This document shows, piece by piece, positions 1 to 64,000 of a stretch of DNA of 64,000 nt. The notes under the pieces were generated by a model. It saw only the letters and a program-made list of their open reading frames with translations, did not search any database and was not told the origin of the DNA. The stretch's first letter is position 1; each line of letters begins with the position of its first letter. The position numbers and the translations under genes were made by a program. Location of the stretch: contig NC_087440.1 of NCBI RefSeq assembly GCF_036321535.1, positions 29,202,001 to 29,266,000 on the forward strand. Reading direction: 5' to 3'. The stretch is from Camelus dromedarius. Lineage: Eukaryota.

Positions 1-1540
1 GAATCCAGAAGTCCCAGGGATTAGTTGGAAGAGAAAACTCATAATCTTTCCTATAAGCACATTAACTAAATAGCACATTCAGAACTGTAATCACCGTAGA
101 TAAGTATGGAAAACCTGCTGTAGGGGGGGAGTTAAATCTTAAAATAGGGGAAGGATTGAAAGTGAAAGCTCAAAAATCAGATAGTTTGGGATATACTCAC
201 CCTACACAGGTCACCTCTGAAACCCGATCCCTGTCCCTGACTGAGAAGGCTTACTCTAGACTTACCTTTAGTCTGAAATGAAATCCAATTAATTTTTGCC
301 ATGGCAAGTGTTGATGGGAGTGCGTCCTCCTCCTTATGGCAAATGTACACTCTAGAGTACACTCTGAGCTTGGAAACTTTCATGTCTGTGTCTTAAGTAA
401 AGCCAAGTATGTGGAAAGACTTTGCCTATCATGCGCCTTGGGGATCCTTAGTTTTCCCCTTTTCCTGTGGAAAAGTTGGACTTTGAGAGCATAATACTAT
501 AATGCACCTTTTCAAAGCAAGATTACAGTTAGTTCAGTTAATGACACCTGAAAATGTAGTGGAAGGAAGTTTAACGTGTTTTACATTTTTTGTTTATTAG
601 GAGGCTATAACTTGTCTTCTTCTCTGTAACTACCATGTCATAAGGTAAACTAATGTCAGATCCAGTCCCAGCGGAAGTGGGATGATTTATGTGGGTGGGC
701 GGGTGACAGGCAGCTTGTCCTTGTCATTTAGAAGCTACGCCTGTGACTTAGGAACCTACTTGAACTGCTTCCAGGGACTCAAGAGGAAATTAGTTCTCAG
801 TATTCTCAATGTTACCTTGAGCAGAGTTCTAATGTTAATGGTTTGAGTGTGAACCATATTATAGGCATTCCTCTAGGTGATTGAAAGATAGTAGATAGAT
901 GTTTTTTAATTTGCTACTTTATTAGAGAAATAATATATGTATACAGTTATTTAGTAAGATGAAAACAATTAATTAGATGTATTTGGAGCAAATATTGAAG
1001 GCCCCCTTTATCTGTCCCCTCCCAATCTCATCCACTTTTGGAGGTAACAACTATTAGTCATGTAGTACATCCTTCTGTTACTATTTCTGTCAATAGCAGT
1101 AAGTGTACATTTCAACATATTCCGTTGGAGACAGTTTTTGTTTTTTTTTCTTAAATTTTTTTTGTTTGCAGTTTTGAGTTTAAATAACTTACATGTGAAA
1201 GGCTATTATTACTAAATCCCATTTCTTTCTTTTCTCTTGTCCACTACTGTCCCTGCCCCTCTCCTCCTTCATTACTGTCTCATTTTCTCCCTCTCTTGAG
1301 TTTTGTTTATCTCTTTCATTTCTAGATCTCAAAACATTCAAATGACTTTATTTGGTTTACCAGCCATTTTGCATCCTGAGGTCTAGAATCCATAACCTTT
1401 AAGTTTATGAGAACATAAAGATTCCATGCTTATTCAGTTGCTTTTGTGCTTCAACACACTTTACAGTAATCATAATGGCATATATATCCACTTACTGAGG
1501 AAAAATACAGGCAAAAGAGGCTAAATGACTTCCCTAGCTC
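1..1540. repeat. Paralogous upstream module A (copy of 10220-11830), truncated by the window edge
   Basis: Colinear with 10220-11830 throughout. Example anchors: TCCAGAAGTCCCAGGGATTAGTTGG at 4 vs TCCAGAAGTCTCAGGGATTAGTTGG at 10222; AATTAATTAGATGTATTTGGAGCAAATATTGAAGGCCCCCTTTA at ~967 vs ~11266. Confidence 0.9.
195..444 (-). promoter_or_regulatory. Candidate non-coding first exon/promoter of an OR lying left of the window
   Basis: Minus-strand donor GTGAGT (195-200), a second donor AAG|GTAAGT (260-268) and an O/E-like TCCCCAAGGC (435-444), aligned with equivalent motifs in modules B and C. Confidence 0.45.
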
Positions 1541-1589
1541 TTATAGTTATTAAGTGGAAGACCAGTGAGAGTTTTGTAGTTGCACATAT

Positions 1590-2045
1590 ATATTTGGGTT
1601 ACCATTGCACCCAGATACACTGCAGTCTCATTTCACATCAAATCCTCCTGTGGTCCTTTTGCTCAACCGTGCACAATACCTCTGTCTTAGGAAACCACTG
1701 GTCTCTTTTCTATCTCTGTAGTTTCCTTCTTTCCAAAATACCTTAAAAATGGAAGCATACAGTTTTTTTGCTTTTTGCATCTGGCTTTTCTCACTCTGCA
1801 CTTGAGATTCATCCACTTTGATGCATGTGCTAGTAGTTTCTTTTTATTGGTAAGTAGTGTTCCATTGTATAGATGCACCAAGTCAACTTATGTGCTCTCT
1901 GGTTTAGAAACAGTAGAGTTGTTTCCAATTTTTAGTGATTAAGAGTAAAGCTACGTGAGCATTCTTGTACCGGTTTTATGTGTTAAACTTTTTTTTTTTT
2001 TCCACTGGAGTATCACAGAGTGGGATTTTGGGGTCACAAGGTTAA
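1590..2045 (-). mobile_element. Old L1 (L1M-type) 3' fragment
   Basis: Antisense L1 3'-region motifs (CTGGCTTTTCTCACTC...GAGATTCATCCA...GTGTTCCATTGTATAGATG...GTTGTTTCCAATTTTTAG). Confidence 0.7.
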
Positions 2046-2099
2046 TTGTTCATATAATAATGCAAATCTTCATAAGAATTATATTCAAAATGATGAAGT

Positions 2100-3850
2100 G
2101 AATGGCCAATATCCATAGAAAAATATATTATATAAGTGTGTTTATCATTAATGTTGCTACTGTTGTTTAAAAGTTTTGTCTAATTTAGTCTATGCTCACC
2201 CTCATAGTATGTAAAAATAGTTTTCTGCCTTCAACAGTGCTGCCAGGTGGCAAAGTTTGGAAAATGAGACTGGAATTTAAAAATATCAGAAGTTGAAGTA
2301 TCTAATTTTCTCTAGTGAGGTCAAAAGGGTATACTGAATATTTTCATAGATCATAGTCTAATCACTCCCAGATGCTTCAGATGAAAGAGATCCTGGGTGC
2401 CATGTATTACACCAAAGACCATGCCTGCTTTATATTCCCTCAATTTTTTCCTTTAAAGGTGTTACTAGTATTTTATGTTGATTTACAAATGACAGAGTAT
2501 TAATAATACTACAAAATTAATTTATATGAATAGTCAGATAAAGGATACTGTAGTAATTAATTTTTAGAAGCACAGGATATTTAAGTTTGGACAAATACAC
2601 CTTTATGTTCCAAGATTTTATATTTTTATCTTCAAATACTCAAGACAAAACTTTCCATAAAGAGGGGGTAAAATGCGTGGAGGTCAAAGGAAAAATCAGG
2701 GGAAGAGAGCCTGAATATGCTTCCTTGCCAAGGCCCCACTCACGTTGCAGGGCCTGATCTTTGTGATGACCCCATGGAATGGGTCTCTCGTTGAAGTGCT
2801 ATGTCTCAGCATATCCTGCAAGAAGTCACAGAGTTAGGAAGCCTGGGACTGCGCTGCACAGCTAAGTTCTTCTGACTTCTGCTTCCATGGTGCCATTCTG
2901 GTTCTGTCAAGTTTTAAAAGCTTAATTCTGTTTCCATGGCAGCTAACTGATTTTCATAGCTTTCTGAGGTTTCCCTCTGTATTGTTCATTCAAGTTCTTC
3001 CTGAAGAAACTGTTGGCAAACACTACCATTATTAACTAATTTCCTGTTTGGAAATTTGTGGAAATTAGCATTATATATCTCTGCCTGGGACCATCTACCT
3101 ATAGAATTGTGCATCAAAAAGTGAGAACAAACCTTACTGAATCTTAACATCTAGGGAGCTCTAGGACTGTACAGAGGCACTGCTTTTGGTAAAGGGAGGT
3201 CTTTTGCTCTTAGAGTCCAGAAGTTCCAGGAAGTAGCTGAGAAGAAACTCTTTATGTTTTTAGAAACTTTACAAACTTCCAGGAAATCCCAGTTGGCATA
3301 TATGGAAAGTTGACATTGAAATACTGAGAAATTTGGCTTAAATGTGAGGGAAGAAGAAAAGGAAGAAGCTGAGATTGTTCTAGAGGATAAGATATATAAC
3401 ATTTGGAAACATCATTGTCTGTGATTGGATTCTTCTTCATGCATAAAACTGATTTAAAATTTTAATTAGGGCCTGAAATACAGTCAGATTGCAGTAAAAC
3501 AAACAATGCATTTTCTGTTTGGACAAGTGTTTATGGGATAGTGTTATTCTCAGTGTGTTAGGTATTTACTGTGGAGAGTAGCTTCTGGGGTGGGAAACTT
3601 TAGAGCTTTGTGTTGTGGGTAGAACAAAGTTTAAACACTGTCCATGTTTTGCTTTGTGGGATCTTTAAGTTTCTGTGTTTCTCAAAATTGAAAGCATTTC
3701 TGATAATGTGCTTTTCTCAAATTCAGAGCCAGCCAAAATTTCAAAGTGAATTTAGTTATAACAGTTCGAGAGATGAAAGTAAAGTAGAATTTTAAAATGT
3801 TCTTTGGTTCATTTGATTTTTTTTTGTAGGTGTGACAAAATTTTTACTTT
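2100..3850. repeat. Paralogous upstream module E (copy of ~17450-19170) with no associated coding exon
   Basis: Colinear anchors with the region upstream of OR#2: ~2469 vs ~17774; GACAAGTGTTTATGGGA 3522 vs GACCAGTGTTAATGGGA 18914; AGTTATAACAGTTCGAGAGATGAAAGT 3754 vs AGTTATAAAAGTTCTAATGATGGAAGT 19101. Confidence 0.8.
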
Positions 3851-4927
3851 GATCTATAGCTGTGGTTTTTGTATTGCAACTAAGATTTCACTTTTTCTTG
3901 CAAAAGTCATTTGGCTTTTATGTGTAACAGGTAGGAGCTGATCTCAGAGTCTGGTCATGACTTGCAGAACCATGCCCATGGCTGAATGGTCCACCTTTAA
4001 CTCTGGTTTCATGGGAATTGTGGAAAGCAGAGAAATATTTTATATCACTGATTCTCTGTGCTCAATTACCAGTTTGGGGTTCATTAGAGTAAAAAAAAAA
4101 AGTTTAATTTGCACTTCTCTAAGTAACAAGGCAGTAATGGGAGGCTGCTTTTAAGTTTCCTTTTATTGCCAGCAGCACCAGAAAGTCAATCTCACCTCTT
4201 TTCTCTGGTTCCCCAGCATAGATGCACAATATTTGCTGTGGGAAATGCTGGGCATGCCCAGAAGTTAGTGCATCCTCAAATCATGAACAATACTCCAAAT
4301 ACCTTGCCCTTCAATTGGGAGAATTCTAAGTCATAGAATCTATAGAGTCTCCTGAAGGACCACAATAAGCTTGCACTGTTACGTTAACATATAAGGATCC
4401 TTCCCTTCCCAGTATCAGTTCTCCATTCCCTTACTGATGCTTCCAAAGATCAGCTTCCAATTAAACTACCTGCAATCACATTTTGTCATTTGGTCTTCTA
4501 AGGGAAAGCAACCTAAGTAAGTAAGTAGGTAGAGCTATTTATGTCCTACAAATATACCCATTCAGTGTGATGATTCCTGACATTTCCCAAAGCAAGCTTG
4601 TAGCTTATTTCCAATTTTATGGAAAGCTGAGGGGATTTTATTATATGTTTTGTTATTGTCTAAATAGTCACAATTTCAATCTAAAATATTATTTAGTAGA
4701 TACTGCTGCTGTCTGCTAAAATAGTAAAATAAATAACCTTACATGGTAGAGTCACATTTCCCATGGTGGCAAATTTAATGAATAAATGCTCTACAGAAGC
4801 AGTAGAATTTTGTTCATTGAGGTAGATGATACATCCAGTTTTGTCTGTTTTAAATCTAAGATGCCTAAGTGGAGATGTCCAAAAGGCAGATGGATATACA
4901 GTTTTCAAGCTCCAAACTCAGATCCAA

Positions 4928-5863
4928 TCAGCAAAATTTGATATAATGTTTTTGTTTGCTCAGTCTTTTTATGGCTGCCTTTATATCTTTGTTCCTTAAT
5001 GTATATATAATGGGATTTAAGACAGGGGTAATAGCAAAGTCAGCAATGAACAGATATTTGTCAATTGATGATCTGGGGAAAGGCCATACATAGAGAAACA
5101 TGCATGAAGTGAAAAAAAGAACCACCACAGTGATATGAGCTGACAAAGTGACAAATGCCTTGGATAAATCTCCCAAAGAACGTTTCCAGACAGTGACCAA
5201 AATGAAGATATAAGAAAGGATTAGCAGGAAGAAGGTGCTCATGCTCATGAAGCCACTGTTGGCAGCAACAATGAACTCAAACTTGACTCCATCTGTGCAC
5301 GCAAGTTTTATGATCCTGGGAAAGTCACAATAAAAGCTGTCCACTTTGTTAGGACCACAAAAGGGCAAGTTTATAATGAAAACAAACTGAGACATAGCAT
5401 GGATCACCCCAGTTACCCAGCCAGTGAGTACAAATGAAACACATATTTTAGGGTTCATGATGTTCAAGTAGTGAAGAGGCTTGCAGATTGCCGTGTACCT
5501 GTCAAATGCCATGGCTATGAGTAACACCATCTCCACTCCTCCCATGATGTGGATGAAGCATATTTGTGTCATACAACCTTGGAAAGAGATTATCTTGTAT
5601 CCATTTAAAAGGTCTGTAATCATCTTGGGCACTGTGGTAGAGGCAACGCCCACATCAATAAAAGACAAGTTGGCAAGCAGGAAGTACATAGGAGAATGTA
5701 AATGAGAATCAAAAATTACCAAAAACAAAATGAAGAGATTTCCCAGGATGATCCCCAAATAGATGAAGGAGAATATCAGTGTGAGAAAAACTTTGGTTTC
5801 CCAAGAACCAGAGAGTCCCAGCAATACAAACTCAGAAACCACTGAATCATTTGGTCCATCCAT
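4928..5863 (-). CDS. OR#1: olfactory receptor family 4 (OR4F/OR4G-like), 311 aa, intact
   Basis: N-glycosylation sequon NDS, GN in TM1, [52 protein letters not shown]. The TM7 Asp (ADF) resembles OR4F-type receptors. Splice acceptor CTTTCTCTCCTAAG ends at 5897. Confidence 0.96.
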
Positions 5864-6169
5864 TGACTTGGGCAGAAGATCTGATGTTCAGTTCACCTTA
5901 GGAGAGAAAGTAATGAAAAGTCAGAATCAGTGCTATAAAAGTAGATTTCCTATTCATCCTGCTAGCTTGTTTTTTGAGGTTGGTTTTTGAAAAAGGAAAA
6001 TTGAAATTGAAATTGAAAATTGAAAAAGGAAAAAAAGACAATATGGAAACATTATGGTGATCAGAAGAATAATTATATTAAAAACTGAATACTTTGAATG
6101 CAGGTAAATGAGGTTATTACTTCCCTTCTTATTTCAGTTTCCTACTTTTTTGTTTTGTTTTGCCTCTCA

Positions 6170-6520
6170 AGTTTCTAGACATTTCCCCTGACCACTTACC
6201 TAGGTGTTCTCCCATGTGAGTTATCTTAGTCATTCTGTCACCTTCACACTAATGTTCTCACACCAAATTGGAAATTCCCTTTAGTGTATTTCTCTTTTCA
6301 CTGGTCAAATGGAAATCTCCAGGCTGAAACTATTTTGTGTTTCACCTTGCTTCACCTATGTATTTTGTTTTTGTTCTTTTAATATGATTTACCATGTAAG
6401 TAAGGTCCTCAGATTGTGATTACTCATAATGTTTGGTTCATGAAACAGCATCATAGTGCATGTACATACCTCTATATTCAATAAAAATATTGAATACGAA
6501 GCCTGAATACCTGTTAATAA
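6170..6520 (+). mobile_element. L2 3' fragment
   Basis: TTTCCCCTGACCAC... through a degraded L2 tail (TATTCAATAAAAATATTGAATA). Confidence 0.5.
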
Positions 6521-6559
6521 AAATGTTAATTAAACAAATATTAACAGATGCCAGTTATC

Positions 6560-6740
6560 AGTGCATCCTCTATGCAAAACTTTGAACTAATCACATTATC
6601 TCATTTAAACCTCATAGAATTCGATATAGAAATGCTGTTTTATGAGATTTATTTTATTAATGAAGAAACTGAGTCCTAGATGGACCAAGTGTCAGAACCA
6701 GGGCTTTTATCCAGAGCTATAGGCCATCATAATCCATGCT
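6560..6740 (-). mobile_element. MIR fragment
   Basis: Antisense MIR core (CTCATTTAAACCTCATAG...GAAGAAACTGAG). Confidence 0.6.
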
Positions 6741-7859
6741 CCTAATCATGGCAGTATGCACTCCAAGGCCAGCATCTTCAGATATACCCTGAATCTGACC
6801 CAATGATCCATCATTTACTAAAATTTACTTAAACTTTTTGTTTCCTTTGACTTATTACCATTAGTTCACTTCTTTAAAAAAATTAAATTGCTAATCTTGT
6901 GTCCCTTTCTAATTTTTGTTTCTTTCCCTAAGTCTTCATCAGCAACTCTCACTTTTCATTCATTCATCAATGTCAAAACAATTCAGTTTCCAAGATTTCT
7001 TGTTTCTAGAAAAACCCCTGGATTATGAATACATCATATAATAATCAATTTTCAGTCATCATTTTCCTTGATCGTACTGTTTATCATGAACTTGCTTCTG
7101 TAACTCTTTGCTGTTGGCTTCTTGGCTTTTATATAGCCTGTCTTCTCACTTATTGCCAACAGACATACCATTTGCTCAAGTAGTGGACTGACATCTCTAA
7201 ATTTTAGGAAAGAATAGCCCTATCCAAGTCTAGAGCATGATGTATGATTTTTCTAAACCAGTTACTATAATCCCATTTTCCTTGGCCATGGTAGTCTAAG
7301 ATGGCACATGTTGCCTAGAACTGTTCAATGAGATGTAAACAAATGTTGTGTCTGGAGGGCTTTCCTTCCCCAATGAAAAGACAAAACTTCATGTAGAGAA
7401 GGTTCTTTTCATGGTCCATTTTTTCCCCTGCATTTAATGCTAATGGGACTAAAGATGCAGCAACTACAGAGTTCTAAATCCCATATATAAATACAAATAA
7501 CAGTGAGAATTTTGGGAGGACCTAACAACCAAAGGGCATATTGAGTCACTTAACCAGAGTCAGCAATAGTCTCCCTTCAGATTATTCTTATAAAGTGAGA
7601 AAAATAAACCCCAACTTGTTTGGTCCACTAAAAACCAGGTTTTCTGTCAATTTGCTGAATGCAGTTAGACCATTTCTACAACAGCCCTCCCATAATTATT
7701 CTCCTAACTTTCTGACTTCACTATACCTCTCACTAACTCAGTGATCAGTTCTCTGCTCATTCTTAATTTTTGGTGTGACTCAGAGATTTGTGATAAGTGT
7801 TTTTCATTCAATGTCAATTTACTCATTTTAACTAATTCCTGCATTTTGAATTCTGAATC

Positions 7860-8340
7860 TGTAGCTTCATCCCTGGACTCCAGAGTAATATTTTAAAGCC
7901 ATACACACAAGTGAAAGCCAAACCTCCATCTTCAAGTTAACATGTTAAAACTGAGTTCATATCTCCAACACCTTAGTAATACTGTTATCGTTCTTCCAGG
8001 TGCCCAGTTTAGACACCCATGGGGCACTTGTCTCTGTCCTTTAATTTCCATCTCCAATTGTACAATTTTTATTCTCAAATATTCCTCACTTCAGTTCCTT
8101 CCTCATTTCCATTGTCACTTTGTCTTGTTTCTAGTCTTCATATTTTCCTGTCTTGACATTTGAAAAGGCTACTAAATGATCTCTCTGGACCATTTGTCCC
8201 CGAGTCCAGTCCATTATATAGAATTTCCAGAGCTATCCATCCAGAGCTCAAATATGATCACATGGATTTTCTACTTAAAGCCTTTGGTGGAACTGTCAAG
8301 AGAAAATTCTTGATCCCACAGCATATCACATAAGACCCTG
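7860..8340 (+). mobile_element. L2 fragment
   Basis: ACATGTTAAAACTGAGTTC...TATGATCACATG...CTTAAAGCCTT matches the L2 3' region. Confidence 0.7.
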
Positions 8341-8479
8341 AGAGATGAGTAATATTTTATTTCAGAGAGGGTATTTTTATAAAACTTTTAGGAAATGAAT
8401 GTATTAGTCAGTGGGTAATTTTCAAAATTGATTTCTATAAAAACTCTTAGTAAAATAGCAAGGATTAAGAATTACTTTG

Positions 8480-9860
8480 AACATACCGCTTTTAATAGAA
8501 TTTTTAAACCAACAGTCAACAGCTGATTATAGATGAAACATTAAAATCAAAAGCATGAAGAAGGAAGCCTGCAGCACCATGTTCCATCACATACTACAGA
8601 CAAGAAGATTAAATAAATAAAACTATTAAAGAAAGTTATCTAAACTACAGTTATTAACAAGTCATACAATTATCCATCTCAAAAACTTAAGACAATTACG
8701 TAGAAACTTAAATGTAGCAAAATAATTTTGACAAATATAGTGAAGTGTTAATGATACCTTGGTAAAATATAACAGAGATCTCATTTATAAATGAAACAAA
8801 TAGGCAATGTATGCTTTTTATTGAAAAACTTCCCTGGAAGATTTGAAACCCTGGTTTAAATGGACGATAAAATCATACTAATTGATAAAAAAGATTCAAA
8901 GTGGTAAAAATACCAATTCTCACTAAACTATTCTGAGCAGTAACTGTAGTGCTCAGTTTTAAAGTCCAGTGGAAATCTTCTGGAACATTACAAAGTGAGT
9001 CAAACTCTATTTAAAGCCCAGGGAAATTTTGAAAAGGAAACAAAGTGAGAGGGGAGGAAAGAGAATATATACTGTAAAAAACTGGAATATATTATAAGCC
9101 TATACTAATTGAACAGTGATCAAATTGAGTAATGTTGAACAGGTAAATTAACAAAACACAGTTAAGAATGAGATACAAATTAGGGAATTTAGTGTATAAT
9201 GAAGGAGGCATTACAGTTATATAGGATGATGAAGGATTACTCAGTAAATTTGGAGTATTCAGTGGTTGTTAAACATGTAACTCAACATTGGAAACATAAA
9301 GTTGTATCTCTATGGATATCTAACAGAAAAGTAAGTTCTAGATGATAGAAGGCTTAAATGTAATAGTAAAATGATAAAATTTTAATAAAATATGTTATAG
9401 TTAAGTTTTAAAACTTGAGGTTGAAGAGGTTTTTAAATGTTTCCTACAAATTCAGAAAGAAGTTTCCATTTTTGTGTTTTTTTTTCCCCTCAGCAGAATG
9501 AATAAACTTGTTGCTATGGGACTTGGGAAGCAATGTGCCTCATTCTCAGCTGATGGTTATGTGAAGTGGTACAGTCATTCCAGAGGGCAACTGAGTAATA
9601 GAGTAAAAAATTATTTTGACTCTGACTCATTAATTGTATGTCTTGGAATGAATTAAAAGGAAATCAGTAGGCAAATATACAAAATGTATAATGCTACTTT
9701 ACTTTACTTATCAGCATTTCTTATAATACAAACTTCTTTAGAATAAGGGATTAAGTGATTACATTTATACAACACAAATATTTAAAAAGATTAAGTATAC
9801 GTTAGCATGTAAAGATATTGATAAGTCAAGAAAACATTTGTAGAGAAAAAGATCCTTTTA
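8480..9860 (+). mobile_element. Highly degraded old L1 (L1ME-like) ORF2/3' fragments
   Basis: A-rich sense-strand L1 ORF2 remnants around 8860-8930 and later 3' segments. Confidence 0.5.
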
Positions 9861-10401
9861 TTTAAGGGTGGTGCAACTGGCATTTTGCATTAGTAAATGT
9901 TTAGAATTTGTCCCCAATTTCTACATGTAGTGAGATTTTAAATAAACTTATGTTTGTTTCTTTATCTCCAACTTGTTTGCTGTATTTTTTAGAGGTAATA
10001 TTTAGCAGTTCCCAGATATCCACATTGGGAAAGGTCATTTCTCACAGACCCTCCAACTTATCCTGATGTTTTCTGTTTTTAGATTTTGCTTGTTTAATCA
10101 TTTGATCAAAGTGGTAGCAGAAAAACCTCAGTCATTAACATTAATGGGCTTAAGTACAATCCAGTGAAGACAAACAATGAAGGCAGTGTTGTTTTTCAGT
10201 ATGTGTAACTGCTGTTAGTAATCCAGAAGTCTCAGGGATTAGTTGGGAGAAAACATAAAATTCCTGCAAGTGCATTAACTGCGTAACACATTTAGAACTC
10301 GTAAGTTCTATAGGGAAGTGTGAAAAACACTACAGGAAAGACAACTTAGTCTTAAAATAGGGGAGAGGCATTGAAAGTGAAAGTTCAAAAATCAGTTATC
10401 T

Positions 10402-10504
10402 AGGAGGGATAAGGGGTATAGCTCAGTCGGTAGAGCACCTGCTTAGCATGCCCAGCCTGCACGAGGTCCTAGGTTCAATCCCCAGTACCTCCAATAACAA
10501 AAGT
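10402..10504 (+). mobile_element. tRNA-Ala(AGC)-derived SINE (camelid vic-1-like) with 12-bp TSD
   Basis: GGGGTATAGCTCAGTCGGTAGAGCACCTGCTTAGCATGC...ACGAGGTCCTAGGTTCAATCCCCAGTACCTCCA has A and B boxes, an AGC anticodon loop and a 9-nt insertion. It has an A-rich tail and TSD AATCAGTTATCT at 10390-10401 and 10505-10516, and is absent from module A. Confidence 0.9.
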
Positions 10505-10523
10505 AATCAGTTATCTGGGAGAT

Positions 10524-10762
10524 ACTTACTCTGTAGAGATCACCTCTGACACCAGATTCTTGTCTCCGACTGAGAAGGCTCACTCTAGATTCTACCTGTA
10601 GTCCAGTTAATTCTCTGCTGTGACCAGTGCTGGTGGTAGTGCATCTTCTCAGTGTGGCAAATATACACTGTAAAGTGCAGTGTCTGGGCTTTGAAACTTT
10701 CCATCTGTGTTTAAATAGAGCCATGTATTTGGAAGGACTTTCGCTATCATTCTCCCCAGGGA
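10524..10762 (-). promoter_or_regulatory. Candidate promoter and non-coding exon 1 of OR#1
   Basis: Minus-strand donor GTAAGT (10524-10529), TATA-like TATTTAAA (~10711-10718) and a perfect O/E (EBF) site TCCCCAGGGA (10753-10762). Confidence 0.55.
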
Positions 10763-11838
10763 TCTTTAGCTTCCTAATTTCTCTGAATTGGGGGCATCAT
10801 GTAATAATGTACCCTTTTCTAAGTTGCAGCAGTTAAATACAACTAAAAAGGTTATTAAATGTAAGAAAAGGAAGTTTAAAATATGTCTGTTCTGTTTATT
10901 GGAATTATATAATGTTTTTTTCTTTTGTTCTGTATCTACAATGTCATAAAGTGAATTAAGAAGTTCCAGTTCCAGCAGAAGTGAGATGAGTTATGTAGAC
11001 GGGTAGGTGACCGTAGCTCGTCACTGGCATGTTGCACCTGTGCTCATGACTTAAGGACTGATATGAACTTCTGCTTCTTGGTACTTCAGAGGAGTATGTC
11101 TCAACAGCCTTAGTGCTTCCTTGACACTGAAAATGCACTGTTTGAGTATAAACCATGTTATAGGTGCTTCTTTAAGAGATGAAAAGATAATGCAAGGTTA
11201 CTTTCAATTCACTGCTTTATTAAATAAATAATACACAGATGCAGTCTAATTTAATAGATTCAAACAATTAATTAGATGTACTTGGAGCAAATATTGAGGG
11301 CCCCCTTTATCTTTCCCCTAATCTACCCTTGGAGGTAACAACTATCAATCTCCTAGTGCATCATCCTTCTGTTACTATTCCTGTCAATAGTGGTAAGTGT
11401 ACATAACATATGCCATTGGAGACAGTTTTTCTTTATCCTTTTTTGTTTTCAGCTTTGTGTTTAAATAAGTTATATGTGAAAGGCTGTTATTACTAGATCC
11501 CCATTTCTTTCTTTTCTCTTGGCTGTTACTGTCCCTGCCCCTCTCCTCCCTCCCTCCCTCTTTACTGTCTCATTTTCAGTCTCTCCAAGTTTTGTTTATA
11601 TTTTAAATTTCTAGATCTCAAAAAATGTAAATGAATTTATTGCTCGACCAGCCATTTTGTGCCCTGAGGTCTGACCATCTGAGTCTGAGAACATAAAAAT
11701 TCCATGCTTGTTCATTTTCTTGAGTGTTACAACACCCTTTTCAGGCATCATCTTACATAATCATGATGACACTTAGATACATTTACAGAGGAGAAAACAG
11801 GCAAAAAGAGGCTAAGTGATCTTCACTAGTCTTTTTTT

Positions 11839-12331
11839 AAATTTTATTTTTTATTGAAGTGTAGTTGATTTACAATGTTAGCTTCAGGTGTACAGCAAAG
11901 CATTCAGTTACACATATACATACATACATATATATTTTTTCAGATTCTTTTCCATTATAGCTTGTAACAAGAAATTCAATATATTTCCCTGTGCCATACA
12001 GTAGGTCCTTGTTGTTTATCTGTTTATATATAGTAATATGTATCTGTTAATCCCAAACTCCTAATTTATCCCTCCCCGACCCTTTCCCCTTTGGTAACCA
12101 CAGTCTGTTTTCTTTGTTTTCTATGTCTGTGAGGCTGTTTCTGGTTTGTAAATAAAATTTGTATCTTTTTTTTCAAGATTCCACATATAGGTGATATCAT
12201 ATGATGTTTGTCTTTCTCTGTCTTTTACTTCACTGAATATGATAATATCTGGGTCCATCCATGTTTCTGCAAATGGCATTATTTCATTCTTTTTTATGGC
12301 TGAGTAATATTCCATTATATAAATATACCAT
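11839..12331 (-). mobile_element. 5'-truncated L1 3' UTR
   Basis: Antisense L1 tail (TTATTGAAGTGTAGTTGATTTACAATG...), flanked by GTCTTTTTTT at 11829-11838 and 12332-12341 (candidate TSD). Confidence 0.9.
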
Positions 12332-12334
12332 GTC

Positions 12335-13500
12335 TTTTTTTGTATACATAATATATATAATTAACTTTTAATGTATTTTTACTGAACTATAGTCAGCTTA
12401 CAATGTTGTGTCAATTTCTGGTGTACAGCACAATGCTTCAGTCATATAGGAAAATACATATATTCATTTTCATATTCTTTTTCACCATAAGTTACTAGAA
12501 GATACTGAATATAGTTCCCTGTGCTATATAGTATAAACTATTTATCTATTTTATATATATTAGTTAGTATCTGCAAATCTCATACTCCCAGTTTATCCCT
12601 TCCCACCCAATTCGTCCCTGGTAACCATAAGTTTGTTTTCTATGTCCGTGAGTCTGGTTCCGTTTTGTAAATAAGTTCATTTGTCTTTTATTTTTTTAAG
12701 ATTACACATATAAGTGATATCATATGGTATTTTTCTTTCTCTTTCTGGCTGACTTCACATAGAATGACATTCTCCAGCTCTATCCATATTGCTGCAAATG
12801 GTATTATTTTATTATTTTTCATGGCTGAGTAAGTGTTCCATTGTATAAATATACCATAGCTTCTTTATCCAGTCATTTGTCAACATTTAGGTTGTTTCTA
12901 TGTCTTGGCTATTGTAAATAATGCTGCTATAAACACTGGGGTGCATGTATCTTTTTGAATTAAGGTTNNNNNNNNNNNNNNNNNNNNNNNNNNNNNNNNN
13001 NNNNNNNNNNNNNNNNNNNNNNNNNNNNNNNNNNNNNNNNNNNNNNNNNNNNNNNNNNNNNNNNNNNNNNNNNNNNNNNNNNNNNNNNNNNNNNNNNNNG
13101 TCCCCTTTTCTCCACAGCCTCTCCAGCATTTATTGTTTATGGAGTTCTGAATGATGGCCATTTTGACTGGTGTGAGGTGATACCTCATTGTGGTTTGATA
13201 TGCATTTCTCTGATAATTTGTGATATTGAGCATTTTTTCATGTGCCTTACTGGCCATTTTTATGTCTTCATTGGAGAATTGCTTGTTTAGATCTTTTGCT
13301 CATTTTTGGATTGGATTGTTTGTTTTTGTTACTAAGTTATATGAGTTGTTTATATACTCTGGAAATTAAGCCCTTGTTAGTCACATCATTTGCAAATATC
13401 TTCCATTCTGTAGGCTGTCATTTTGTTTTGCTTATGGTTTCTTTTGCTGTGCAAAAGCTTGTAAGTTTAATTAGGTCCCATTTATTAATTTTTGCTTTAT
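12335..13500 (-). mobile_element. Young L1 3' UTR plus ORF2 C-terminus (contains N-run 12968-13099)
   Basis: Tail ACTGAACTATAGTCAGCTTACAATGTTGTGTCAATTTCTGG. The minus-strand ORF encodes L1 ORF2 C-terminal motifs (MRYHLTPVKMAII...KCWRGCGEKG). Confidence 0.92.
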
Positions 13501-14426
13501 ATAATTTTGAGGCCTGGAGTAGGAAGATTTCTTAAGAAAGTTTTGTTATATGTAGTAATGAATAATTCTCAAACTCTGTATATAATCTAGTTCTTACAGT
13601 CTATCTGGATGCCGAAATGAATTAAATGGATAGTTTATCCTAAATTTAAACTTTTTGTCCTATCTTCATAACACTTTCCCCCTGCTTTTACATGGTGTAG
13701 ATAATGAAATCCCTAACCCATTTTTAAATAAAAAGGGAGGAAGCAAAATCCCTGAAGTTTATTGATACATCCATCTTTGTATTTAATCTATATCTTCTAA
13801 AATAAAGATAATTACACTGGTTCACAAATGACTAAAACATGGTATTGAGGGAACAGCACTCTCTCCAGATTACAGCGATAATTCGATGGTGAATACTTAA
13901 TGATTACCTTTTACAGCTGTCTCTCCAGAAGGTAGCTAGAATGTTAACTAGTTGATAGGTTAATTAAGCAATTTGTAAAAATACAGCCAGCAATATTCAG
14001 TGCACTGGCTTTTTGAAAAAAATTTAGAGAAGATCTGTGTGAAATGCTTTGCTAAAAGAAATGCTCAGTAGAACAGAAAATTTCAAAATGTGGTGGTCGG
14101 TGTTGAAGTAGCAGTAACAACTATAATAAGTAATATTAACATTTTTACTAATTTAAAGTTATCCTTGAGAACAACCAAAATCATGGTTGTAAAGACTAAC
14201 CAGATTCCAAAATAGGAAATAATTTTACATTCAATGATCAATAAATGATTGTGAAATATAATGGAATTGACACAAAACTTACATCTGGTGATACACATAA
14301 TTTTCATATGTGAATTGGGGAGTGCATCCCAAGCCCAAGTAACAGGACAGGTGTGGCTAGTTTAGGGAGCTCACAGTGGACATTCTGATAATGTAAGGTC
14401 CTTAAATACCAACAGAAATCCATAGG

Positions 14427-15338
14427 CTAACATCGCAGTCTCTGGATGGCGTTTTTAATCTCTTTGTTTCTTAACGTGTAAATGGCTGGATTTAGGACCG
14501 GTGTGATGACTGCATAAAATACAGCAAGAAACTTGTCCACCCAGGTGATATGGAGTGGCCACAGATAGATGAAGATGCAGGGTCCAAAGAATAACACCAC
14601 CACTGTGATGTGGGCAGTGCAGGTGGAGAGAGCCTTGGATGCCCCTTCTTTAGAGTGAAGGCGGACAGTAAGCAGGATATAAAAGTAAGAGAGTAGCAAC
14701 AGAATGAAGCAGATGGTTGCCAGTACCCCACTGTCAGCATTTATCAACATTTCTAGACTATAAGTATCCATACAGGCCAGCCTGATCACCAGTGGAATAT
14801 CACAGAAAAAGCTATCCAGTTCCCTGCGTCCACAGAAGGGCAGCTTTATAATTAGAGCTAGTTGGCTTATTGAATGCACAAAGCCAGTGATCCATGATGT
14901 CATCACTAGCCCAGTGCACTTTTGCCTGTCCATGATGCTGGAGTAATGGAGTGGCTTGCAGATGGCCACATAACGGTCATAGGCCATTGACACAAGCAGT
15001 ATCATCTCACCCCCTCCAAAGAAATGTCCAAAAAAAATCTGACACATGCAGCCTCCAAAGGAGATGGTCTTATTTTCTTTGAGAAAGTCTGTGATCATTT
15101 TTGGGGTGATTACTGAGGAAAGACAGAAGTCAATGAACGAAAGATTGGCTAACAAGAAGTACATAGGGGAGTGAAGATGAAGATCAGCAGTAATTAGGAG
15201 CGCAATGAAGATGTTGCCTAAAATGGTGATCAAGTAAAGTGAAGAAAATATCAGCAGGAGGAAGGCCTGGAGCTCCCATGAATTACAAAGTCCAAGAATA
15301 ATAAATTCAGACACCACAGTCTGGTTTACTTCTTCCAT
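14427..15338 (-). CDS. OR#2: olfactory receptor family 4 (OR4K-like), 303 aa, short C-tail
   Basis: NQT sequon, [52 protein letters not shown]. Acceptor TTTTTCTTCAG ends at 15364. Confidence 0.95.
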   Translation of the reverse strand: MEEVNQTVVSEFIILGLCNSWELQAFLLLIFSSLYLITILGNIFIALLITADLHLHSPMYFLLANLSFIDFCLSSVITPKMITDFLKENKTISFGGCMCQIFFGHFFGGGEMILLVSMAYDRYVAICKPLHYSSIMDRQKCTGLVMTSWITGFVHSISQLALIIKLPFCGRRELDSFFCDIPLVIRLACMDTYSLEMLINADSGVLATICFILLLLSYFYILLTVRLHSKEGASKALSTCTAHITVVVLFFGPCIFIYLWPLHITWVDKFLAVFYAVITPVLNPAIYTLRNKEIKNAIQRLRC

Positions 15339-16059
15339 TTAGTTCAGTTTGTTCTGAATTTATCTGAAGAAAAGTCATAAAGATAGATTTTCTGAATGAA
15401 CAGTATGTTCACTGAGAGGGTTTCTCAGACATTGCTGATGGAAGGGTATACTTCAGCCATTACTCCGGAAAAAAAGCTGGCCTTTTCTTGTAAAGCTCAA
15501 TATTTACACATTTTATGGTCCAGCAGTTTCCCTCCCACTTACATGCCCAAGATAAACTATTGTGTATGTATATAAGGAAAAATTTATAATTATGCTTGTA
15601 AGCAGGACAGTGGAATATTATTTAGAACCATAATAAATAAAGTACAACAATACAAAATAGCATAAATGGATATATAATACACTAATGAAGAAAAAAAAGT
15701 TCAAAATGGATCCACTCAGCACAATTTTTATAAGGTGAAAAGCCATAAGAAAAATAACCTATTTTGCAGGAACTTGTATAAATTATAAAACTATGTAAAA
15801 ATAAGATGTAAATAACCTCAGCTGTGGGGAGTCCATGGGTCAGGATGAGGATGAGCAAATAAGTTGTATGTTATTATCAACTGTTTAGGTCTTATATTAG
15901 ATCATGTTTTCACAGGCATAACTTTATTATTAAATAAACAAGCAAACAAACTCAAAATGGCATGGAAAAACAGTGAGACTGTGCTATAAATCAAGAATTA
16001 TGATCAATTCAAATACTGTGGATCTGAGGTAAAATAGCATTTTTTAAGAATGTCTTGTG

Positions 16060-16215
16060 TTATTGAATTATAGTTGATTTACAATAAATTCTCCATTTGC
16101 AGCCATATGGATGGACCTAGAAAATACTACACTTAGTGATATGAGAAAGAGAAAGACAAATAACTGTATGGTATGTCCTAAACATGGAATCTAAAAAATA
16201 ATAACAAAAATGACA
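16060..16215. mobile_element. Short L1 3' UTR pieces in opposite orientations
   Basis: Antisense tail (TTATTGAATTATAGTTGATTTACAAT) joined to a sense 3' UTR piece (CCATTTGCAGCCATATGGATGGACCTAG...GGAATCTAAAAAA). Confidence 0.7.
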
Positions 16216-17449
16216 TTTTATTGTTTGGGGGTTGTAGAGTAGAAAGATAGCATCTAAATATAAATGAACATTTTTAGCACATTATTGAAGGTTAGTAATG
16301 TTTTTGTTAATAAATACATTAATAAAGTAATCAGTTGAAAAGAGATATTAGCACTAGTTTTGACAAATGAGAAAACTTTCTCACCAACATAGTTAACTAA
16401 ATATAGAGCAGATAAACTAATCAAAAAGAGGATGGTTAACAATCAGTGGAAGAATAAATGTTCCAGGCATAAGGAATAAATCACGAGCATCAGGAAGAAA
16501 TATTTTCTGTTTGTGAAACTCGAAGCTACATAACCTATAAGAAATTACACAAAGCCTGAGGTATACATCAACCACAGAGACTCCTGAGATTTAGTCTCGA
16601 ATATCAGGCTTGAAAATATTTTAGTATTGGAAAGCCCCTTTTGCCAGACATGATCTAGAACCACAGAATACACAATCTGCTTGTACGTTTCTGATTCAAA
16701 ACAAGATCGTCTCCGAGAAACTGAAATCTAGGAATCTCTGCATGGACTGAAATGGTCCAAAATCTGTGATTAAGACTTAGACAGAGACTATGCCCCAAGT
16801 TACTTGAGAAAAACAATTTTGTGTTACAAATGAGAAGGTTCTTTGGACTTGAGACTCTGGCTACACATTTTCATAGTTAGTAAATCTCTCCATTTCCATT
16901 ATTTCCATAGAAAGCTATTTCCATTCAGTCTCACATGCCTTAGCCTGAGAAGCCATAATTTTTGAAGTGCATTATGTTCTCCCTAACAATTATTGACAGA
17001 AGATTTACTTTTACAGTAACATTGTAAATGGCATATACAAGCTAATTAGACTTCTTATTAACAAGTTAGAGAAACTTTGTCTTTAAACTACTCATTTGCT
17101 GCAATTGAAATTCATTCCTTTAAAAATCTAACAATATTATAAAGCTGAAAAATAGATTTATATTCTTTCTTACTCTCTCCCTTTTTACTTTAATTTTCTC
17201 TCCTCTGTCTTCATCTTTTTCTTTTTTTCTTCTCCTCCTCCTTTTTCTTTTAAAAATGTCTGGCTCTCAAGTGCTTTGCCTCATGGGTCAATTATTTCCA
17301 ACAGTCATTACTAATTCTTGATGATTGGTGTTCATAGCTCTCTATCAAAATTGGGAACCATTTTCTATTTCACTCAGAGGTATATTAAACATTTTAAATC
17401 ACTGTTCTGTTACAGTGGTAACAATCCGATTCACTGCTGAAAAAGCCAA

Positions 17450-19170
17450 GTCAACAAATGATACATGGGTTTACCGTCACTGTTCTCTATGGTTGGAGCT
17501 GTTGATGATATTGTTGTTGCTTAAGTCTATGTAGTTATCAGATACCAGGGACAAAAATAAGAATGGAATTAGAAAGTACTAGATGTAGGAGGGGCTTTTA
17601 ATTTTTTCTGGTATGATAAGTAAGAATTTATTAAATATTTTCTTACTGTGTACTCTGATTACTTTTGAGTACTTTGGTGAAAAAGAAATAGGCTGTAGAT
17701 ATTGTTGGTTATACCAAAGTAAAAGCCTGTGCCTGCTTTTTCAGCTAATACTTGCTTTAAAATTGTTTAATATTATTTTAGTTGAATTACAAAAGACAAA
17801 ATATTACTGCTGAAATAATTATATTAATGGCAATAGCAATATTAATAATACTGTTATAAATAATTTTCAATCATAGATGAGAGGTAAATCTAAAGATTCT
17901 AAAAATATAACTGTAAAATCAAATAACAAAGTAGAACTTACAAGGAAGAATCAAAATTTAGCAAAATATAAAAGGAAAAGATAAAAGAAAATGAGACAAT
18001 TTCCATTTTCTTTTTTGAGCTGCTAATTTTAGGGTCATTTGAAAACTAAGTCAATCGGTTTCATTGTGTCTCCCTGTTTTTCTTTCTCTCTCCGAATACC
18101 TCCCATGTGCTAGAAAGTTTCCCTAACGTTGTCTAAGGTAGTGTTCACAATAACCCCATGAAATAGGTCTTATTGAGAGTTTGGCTCTTAGTGTAACCTG
18201 TTACAAGGCTCAGAGCTGAGAAATAGTGTAACTGGGGTGCACACCCAGTGTTCTCTAACTCCAGTGCTTCTGTGGTGTCATTCTGTGTCTCCTCTGTTCA
18301 GTTCCAGGAGCATAATTCCATTTCCATGGTAACTACTGACTGTTATAACTTTTGAGAGGTTTCTCTACATATTCTCTGTCAGGTTTCTTTCTGAGCTAAA
18401 TTAGTAACAATCACTTTCTCCAGTGTTTCGGGGTTTCTGTTAATTATAGTCAAATATCTGTGTATCGAACACAGTTTTCCTTAACTCAAGGAAACTGTGG
18501 ACCCTGATGATTGTGGCTCTGTGAGAACAAGAGGACCTCCTAAACGTATTTAGGAAGCTATGAGACTGTGTAGAAGGCATTCCTTTTGATGCTGTAAAAT
18601 CCAGAAGTCCCAAGATGTAGGTGGGAGAAGAAATCTTTGATATTTCTGGAAGCTATGCAGCCATTCCAACTCATTCTAATTAATATGTATGGAAATATGG
18701 TATTAAAACATTGTGACATTGTCTCTTACATGTGATAGAGGAAGCAAACTAAGGGAGAAGTTAAGAAATTTACAGAGTATAGACCATAGCTTCTTACCAG
18801 AGAAACACCATATTTGATCAGATTCTTTTCCAGGGGTAAAGCATTTTCCATATTGTAATTAGAATCTGAAATAAAACCATATTGCACCAAAACAAATAAT
18901 CCACTTCCGTCGTGACCAGTGTTAATGGGAGTGTGTGAGGCATATATTTACTGTAGAGGGTGGCCTCTGGGGTAGGCAGCTTTCAAGCTACCCATGCTAT
19001 GTTCCTTTGGGACCTCTCAATTTTGGAGTTTCTCAGAATTGAGAGTATCACCTGGAAAGTATGCCTTTTCTCAGGTCTGAGAGAGAGACCTGGTGTGTAC
19101 AGTTATAAAAGTTCTAATGATGGAAGTTAAGCACAGTTTTAAAGCACTTCTTTGGTTAACTTTTTTTTTT
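17450..19170. repeat. Paralogous upstream module C (upstream of OR#2)
   Basis: Colinear with 2100-3850, and shares the TCCAGAAGTCCC core with modules A and B. Minus-strand donor GTAAGA at 18792-18797 and O/E-like TCCCAAAGGA at 19003-19012. Confidence 0.8.
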
Positions 19171-19269
19171 TTTTTAAAGAAAAACATTATTTCAGAATTA
19201 ACTTGCCATTTCTAGTCCCAGATGACTTCGGTGAGTGGACAGGGGATGACCAGCAGTAGGAGATGAGCT

Positions 19270-19810
19270 AGTCATTTGACTCATCAATTCTACTCCTAGG
19301 TATTTACCCCAAAGAATTAAAAACAAGTATTTAAACAAAAACTTGTACACAAATGTCATAGTAGAACTATTCACAATGGCCAAAGATGGCACATTTTCAT
19401 CAGCTGATGAATGAATCAACAACTGTGGTAATACATACAAAGGAATATTATTTATCTATAAGAAGGAATGATGTCTTGATACACACTTCAACATGGATGA
19501 ACTTGAAAACATTATGCTAAATGAAAGAAGCCAGACTCTTAAGGTCACATGTTGTTTTGATTCTCTTTATATAAAGTATCCAGATTGGATAAATCCGTAG
19601 AGATAGAAAGCAGATTAGTGATTTCCAGGGGCTGAGAGAGAGAGGGCTGACTGCTCAATGGATATGGGGTTTTCCTTGGGGTGATGAAAATATGTTGAAG
19701 CTTGGTAGAGGTGTGATTGCAATATTATGAATGTACTAAATGCCATTGGATTGTACCTTTCAAATGACTGATTTTCCATTATGTGAATTTTACCTTGATA
19801 ACAAAATTTA
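19270..19810 (+). mobile_element. Old L1 (L1MB-like) 3' end
   Basis: CAATTCTACTCCTAGGTATTTACCC...ACATGGATGAACTTGAAAACATTATGCTAAATGAAAGAAGCCAG...AATGTACTAAATGCCATTG. Confidence 0.85.
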
Positions 19811-20464
19811 ATACTAAAAGAAAAATAAATGAGGAATTTTTTTCATTATAAATTAATATTTTAGTTATCTACTTTGTTTTAGCTCATTTTTTTTTCAGTC
19901 ATACTTGGCTTAGGTTTACCTTTCCCTTTTTTTAGGTAAAAAATGTACTTTTGGTATAATCACACACTAGGGTTTTTTTTGTTTTTGTTTTTCATTTGTC
20001 TCCAGCTTAAATGCTATGTAGAACTGAGTATAAAATACTGTAAAATGTAAATCACTAAAAGCAATTTAACTAACAAAAATCAAGTTTGTCAAAACAACAT
20101 GCTGAATTGGAGCTCTTATAATAGTGTTAAATGATGTAAGAATGTATGATATTTGGTCTTCTCTGTGTGTACATTGCTTTTCTGAGCAAGCCTTATAGAA
20201 TTACAGATATTCAGTATCTCTGGATTTAGTTAATTGAAAAAAAAATCACTGGGCTGAATCCCAAGGCACACAAATTCTAGCCCCTTTTCTACTACCAATT
20301 GATAAGTCACAACCTTATTTCTTCATCTGATCGGGAACAATACTGCATTTTCATCTCACTGTTAGAAAGAAGCAATGAAATAATATAGGTAAAAATACTC
20401 AAAAAAGTAAAAAGCTAAATAGATCTGTGAAATCTTATTTATCTGTCACAACAGTAATACAGAA

Positions 20465-20620
20465 ACGAGGCAGCATAGTGTAGGGATTAAATCCATGGAC
20501 TTTGAAATCAGAAATAATCATATTTGAATATTGGATCTGACTTTAGCATAGTGACCTTTGCCAACATGTTGTCTTTCCGTATTATTTAATGTTACTGTCT
20601 CCCAAATGGGGATGGTAATT
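20465..20620 (+). mobile_element. MIR
   Basis: GGCAGCATAGTGTAGGGATTAAATCCATGGACTTTG...GTGACCTTTGCCAAC...AAATGGGGATGGTAAT. Confidence 0.65.
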
Positions 20621-21689
20621 GTATATTTGAGGTAAAAAGCAGGTACAGTGTTTCTAAGGATGTTGCATGAATATGCTTTCAACAGAATTCTAAATAACTT
20701 TCTAATGTTTGTTAATTGGTATTCTTTTTCACTGGTATTAGTCTAAGTAGTATTTAATTTGTACATAGGCATTAAAATGTTAGGAGTTGCTGATTTTCCT
20801 TGAAGATATTTGGCTATCGTGTTGTTAGCCACAGCTTCCTTTTTTTCCATTTACTTTTGTAACCAAACTCTGATACTTTTTTCTTCTCTTAATGTCATGG
20901 GAATTCAAAGTAGAGTTCTCATGATAAATGACCTAGGGACTCAGGTCACTTGAGTTACCAGGTTGTTACCAAAGGCTGTTGTTGGCACTGGAGCAGTTGT
21001 GAGGAGCACTAACTGCAGAGATCAAAGAAGGAAACATTTCTTAAAAGGTCCAATACTAGGGAAAGTATTGTTTTCTGAGGCCTGGTATTTTTTGGTTGTT
21101 GTCGTTTGTTTTCTGTTGTTTGTTTGTTTGTTTTTGGTCAGGTAAGTGGGGGCAGTGTAATGTAAGTGAAGAGCCTGCTAAAATTACCAGCTCTTTTCCC
21201 GATGTGGGTAAAGCATAGCACCTCTGCCAACATTACAAAAATTGCATCCCCCTCAGCCTTCCCTCCCACTCTTTCTTGTCTCTATTCATATTTTTCAGTT
21301 CAACAAGCATTTGTTGAACCACCATATGAGTCTTTCCAAGGGGAAGATAGACTTTTCAATGTTAGGTTGCATGGAGTGCTCCCTGTACTTAGATTGTGAC
21401 TCGATTTACAGGGAGATTTTTGTACTTGGACTTTATTTCACTAGGAACTAGAAAGGACCTTGGAAATTGGTTTTAATGTGAATTGCCTTTGACCGTTTGT
21501 GGCGATTTCTAGAATGACAATTGTTTTTTTAATTCTACTGGCATCAGTTTTCAATAGTACTAAGATATAAAGTACAACAGTCTTTACCAAGAAACAATTA
21601 CTGTCAACTGTCCATGCATTTATATGCATATACATGGCCACATCCAGCCGCTTGGCTTCTCTCTGAAACTCACAACACTTAGGTTGGTC

Positions 21690-22140
21690 AGGACTTATGA
21701 CTAAGACATGGTCCCTGCTCTAAAGAAACTCATACTCCTAGCAGGGGAGACAGACAGACTGGTCAACTGTAAATTATAATGTCATGAAAAAAGTATTATG
21801 AGAGATTTGCATGTATGATGTGAGAGCGTAGTGGAGGGATATGTAAACCAGACTGGAAGAGAGAGGGAGACGTCCTTGAGTAACTCCTGCAGAGATGGAA
21901 TTTTTAGAACAAGAACTAATCAGCCAGAAGGTCAAGGATACCTTTAGTGCAGAACAAAATATGGGTAAACCTAATGTTAATGAAAGAACAAGGGTCCTTG
22001 TAATTCATGAGGTTTGTGAGATGAAGAGGTGAGATAAGAAGCCAGGAAGTGGGTTGTAAACAGTCCCCTGGAGCTTTATGAGCCATGCTGAGATGTTGTG
22101 AAGGCAGGGTAAGTTATTGAGGGTTTGTAAGCAGTGAGCA
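21690..22140 (-). mobile_element. L2 fragment
   Basis: AAGACATGGTCCCTGCTCTAAAGAAACTC...GAGACAGAC...TTATTGAGGGTTTGTAAGCAG is antisense L2. Confidence 0.65.
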
Positions 22141-22782
22141 GGCAACAAGAGCTGGGAACCCCTCCCTAGGTGTGCTGTTTTAACTGCTTCCTGTTTAACT
22201 TGCATGGTATTCCTTCTTGCTTACTTCTATTCTTCTCTCCCATTTCTTTTCTCACCTTGTCCCTATCCCTTCTCTCCACTCCCTTCTCTTTTCTTTTCAT
22301 GTCATCTCCTTCCTTACTGGTATCAAGCAACTAGACAGTAAATAGATTTTAAAGAAACTATCAGTAGACAGTTGCCAATAGGAAGTTTTATCTGTGGCTA
22401 TTAAGCTCTTAAAGAGAACATTTTCTATTAAGGGGCTATTGTAATTTTTTTAATGAGTAAACAGTTGTTGACACACTTGTAAAGCTTTATTTCAATTTTT
22501 AAATGCTTATTTGTATGGCATTGACATCATCACTACACTCTGAATTTGAAGTGCTGTGCATCTCGAACCTCTTATTTTATATTTAGAAATCCAGTTTAAA
22601 GTCAAAAGCAATTCCAGGTTAATGCCATTTAAGTAACAGAAATGTAGACCTTAGGAAGTGAAAAGCCATATGTATTTCTACTTTTCAGGATTGACTACTG
22701 GTAATATTTGGTGTGCATTCTTGGAATCTGTTTTTTAAATTCAAACATACACTCTTCATTTTATATATATATATACAATGAA

Positions 22783-22783
<1 letters not shown>

Positions 22784-22822
<39 letters not shown>
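22784..22822. repeat. (TG)19 microsatellite
   Basis: Uninterrupted TG run. Confidence 0.97.
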
Positions 22823-22827
<5 letters not shown>

Positions 22828-24899
22828 GCTGTTGGATGTTCTTGCTTTTATTCAGTATTTGTTTCCAGATCTTTAAGGACATGTAATAAACTGACCTTTC
22901 TCAGCATTTTACCAAGGTAACACATAGTACTGGTTATTATGCAACAATTTCTTGCAGGAATTAATGTTGGCCATGAGTATACATAGACAACCATATTAAA
23001 CTCTAATAATTTTTTGAGAACATCAACATTGTTTTTCTATAATGGCAGGCATAGTATTGTTTTTAATGCACTTTCTTGTTTTCACTTAAATTGAAAATCT
23101 TTCCAGATCTGTGTATGTAGACCTATTTATTTTATTTAATAGCATCATAATATTCCATGGTATATATGTACTACAATGTGAGGAATTCCTTCTTTAATGA
23201 TTGACATATGTCAACAACATTCTCAATATATATGTGTGAATGTGTGTGTTACTATGTACATGTTATATAAATACAGATGCTACATACACATAATATTTGC
23301 CCTTGTGCTAGTATGTCTAGAAATAGATTTGTACAATTTAATTTCTAATAAATACTGTCAATTGTTACACATCTTCAACAATGTATAAGAGTAGCTTTTA
23401 TACTGACGTCTTGCTAACACTGGAAATTCCTTTTTATTCTCACCTGTCTCTTCTCTTTTTCTTTCTTTTTCCTTATCAAGTGGTACAACAAAACTATGAA
23501 TCTCCTAATCACCTCTAATGGTGAGGCTGAGCATCAATAAATATGTTTATTGGCCACTTGTGCATCTTACTTTTCCTATTGTCAGTTGCATGTGTATGTT
23601 TCCTCGCTTTTTCAAGTAAGACCTTCTCCTTGTAGAGTTAATATATTGACCTTTCTATCAAATATAATCCTTTGTTTGACTGATGCCAGTATTTCCGCTT
23701 CCTATTGAAATGTATCAAATGAAGATAGTTTGTATTAATAAATGAATTTTTAACATTTAAAAAATAGAGAAAAACAGAAAAAAGAATCATCTAATTTTCC
23801 TACTAAGAAAAAAATCAATCAGTACTTTTTTTTTTTTAACTAACATTTCTTTTGTTCTTTGAAACGTATTTATTTATTTTGCACAATTGGGAATATACTG
23901 AATATACTTTTTGTGTGTACTAGAATATGTATATTTTAAAATCTACATGTTGTATGATCAAAGCTTTTTGATAGTTTTGGTTATAGCTCTTTTGAAATGT
24001 CACATCCACTGCCGTTAACCTTGGTGATTGTCCCATTCTCCCTTGCTCAGTCCTGTTCTGTTTATTTTCTCAGTTATTGGCTTTAAATTCTCTATCTAGT
24101 GCCCTTCTGTCAGGGCCTCGTAGTACCATCCCTGTAGTGTTTCTTTTTGGCTGTTATACCTTCTCCATGTCCATAACCCTCACGGTGTCCTTCCTGACTA
24201 GCCTGGCTACCTTCAAGTCTGTTCTTGGCTACAGCAGGCTCAAGGTGCTCCAGCCTACTTATGATGCCTTCTTGTTTAGGCAGTGCAGGGCTGTGCCCAA
24301 GGGAGAGCCCGGGCAGAGGGGAGTGACACAGGGAGGAGGGACAACATGGGAGAGAATGGTGGTTAGTGGTGCAGGGCCTGGAGGGAAGCTTATTGTTGGC
24401 AGTGCAAATGGGGGACCCGTGGTATTCAGTTCAGGTGTGGAACAAGCATCAGTAACTGGGTTTAGTTATTTAGAGGTAAGGGAGTTTAGACAATCATGTA
24501 TGGAAAAAGATACGTTACTATATTATATTGAACTGTATAAAATTGATACTTGACCTTCTTTGAACTTACCAAAGGAAGAACTTCATATGATTCAAACTAA
24601 TAAAAGCGTATAAGCCCAGAGATGAACAATTTATTGACAAAAATTAAAGATAAGCATCTTTCTATTTTTCCCTAGATATATTAAGTTTTAAAAAATAGAT
24701 TTCCTATACATTTTTCTTGTAAATTTTTCTTTTTTTTCAATTGTCTATTATTCACTTATTTCATAGCACTGATTTTTGTTTCTATATATGAAGAATAATG
24801 CCTTCTCCAGGAGGAAGAACTATGAATATTTTAAGTCTCTATTGTGAGCATTGATGTTATTTCTTATTTTTCTTTTTATCAACAGTGGTATAATAGGTG

Positions 24900-25730
24900 C
24901 CCCTTATAGCTTAATTTTTAGCTTACCCATTATTATTACACTAAGCAAATTTCTTGAAGTGAGATTCTTAGTCACAAGTTAAGGAAAATTTTCAACTTTT
25001 GGTATCTGTTTTGAATGTACCTTCTAAAGAAACTGTATCAATTTTTACTCTCATTATCAGTGTATGAATGTGGCCTTTTCCTCACAGCCTCATCCATGAT
25101 AAGTCATCAATTTTTAAGCCTTTGAAACTTGTTAGTAGAAAATAGCACCCCAAGGCAATATTATGTACATTTCGTTGATTACTAAAGAGGGTTTTACTCT
25201 TCATATGATTATCGACTACTAGGATTTCTTTTTTTGTCAGTAGTTTTATGTTTTGCTCATTTTAAAATTGGTACACCACACTTTATCTGTTTGGAAGAGC
25301 TAATTTCATATTAAAAATGTGAATCGTTTGGCTGATATTTTAAAACAATTTTCCAAAGTGTGTTTTTACTTTTATTTTTATAGTGCTTATATCTCCATAT
25401 AAGATATCTGTATGTATATCTTTATACACTGTCTTTATGTATCTATCCAAATTTATGTACAAGATGAATTTAATACTTTGGATACTGCCAAGTATTATTT
25501 CTTCCCTGATTTGTTAATATGGGATATGCTAAGAATGAATTTTCCACCTTAATGTGGGTTTAAATATTCTTTTACTTTCTTTTGGCTTGTCTCTCTTTTT
25601 AATGTTTAAATATCCATCTGAAACTTCTTTGAGTTTATTGTGTGAGGCAAAATTTACATTTTTCCAAAGTTTATCTGTCGTACCAACACCACTGGCTAAA
25701 TAATGCACCCTGTCCACACTGATGTGATAC
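24900..25730 (-). mobile_element. Old L1 (L1ME-like) fragments
   Basis: Antisense L1 3'/ORF2 remnants (GTATCAATTTTTACTCTCATTATCAGTGTATGAATGTGGCC...ACCCTGTCCACACTGAT). Confidence 0.55.
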
Positions 25731-25779
25731 GATCTCAGTAGCCTCTTGAGGTCACTCTAAGTTTACTCTAGCCCTCAAT

Positions 25780-26275
25780 CCATTCTTTACATTGAAGCTT
25801 TGGGTAACTATTTGAAAGCATGATCAGCTACTGCTGAAAGTCACCCCAAATTTTCTATTGCTCTTAGGATAAAAAGCAAAGTTCTTATCATGGATACAAG
25901 AGTCCATCCTGTCTGGTGTATTACTCCACCTAATGGGCAATCATTCATTCTCAAGTCTCACTGGCCTTCCTGTCCCAGGGTCTTTGCACATGGCATTTCC
26001 AAAGTCTGGACTCCTCCACTTACTCTTCAGTAGTAACTCCCTGTTTAGCAGAATCTGTTCAAGCACCACAGTGATGAGTCATGTTGTCCTCGTAGTCCTC
26101 TGTTCTTTTCCTTCAAATCAATTGTCAGAGTTGTATGTGTATTTACAGTTACTTAATGTCTAGCTCCACCATTAGCCTGTACACCTCAGAAAGTCAGAAT
26201 TAGTATTTTACCTCAGACCTTGATGTAGTACCTGGAGTATGGTAGATACTCATTAGGAATGTCAGTTAACGCTCA
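25780..26275 (+). mobile_element. L2 3' end
   Basis: CTCTTAGGATAAAAAGCAAAGTTCTTATCATGG...GGTCTTTGCACATGGC...GTATGGTAGATACTCATTAGGAATG. Confidence 0.65.
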
Positions 26276-26461
26276 CTAGGTAGGTTAGCTGAAGGAATAA
26301 ATTAATGCATGAATTTTTCAAGACATCTTAATGGCTGTTAGTAAAGATTGCTTTTCTTAAAACTAGATTTAAATAAAAGCGTATATCTGTTTATTTTAAT
26401 TTTGATAAATCCTTTGGTTATGATTTTGTTTTTGATCTTTAGGTATCACCAGACAAAGCCA

Positions 26462-27397
26462 ATGTATGAAGCAAATTACTCTTTGGTGTCTGAATTTGTG
26501 TTCCTGGGACTTTCTAACTCTAGACCTGTGCAGCATTTCCTCCTTGCCTTCTCTACAGTGTTATATGTAACAATTCTTCTAGGAAACCTCCTTGTTGTGT
26601 TTGCAGTGACCTTTGACCCTCATCTACATTCCCCCATGTACTTCCTTTTAGCCAACCTCTCATTTATTGATTTGTGTTTTTCCACCTTAACTGTTCCAAA
26701 GATGATCTCTGACCTGTACTCTGGGCACAAAATCATATCCTTCCAAGGGTGTGTCATCCAGATATTTGTCCTTCACATCCTGGGTGGATCTGAGATGGTG
26801 CTGCTTACTGCCATGGCCTTAGACCGATATGTGGCCATATGTAAGCCCCTGCACTACCTGACCATCATGAGCCCACGGATGTGCCTTCTGCTTCTGTGTG
26901 GTGCTTGGACTACTGGCCTCATTCACTCAGTGGTCCAGTTAGCTTTTGTTGTCCATCTGCCTTTTTGTGGTCCTAATGAAATAGATAGCTTTTACTGTGA
27001 CCTACCTTGGTTTATCAAACTTGCCTGCATAGACACCTATAGAATGGAATTCCTGGTAACTGCCAACAGTGGGTTCATTTCTGTGGGCACTTTCTTCTTG
27101 TTGATTGTCTCTTATGTTTTCATCCTGGTCACCATATGGAAACGTTCTTCAGGTGGTTTGTGTAAGGCCCTCTCTACTCTGTCAGCTCACATCACTGTGG
27201 TGGTTTTGTTCTTTGGACCATGCATCTTTGTTTACATGTGGCCATTTCCCACGGTGCCAGTGGATAAGTTTCTTGCCATTTTGGACTTTATGATTACGCC
27301 CATCCTGAATCCTGCCATTTACACATTGAGGAACAAGGACATGAAGATGGCAATGAGGCGATTGAGTAGTCAGCTCCTGAGTTGGAGGATGATCTAA
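26462..27397 (+). CDS. OR#3: olfactory receptor family 4 (OR4F/OR4G-like), 311 aa, intact
   Basis: The likely start is ATG 26462 (MYEANYS, NYS sequon), 19 nt after the acceptor TTTTGATCTTTAG (AG 26441-26442). The 38 extra codons in the ORF track mostly overlap the intron end. Motifs: [43 protein letters not shown]. Confidence 0.95.
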
Positions 27398-28764
27398 ATA
27401 ACTCAGGAGAGCACAAATGGTACCTTCTGTAAGCACTGTTGTAAACATTAAAACAAATTATATCATGTTAAGGCAATTTATTGTCTTTAATCCAGCAGCT
27501 TGAAAATCCTTGGATAGATCATTCCAAATTAATGACCAAAAATGTGATTGTATATTTTTATTATTTATCTGTAGGCTATTTTACACAGTTTTGAGATTAT
27601 TAAATATATGAAATGTACTTTGTGAGACCTACATTTTGAATAATCTATAAAATATCTTAAATATTTTTTATGAATTCCGGTTCACAGTGCTGTATTGGCA
27701 TATTGTCCTTCGTAATCATTGTAAAAAATTCTCAGTTAAAGAGAATGATTGGTTCTGTCTTAAGAATTTTTGACCAAGGAATGCAGTATTATTTTCTAAA
27801 GTGATTCTGGTTGCTTTTGCTTCTTTCCCTTCCTTTACTCTGTTACTGTGATATACTCAATTACATGAATATAGCTTTGGAAAGAAGTTTAATTTCTTTA
27901 TTAGATTAAATATTCACTAATAGTCACATATGCTGAAAACAATACAGTGGACAAAAATAGTTAAGCAGTTTGAAATTTTTTTTGGATCTGTTCTCTAAGA
28001 AGGCAAAGTTATGTCTTCTTCCTCTCCACTTTGCTTTTAACTCTCCCCTTTTATTGTGTGCTGACAGTAAAAGGGTATGAATTAAGCAGTAACATTCATC
28101 AAAGGGTAGAGCTGGGCTGGGAGTGAAAAAATGTTTAATGAAAGAGAGGAAACTCAGATGTAGTGTTTCTCGACCATGGATACAGTGCAGTACTGAACCC
28201 CACTCTGTGTTTAAGCATGAAGCCTATGCTTTTAGACATACGGACCTGAGACTCACCACCATACAAAGCAAAACATCTTTTGAAATTCTTTTACCTGTTG
28301 AAATTGTATTCTTATACTGAGATGGAATTTGCTTCCCTAGATATTTCATACTGTGTTCTTCTTTTTGTAATCTGGAATTGTGCAGAGTAAAATATCTTCT
28401 ATACTGTCTTTTTTATGTTTGGAAAAAAATGATTCTATATCTTCTTTTAAGGTTAAATACTCCTCAGGCTAAACATATTGAGTCCTAAATCTTTTTAGGC
28501 AAAATTCATTTTGAAAATTTCATGAGAGGTTTTTTTGTTTGTTTTTAATTATGAGTAAACCTGAAATATCAGCTTTAACTTTATGTTAAAATCTATTTCT
28601 GTTGGATTCTGGGCCTAAGCAGACACTGATTCCAGCTAGACAACCATATAATAGCCCATAATAAAGGAAATCTCATTAAACCTGAAATCTAAAATATGTA
28701 AGAACACTTGAATCAGAAACTCAAATCTTTGAATGAAAATGACTAAAAATATTAAAATTAAAAA

Positions 28765-28900
28765 TGAGAGTTGATGGATGGAAACTAAATTTTTGGTGGT
28801 GAGCATGCTGTATACACACAGAAGTAGAAATATCATATTGTACATTTGAAACATATAATGTTGCAAACCAGTGTAATCTCAATTAAAAATAAATTAAAAG
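28765..28900 (+). mobile_element. Short L1 3' tail
   Basis: GGAAACTAAATTTTTGGTGGTGAGCATGCTG...TTGTACATTTGAAACATATAATG...CTCAATTAAAAATAAA. Confidence 0.75.
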
Positions 28901-30059
28901 TAAGAGCCAACTTAAACTCAGAACAAAATTTGAACAAGAAGAAATCATTTCAAAAATGAACACCAAAATACAACGTACCCAAAGAGACTAGAATATTCAA
29001 AATTACAATGAATGATACAGGAAATAAAGGTGAAAAGAACCAAGAAGTGAAACCCAATTAAAGAAAGAAGTAAAAAAAGTTTCAGAGAGAAAGTTTTATA
29101 GAACCATGCAAATAATATTTAATATTATATAATCTGAAAATGAGACTTTGCAATAGAAATAATATTTCAAACTTTTATTAACGTGTGTGAAATGAAAGAC
29201 CAGAATCTATTTAATGAAATAGCTTATAATCACCTTGGGATAGTTGACCTTAGATGGTTAATTCCAAGACATATTTTAGTAAAATTATTAAGTATTTAAA
29301 ATACAGTATCTTCTGAGCTTCCTATCAAAGTAACATAAGTAACTTATAGAGGAGAGAAAATTGAGTTGGTGTCAGACTTCCTGATAGTAGTATATAAAGA
29401 GAGATAATGATTGAACTACATTTCCAAAAGAGTCAAGGAAATAAAATGTGAGATAAAAAATTAATGTAAAGCCAATCTGTCCTTCATGTACATAAAAATT
29501 AATTAAACATATTTTAAGTACGAAAGCTTTTGTTGAAGACTGTGTGCATAAGCCCTTCCTGGGAAACCATCTAAAGGACCAGCTCCATCCCAACAAGAGC
29601 TATTTGGGAAACTTCAGCAATACTGGGGCCTAAAATTTAACACTTTCTATTAAAGACTTAGGACTTAAAAGTGAGGCTGCACATGAAAGAATGGAATGTT
29701 AAGTGTTAAATCTGATAAATTAAACATTTTTAATGGAGGAGAGATAGAGAAGCAAAAAGTAGAAAAATGTGTTGATGTTCTCAGCAGCAGTAAGTGTCCA
29801 AAAATAACTGGCAACGCAAATAATGAAAGCCGATATTTTAAAATGAAGTAATAACTAAGAGAATTACAGAAAGATAGATGCTACAAATGATAAAATTTTA
29901 TACCAAAACAATACAAAAATTAATTTAAAAGAATTAAGTGAAATAAAAGGAACAAAATTATGAAAGACATGCTAATAATAACATAAAACAAAGCTTCACA
30001 AAAAACAAAATAGGACAGATCTATTAACTGGCACTGACAAACCATTTTTGGAAGAGGAA

Positions 30060-30180
30060 ATGAATGACTGAATTGAAAAATGAGGAGGTCATTGGTGACT
30101 CTGGAAAAGAAAGTATCAGTGGAATGGTGGATGTAAAAGCTTGACCGGATGGTGTTCAAATGAGAATTGGTTCAACCTAA
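30060..30180 (-). mobile_element. L2 fragment
   Basis: GAGGTCATTGGTGACTCTGGAAAAGAAAGTATCAGTGGAATGGTGG is antisense L2. Confidence 0.6.
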
Positions 30181-30689
30181 GACAGGTCAAGTGGGAACTA
30201 TAAGTGAAAATAAAAATTTCCAAATAATATAATCACCCAAATCTAGATTTCTGGGTGTATGGATATTTATCAGATTTGTGTTCCAGGTCCAGTGGAGAAT
30301 TTTTTGATGTTCAAGTTCATGTAACTGCACATATCAGTTATTGGTTATTTAATGTCTAGTTCCTTCACCAAAGAGTAACTTTCCTGGAGGCAGGTGGTAT
30401 ATGTTGGGTACTTTCAGTGAGCTATCAGTGAAAGCTTATTGAATAAATGGATTTTAAAAGTTTAAATTTAAAAGTTTTAAAAAGCACCTTGTGCCAGGTA
30501 GTATAACTTTTTTAAAGTACACAATTTGAAACCAATTTAAATCTTCTTTCAACATTTCTAACAGACTTAGTTTTAGTTTTTTCTTTTATATAAGGAATTT
30601 TATATAAACAGAATATCAATAACTAGAGAAAAATAGTCTGTGGTATACAACTGATATTCCTGGACCTTTATAACTTCTGGCTAATATAG

Positions 30690-32150
30690 GACTTCCTAGC
30701 TGCCTTTCATATTTTTAAAAACATTCTTATCACCCCTAAAAACTTTGTACCTGTTAAGCATTCAAACCCAAATTTCTTCTTCTTCCATTTCCTGGCAACC
30801 ATTAATCCATTTTCTGTCTTTATGGATTTGACTATTTTGGTCAAATTTTTTTGGTCAAAAATTCCATAGAAATGGAATCTTATATTATNNNNNNNNNNNN
30901 NNNNNNNNNNNNNNNNNNNNNNNNNNNNNNNNNNNNNNNNNNNNNNNNNNNNNNNNNNNNNNNNNNNNNNNNNNNNNNNNNNNNNNNNNNNNNNNNNNNN
31001 NNNNNNNNNNNNNNNNNNNNNNNNNNNNNNNNNNNNNNNNNNNNNNNNNNNNNNNNNNNNNNNNNNNTTCTTGTGAATAGTGTTACTAAAAACATCTGTG
31101 TACAATTTTTTGTTTCAACACCTGTTTTCAGTTCTCTTGAGTGGAACTTCTGGGTCATATGGTAACTTTATGTTCAACATATTGAGACACCATCAAACTG
31201 TTTTTCACAGTGCCTATAAAATTTTACATTCTCTCTAATACTGTATGAGCAATCCAATTTCTCCATATTCTTATCCACACTTGATGTTTTATTTCATTAG
31301 TTTTTATTATGGCCAATCTACTGGGTGTGAAATTATATATCATTGTCCTTTTAATTTTCATTCCTGTAATGACTAATGAGGTTGAGCAGCTTTTCATGTG
31401 CTTGTTGGTTGGCCATTTGTATATCTTCTCGAGTGGAATGTTTATTCAAATCCTTCTCTCATGTTTAAATTGGGTTGTTTGTCTTTTTATTGCTGAGTTT
31501 TAATAGTTCTCTATATATTTTGATTACCATGCCTGTTTAGTTTTCTAAGGCTGCAATAAAAATTTACTACAAACTTGGTGGTTTAAAACAACATGAATTT
31601 ATTCTCTCACAGTTTTGGAGGCTAGAATTGGAAATCAATGTGCTGGCAGGGCTAAGCTCCCTCCTAAGGCTCTAGGGGAGAATCCTTCCTTGTCACTTCC
31701 GATTGCTGGTGACTCTAGGTGTTTCCTGGTTTGTGTCTACATAACTCCAACCTCTACTTCATCTCCATGTGGCTTCACCTCTGTATCCTTGTATTCTCCT
31801 GTTTCTTATTAGGACATTTATGTTTCTTATTAGGACATTTATTATTCAGGTTCTCCAGGATGATCTCAAGATCCTTATTACATTTGCAAAGACCCTTTTT
31901 CCAAATAAGGTTTCATTAACAGTTTCAGGAGTTAGGATGTAGAACTATCTTTTTGAGGGCCTTCATTCAACCCACTACAAGACCCTTATCAGATATGTGA
32001 TTTAGAAATATTTTCTCTCATCTGTACATTTTCTTTTTACTCTCTTGATTGAATCCCTTGACACACATAAGATTTTAGTTTTGATGAAGTCCAATTTATC
32101 TGTTTTTCCTTTTGTTAGGTGTACTTTGGTGTTATTTTAAAGAAACCATT
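30690..32150 (-). mobile_element. Old L1 (L1MB-like) 3' region, interrupted by an MLT1 LTR and N-run 30889-31067
   Basis: Antisense L1 (CCTGGCAACCATTAATCC...GTTGAGCAGCTTTTCATGTGC...TTTGATGAAGTCCAATTTATC); the L1 sequence resumes at 31980. Confidence 0.85.
31534..31979 (-). mobile_element. MLT1-type (ERVL-MaLR) solo LTR
   Basis: TGTTTAGTTTTCTAAGGCTGC...GGTGGTTTAAAACAACATGAATTTATTCTCTCACAGTTTTGGAGGC...TTCAACCCACTACA is the reverse complement of an MLT1 LTR. Confidence 0.88.
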
Positions 32151-32764
32151 GTCCTAAATAAATAAATATCTTTTCTCTGGGCATGTACTATATACTTACA
32201 GGATTGTATCATCTGGATTCTTTTCATATCCTAGGGATACTGAAATGAGGAGGAGGAGTGTGGTTTGAGATGTGGCTAACAGACAGAAATCACATTATAC
32301 ACAGTCCTTAGGTTTTGGAAAACATGACAGTTTAAATTTTATCCTAACAATAATAGCTAGCTTTTGGGAGGTTTTATAAGTATGTGTGTTTATTATGTGT
32401 AAGAGGTTGTTAAGCAATTACATAAATTATGCATTTTATCCTTAATATATCATGAGAATGAAGTGATATTTTATAGAAAGTGGCTGAGAGAAGTTATGCT
32501 TCTCAAAAATACTAATACCATCTACTCCCCTCTTTTCATTGGTCTGAATTTCAAGTCCGTGGGCTCCTTCTCTGAGCTTCTAAGTTTTAATCATGACAAA
32601 CTCTTCCCTTAATTTCTCTAGCACCAGAGCTGGCACTTTTTTTCTTTAGTTGATTTTTAAATGATCTCTTAGTGTTTTAGAATGTCTATTATTTTTAGTT
32701 CTTTAATACCTACCTAGTTAACCATCTTCTCTAAATGATATTATTTTATTAAAAGAACTAGGAT

Positions 32765-35235
32765 AAGTTTCTGTCTCCTGACTAATTCAGAAATTTGAAA
32801 CAGAATTTTCCCCAGGAAACAGACCCTTAAATATGGGGTTTTGAAACTGAATTGGTCTTGTCCTTCAGAGTGATCTCCAAGTGCTGAGCTCCTTGCCAGT
32901 GTGAAATAGGAGGCTAGTCACCCCATTACAGGCAAGCAGTGGCATCATGAATATTGTGTTAATTGTATTAAAGTGCCAACTGGAGCACATGACTAATGCA
33001 TTTGACCATTTCATTACTGATGATAATTATAAGTAGTGTGGAATGTGATGGATTTTTCTGAATGCTTTGAGAAAGAAATGACAAGCTCAAATCTTAAGTG
33101 TTCATTCCAGGTTAGAGTCTGAGAACCAGAAAAATTCAATGGAAGCTCTTAAAGAATATCTTGTTTATTGTAGTTACAGATGTAATCTTGCTGAAATCAG
33201 TCACAGAATTTAACATTGCAGAATTACAATTTGGCTTGTGAAGTTAAAGGCATTTCTTAGTAAATAATGGGACTATATTTGGAATTAAACATGCACACAG
33301 TTTTTCAAGTTCCAGAGATATATGTATTTTTTACTATAGCAATATAATTCACATACTATAAAATTCATCTGTTTGTTTTATATTCTGAAGAAATCTTTTT
33401 TTTTTCTGCAGAAATCTTAATTGTCTTGACATTCCATGAAACATTACCAATCAACTACATTGAGGTGGTTATTTTAATTGATCTAATGATGAGAAAAAAG
33501 CAAGTATTTTGGGTGCCTTAGACATATCTGAACCGATGGTGAGAGATAAACCACCTCAGTAAAGTTTCTAAGAGTACAAAGGTTAGTATCCTGCTGAGCT
33601 CTGGTAGTTATTAAATACCTGAATTTGGACCTCAAGTGATTGTATGATCTAAGCTACCTATCTGTTGGGCTGCAGCCTTCTTGGGAGCTTTTCATTGTGA
33701 TCAGAAACTGGTGCTGTACTCACTGAGGGCAAGGAGAGAAGAAAGAGACAGACCACTCTTAATTGGTTGGTAGCAGGTTGAATAAGCAAGGAAACTTGCA
33801 TATGAGGCTTGTCTTGAGTGTCTGTGAGATGAGTAGATTTTAGCACCTGCCTGCCAAATCTTAAACATTTACGTAGAGGCCTTAACTGGGCTCAGGCATG
33901 TACAAAGCCCAGATAGTCTCAACAGCACATTGCTGTCTCAAGGATGTATCCTTGGGGCAACTTCCAGTGCAGGAAAAGCAAGTGGAACACACATTGCAAT
34001 GGCAGGTGAGAGGATGAAAAGCCTTCAACTGTCTGGATCCACAGTGATGGTCACTTCTTCTTGATGACCTTCCTCAACACCATCAGGAAGTGGATGCTAT
34101 CTCACTATTCAGACCATTAACTTGAGCTGAAAAAGGAGCATTATGTCATCAAGAGGAAATGGTACATAAGAGATTAGGCTTAAACAGGTCCAGAGGCATA
34201 AAGAAGTTGCATTAGCTTATAACTCAATTCCTATAACAACTGCTACTGTCCAGTTGTCTTCTCCCCCTCAACGTACACCTATGGCTACATAGAGAATTCC
34301 TTATAACCAGTGGACTGAAAATTTCACATTTGGTCCTGAATCTGCAGTTGGTTTTGTATGATATGTTGGCAGAAACTAGAAGTGAAAGTTTGCAGCTGTA
34401 CAGCCCCAGTTTAGTGAAGTATTATGGTTAAATATTAGTTATGGTTAGTACTGTGATTATGGCTATGAAAAACAGTGATGAGGAGAAATTCTCCCTTTGG
34501 GAAGAAATACATGCGGTTGTCCACTTTGGCTAGAAGCATGTATATATACTGATTCATGATAAGTTGCTAGTGGTTTGGTTAGATAGTAAGGGCTTAGGAT
34601 AAATAGAATTGGGAGACTGGTGGCAAAGAATTCCTGGAGAAGAATTCTGGAAATAGATCTCTCAGAATGGACACAGATTATGAAAAATATGTCTCATGTG
34701 AACTGTCACCATAGGGTATCCACAGCAGAGGAAACTTTAGTAATAAGGTAGACAAATGACACGTTCTGTGCGGGTTAACCTCTTTTTCTAGACACCTTCA
34801 GGGCTTGCTCAATGGGCTTCTGTTCAAAATGACCAGAGTTGGAGATTAGGTATTGCTAAACATTGCATTTGATCAAGAAATTTATTTTACAGCAAAACAA
34901 GTATAGCAATGGGCTTTTGACCATGGAATTTACTGATCATAACATATATTGATCACCAGTGAACAGCTGGTCTAATAGAATGGTGGAATGGCAAACTGAA
35001 GACTTCTTCATGGGTATTTTGGGAGATGAGAACTTCATTCTCTGATTCTGGAATCAAGATGTGGAATTGGTAGTAGATCCTCTCAGTTATAGCTAACTCA
35101 CTCACAAAATGTTTACTCCCTGTCTTCACCACCTTGAGCTCTGCTGGGTGAGAGGTCTTAGCTCTTAAGGAAGGAATGCTTCCACCAGAGTAGATAATAT
35201 TTTTATTAAATTGGAAATTAAGACTGAATTCTGGC
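32765..35235 (+). mobile_element. Degraded ERV-L internal region (gag, RT, RNase H and integrase remnants), non-coding
   Basis: LTR-end/PBS-like CTGACTAATTCAGAAATTTG (~32780). Gag remnant ~33090-33230, RT remnant near the YIDD-like site (~33430-33500), RNase H-like TATACTGATTCATG (~34545) and integrase-like CCATGGAATTTACTG...CTAATAGAATGGTGGAATGG (~34920-34990), all with many disruptions. Confidence 0.8.
33663..34079. mobile_element. Solo LTR (family unassigned) inserted in ERV-L pol
   Basis: TGTTG...CAACA termini; 5-bp TSD CTATC (33658-33662) / CCATC (34080-34084); ERV-L sequence resumes on both sides. Confidence 0.75.
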
Positions 35236-36109
35236 CATTTGAAACTTGGCTAGAGAATGTGTATGACAGTAAGATTCTAGATTAATATCTGTGAGGATGA
35301 TTATAAAATAAGCCAGAGAGATAAGGAGAATTTTCCTTTCTGGTAAATGTCTAAATAATAACCTTACTTAGCATGGCAGTAAGTGACTAAAATGTTTGAG
35401 TTGAGAGCATGTAATACTTTAATTTTGTTGTGGCAAATTACATTACAAAATAATATAAGTTGCATTTTTCATTCTTATGCCCTTCTACTTTTAGAATATA
35501 GAAAATCCATACAAATAGTACTTAACACTCAGATTTAGTTTTTAAGGACGGACAGAAGTAAAAAGATACTCAATATTCTGGGTAGGAAAAAAGATACTTA
35601 AAAAAATACAGTGATGACAGTGCAGAGAATGAATGGGTTTACCCATGAGGATGAACTGAGGCTACAGCCCAAGATAGAGTTAGCCACGTAGTTGACTCTT
35701 AGTCCTTTGGTATGATCTGTGTGCAGGAATGTCCTTGATGATGTTTCTCTTGTTCTCAGTTTACACTTTAAAATCAAATTAACTTGCAAATTAGGGTATT
35801 TCCAATATTTTTTAAATTGTTAGGTTGATAGAGGTACTCATGTTATTCTTGGCATAATTTATTTTTTCACTCTCGTAGGATATAATTTTCTATTGTGTAG
35901 TGTCATTTAATAAGTGAGTAGTTTTGGAAATCAAATTGATCTTTAACACCCTAAGAGAAGAAAAAAATAAGATTCTGTTATCTTAAGGAACTTTCTTTCA
36001 TATTTCTGAGTCTCAATTTCTTATACATAATTTGGGAAGAATAATAAACTCATATAAAGTAATACTCATAACATAATGGCATAGAGCAGGCACAGACAGG
36101 TAAGTACTT

Positions 36110-38065
36110 TTTTTTGTTAAAAATTGTTTTAATTTTTTCACTTTTTAAGTTGAAGTATAGCTGATTTACAAATATTGTATTAATTTCAAGTGTACAGCAA
36201 AGTGATGCAGCTTCACTTAGCAAAGTGATTCAGTGTATATATATTTCAGATTATTTTCCACTGTAGATTATTACAAGATATTCAGTATAATTCCCTTTGC
36301 TATACAGAAAATCCTTGTTGCTTATCTATTTTATGTATAGTAGTTTTTGTCTGTTAATCCCATACTCCTCATTTATTCCTCCCCCCTCCCCTTTCCTCCT
36401 TGGTAACCATAAGTTTGTTTTCTATGTCTGTGAGTTTGCCTTTGTTTTGCATTTTGGATTCATTTGTATTATTTTTAAGACTACACATTAGTTGTAGCAT
36501 GTAATGCTTGTTTTCCTTTGTCTGAGTCACTTAACTTAGCATGATTTTCTCTGCGTTCATCCATGTTGCTGAAAATGGCAATATTTCATTCTTTAATATA
36601 GCTGAGTAATATTCCATTGTGTGTGTGTGCGCACACACACTACATCTTAAACCAGTTGTCTGTTGATAGGCACTTGGGTTGTTTCCATGTCTTAGCTATT
36701 GTAAATAATACTACTGTGAACATTTGGTGCATGTAGCTTTTCTAACTAGAGTTTTCATATTTTCTGGATATATGCCCAGGAGTGGGATTGCTGGTTTATA
36801 TGGTAGCTCTATTTTTAGTTTTTTAACTTCATTATTGTTTTTCATAGTGAGTGCACCAATTTACATTCCCACTACCAATGCAGGAAGTTTCCCTTTTCTC
36901 CACATCCTTGCCAATGTTTTTCATTTGTGTACTTTTTTTTATAATAGCCACTCTGACAGGTGTGAGGTGATATCTCAATGTGATTTTGATTTGCATTCCC
37001 ATGATGATTAGTGATATTGAGCATCTTTTCATGTCTCTGTTGGCCATCTGTATGTCTTTGGAGATACGTCTATTTAGGTCTACTGCTGATTTCTTGAGTG
37101 GGTTGCTTTTGGTGGGGGGCGGATATTGAGTTCTATGACCTATTTGTATATTCTGGATATTAACCTCTTGTTGTTCACATTGTTTGCAAATATTTTCTTC
37201 CAGTCTGTAGGTTGTGTTTTCATTTTGTTAATGTTTTCCCTTCAGGTGCAGAAGCCTTTAACTTTAATTAGGTCCCATTAGTTTATTTTTGCTTTAATTT
37301 CTTTTGCCTTGGGAGACTGACCTAGGAAGACATTACTACAATTTGTCAAAGAATGTTTTGCCCATATTCTCTTCATAAAACTCACAAAAGGACTTCTATG
37401 GTGTCATGTCTAATATTTAGGTGTTTAAACCATGTTTGAGTTTATTTCTGTGTATAGTAGGAGAAGTCTTCTAATTTCATTGATTTACACCTTTCCTAAT
37501 GCCACTTGAAGAGACTGTCTTTCTCCACTGTATATTCTTGCCTCCTTTGTCACAGATTAATTTACCATAAGGGTATGTCTTTATTTCTGGGATCTTTATT
37601 TTGTTCCATTGACCTGTATGTCTGTTTTTGTACCAATACCATGCTGCTTTTATTACTGTAGCTTTACAATATTGTCTGAAGTCTAGAAGAGTTATGCCTC
37701 TCACTTTGTTCTTTTTCCTCAGGATTGCTTTGGCAATTCTGGGTCTTTTGTGGTTACATATAAATTTTAAGATTATTTGTTCTAGTAATGTGAAAAATAT
37801 GTGTATTTTGATAGGGATCACAGAAAATCTGTAGATTGCTTTGGGTAGTATGGCCATTTTAACAATATTAATTCTTTCAGTCCAAGAGCATGAGGTATCT
37901 TTCTATTCCTTTGAATCATTTTCGGTTTCCTTTATAAATGCTTTATAGTTCTCAGTGTACAGGTCTTTCACCTCCTTGGTTAAGTTTATTCTCAGGTATT
38001 TTATTCTTTGATGCAATTTTAAGCAGATTTTCTTACTTTCTTTTTCTGAGATTTCCTTGTTAGAT
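36110..38065 (-). mobile_element. 5'-truncated L1 (3' UTR plus ORF2 C-terminal part)
   Basis: T-rich tail at 36110. Minus-strand ORF2 peptides [17 protein letters not shown]...AAWYWYKNR and [13 protein letters not shown]. Confidence 0.92.
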
Positions 38066-39156
38066 AGGTACATTAGTTTTATTCTGCCTTTATTTCTACT
38101 TTGTTCCTATAGCAAGAGAAATAAAAGTGATATATGCACCATATTTTTACTTTGGGACTTTTATTGTTGATTCTTATAAATGAATTTTAATCCACTTAAT
38201 TTGTAATTCTAGAAGTAAATTTTATTTATAATTTTAATTTTTTAGGAATCTGTATTTAATGACAACAGCTTGTTCTTAAATAATACACCATGATCAATAC
38301 ATAGTATGGTATTTGAATGGAAAATCGGCCTTTATGTATAAATTAAAATGTATTTTTTAAATGTTGATTGTATGTTAACCACTGTAATAAGTACTATAAT
38401 TTCAAGAATTAACAAGGTAAGATATAGCTCCAGCCATTAAGGAGTTTACATTTCAAGACTTTATACAAATGGTTAATTATAATCTAAAGGATAAATATTA
38501 GACCTTGAGACCGAGATGACCCAAATAAATATGATTAAGTTTTACATTTTTTCACTTTTATTGAGTTATTGGAAACAAAACAGAGAATAACCTCAGCTGT
38601 TATTCTAACCTCCACTATTGTTCCCTATCTACTGTACCACTGTTATTTCATTCCCTCTTTATTTCTCCCCTACTGCTTTTCATTAGTATTTGGGTAAAGT
38701 ATTACGTTAAATAGTAATTCAGTTGCCTCTTGAGAAGAGGTTAAATGAAAGGTTTGAGGGAAGGACTCAGTGTTACAGAGACACTTTCCAAATGGAGTTA
38801 GGAGAAAATTCAAGAGAAATTTGTTAAGATGCTGACAATCAGTATGGATGTATTAGTTGGCTGAATGGATTTCAGCTTTCTGATTTAACGTAGTTAAAAG
38901 GCATAGGAAAATTGATTAGACAATTCCCTCACAAAGAAGAATCGTTTGTGTTTGAACTTTAGGAAAATATTTCATGGTATTTCATGGTAGTGGTTGATTA
39001 TTAAATGTTGAAATTTCTTGAATTATATTAATCTTATTCCTGCACTTGGAGACAGGCAAAATATGTAGATATAAATTGAGTGCCTAGAATTCTCAACCTC
39101 TTTTATAAGGTCAGTATATTGTCAATTTGAAATGCTTACAGTGAGGTTTCTGGGCA

Positions 39157-40077
39157 TTACATATCTCCATTGGAATGCATGTAGTAGCTTCTGAATCTCT
39201 TTATAGCATTTTTTATCTCTTTATTTGTCAGGTTATAAATGGCTGGATTTAGGAGAGGTGTAAAGACAGAGTAAAACACAACAAGAAATTTGTCCACCCA
39301 GGTGATGCTGAGTGGCCACACATAGATGAAGATGCAGGGCCCAAAGAAGAGCACCACCACTGTGATGTGGGCAGTGCAGGTAGAGAGGGCCCTGGAAGCA
39401 CCAGTTTTAGAGCTTTGGCGAACAGCGAGAAGAATATATGTGTAGGGTATCAGCAATACTATAAAGCAGGTTATGGCTAGAAGCCCACTGTCAGCATTCA
39501 TCAATACTCCCAAGTTATAGGAATCTATGCAGGCAAGCTTGATTATCAGTGATACATCACAGAAGAAGCTGTCAATTTCCCTGGGGCCACAGAAGGGCAG
39601 TCGCATAATCACAACCATTTGACTCATGGCATGCACAAAGCCAATGGTCCAGGAAGTCGCCACGAGCCCAATGCACTTTTGCAGGTTCATAATGGTCGAA
39701 TAGTGGAGTGGCTTGCAGATGGCCACGTAGTGGTCATAGGCCATTACCACCAATAGCACCATCTCACCTCCTCCAGCAAAATGCACAAAGAGGACCTGGC
39801 ACATGCAGCCTCCAAAGGAAGTAGTCTTGTTCTCCCTGACAAAGTCTGTAATCATCTTAGGGGTGGTGACTGAAGAAAGCCACGTGTCAACAAAGGACAG
39901 GTTGACCAACAAGAAGTACGTGGGGGAATGCAGGTGGGCGTCAATGATGACTAAGACCATGATGGCAATATTTTCAGATACAATGATCAGGTAAAGCATA
40001 AAAAATATCAATAGGAGTAAGACCTGCATATCCCAGCAAAGTCCCAGAAGCACTACAGACAGATTTCCTTTATCCAT
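39157..40077 (-). pseudogene. OR#4: OR4K-like paralog of OR#2; open frame (306 aa) but probably non-functional
   Basis: OR identity is certain. Relative to OR#2 it has in-frame deletions of 4 and 2 N-terminal residues and the changes GN>EN, PMY>PTY, DRY>DHY and YTLRN>YNLTN. Pseudogene status is inferred. Confidence 0.65.
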
Positions 40078-42599
40078 TTTATTCAGTGTGTCCTCTAAAA
40101 TAACCTACAGAGAAGGATAGACTGTTAGTCTCACAAGTGATGGGAAAGGGCACTTAACTTTTTAAAATTCAGTTGAAATTCTATCTCAGTGAAGTTTAAA
40201 TTTCATTGAAAATTAGCACCTGTATTTGAAAGTGCTAAAAGTTAATTAGCACTTTTTTTGTCAAGATAAACCTTTCCAGTATTAATTTTCTGTAATTAAT
40301 TTTGTACCTGTTAAAAATAGAGACATAGAAGATAGCTAATAGCAAAAGCAGAATTTCAACTGTGCTTGAGTGCAGAAATTGCTAAAAGGTGAATGTGTAC
40401 ATTGCTGAGGAACAGTTTACCAATAAGAAATCATAACTACTTTTAAAATCAGTTTTGAAGTTGTTAATATTTTATAATACTGGTAGACTATATTACTTGA
40501 TTAAAATTAATCAATATTTGGGATAACTTGTAGAGTAATGTGGACTTTTAAATTAGTCAAATCTGGTCTGAACTCTATTACTTGTTGACCTTGTGAGCTT
40601 GACTTAAATATTTCTGTTTCCATTTCCTCATCTGTATAAAGAGAATACTCAATATAATAGACTTGTCTTCAAGCCAGAAAATATACAGAAAGCAATGAAA
40701 GTTTTCTGGTACTCAGTGCATGAATAATAAATATTAGATATTTCTTTATTCATTAAAATGCAACTTCAAGCTCTGCAGTTCCCAGAGCTTACTGGCAACA
40801 ATCTTAGTTAACGGCCACACATCTTCTGTAAGTACAGTATATGGAATCAATTTTCTTTAAAACACGTACTGCTTATATTTTTTCTAAATTAATAAGCAGA
40901 TGCTTAGCAGCCCTATAGGATGTAGGTGGGAGGGAAATAGCAGACTTGCTTCTTGCTTTCCATGCGCTTAACACCTTTTTCACCTTTCACATCTGCTTTT
41001 GTCTAGGAGGGGTTTAATATTTTAAGAAACCTACAAGAGGCAATAGCACATTTTCTTAAAGTACCTTTGGAATCTTGTAACTCTGGGTGAATTTTCACAA
41101 AAGGAGGTACTGATAACTTTGGGATTAGGGACATTGAAAAGTTAGAGAAAGACAAATAGAGGTTTTTTTTTTTTTTTGAGTATTAAAATATAGCCACACA
41201 TTTTTCATTCCGGTCTAGATGCAATGTCCTTCTATTAATTTTTAAATAAGAGTAATCCTGAAACTGTGAGATTATCAACATTTATAATTGTACAAAGAGA
41301 AACTTGGACATGAGAAAATTTAATAGATTGCCTGAGCTATACACTGGTAAGTTATACAGAGATACTCTACCTTCCTTTCTCTACCCAAAACTGGCTTCCT
41401 TTTTTCCTCAGGTTATGAGTTTTAATACTATTAAATCCTATTAATCCTACAGTAACTGAGTTTCATATCACTTCTCACTGGATATCTATTATTTTATTTC
41501 TATCTCTATGCTAAATGTTATCTTATTATGCATTACTCGCTCTGATATAAAATACTTTATCTTCTTAAATTGTAAGGCAAGAATCATTTAGCAGGATAGC
41601 TGGGAGTTGCTAATTATCAGGTAGCTGTGATAATAATCAAAGAACCATGATCTCCTGAGGCAGACCTGGGAGCATCTCTGAGGCACAGCATTATGGTGGT
41701 GTGTACACTGTTGTTAAAGAGACCATAGAAATTCCAGTAGAATAGAATAGAATAGGAGCAGAAAACCCATAAATTATCTCTTTAAAGGTTAGAAGCTAAA
41801 CAAGGCATAATCATCTTCAACCATAGGCATGCATGAAACAGAGGCATATAAATATTAAAAAAATTATTTTTAAGAAGAGAGTCACAGAGAATATGAGATA
41901 ACTTACTATACACAAGTTTTCTCTAGGACCGGATAAATTTTACTCTCTCTTCTGATAGATGCTTGAGATAACATCCACTGTTGGGTAGAGACAGTATCTA
42001 TGGAAGAAGTTTCCGTCAGCTTGATATATATTCATCACTGGAGGGAATCCCTTGTGTGAAGTTTTCCTATTTTCTGTTTTGGGCAGAACAAGAATCATGA
42101 AAATAATTTACATTGGACATCTCTTGGGGACTTCTTTGTTAAGAGTAATAATTTTTGCATATTCTGAAAATCAGAAAAGGGAGACAAGCAAAATCGTATG
42201 TAAAGCAGCTAAGTATTAAACATCAGTGAAGTTTTAAATTGTTTTTCATTTAACCTGTAAGTACTAAGAAGATGTCTTCTGCAGTCTTAATCTCTAACTA
42301 GATCTAAATAATCAGATTCAATTAAGGTTTAGTTCCAGTTTCTAGAGCAGTCATATCCTAACCAGTGTGATATACAACCACCAAAAGAAAACCCTGCCAT
42401 GAATGGCATGCTCTACTGCACGTCTAATGTTCTATAAACAGACAGGTAATCTTGATTGGCTGACTGATTTCTTTCAACATTATCTATGATTATTTGAGGT
42501 CCTGATAGGCAGTGAGTGTCAAATTATTAAGATATCTTTAGATTAAAAAAAGAACATTGATGTTAGAGTAAAATACATTCATTTTGGCCTTTTAGATTT

Positions 42600-44100
42600 T
42601 TAAAATAACTTTACTGTGGTGTAATCAACATATAACAAACCACATGTATTTAAAGTGGTCAATGTCCAAAATATATAAATAGCTCATACAACTCAACATC
42701 AAAATAAGAAACAACCCAGTTTAAATTTAACAGAAGAACTGAGTAGACATTTCTCCAAAGATGACATGCAGATGGCCAATGGGCACATGAAAAGATGCTA
42801 ATCAGGGAAAAGATGCACATGAAAATTGCTAATCAGGGAAATGCAAATCAAAATCACAATGAGATACTACCTCACACTTGTCAGAGTGGCTATCATCAAA
42901 AAGTACACAAATTGCTTGCAGGAATGCAGAAAAAAGGGAACCCTCATACTCTGTTGGTAGGAAAATAAATTGGGGCAGCCACTGTGGATAACAGTATGGA
43001 GTTTTCGCTAAAAGCTAAAAATAGAATCACCATACGACCCAGCAATTCCACTCCTGGGTATATATCCATGAAAACAGAAACACTAATTTGAAAAGATACA
43101 CTCACCCCCATATTCAGAGCAGCATTATTTACAATTGCCAAGATGTGGAAGCAATTTAAGTGTCCATTAACAGATGAGAAGTTAATGAAGATATGTTGTA
43201 TATATACAATGGAATACTATTCAGCTGTAAAAAGAATGAAATGTCACCATTTGCAGCAACATGGATGGACTTGGACTATATTATGCTAAGTTAAATAAAC
43301 AGAGAAAGACAAATATTGTATGATATCCCTTATATGTGGAATCTAAAAATTTCAACAAATTAGTGAAAATAACAAAAAAGAAGCAGACTCACAGATACAG
43401 ATAACAAACTAGTAGTTAACATTTGAGAGAAGGGAGAAGGGACAATACAAGGGTAGAGAATTAAGAGATGCAAACTATTCTGTGTAAAATAAACTACAAA
43501 GATATTGTACAATGTAGGGAATATAGCCAGTATTTTATAATTACCATAAATTGAGTATAACCTTTAAAAATTGTCAATCACCATATTGTATACCTGTAAT
43601 TTATGTAATATTTTGCATCAACTATATTTCAATACAAAAAGAAAAAGTGTATGAATTGATAAAATTTGACATATATATTCAAACTTAAAAACACGATTAA
43701 GATAGTGAACATACGCATCAGCCTGTAAAAGCTTTTGTGTTCCTTGATAATCCCCCTTTTCCATCCCTCCCTCCCCAGATGACTCCTAATCTGCTTTCTA
43801 ATACATTAGTTTGCATTTCTAGAGTTTAGTAAAAGTTGAGACATGTAGAATGTACTTTTTGTTGCCTGACTTTTTTCACCCAGCATACTTAATCTGATAT
43901 TTATCATGTTTTTCTGTGTATCAATAGTGTGTTCCTTCCTATTGCTAACTAGTATTCCATTTTATGTATATTCCACAGTTTGTTAAATGATTTGTCTGCT
44001 GAGGGACTTTTGAGTTGTTTCCAGTTTTTGGCTCTTATAAATAAAGTTATGAACATTTATATATGTTTATGTATATGAACATTTATATACATATCTGTAT
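42600..44100 (-). mobile_element. Old L1 3' end split by a younger L1
   Basis: AACTTTACTGTGGTGTAATCAACAT...ATTTAAAGTG at 42608-42657 continues as TATGAATTGATAAAATTTGAC at 43650. Confidence 0.75.
42658..43643 (+). mobile_element. 5'-truncated L1 (~1 kb) nested in the older L1, TSD AAAGTG
   Basis: Sense L1 ORF2 C-terminus and 3' UTR with an A-rich tail; AAAGTG at 42652-42657 and 43644-43649. Confidence 0.9.
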
Positions 44101-44504
44101 ATATGTATGTATATATGTATGACTTGAATTCTTTAACTTTTATTAGGACTTATTTTATGGCCCAGAATATGGTCTAAGTTAGTAAATGTTCTTTGTGAAC
44201 TTCAAAAGGATGAATATTCTGATGTTTTTGGTTAAAGTGATCTATAAATATCAATTATGTCAAATTGGTTCACAGTGTTTCTCAGCTATATTACATCTCT
44301 GATAAATTTTTGTCTACTTGTGTATTCCCATCAATAATGAATGATAGCTCGTATTACTCTGCATACTTTCCAGCTTTTGATAGTGTCAGTGCTTTGGATT
44401 TATCATTATAATAGATGTGAACTGATAGATCATTATTTCAATTTAAATTTCCCAATGATGTATAATGTTGAACATCTTTTCATATGCTTATTTGCCATCT
44501 ATCT

Positions 44505-47500
44505 ATTCTTTTTTCCTACAGTATTTTTTATTGAAATATAATCAGTTACAACGTGTAAATTTCTGCTGTGCAGCATAATGTCCCAGTCATGCACATACAT
44601 GTATATATTAGTTTTCACATTCTTTTTCATTAAAGGTTATTACAAGATACTGAATATAGTTCCCTGTGCTATACAGAAGAAATTTGTTTTTTCTCTATTT
44701 TTATGTATAGTGGTTAATATTTACAAATCTCAAACTCCCAAATTTATCCCTTCCCACCGTCTTTCCCCCGGTAACCGTAAGATTGTTTACTGTGTCTGCG
44801 AGTTTGCTTCTGCTTTGTAGATAAGTTCATTAGTGTCCTCTTCTCTTTTCTTTCTTTTCTTTCCTTTCTTTCCTTTCTTCTTTCTTTCTTTTTCCACATA
44901 TAAGTGATATCATATGGTATTTTTCTTTCTCTCTCTGGCTTACTTCACTTAGAATGACGATCTCCAGTTCCATCCATGTTGCTGCAAGTGGCATTATTTT
45001 ATTCTTTTTTTAAGACTGAGTAGTATTCCATTGTATAAATATGTAACAGCTTTATCCAGTCATCTGTTGAGGACATTTAGGTTGCTTCCATGTCTTGATG
45101 TCTGTATATAGTGCTGCTATAAACATTGGGGTGCTTGTATCTTTTCGAATTGGAGTTCCTCTGGATATATGCCCAGGAGTGGGATTACTGGATCATATGG
45201 TAAGTCTATTTAGTTTTTTGGGGAATCTACATACTGTTTTCCATAATGGCTGCACCAGACTGCATTCCAGCTAGTAGTGTAAGAGAGTTCCCTTTTCTCT
45301 CGAACCTCTCCAGCATTTATGGTNNNNNNNNNNNNNNNNNNNNNNNNNNNNNNNNNNNNNNNNNNNNNNNNNNNNNNNNNNNNNNNNNNNNNNNNNNNNN
45401 NNNNNNNNNNNNNNNNNNNNNNNNNNNNNNNNNNNNNNNNNNNNNNNNNNNNNNNNNNNNNNNNNNNNNNNNNNNNNNNCTTCTGCCAATGTTTGGATTG
45501 GGTTTTTTTTTTTTATTAAGTTATATGAGTTGTTTATATATTCTGGAAACTAAGCCCTTTTTAGTCACATCATTTGCAAGTATTATCTTCCATTCTGAAG
45601 GTTGTCATTTTGTTTTGCTTGTGATTTCCTTTGCTGTGCAAAAGCTTATAAGTTTAATTAGGTCCCATTTGTTTATTTTTGCTTTTATTTCTATTGCCTG
45701 GGTAGCTGCCCTAGGCAAACATTGCTAAGATTTATGTCAGAGAATGTTTTGCCTATGTTTTCTTCTAGGAGATTTGTTGTGTCTTGTCTTATATTTAAGT
45801 CTTTAAGCCATTCTAATTTTATTTTTGTGTATAGAGTAAGAGAGTATTCAATCTCAAAATACTAACTAGAAAAAATCCTGAGGAGAATCATAAAAGTAAT
45901 TTTTACTGTTTGTTGTATAAAATTGGAAAATTAAAATCAAATAATATTTATTGATTTAGGGTTTTTTGAAAATTTACAAGCATATTTATAAAATATATCC
46001 AGCTAAATGTACGTATAGAAGGAATCAAATCTGATATGGTAGATGAAATCATTCATTATGACAACTTGTACATATGATCAAATATGAAATATCTTTAAAA
46101 ATCTATATTTCTACTCAGACACAGGTAAAACTAAGTTAGAGTTAGAAAAAGAAAACGGTCCTTTCTAACATAAAGCTCACATGGAAAATTTAAATGAGTG
46201 GCATTTATTATGCAAATAACATTGAACTGAAAAGAAATGAAAGACAATTGAGTAAAACTGGATCAGACAAGGTTTGGCTTCTCTAGCAGGAGCTTGAGAA
46301 TGCGATGGGTGGCCTGTGATTGGGGAACCTAGCCTTTTCTGTGCCATTCGTGTTACATGCTGCTGTCCAGTTTTCCCAACACCACTTGCTGAAGAGACTT
46401 TTCTCCATTGTATATTCTTGCCCCCTTTGTCAAAGATTAGTTGATTGTATGTCTGTGGGTTTATTTCTGGGCTCTCTATTCTGTTCCATTGATCCATGTG
46501 TCTGTTTTTTTTGCTAATACCACGCTGTTTGATTACTGTTAGCTCTGTAGTATTGTCTGAAGTGTTGGAGAGTTATTCTTCCAGCTTCATTCTTTTTCTT
46601 CAGTATTGCTTTGGCAATTATGGGACTTTTGTGATTCCATGTAAAGTTTAGAATTATATGTTCTACTTCTATAAAAAAAAAAAGTCCTGGGTAATTTGAT
46701 ACTGATCTCATTAAATCTGTAGATTGCCTTGGGCAGAATGGCCATTTTAAGTATTTTGATTCTTCCAATCCAAGATCGTGGGATATCTTTCCATTTCTTT
46801 AAATAATCTTTAATTTCTTTAATCAGTGTTTTGTAGTTCTCCATGTATAAGTCTTTCACCTCCTTGGTCAGATTTATTCCTAAGTATTTTATTGATTTCA
46901 ATGCAATTTTAAAAGGGATTGTTTCTTTACTTTCTTTTCCTGCTATTTCATTGTTGGTGTAAAGAAATGCAACTAATTTCTGTATGTTAATCTTGTATCC
47001 TGCTACCTTGCCAAATTGTCTTATCAGCTCAAAAGTGTGGTGCTTTTAGGGTGTCTATATATGATACCATGTCATCTGCATGTAGTGACAATTTTACCTC
47101 TTCTGTTNNNNNNNNNNNNNNNNNNNNNNNNNNNNNNNNNNNNNNNNNNNNNNNNNNNNNNNNNNNNNNNNNNNNNNNNNNNNNNNNNNNNNNNNNNNNN
47201 NNNNNNNNNNNNNNNNNNNNNNNNNNNNNNNNNNNNNGTTTTTCACCATTGAGTATTATGCTGGCTGTGGGTTTGTCATAAATAGCTTTTATTATGTTAA
47301 AATATGTTCCATCTCTACCCACTTTGGTAGGAGTTTTTAATCATAAATTGGTGTTGAATTTTATCAAATGCTTTTTCTGCATCTGTTGAGATGATCATGT
47401 GATTTTTGTCCTTTTTTTTNNNNNNNNNNNNNNNNNNNNNNNNNNNNNNNNNNNNNNNNNNNNNNNNNNNNNNNNNNNNNNNNNNNNNNNNNNNNNNNNN

Positions 47501-49440
47501 NNNNNNNNNNNNNNNNNNNNNNNNNNNNNNNNNNNNNNNNNNNNNNNNNNNNNNNNNNNNNATCTATGTTCATCAATGGATGAGACTGGCCTGTAATTTT
47601 CTTTTTTGGTTGTGTCTTTGGCTTTGGTATCAGGGTGATGGTGGCTTCATAGAATAAGTTTAGGAGTATTCCCTCCTTTTCAGTCTTTGGAAGAAATTGA
47701 GAAGGACCAGTATGAATTTTTCTTTGTATGTTTGGTAGAATTCCCTAGTGAAGCCATCTAGTCTTGGACTTTTGTTTGTAGGGAGGTTTTTTTTGGTTTT
47801 TTTTTAGTTGTTAATTCTGTTTCATTTCTAGTAATTGGTCTTTTCAAGTGGTCTGTTTCTTCTTGATTCACTCTTGGTGGACTGTATGTTTCCATAGATT
47901 TGTCAGTTTCTTTCAGGTTGTCCAGTTTGTTTCCAAATAGTTGTTCATAGTATTCTCTTATGGTTTTTTGTATTTCTGTAGTATTGGTTATAACTTCTTC
48001 ATTTTCTTTTCTTATTTTGTTTATTTGTGTTCTCTCTCTTTTCTTCTTGGTGAGCTTGGCCAGAGGTTTCTCAATTTTGTTTTCTCTTTTAAAAGATCAT
48101 CTCTTGATTTAATTGATATTTTTCTATTTTTTTTAAATCTCTATTTTATTTATTTCCTCCCTGATCTGTATTTTTTTTCTTCCTTCTGCTAACTTTAGGT
48201 TTTGTTTGGTCTTCTTTTTCTAATTCTTTTTGGTTATAGGTTAGATTGTTTATTTGAGATTTTTCTTGTTTTTTGAGGAAGACCTGTATTGCTGTGAACT
48301 TCTCTCTTAGGACATTTTCCTGCATCCCATAGATTTTGTGTGGTTGTGTTTTCATTATCATTCTTCTCAAAGTATTTTTTAATTTCTTTGATTTCATTGT
48401 TGACCTGTTGTTTTTTAGTAGCATGTTGTTTAGTCTCCGTGTAGTCGTTTTTTGTTTTTGTTTTTGTTTTTTTTTTCTCATTTGTCTTTTTATGGTTGAT
48501 TTGTAGTTTCATGGCATTGTGGTCAGAAAAGATGCTTGAAATAATGTCTATTCTCTTAAATTTGTTGAGACTTCTTTTAAGCCTGAGTATGTGATCTATC
48601 CTAGAAAATGTTCCATGCACACTTGAAAAGGATGTATATTTGTTTTTCTGGGGATGTAATGTCCTAAAAATATCAACCAATTCAAACTGTTCTATTGTGC
48701 CATTTAGTATCTCCATTGATTTTCTGTCTGGAAGATCTGTCCAATAATGTTAATGGGATGTTGAAATCTCCTACTGTGATTGTGTTCCCATCAATTTCTC
48801 TCTTTATGTCTGTTAGTATTTGCTTTATATATTTAAGTGCTCTTTTATTGAGTGCAGATATGTTAACGAGTATAATATCATCATCTTGTATTGCTCCTTT
48901 AATCATTATATAGTGTCCTTCTTTATTTATGGTCTCTGATTTAAAGTCTTATTTCGTCTGATGTGAATATTGCTACTTTCATTTTCTTGTCCTTTCCATT
49001 TGTGTGAAATATCTTATTCAGTCCTCCCACTTTTGACCTATATGTGTCCCTCACCCTAAAGTGGGTCTCTTGCATGCAGCATATTGTAGGCTTTTGTTTT
49101 ATTATTCAATCTGCTGCTCTGTGTCTTTTGATTGGAGCGTTTAGTCCATTGATATTTGTAGTAATTACTGATAGATGTATCTTTATTGCCATTTTGAATT
49201 TAGTTTTCCACTTGATTTGATATTTCCTCTTTGTTGCTATCTTTTTCTTTTTCTTTCTTTTTTTTCTTTTGTGTGTGTGTGTGTGTGTGTGTGTGGTTTG
49301 ATAATTTTTTTTAGTAGTTTCTTGGTTTCTTTTTGGCTTTTGTGACTCTTGTGTATTTTTGATTTTTTGTTACCCTGCTTTTTAAGTATATGAACCCATT
49401 TTTATAATTGTTTGCTTTAAACTGATAGTCATATATGTTG
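44505..49440 (-). mobile_element. Long young L1: 3' UTR, disrupted ORF2 (start ATG at 49192) and inter-ORF region
   Basis: Minus-strand endonuclease peptides (VGDFNIPL, TFSRIDHILR, SDHNAMKL), RT peptide LHADDM and [12 protein letters not shown]. Contains three N-runs, frameshifts, a (TG)13 at 49270-49295 and a foreign 506-bp insert. Confidence 0.95.
45848..46353 (+). repeat. 506-bp direct copy of 57879-58388 inserted within L1 ORF2
   Basis: Base-by-base comparison shows 3 substitutions and one 4-nt indel. Confidence 0.97.
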
Positions 49441-50145
49441 GTGCATTATTGTTTATTGCAGTCTCATAATCATCTGTAATTTTGTAATGTTGGTATTTGT
49501 TTTTCCTTTTTCATTTCTCAATTTATTTACTTGACTTCTCTCTTTTTCTTGGTGAGACTTGGTAAAGATTCACTAATTCTGTTTATCTTTTCAAAGAAGC
49601 AACCTTTGTTTCCATTTATCTTTTCTATTATTTTCTTTAGTCTCTATTTCATTTATTTTCATCTGATCTTCATTATTTCCTTCTTCTACTAACATTGGGC
49701 TTTGTTCTTTTTCTAGTTATATTGGTTATCTGAGATTTATTTTTGTTTCTTGAGGTGGCGTGTATAACTATAAACTTCCCTATTAGAACTACTTTTGCTA
49801 CATCCCATAGATTATGTTATATTGTGTTGGTATTTTCATTTGTCTCAAAGTATTTTTTGGTTTTCTATTTGATGTCATCAAAACCCCATTGGTTCTTTAG
49901 TAGCATGTTTAGCTTCCATGTGTTTGTGTTTTTCTCAGTTTTCTTATTGTAATTTATTTCTAGTTTCATACTGTGGTGGTTAGAAAATATGCTTGATATT
50001 ATTTCTATCTTCTTAAATCTATTGAGACTTATTTTGTGGCCTAACATGTGACCTAACCTGGAGAATATTCCATGTATACTTGAAAAGATTGTATATTCTG
50101 CTACATTGTGGTGGGATGTTCTGTTTTTATCTATTAAATTCATTT
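49440..50145 (-). mobile_element. Second L1 endonuclease-region fragment
   Basis: The minus-strand ORF 49865-50143 (IFSRLGHMLGHK...FSNHHSMKLEINY) repeats the EN region seen at ~48400-48700. Confidence 0.85.
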
Positions 50146-50169
50146 AAGATATACATTAAGAATTGATCA

Positions 50170-50460
50170 CCACTATATTCAGACTGGAGTATGGTGGGGG
50201 ATTTGGAAAAATAGGTGAAGGGGATTAAGAGATATAAACTTACAGTTATAAAATAAATAAGGCAAGGAATTTAATATACAACTTAGGAAATGTAGTCAAT
50301 GATATTGTAACAACTTTGTATGGTGACAGATGTTTATTGGACTTATTGTGGTGATCAATTCTTAATGTATATAAATGTCAAAATCACTATATTGTACACC
50401 TAAAACTAATATGACTCTAATACTATATCAACAATATTTCAATTAGAAAAAAAGAAAAAT
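50170..50460 (+). mobile_element. L1 3' tail (L1MA-like)
   Basis: GGTGAAGGGGATTAAGAG...GTATGGTGACAGATG...TTGTACACCTAAAACTAAT...A-rich end. Confidence 0.85.
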
Positions 50461-50599
50461 ATATAAGAAAGAAATGTTGCCAATAATAATTTGATCCATT
50501 GGTGTATGTATGTAGATTAAATGAATAAAGATAGGTATCCCAAATTATGCATAAAAATTTTATGAATTCAAGAAGCATTTATAATTTTAAAAAAGGTTA

Positions 50600-52260
50600 G
50601 AAATATATTAATAGAAGAGACATATCTTAATTTTAAAAAAGTATAGTCCATGATGCTATTTTAGAAATAAACATTATAAAATTAGAAAAAAGAAAATATC
50701 TTCCCTTCAGCATTGTACTAGTGGTTCTAACCAATGCAATATGAATAAATGTAAATAAACATCAAATACTTGGTTTGGAAAAGATCAGGAAAAAACTATT
50801 TGTTTTCTAAATAAACTCATTAGGATATTGAGAGGAACCTATAGAAAGAATAAAAATGATTGGTAGGAAATTTCAACATAGTTGCTGAATATAAAGTGAA
50901 TATACAAAAATCTGCTGTTTTTCTACATCAGTAATGACCTACTAAAAGACACAGTAAGAGAGAATTCATTGTAATAGCAAGAAAATATAATGCCTGATAA
51001 CAAATCTATTAAAATATCACTAAATATTACAAAATAAAATGTAACTAAGTAAAGAGATATACTATGTTAATGGATTAGAATAATCAAAACAAAGTTATCT
51101 TTTCTTCCCAAATTAATCTATAAATTCTATCCAATTTCAGTTGCTGTCCTAAAATTGTTTTTGAGGAATTTGGCAACTTAGTCTAAAATCATCTGGAAAA
51201 GTTAATTGACAAGAACAACTTAGATATAATAATGTAGAATATTTTGAACTTGTAGATTCACTATGCTAAATATTAACCATAGTTAAGGTTTTGTATCTTA
51301 TCTGAGAGAAAAAGTGACAGAATTAGAGGCTAAGACAGTCCCAAGGATATGCGAATAATTGATATATAGCAAAAATGACATTATAATTAGTAGGGAAAAA
51401 CTATTCAATAAATGATATTTGGATAACTGTTTATATCAATATAAAATAAATTAGATTCCTGTAAGATATAAATACAAAGTTTCTAGTTGAAGTAAATAAC
51501 TAAGTGTGAAAAAGAAATTTTAAAAATTATTTTAAAAAGTAAAGTCAATAAAATATTTTGGGCTGCCATTTGTAGAAAATGTACTATATAAGAGACAAAA
51601 CTCACAAACGTAAGGGGAAAAATTGATAAACTATGTTAAATTTTGTGTATCTATAAACATCACAAAATTTTAATATAATCTACAGGAGTGAAGATATTTC
51701 CAGTTTATATAATCTTTTTTTTTTTAACATAAAAAAGATAACATCCCAAAAGAAAAATCAGCAAAACTATGAACTGGAAAGATGAAAGAAGGGGTCAAAG
51801 AAATACTCAGATTAATGCCCAAATTCATTATTAACCAAGGAAATGCAATAAATATTTTAAAATTAGTATTTAAAATTTTTATTTAAAGTAAAAATATTTT
51901 ATACATCTAAATAAAAAAAAGCACAACAATTTGCAAAATCCTGTATTGAAAAAGTCATGGAGAAATTAGGACCCCTCATAGGGTATAAATATCTATAACT
52001 TTAAAAGAACTTTAGTAATTTCTAGTAAAGTTAGGAAGTTTATTATACCTTACAACTCAGCACTTTCAGTTTTAGGTAAATATCCTAGAGAAATTATCAC
52101 ATGCACACAAAGAAGCATATATATGTATACTCAATTGAGACATTATTTATAACAGTAAATAATTAGGTAATTCTAAATTTTCCCCAAGAGGTGAGATAAA
52201 TAAATTTTGGAATATCCATGAAATAGTAGACACTGTAGCCGCTAAAATGAATGAACTAAA
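50600..52260 (+). mobile_element. Old L1 (L1ME-like) ORF2/3' remnants
   Basis: Very A-rich, with degraded ORF2 landmarks (CCCAAATTAATCTATAAATTC at ~51108). Confidence 0.65.
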
Positions 52261-52304
52261 TTCAAGAAGTGGTGTGAAAAAGTTATATATCCACAGATAA
52301 AAGT

Positions 52305-53500
52305 TGATGTTACATCCTTTTACACCATATATATAAAAATTAACTCAAAATGAATTAAATTCGTAAGTGTAAGAAGTGACACTACAAAACTTGTAGAAGG
52401 AAACAGGAAAAAACTTTCAAGATGCTGATTTTGGCATTTATTGGTCAGATATGACACCAAAAGCACAGGCAGCAAATGCAAAAATAAGACAAAGGGGACT
52501 ACATCAATGTTAAAAACTTCTGTGTAGCAAAGGAAACAATCAACAGAGTGAAAACGCAACCTACAGAATGAAAGAAAATATTTGCAAATCATATATTTTA
52601 TAAGGAGTTAACATCAGAATATAGTAAAAGAAAAACTCTTGCAACTTAAAATACAAAACCAAATAACCCAGTGAAAAATGGGTTAAGGACTTAAATAGAT
52701 ATTTATTCAAAGACAATATAGAAATAGCCAGCAAGCATGTGAAAAAATGTTCAGCATTACAAATCATCAGAGAAATGCAAATCGAAATCACAATGAGATG
52801 TTACCGTATACCTCTTAGGATGGCCTCTGTCAAAACAAAATCCAGAAAACAACAAGCACTGGTGAGGATGTGAAGAACTGGAGAAATTGGAGCCCTTTGC
52901 ACTGTTAATGAGAACATAAAATGGTGGTGCAGCTGTTCTGGAAAACAGTATGGAGTTGCCTCAAGAATTTAAAAAATTGAATTACCATATGATACAAGTA
53001 GTTGACTTCTGAGTATATAAACANNNNNNNNNNNNNNNNNNNNNNNNNNNNNNNNNNNNNNNNNNNNNNNNNNNNNNNNNNNNNNNNNNNNNNNNNNNNN
53101 NNNNNNNNNNNNNNNNNNNNNNNNNNNNNNNNNNNNNNNNNNNNNNNNNNNNNNNNNNNNNNNNNNNNNNNNNNNNNNNNNNNNNNNNNNNNNNNNNNNN
53201 NNNNNNNNNNGAATTTTGAGAAGATTATTCTAAGTGAAATAAACCAGTCACAACAAGATAAATACTACACGATCCACTTATATATGGTATCTAAAGTAGT
53301 CAAACCCTTAGCAACAGAAAGTAGACTGGTAGTTGCCAAGGACTAGGGGGAAGTGAAAAGAGCACTTGTACAGTGAGTACAGAGGTTCAGTTTTGCAAGA
53401 TGAAAAAGTTCTAGAGATCTGTTGCACAACAAAATACATATAGTTAACCCTATTGTACACTTAAAAATTATTAAGATATTATTCTTTACCACATTAAAAA
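52305..53500 (+). mobile_element. L1 (L1MA/MB-like) ORF2 C-terminus and 3' UTR, with N-run 53024-53210
   Basis: ACACCATATATAAAAATTAACTCAAAATG...GGACTACATCAA...GAAATGCAAATCGAAATCACAATGAG...TTGTACACTTAAAAAT. Confidence 0.9.
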
Positions 53501-54902
53501 AGAGTGAACTAGAGCAGCATGTATTTAAACAGATAAATCTTTAAAACATTAAATTGAGTGAAAAATAAATTTTAGAATAGTAGCATTTATATAGATTTCA
53601 TTTATATCACATTAAAGCTGTGCAAAATGCATTATGCACAATATGTGAAAAATGAGAAAAATAATTTAAAAATATACAAAGGAATAATATGTAGTTGAAG
53701 ATAGTGATTGTCTTTGGTATGATAAAATAACTGAATGTGGAGGGTTGCTTAGGGGTCTTTACTGTTTCTAAAAATCTGCTTTTTTAGTAAAAGGGATGGA
53801 AATGACAATAAATGTTAAACATTTTCAAAACTAAATGTTATGTCAGTGTCTACATTAAACTCTGATTGAAATAGTTCATCAGAAAGACAGATATGTTCAG
53901 TGATCCCCAGGGACCCAGTGTCTATCCTCCTTAGAGCATTTTTAAAAATAAAAATTCAGTCTAAAATACGTCACACACATATGGCTAGGAATGTATTTTT
54001 AAATCACCCTTTAGCCTATAGTTAGTATATTACACATACTGTTCAAAAGGCAATGAAAAAAATATTGGGTAGAAGCCTAAAAAAGGATCACTGAGTGTTT
54101 AGGGAAAAGCAGAACATTTGAATTTGATACCAGAGAGGTCATAGAATGTCTTTTTATTCTAACGCCCACGGATCATAGACCAAACTTTATAACTTAGCAC
54201 ACATTATGCAACATAAGTAGATTGAATACTTTGTGTTTTGTTGTAAAGTGAATGACTGAATATATAGGGGCTTCTTCATTTATTCCTTGTTCCACATGGA
54301 TTGACACAATATTAATGTTCTTACTTGATTCTTGATATATGAGAACACCTACAAGTACAAGCATGAATGATGGAGTAAGGTAAAATGAGCTGTGTGTAAC
54401 TTATGTCAGGTGGAATTTCTGTTTTCCTAAGACAGAAAGAAATACGTACTTCTGGCCAGCAGATGACAGTTGCTATTTGAATCTATCTACTCATAAAAGC
54501 TAGCTTGTTTGCCTTGTTTAAAAAGTAATAATTCTTAGGACCCACAAAAATGTAAGTTTGTGTGTGTGTATGCTTGTGAGTTTAGTTAATGCTGTTTTTT
54601 GCACAGTCGACTAAAGAATTTAGCTGAAAGAGCCTTAATTCTGATTTAAGAATGGACAAATTCATATTCTATTTCTCTTTATTTAATGAGATTTAGTCTT
54701 AGATATTTCTGGGTTTCCAACAATAGTTAGTGAACCACTTTTACCAAATATCATAGAGGTGTAATGAGGGAGCAGTTGGTAATTTTAATATATATTATAA
54801 ATATTCTTTAAAATCTACAAACAAAAATTAATAGCAACTTGTTCTGAGATGTTATATATATATGGGTTTTGCTTTAAAAAACTTCATCATCATGATTGTT
54901 GC

Positions 54903-55844
54903 CTAGAAGGTCTGTCTGGAGCTGACGTGTTGGGTCCTCAGTCTACTCATGGCTGCTTTCATCTCCTGATTCCTCAGAGTGTAGATAATGGGGTTCAGTA
55001 AGGGTGTGATAACTGAATAAAACACAGAAAGAAATTTATCCACTGAAAAGCTACTAAACGGCCAAGCATAAATGAAAATGCACGGCCCAAAGAATAGAGT
55101 GACCACGGTAATATGAGCAGACAATGTGGACAGAGCCTTGGAGAGGCCACCTGAGGATCGACGTTGGACAGTTACCAGAATGACAATGTAGGAAATGAGC
55201 AACAATATGAAGCAGATGAAAGACAACAGTCCACTGTCAGCGATTACTAGCAACTCCAGAACATAGGTCTCAGTGCAGGCAAGCTTTAGAACTAAAGGAA
55301 GGTCACAAAAAATACTGTCCACTACATTGGGGCCACAGAAAGGCAAAGTGATTGTAAAAACCATCTGGCTCATCGTATGCACAAAACCAATAGCCCAAGA
55401 CAACAGCACAGAGCCTGTGAGTACCCGGCGGTTCATGATGGTCGTGTAGTGAAGAGGTTTGCATATTGCAATGTACCGATCAACAGCCATAACTATGAGA
55501 AGAGTCATCTCACTGCCCCCTAAAAAGTGAAGGAAGAACATCTGAGCCATACAGCCCCACAGAGAAATAATTTTATTCTCCCTGAGAAAATCTGTGACCA
55601 TCTTAGGGGTTGTGATGGTAGAAATAGACATATCAAGAAAGGAGAGATTACCAAGGAGGAAGTACATTGGTGTGGAGTGCAGATGGGAGTCAAAGGTTAT
55701 GGTGACCACAATGAGAAGGTTTCCTGCCATAATTGCTGCATATGCCAACAAAAATATGAAAAAAAAGATAATTTCAAGCTCCCGAGTGTTGGTGAGTCCT
55801 AACAAAACAAACTCAGATATCTTTGAGCTATTCACCATTTTCAT
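54903..55844 (-). CDS. OR#5: olfactory receptor family 4 (OR4L/OR4K13-like), 313 aa, intact
   Basis: NSS sequon, [53 protein letters not shown]. Acceptor CCTTTTCCAG ends at 55891. Confidence 0.96.
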   Translation of the reverse strand: MKMVNSSKISEFVLLGLTNTRELEIIFFFIFLLAYAAIMAGNLLIVVTITFDSHLHSTPMYFLLGNLSFLDMSISTITTPKMVTDFLRENKIISLWGCMAQMFFLHFLGGSEMTLLIVMAVDRYIAICKPLHYTTIMNRRVLTGSVLLSWAIGFVHTMSQMVFTITLPFCGPNVVDSIFCDLPLVLKLACTETYVLELLVIADSGLLSFICFILLLISYIVILVTVQRRSSGGLSKALSTLSAHITVVTLFFGPCIFIYAWPFSSFSVDKFLSVFYSVITPLLNPIIYTLRNQEMKAAMSRLRTQHVSSRQTF

Positions 55845-57878
55845 CTAGTCTATGTAGGAGTTTTCAGAAATTCTTTAAAATGAAGATAATCTGGAAAAGG
55901 TGACAATGTAGTCTGTAGTAGTTTTGAAGATATGGTCATATAGAAAGTAGTACTTGATTCCTATAGAAAGAGAGATGGACATTTTTGAAAAATAGATTTA
56001 ATTGATTAATGCAAGCACATTACTTGTATACACATTCATATTATTGCATTTATTTTCAGACAGAAAGGCACAAAAGACGGAAAATTTATTGTATAATTTT
56101 GTAAATCTAGTTTGCAGCCATCGATTTTGTCTCCAGATTCATTTGTTTCTATCAGGAGTTCATGAATTCATGAACCATGAGTTCAGTGGGTCAATGACTA
56201 AAAGAGTCAAATGGCTATCAGTCATGAGTTGGTTCAAGTGGATAGGAATATATCGTGTAACTTTTTGGTGCCTAGGATTCAATCTTTAACCTTTTCTACT
56301 TCCCTAATTTGAAATATTCAGATAAGTTCATATGAATTGAATTACATACCCACTCAGCAAATTACTTTAGGGTACTGTCTTCTATTAGCTATATTATATT
56401 CTCACTCCTCCCTTTCATCCCAAAGAAATATACCAATGATTTCACTTATTCCTGAAGTTTAAGCTGCCTACAGTCTGTCATATGCTCTTACCTCCCCAAA
56501 ATTATAGTAAAATAAGCTTCCTAAGAAGTTACTGAACAAAAACATAAATATTTCTCAGTGTCCAGGTTTTTTTCTTCCTTTCTCCCTTTCTTCTCCTTCC
56601 TTTCCTCCCTTTTTCCNNNNNNNNNNNNNNNNNNNNNNNNNNNNNNNNNNNNNNNNNNNNNNNNNNNNNNNNNNNNNNNNNNNNNNNNNNNNNNNNNNNN
56701 NNNNNNNNNNNNNNNNNNNNNNNNNNNNNNNNNNNNNNNNNNNNNNNNNNATTTCTTAAAAATTTTTTTTCAATAGTGTTCTGTGTTCCATTCTTTGGTT
56801 CCTGAATAAAACTACTGACCTCTACTTTTTTGCCTATTTTCCTGAATCAGTTGTTGCTGGAATCCTGGCTGGAGTTTTCTTTCTTGCCCCTTTGCATTCA
56901 GGGTGTAGATGCTCTCTGATCAACCACCAAATCTTTTACAAGTAGTGTTTATGTTTCCTTGGCTCCTGAGTACTTACATTTTTTTGGTAAGCTTTGCTTT
57001 CCTCTAACTTTTCATACTTGTGTGCAGACTGACTCTTGACAGTTATCCTGGCTCATACATCCTTGATACCTGCACTCTATGTTTTTCCACGTTGAGCTGG
57101 CACTGTTGGCTCACTTTTAGCTACTTTTTCATTATGATTTAGATCTTTTGGTCTCAGCTTTCTGTTTCTTTTTCCTTAAAAAAACAAAACAAACTATTAA
57201 TGGTACACATCAGCCACAAAGACACACATATAGAATCACACACGTGCACACAGGCACTTATACCACATTCTAGTTCTGGAGTACCAGGATGGAATGTAGA
57301 GAATCTCGTCTGATTTTTTTTTTTTTTTGCTTTATAGTTCATGAAATATTCAGAAGTTATTGTTTAGCCCAATTATCAGAATTAAAAAAACAAACAAACA
57401 AACAACTGAACCAAGAATCAAGATTCAACTAGTCCTGGCCTCATCATTTACTAGGGAAATATACTCTTAACTCTTTTCAACATTGATTTATTTTCTATAA
57501 AAATAAAATAATAGCTACTCTTCAACCTCCCAGATTGTTATAACTATAAAGGGTAACATATATGGAATATATTTGTATATTTCATTGTACACATAGATGC
57601 TATGTATGTATGTGCATTAACAAAATTTTATCTTTAACATGATCTCATTTTCTGGTGATTATAAGGATACCTAAACCAAAAAGGACCACTTAAGCCTTTA
57701 CTATGGAAAACCTGGTAAAGAAGACAGTGTTAATGAAAATATTATTTTTAGTCAATATGATATAATTTCCTAGTTGTCTTCTTTATAAGAAATTATTGTC
57801 ATCACATTGGCGTTGTATTTCATGTAGTAATTGAGTCTACATACAAGTTATGAAATTATTTTCAAAATTATGCAGTCC

Positions 57879-58388
57879 TCAATCTCAAAATACTAACTAG
57901 AAAAAATCCTGAGGAGAATCATAAAAGTAATTTTTACTGTTTGTTGTATAAAATTGGAAAATTAAAATCAAATAATATTTATTGATTTAGGGTTTTTTGA
58001 AAATTTACAAGCATATTTATAAAATATATCCAGCTAAATGTACGTATAGAAGGAATCAAATCTGATATGGTAGATGAAATCATTCATTATGACAATTTGT
58101 AAATATGATCAAATATGAAATATCTTTAAAAATCTATATTTCTACTCAGACACAGGTAAAACTAAGTTAGAGTTAGAAAAAGAAAACGGTCCTTTCTAAC
58201 ATAAAGCTCACATGGAAAATTTAAATGTTTGAGTGGCATTTATTATGCAAATAACATTGAACTGAAAAGAAATGAAAGACAATTGAGTAAAACTGGATCA
58301 GACAAGGTTTGGCTTCTCTAGCAGGAGCTTGAGAATGCGATGGGTGGCCTGTGATTGGGGAACCTAGCCTTTTCTGTGCCGTTCGTGT
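57879..58388 (+). repeat. Donor copy of the 506-bp segment duplicated at 45848-46353
   Basis: Embedded in continuous non-L1 sequence on both sides, so this is the likely source. Confidence 0.95.
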
Positions 58389-59536
58389 GACTAAATGAAG
58401 AAAACTTATTCAGTCCTTTTCAACTGTGGTGCTTGCTTGAAAGAAAAAAGCTTTAGAATGTTCAAAACTGTGTCTATATTCAGTAGTAAACTCTTTTCTA
58501 TACATTTTCACAAAAGCACTTTAACAGTGTATGTGAAAATATGTATCTGGTAGTTCTTTTGAAAAAAATATAGGCTATGAAGTTTCTATTGATATTGAGG
58601 TTTTTTTTTAAATAATTTTTTTCTCATAAGAGTGTTAAGCTATTCATGGATTAGATAACCCATGGGCAATATTCTCTTATCACAAAAAATATTTGGAACG
58701 TGAAAAATCAGACTTGCTGCCAAAATAACCATTATAAATATTTTCCTAATTGAAAAATAAACTTGTATATTTGCTAGAAAAATATTCAACACTATAAGTG
58801 CACAAAGGATTTTATTCTTGTATATTGATTAACTTTAAAATATTAAAATAAGTGGTAGAAAAGGGCTAGTGGCTTTAGAAAAATAGGAAATTATCCTTGG
58901 GTTGCACAATTACCAAAACAAGTATGTCAGCAGTATGATTAGACAACTGTATTGAATAAAAGGTCGTATCACTTCAATGAAGAAAATAAATGTAGGCTGG
59001 AGGGGAAAATTAAAAATATATATATTAATTTAAATTGATCACTTATCTCAGCATTCCATGTTTTCTGAGTTGAAATAAATACTCAATGTATGAAAGTAAA
59101 AACATAGATAAGTAAATTAACATAAAATAAAACAAGTCAATGTTTTCCATTTTCTTTATCTGAGATTTTTATTAGATTACATTTCAGACTTCTCACAGAT
59201 GCTAAATGTAGCCAAGGATGACACTAATTTTTCCATTTTTATACCATATTCTAAATTATTTCATTTTTCTCTCATAGGGATTAAATGAACCCAAGTTTAT
59301 ATTCTAAAAATACAAATTAAAATTACAAAACTGACCTCTCAGATCAGGAATGTCAGTGATATTTATTTATCAATCACAGACTGGCTCTTCTTCTTACTTA
59401 AACTAGATACATTTGTCCAGATGGTATCTGACTCACATTGTCTTGTACTGTTGCTCTCATGATCAGAATAGTATGGTTATCATTCATTTCTAAGTTTCTT
59501 ATAGAGTCTCTTCTTTTATTAAAGGATACAATTTCT

Positions 59537-59594
59537 TTTTTTTTAACTTTTTTTTTATTGATTTATAATCCTTTTACAATATTGTGTCAAATTT
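59537..59594 (-). mobile_element. 58-bp extremely 5'-truncated L1 with 15-bp TSD
   Basis: Poly-T plus TTATTGATTTATAATC...TACAATATTGTGTCAAATTT. TSD AAGGATACA(A/G)TTTCT at 59522-59536 and 59595-59609. Confidence 0.88.
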
Positions 59595-60207
59595 AAGGAT
59601 ACAGTTTCTATATGTCATTAGCACTGCTATTTAAACCTACCAGTTCTAGCTGTGGAGTGGCCTCTTCAAAGACATGTAGACGTAGTGAGATTCTAAATAT
59701 ATATTGTTTACCTTTTTTATCTCCATGTCATACATAACAGTCATTTGCAGATCAGGGGAAAAAGGGACAAGAAACATAGAGAAGATGCAGAGTGGTGATT
59801 AACCCCCAGAGGGAATTATTAAAATAAACATGCTACTTAGTTGCCCACAGAGTTCAGAGCAAGGACTTATTCTCTCATTATTTAAGTGGATTGTGAATTC
59901 ACCACATGTATCAACCATGTGGACTTTCTCTAATAAGTGCTTTCCAGAGAAATCACTAACTCAAATGTTTTGGTTGGTAGAAAGTGAGCCCATTTGTAGA
60001 AAATGGATCTATCATAGATGATGGGCTTGAGAAAATTATAATTCTGTGAATTTGATTTCATCAATCTGAATAGTTATAATCTGATAACTGAATCATTTAT
60101 TCAATTAAAATTAAACGATGTCCACACAGAGCATGGCATATGAGGAAATTCATACACTATAGACCAGTTTTTAACATAGAGAAAAATCTCCTTTTATTAT
60201 AGAAGAG

Positions 60208-60232
60208 GAGAGAGAGAGAGAGAGAGAGAGAG
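60208..60232. repeat. (GA)12 microsatellite
   Basis: Uninterrupted GA run. Confidence 0.95.
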
Positions 60233-61309
60233 CGCACACAGGCTCATGATCTAGAACAATCAGGGGAGGCTTTCACCATGGTGATCAATAAATGCTTATG
60301 GGTAATCAACACGTGATTAGTTAGTGGCGTTTAGCAGTCAACCATTCTAAAGATTTAGAATTTCATGTAGTCCTTTACAATTATGTTTAACTTCATGATG
60401 GCTCAACAGTATTAAAGGAAAATCATGGAAGCGAGTATAGTAAAATTTTTATGGCAAAACAATGTAATTAAGCAAGTAAAATTCTAAAGGCTGAGTAGCA
60501 ATACATGATTGCAGATGAGTTCGCCTGCTTGAGGAAATTTTCTGTATTTATTCTTATGGTTCCTTAATTATAATCCTCTTGAAAAGATTACAAGGAAGTG
60601 AGGGTTGTAAGTATATGTTAAATGTAGTGCCACAGCCATTTCCAAAGCACATAGCAGACATTGCTAATATATTACTCACTCTTTCTCACTGAGCCTCAGA
60701 ATTTTTTTCGATTTAATTCCCCAGGCAGCCACTAGCAATTAGAATTACCATGAAAACAAAATTTAAAAAATATTTCTGCTAAGGAGATGTATGCCACAAT
60801 TTAGTGCGGCATTTGAGGGGATATTTGCAAGACAGGAAAGGATTTTTAAAAATAGAAGTTAGAAATAATAATTTGAGCACAATATTGATGTCCAGACTAG
60901 ATTAACCATACCAGTTGGTACACATAGAATTTTTTAGAATAAGTCTGAAATGTTAAGAGCACACTGTCTAAGGCCAAACTAAAGTAGGGTAAAAAAAGAG
61001 AAAGGGATAAGGAAGGAAAATAAGTAAGTTTGATATTCCAGGTACATTGTTTTGTAAAATAAAGGATATCAAAGAGATGGTACCCCAGATGTTTGCATAA
61101 ATCAGATTTTGTCTCCATCTTTGGAAGGCCTCTTTGCAACGTTTCCTTAAACTCGCTGTTTGGATCGTTTAATAAATAAGGCTTACAACCTGAAAGCAGC
61201 CTACTAACTGTTTTCTCCACTTTCACTTTTGTTACCATTTATTTGCCACTTAAGAGGACAGATCTTCATCAGACTTTAAAAGTATGTTGAATCTATTCCC
61301 TCCTGTTCT

Positions 61310-61730
61310 CAAAACAGTTTAATGGCTTTATATTGCCAAAATAAAGGATCCACGAGGTCTGACTATTCTGGTCTTTTCCTTTCTATAAAATCTCGGCATA
61401 GTTCTTTCTTTTTTTAAAACATCAACTTCTCTCAAAAAGGTCTGCCTTCAGTACCTACCAGGTCTTTCTCACTTCACAATATCTCTAAATACTGGCCCTT
61501 CTGCCTGGAATGCTCTTTTCCCCACTCAGATTCTTCAGTTTTCTTTTTGTGTTGGTTTAAACATCTCTTCTTTAAAGTGGTCTTCTGATACCACCACATC
61601 TAACACAGATGCTTCTTCTTATTCTCTCCAGGGCAGAGAACATGCCTGTGAAGTTAACCATGTATCTGTATTGCTTGGGACAGTATTTTGTACCTAGTAG
61701 ATATTTTTAAAATGTTTCATAAATGACAGA
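61310..61730 (+). mobile_element. L2 3' end
   Basis: CCCTTCTGCCTGGAATGCTCTTTTCCCC...TACCTAGTAGATATTTTTAAAATGTTTCATAAATGA. Confidence 0.65.
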
Positions 61731-62464
61731 ATTCAGTTAAAAGAACATTGAGTATCCATGCTACCTATGGTAACAAGATACAATATGCAGTTAATAGTTT
61801 TAATCTTTAATATTTCAATTTTATTGATTCTTAAAAATTATTTGGGTATGCAACTTTATGTTTGGCATGTTTATTTCTAGGCATATTTTGAAATTCTATT
61901 AAGAATAATTAGCCTATTGAGATCATACAATGGAACAATATTCTTCAAATTCTTATTCAAATCACAACTCCTCTGTGAAGACTCGGTATGCTTGACATAC
62001 ATTGGTAGATATTTTTAATACCAATTAAGTTACTACATATAACTTTAGAAATGAAAATTTATACTAAATACCATATAATGTGTCATCTTACCAAAGTTTC
62101 ATATTTTCACAGATTGAGTTACTGAAATACAAAATTTTTATAAGAAGACATACTTATGTATATTACATTATGTTTCTTCTTCTTAAATGCTTATGTATTT
62201 TAAACATTCATCAGAGATTCCCTTAATTCTAAGGTAAGGAGATAAACAGTTAATGAATGCATGCTTACGTATGTATTACATTTGTGGTATGAACACTTCC
62301 CATTAGTGTTTTAAATAAAAATTATCTTCATAATTCCACATATTTGGAAGGAAGAAAACTGATATTATTTAACACATCCATTTCAAATATTTGGATAAAT
62401 ATTTTAAGACTCAAGACCACCAAATAGCAGAGAATGCAAAACAATCATTTGTTACAGACATAAT

Positions 62465-63406
62465 TTAGTGGGTGAGCCAAGAAACCATATGCTGCCTGCT
62501 CAGTCTCTTCATAGCTGCCTTCATTTCCTGATTCCTCAGTGTATAAATAATTGGATTAAGGAAAGGGGTGATTATAGAGTAAAATATGGAAAAAAACTTA
62601 TCTACAGAATAGCTATTAAACGGGAAAGCATAGATGAAGATAGCAGGACCAAAGAAGAGAGTGACCACAGTGATGTGAGCAGATAGTGTGGACAGAGCCT
62701 TGGAGGATGCGCTGAAGGAGTGTTGCCGGATGGTGACCAGCATGAGAATGTAGGACATGAGCAAGAGGAGGAAGCAGCCCAGGGACAGGAGTCCACTGTT
62801 CATAGCCACCAAGAGCTGTAGGGTGTAGGTCTCAGTGCAGGCCAGCTTGATGACCAGGGGAAGGTCACAGAAGAAGCTGTCCATGACATTGGGGCCGCAG
62901 AAGGGCAAACCCACTGTGAAAACCATCTGGCTCGTGGTATGCATGAGCCCAACTGCCCACGAGAGCAGCAGTAACCCAGTGAGCACCTTGTGACTCATGA
63001 TGGTCTTGTAGTGCAGAGGTCTGCATATGGCAGCATACCTGTCGATGGCCATAACTATCAGAAGAGACATCTCTCCACCTCCAAAGAAGTGCATAAAAAA
63101 CATCTGAGTCATGCAGCCCCACCAAGAGATGGTCTTGCGTTTTCTGAGGAAGTCTGAAATCACTTTTGGAGTTGCAGCAGAGGAAAGACATAAGTCAAAA
63201 AATGATAAGTTTGCCAAAAAGAAATACATGGGGGAGTGAAGATGGTTATCAAATATCACAGAGATCACAATGAGGAGGTTTCCTACTATGATGGCCACGT
63301 AGATGAGAAAGAAGATTGCAAAAAAGAGTATTTGAATTTCTTGAGAACTGGAAAGTCCCAGCAGGATGAACTCAGAAACACTTGATGTGTTATTCAGGAG
63401 ATCCAT
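62465..63406 (-). CDS. OR#6: olfactory receptor family 4 (OR4K13/OR4L-like), 313 aa, intact
   Basis: NNTS sequon, [54 protein letters not shown]. Acceptor TTTTTCCCCTTTCAG ends at 63440. Confidence 0.96.
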   Translation of the reverse strand: MDLLNNTSSVSEFILLGLSSSQEIQILFFAIFFLIYVAIIVGNLLIVISVIFDNHLHSPMYFFLANLSFFDLCLSSAATPKVISDFLRKRKTISWWGCMTQMFFMHFFGGGEMSLLIVMAIDRYAAICRPLHYKTIMSHKVLTGLLLLSWAVGLMHTTSQMVFTVGLPFCGPNVMDSFFCDLPLVIKLACTETYTLQLLVAMNSGLLSLGCFLLLLMSYILMLVTIRQHSFSASSKALSTLSAHITVVTLFFGPAIFIYAFPFNSYSVDKFFSIFYSIITPFLNPIIYTLRNQEMKAAMKRLSRQHMVSWLTH

Positions 63407-64000
63407 TCATCCTTTTGCATGAGTCCTGTCAGAAGTTGTCTGAAAGGGGAAAACACATCGGCTATGACAGGTCAGGGAACTTAGTCTTTATTTAAGCATC
63501 CTCTTTCTTACTAGGGCAACAACCATTTTGTCAATAGGACTGCTTTGTAGGTGTTTTTCAGTTGGAGATATTTCACAGACCACAGGACCGTAAAGGTGTA
63601 ATGGGTCTGGATCCAACTAAATCAAATTAGTCTCTTGGTTAGTACAGGGCAAGCTCAGTTAGACACTTGAGAAAACTCATCTCCCTTCATGTTCAGTTCT
63701 GGATCACACTGTGCTTGAATAGTTAGTTTAGGAGAGTGATCGAGTTTTCAAAAGCATCAGGTTTTTATCTTTTGTGGATGCGTCTCAGGAACTTCATTTA
63801 CTGACACATTTTTGTGACATGCCCAGTATGCAATGAAAAGTTTGCCATATTAAAAAGAATTGCTGAAATCACACGATGTCCATTATGCGTCCTGAAGTGA
63901 CCTAAGTAGAGATTCTGATTATGACCATCTTGTTTATAGAAAGTTGGATGTTGAGACAGCCACATAGTTTACTGAGAGTAAACCCAAGCACTGAGGTTTG

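Follow-up and report, generated by a model that had tools for sequence, protein, structure and literature searches.

Half a kilobase of unique DNA from upstream of an olfactory receptor gene copied into a decayed L1 element 12 kb away in the dromedary genome

We analyzed a window of 64,000 nucleotides of the Camelus dromedarius genome (contig NC_087440.1, positions 29,202,001 to 29,266,000), to which all coordinates below refer. The window contains six intact open reading frames of olfactory receptors (ORs), recognized by the Pfam 7tm_4 model with E-values from 1e-39 to 1e-50. Those at 4928-5863, 14427-15338 and 62465-63406 lie on the minus strand, as do the two on either side of the insertion described here, OR#4 (39157..40077, E 3.5e-39) and OR#5 (54903..55844, E 2.7e-41). 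The third frame (26348-27397) is alone on the plus strand; its listed start is a TTG codon well upstream of the receptor domain.

The interval between OR#4 and OR#5, which may be a patchwork of L1s, includes a minus-strand L1 ORF2 that is interrupted at 45848-46353. On the side of the insertion that is 3' in the sense of the L1, a remnant at 45692..45847 (minus strand) is 88–93% identical to many L1 copies, reads as ORF2-like in a minus-strand frame and runs on leftward to a run of Ns ending at 45479. The remnant on the 5' side (46354..47107, minus strand) is 88–90% identical to L1 copies and decayed, with frameshifts and stops. The pieces of minus-strand open reading frame to the right of the insert read as ORF2, and the piece at 46590-46901 (minus strand) matched residues 764-844 of human LINE-1 ORF2p in a homology search (E 5.5e-30). 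ORF2-like text in minus-strand frames thus flanks the insert on the left and on the right; the frames differ and stops are present. To judge from its sequence, the host element is a decayed minus-strand L1 that was broken downstream of the reverse-transcriptase region. Within the genome it is 88–93% identical to its closest relatives, and only ~79% identical to the L1 at ~37470, which a preliminary description of the locus had used for comparison.

By eye, an open reading frame at 49865-50143 (minus strand) resembles the endonuclease-region frame of the interrupted L1 at 48234-48716 (minus strand), and this likeness suggests that another L1 fragment lies a short way upstream of the interrupted one. 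Runs of Ns lie inside the L1 at 45324-45479, 47108-47237 and 47420-47561, and elsewhere in the window at 12968-13099, 30889-31067, 53024-53210 and 56617-56750; their lengths are irregular and in both groups fall between 130 and 187 nt.

In a local alignment the inserted sequence (45848..46353, plus strand), 506 nt of unique DNA with 30% G+C, corresponds to 57879..58388 on the same strand (510 nt). The copies are 99.4% identical over the aligned bases and differ by three substitutions (insert/source: C/T at 46065, C/A at 46071 and A/G at 46346) and by one 4-nt indel, the nucleotides 58226-58229 (plus strand) of the source being missing from the insert, with the gap between 46194 and 46195. This reproduces the match and the differences given in the preliminary description, whose quoted flanking text also agrees in its letters. 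A repeat finder returned the same pair of copies as its families D3 and D6. In a search of the whole 2.3-Gb assembly, the segment matched two places only, with E-values of 1.7e-263 and 5.7e-256; the match is therefore far beyond chance, and the segment is not a dispersed repeat. The latter had been set out earlier as a test, for which many genomic copies would have been expected in place of the two that were found.

The copy at 58 kb lies 2.0–2.5 kb upstream of OR#5 on the strand of the gene. Single-copy DNA surrounds it, extending leftward for 1128 nt and rightward for ~1100 nt until a repeat is reached near 59510, and 57879-58388 is therefore in its native context. The sequence at 45848-46353, on the other hand, interrupts one decayed minus-strand L1 ORF2. 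The L1-embedded copy is derived and the 58-kb copy is ancestral. As the donor was left intact, the segment was copied and not cut. Source and insert are separated by 12,031 nt on the same chromosome and are in direct orientation.

The anatomy of the junctions was resolved by comparison with empty sites: the 80-nt flank on each side of the insert was located in 38 related L1 loci. The two flanks are collinear in 36 of these loci (88–93% identity) and separated by 16 letters, which start with TC and end with T. Because the TC and the T are ambiguous, the target loss at the L1 site, measured against these 36 copies that read straight through, is 13–16 nt, with no duplication. An earlier figure of 12–14 nt came from the L1 at ~37470; the 14 extra letters are indeed present there, and the closer copies correct the loss to 13–16 nt. 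We also considered two independent L1 fragments around an old duplication remnant, and rejected this arrangement since the flanks are collinear with just 13–16 nt missing.

At the left junction, the dinucleotide TC (45848..45849) is common to the L1 and the source, as had been described, and at the right junction we additionally found a 1-nt overlap, the T at 46353..46353. When mismatches are allowed, the overlap on the left becomes AGTnnTC (5/7) and that on the right 4/7. There are no filler letters at either junction. The comparison with the 36 related L1 copies revealed a deletion in place of a target-site duplication (TSD), and neither end of the insert carries a poly(A) or poly(T) tail; the lack of both had been recorded before. 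A TTTT/A target motif is lacking at the insertion site. The insert ends bear neither terminal inverted repeats nor hairpins, and inverted repeats at the breakpoints are unremarkable. A dispersed repeat or transposable element, which we also considered, was dismissed on the two genomic copies and on the missing terminal inverted repeats and TSD.

Five of the seven L1 positions that are rare among 35–36 related copies, in a count that covers 156 nt of the left flank, fall within 35 nt of the left junction (45813-45841), and three of them are changes from G to A. The right L1 flank has no rare positions within 70 nt of the junction. The cluster may reflect breakpoint-associated mutation, a weak hint that is not significant allowing for two flanks, or may be subfamily variation.

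We searched public sequencing runs for the left junction using the 60 nt centered on it (45819-45878), from which four of the 30 possible 31-mers were sampled. Of the 30, two lack specificity for the junction: the first, made up of L1 plus TC, and the last, which lies wholly within the insert. All four sampled 31-mers were found in 20 public runs, representing 14 samples, 9 studies and 3 organism labels. Since at most two of the 30 words are non-specific, each of the 20 runs contains at least two words that span the join. The assembly can derive from no more than one of the 14 samples, and the left junction is therefore real and inherited. Four added runs lacked the junction words, but one of these comes from the same sample as a run in which they occur, so that they are no proof of absence. 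In a broad search, every run contained 0.70–0.79 of the words, whichever allele it carried, and the alleles were not told apart. The right junction is supported by this assembly alone; the open reading frames that cross it (46180-46497 on the minus and 46320-46514 on the plus strand) are absent from protein collections, and a homology search matched neither. The insertion, with its left junction seen in reads, is genuine, inherited and carried by many animals of the three organism labels. It looks shared or fixed across these labels rather than demonstrably polymorphic.

The 99.4% identity of the copies, set against the 88–93% identity of the interrupted L1 to its nearest relatives, indicates that the L1 is much older than the insert. 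Three substitutions in 506 nt correspond to K ~0.006. Substitution rates are generally taken as 1 to 2.2 × 10^-9 per site per year. At this general rate the insertion would be roughly 1.3–3 million years old, with a Poisson range of ~0.3–9 million years. Its presence under three organism labels fits the older end of this range; alternatively, the sharing could be due to lineage sorting or introgression. The event had been called recent; the left junction common to the three labels makes it less recent than supposed.

The substitution clock is unsafe if some of the differences arose during copying. The substitutions at 46065 and 46071 are only 6 nt apart. The one at 46346, 8 nt from the right junction, falls on a CpG of the source and could be ordinary CpG decay in the insert; the gap opposite 58226-58229 looks like a deletion in the insert. 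The clustering of the differences is compatible with error-prone copying and with later decay alike. That all four were made during error-prone copying and not after it is a lesser possibility; if true, they would record the fidelity of repair synthesis.

We consider the insertion to be probably the product of a single event of templated insertion from 12 kb in cis that was independent of TPRT and healed a break or a stalled fork. The junction signature, which comprises a microdeletion and microhomology with no TSD and no poly(A), is such as break repair or template switching, and not TPRT, would leave, in agreement with the preliminary description, which had favored break repair by templated or microhomology-mediated synthesis. 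In outline, a germline break or stalled fork would have occurred inside the already dead minus-strand L1 ORF2, and a 3' end would have primed at the TC of the nearby donor. About 0.5 kb would then have been synthesized on the donor before dissociation, and the copied end rejoined to the other L1 end, 13–16 nt further along. The route, microhomology-primed copying of the SDSA or MMBIR kind, would have been synthesis-dependent end joining or template switching of the MMBIR/FoSTeS type, and the repair product would have passed through the germline to the many animals of three organism labels that now carry it. We infer that the template was DNA rather than RNA: copying from DNA is favored by a donor that is directly oriented and in cis at 12 kb, and by the resumption of the L1 13–16 nt past the point of departure.

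Three other origins of this arrangement have to be weighed. An assembly artefact, with a chimeric read, a collapsed repeat or a haplotype misjoin placing the segment into the L1, might be suspected from the runs of Ns that flank the insert, at a distance of 369 nt on the left and 754 nt on the right, and from a right junction known only from the assembly. It is nevertheless very improbable, given that the left-junction 31-mers recur in 20 independently sequenced runs (14 samples, 3 organism labels), that the copies differ by three substitutions and a 4-nt indel, and that the L1 picks up again after 13–16 nt in an unchanged frame of reference, as one clean event would leave it. The doubt about a misjoin raised in the preliminary description is thereby lifted for the left junction and stays with the right one. 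Transposition can hardly be entertained at all, whether as TPRT by L1 (a class-1 TSIP or a transduction) or through a small transposon as the segment's own mobile element: the region is rich in L1 and the L1 enzyme could work in trans, but there is no TSD, no poly(A) or poly(T), no TTTT/A and no terminal inverted repeat, and the segment has just two genomic copies.

Capture by end joining, in which NHEJ would have sealed a free 0.5-kb DNA fragment, or the cDNA of a local transcript left unspliced, into a double-strand break, is unlikely but of more weight than the other two. It would make the event a class-2 templated sequence insertion as Onozawa and Aplan strictly define it. It would leave the same junctions, namely a microdeletion, 0–2 nt of microhomology, no TSD, no poly(A) and a retained donor (PMC5110952), and the donor, being upstream of an OR gene, could be transcribed. 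Template switching is not the sole fit to the junctions, since microhomologies of 2 nt and 1 nt would equally be expected if a free fragment had simply been end-joined. A directly oriented donor in cis at 12 kb points instead to copying that depends on proximity, whereas experimental templated sequence insertions (TSIs) show no regional preference (PMC5110952). The copy is moreover collinear with genomic DNA, with no splicing and no tail, and transcription of the donor is without support.

Class-2 TSIs and TSIPs resemble the camel insert in that the sequence is templated elsewhere in the genome and inserted at a break with the donor retained, and in their size class of a few hundred nucleotides. 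Their signature of no TSD, no poly(A), microdeletion and microhomology (PMC5110952) is likewise that of the camel insert. Experimental TSIs of 73–414 nt come from distant regions with no regional preference (PMC5110952), whereas the 506 nt of the camel insert are somewhat above this range and have a local donor, 12 kb away on the same strand. Onozawa and Aplan argue that the patches of class-2 TSIs are derived from RNA (PMC5110952); the patch described here is collinear with genomic DNA. With MMBIR/FoSTeS, the insertion shares a switch at microhomology to a nearby template and a return close to the point of departure.

Microhomology-flanked templated insertions (MMB-TIs) studied by Osia et al. 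are inherited as germline variants (PMC8421209), and such events accumulate when no gene is hit (PMC8421209). Those that have been catalogued are short inverted copies of a template within 100 bp (PMC8421209), in contrast to the 506 nt in direct orientation from 12 kb away in the camel; the camel insert further differs from them in its minimal microhomology (2 and 1 nt) and its single switch pair, the only one in the insertion. Products of L1 TPRT (processed pseudogenes, transductions and class-1 TSIPs) are also non-homologous insertions of copied sequence, but the TSD, poly(A) and target motif that belong to them are all missing here. Polymerase-theta end joining (TMEJ) likewise copies DNA beside a break after priming at microhomology. 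Its typical inserts are of a few to a few tens of nucleotides and are copied from within tens of nucleotides of the break. The camel insert exceeds these values, both in its length and in the distance to its template, by one to two orders of magnitude or more.

The insert lies ~5.8 kb upstream of the ATG of OR#4, in the same relative orientation as the source has to OR#5. It had been proposed that the source includes a candidate 5' UTR exon of OR#5 at 58212-58261. On the minus strand a GT donor does follow 58212, at 58211/58210, and is kept in the copy, where the candidate exon corresponds to about 46181-46226, and plausible acceptors precede the ATGs of both OR#4, near 40105, and OR#5, near 55890; a GT donor and acceptor signals are, however, common by chance. 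We found no O/E (EBF) site TCCCNNGGGA within one mismatch in 57879-58388, and homeodomain sites in this interval are below the shuffle expectation (0 vs 2.0 for TAATTA, 1 vs 3.7 for TAATKR), although both are weak tests. Upstream of paralogous ORs, in the window and 10 kb on each side, there is no conserved block similar to the donor, and an Rfam search of the donor gave only a chance-level match (E 0.99). The proposed exon is thus left with its GT donor, and the reading of the copied piece as a promoter or 5' exon appears unsupported, though not refuted. That the segment carries the promoter or the first, non-coding, exon of OR#5, and now gives OR#4 a further start site, seems decidedly doubtful; if it were so, it would mean regulatory shuffling between OR genes by break repair. 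On its sequence, the inserted copy offers no evidence of function, and none is implied.

Templated insertions of this kind have been described in human polymorphism, in disease rearrangements and in cancer, and a fixed case in a dead L1 makes no change in principle. The finding would carry greater weight only if the copied DNA were an active OR promoter or exon. As it stands, it provides a clean, datable natural case of a half-kilobase local templated insertion, in which the empty site can be inferred from related L1 copies and both junctions are resolved to the base, the right one in this assembly only. The insertion may also be of use as a presence/absence marker among close species.
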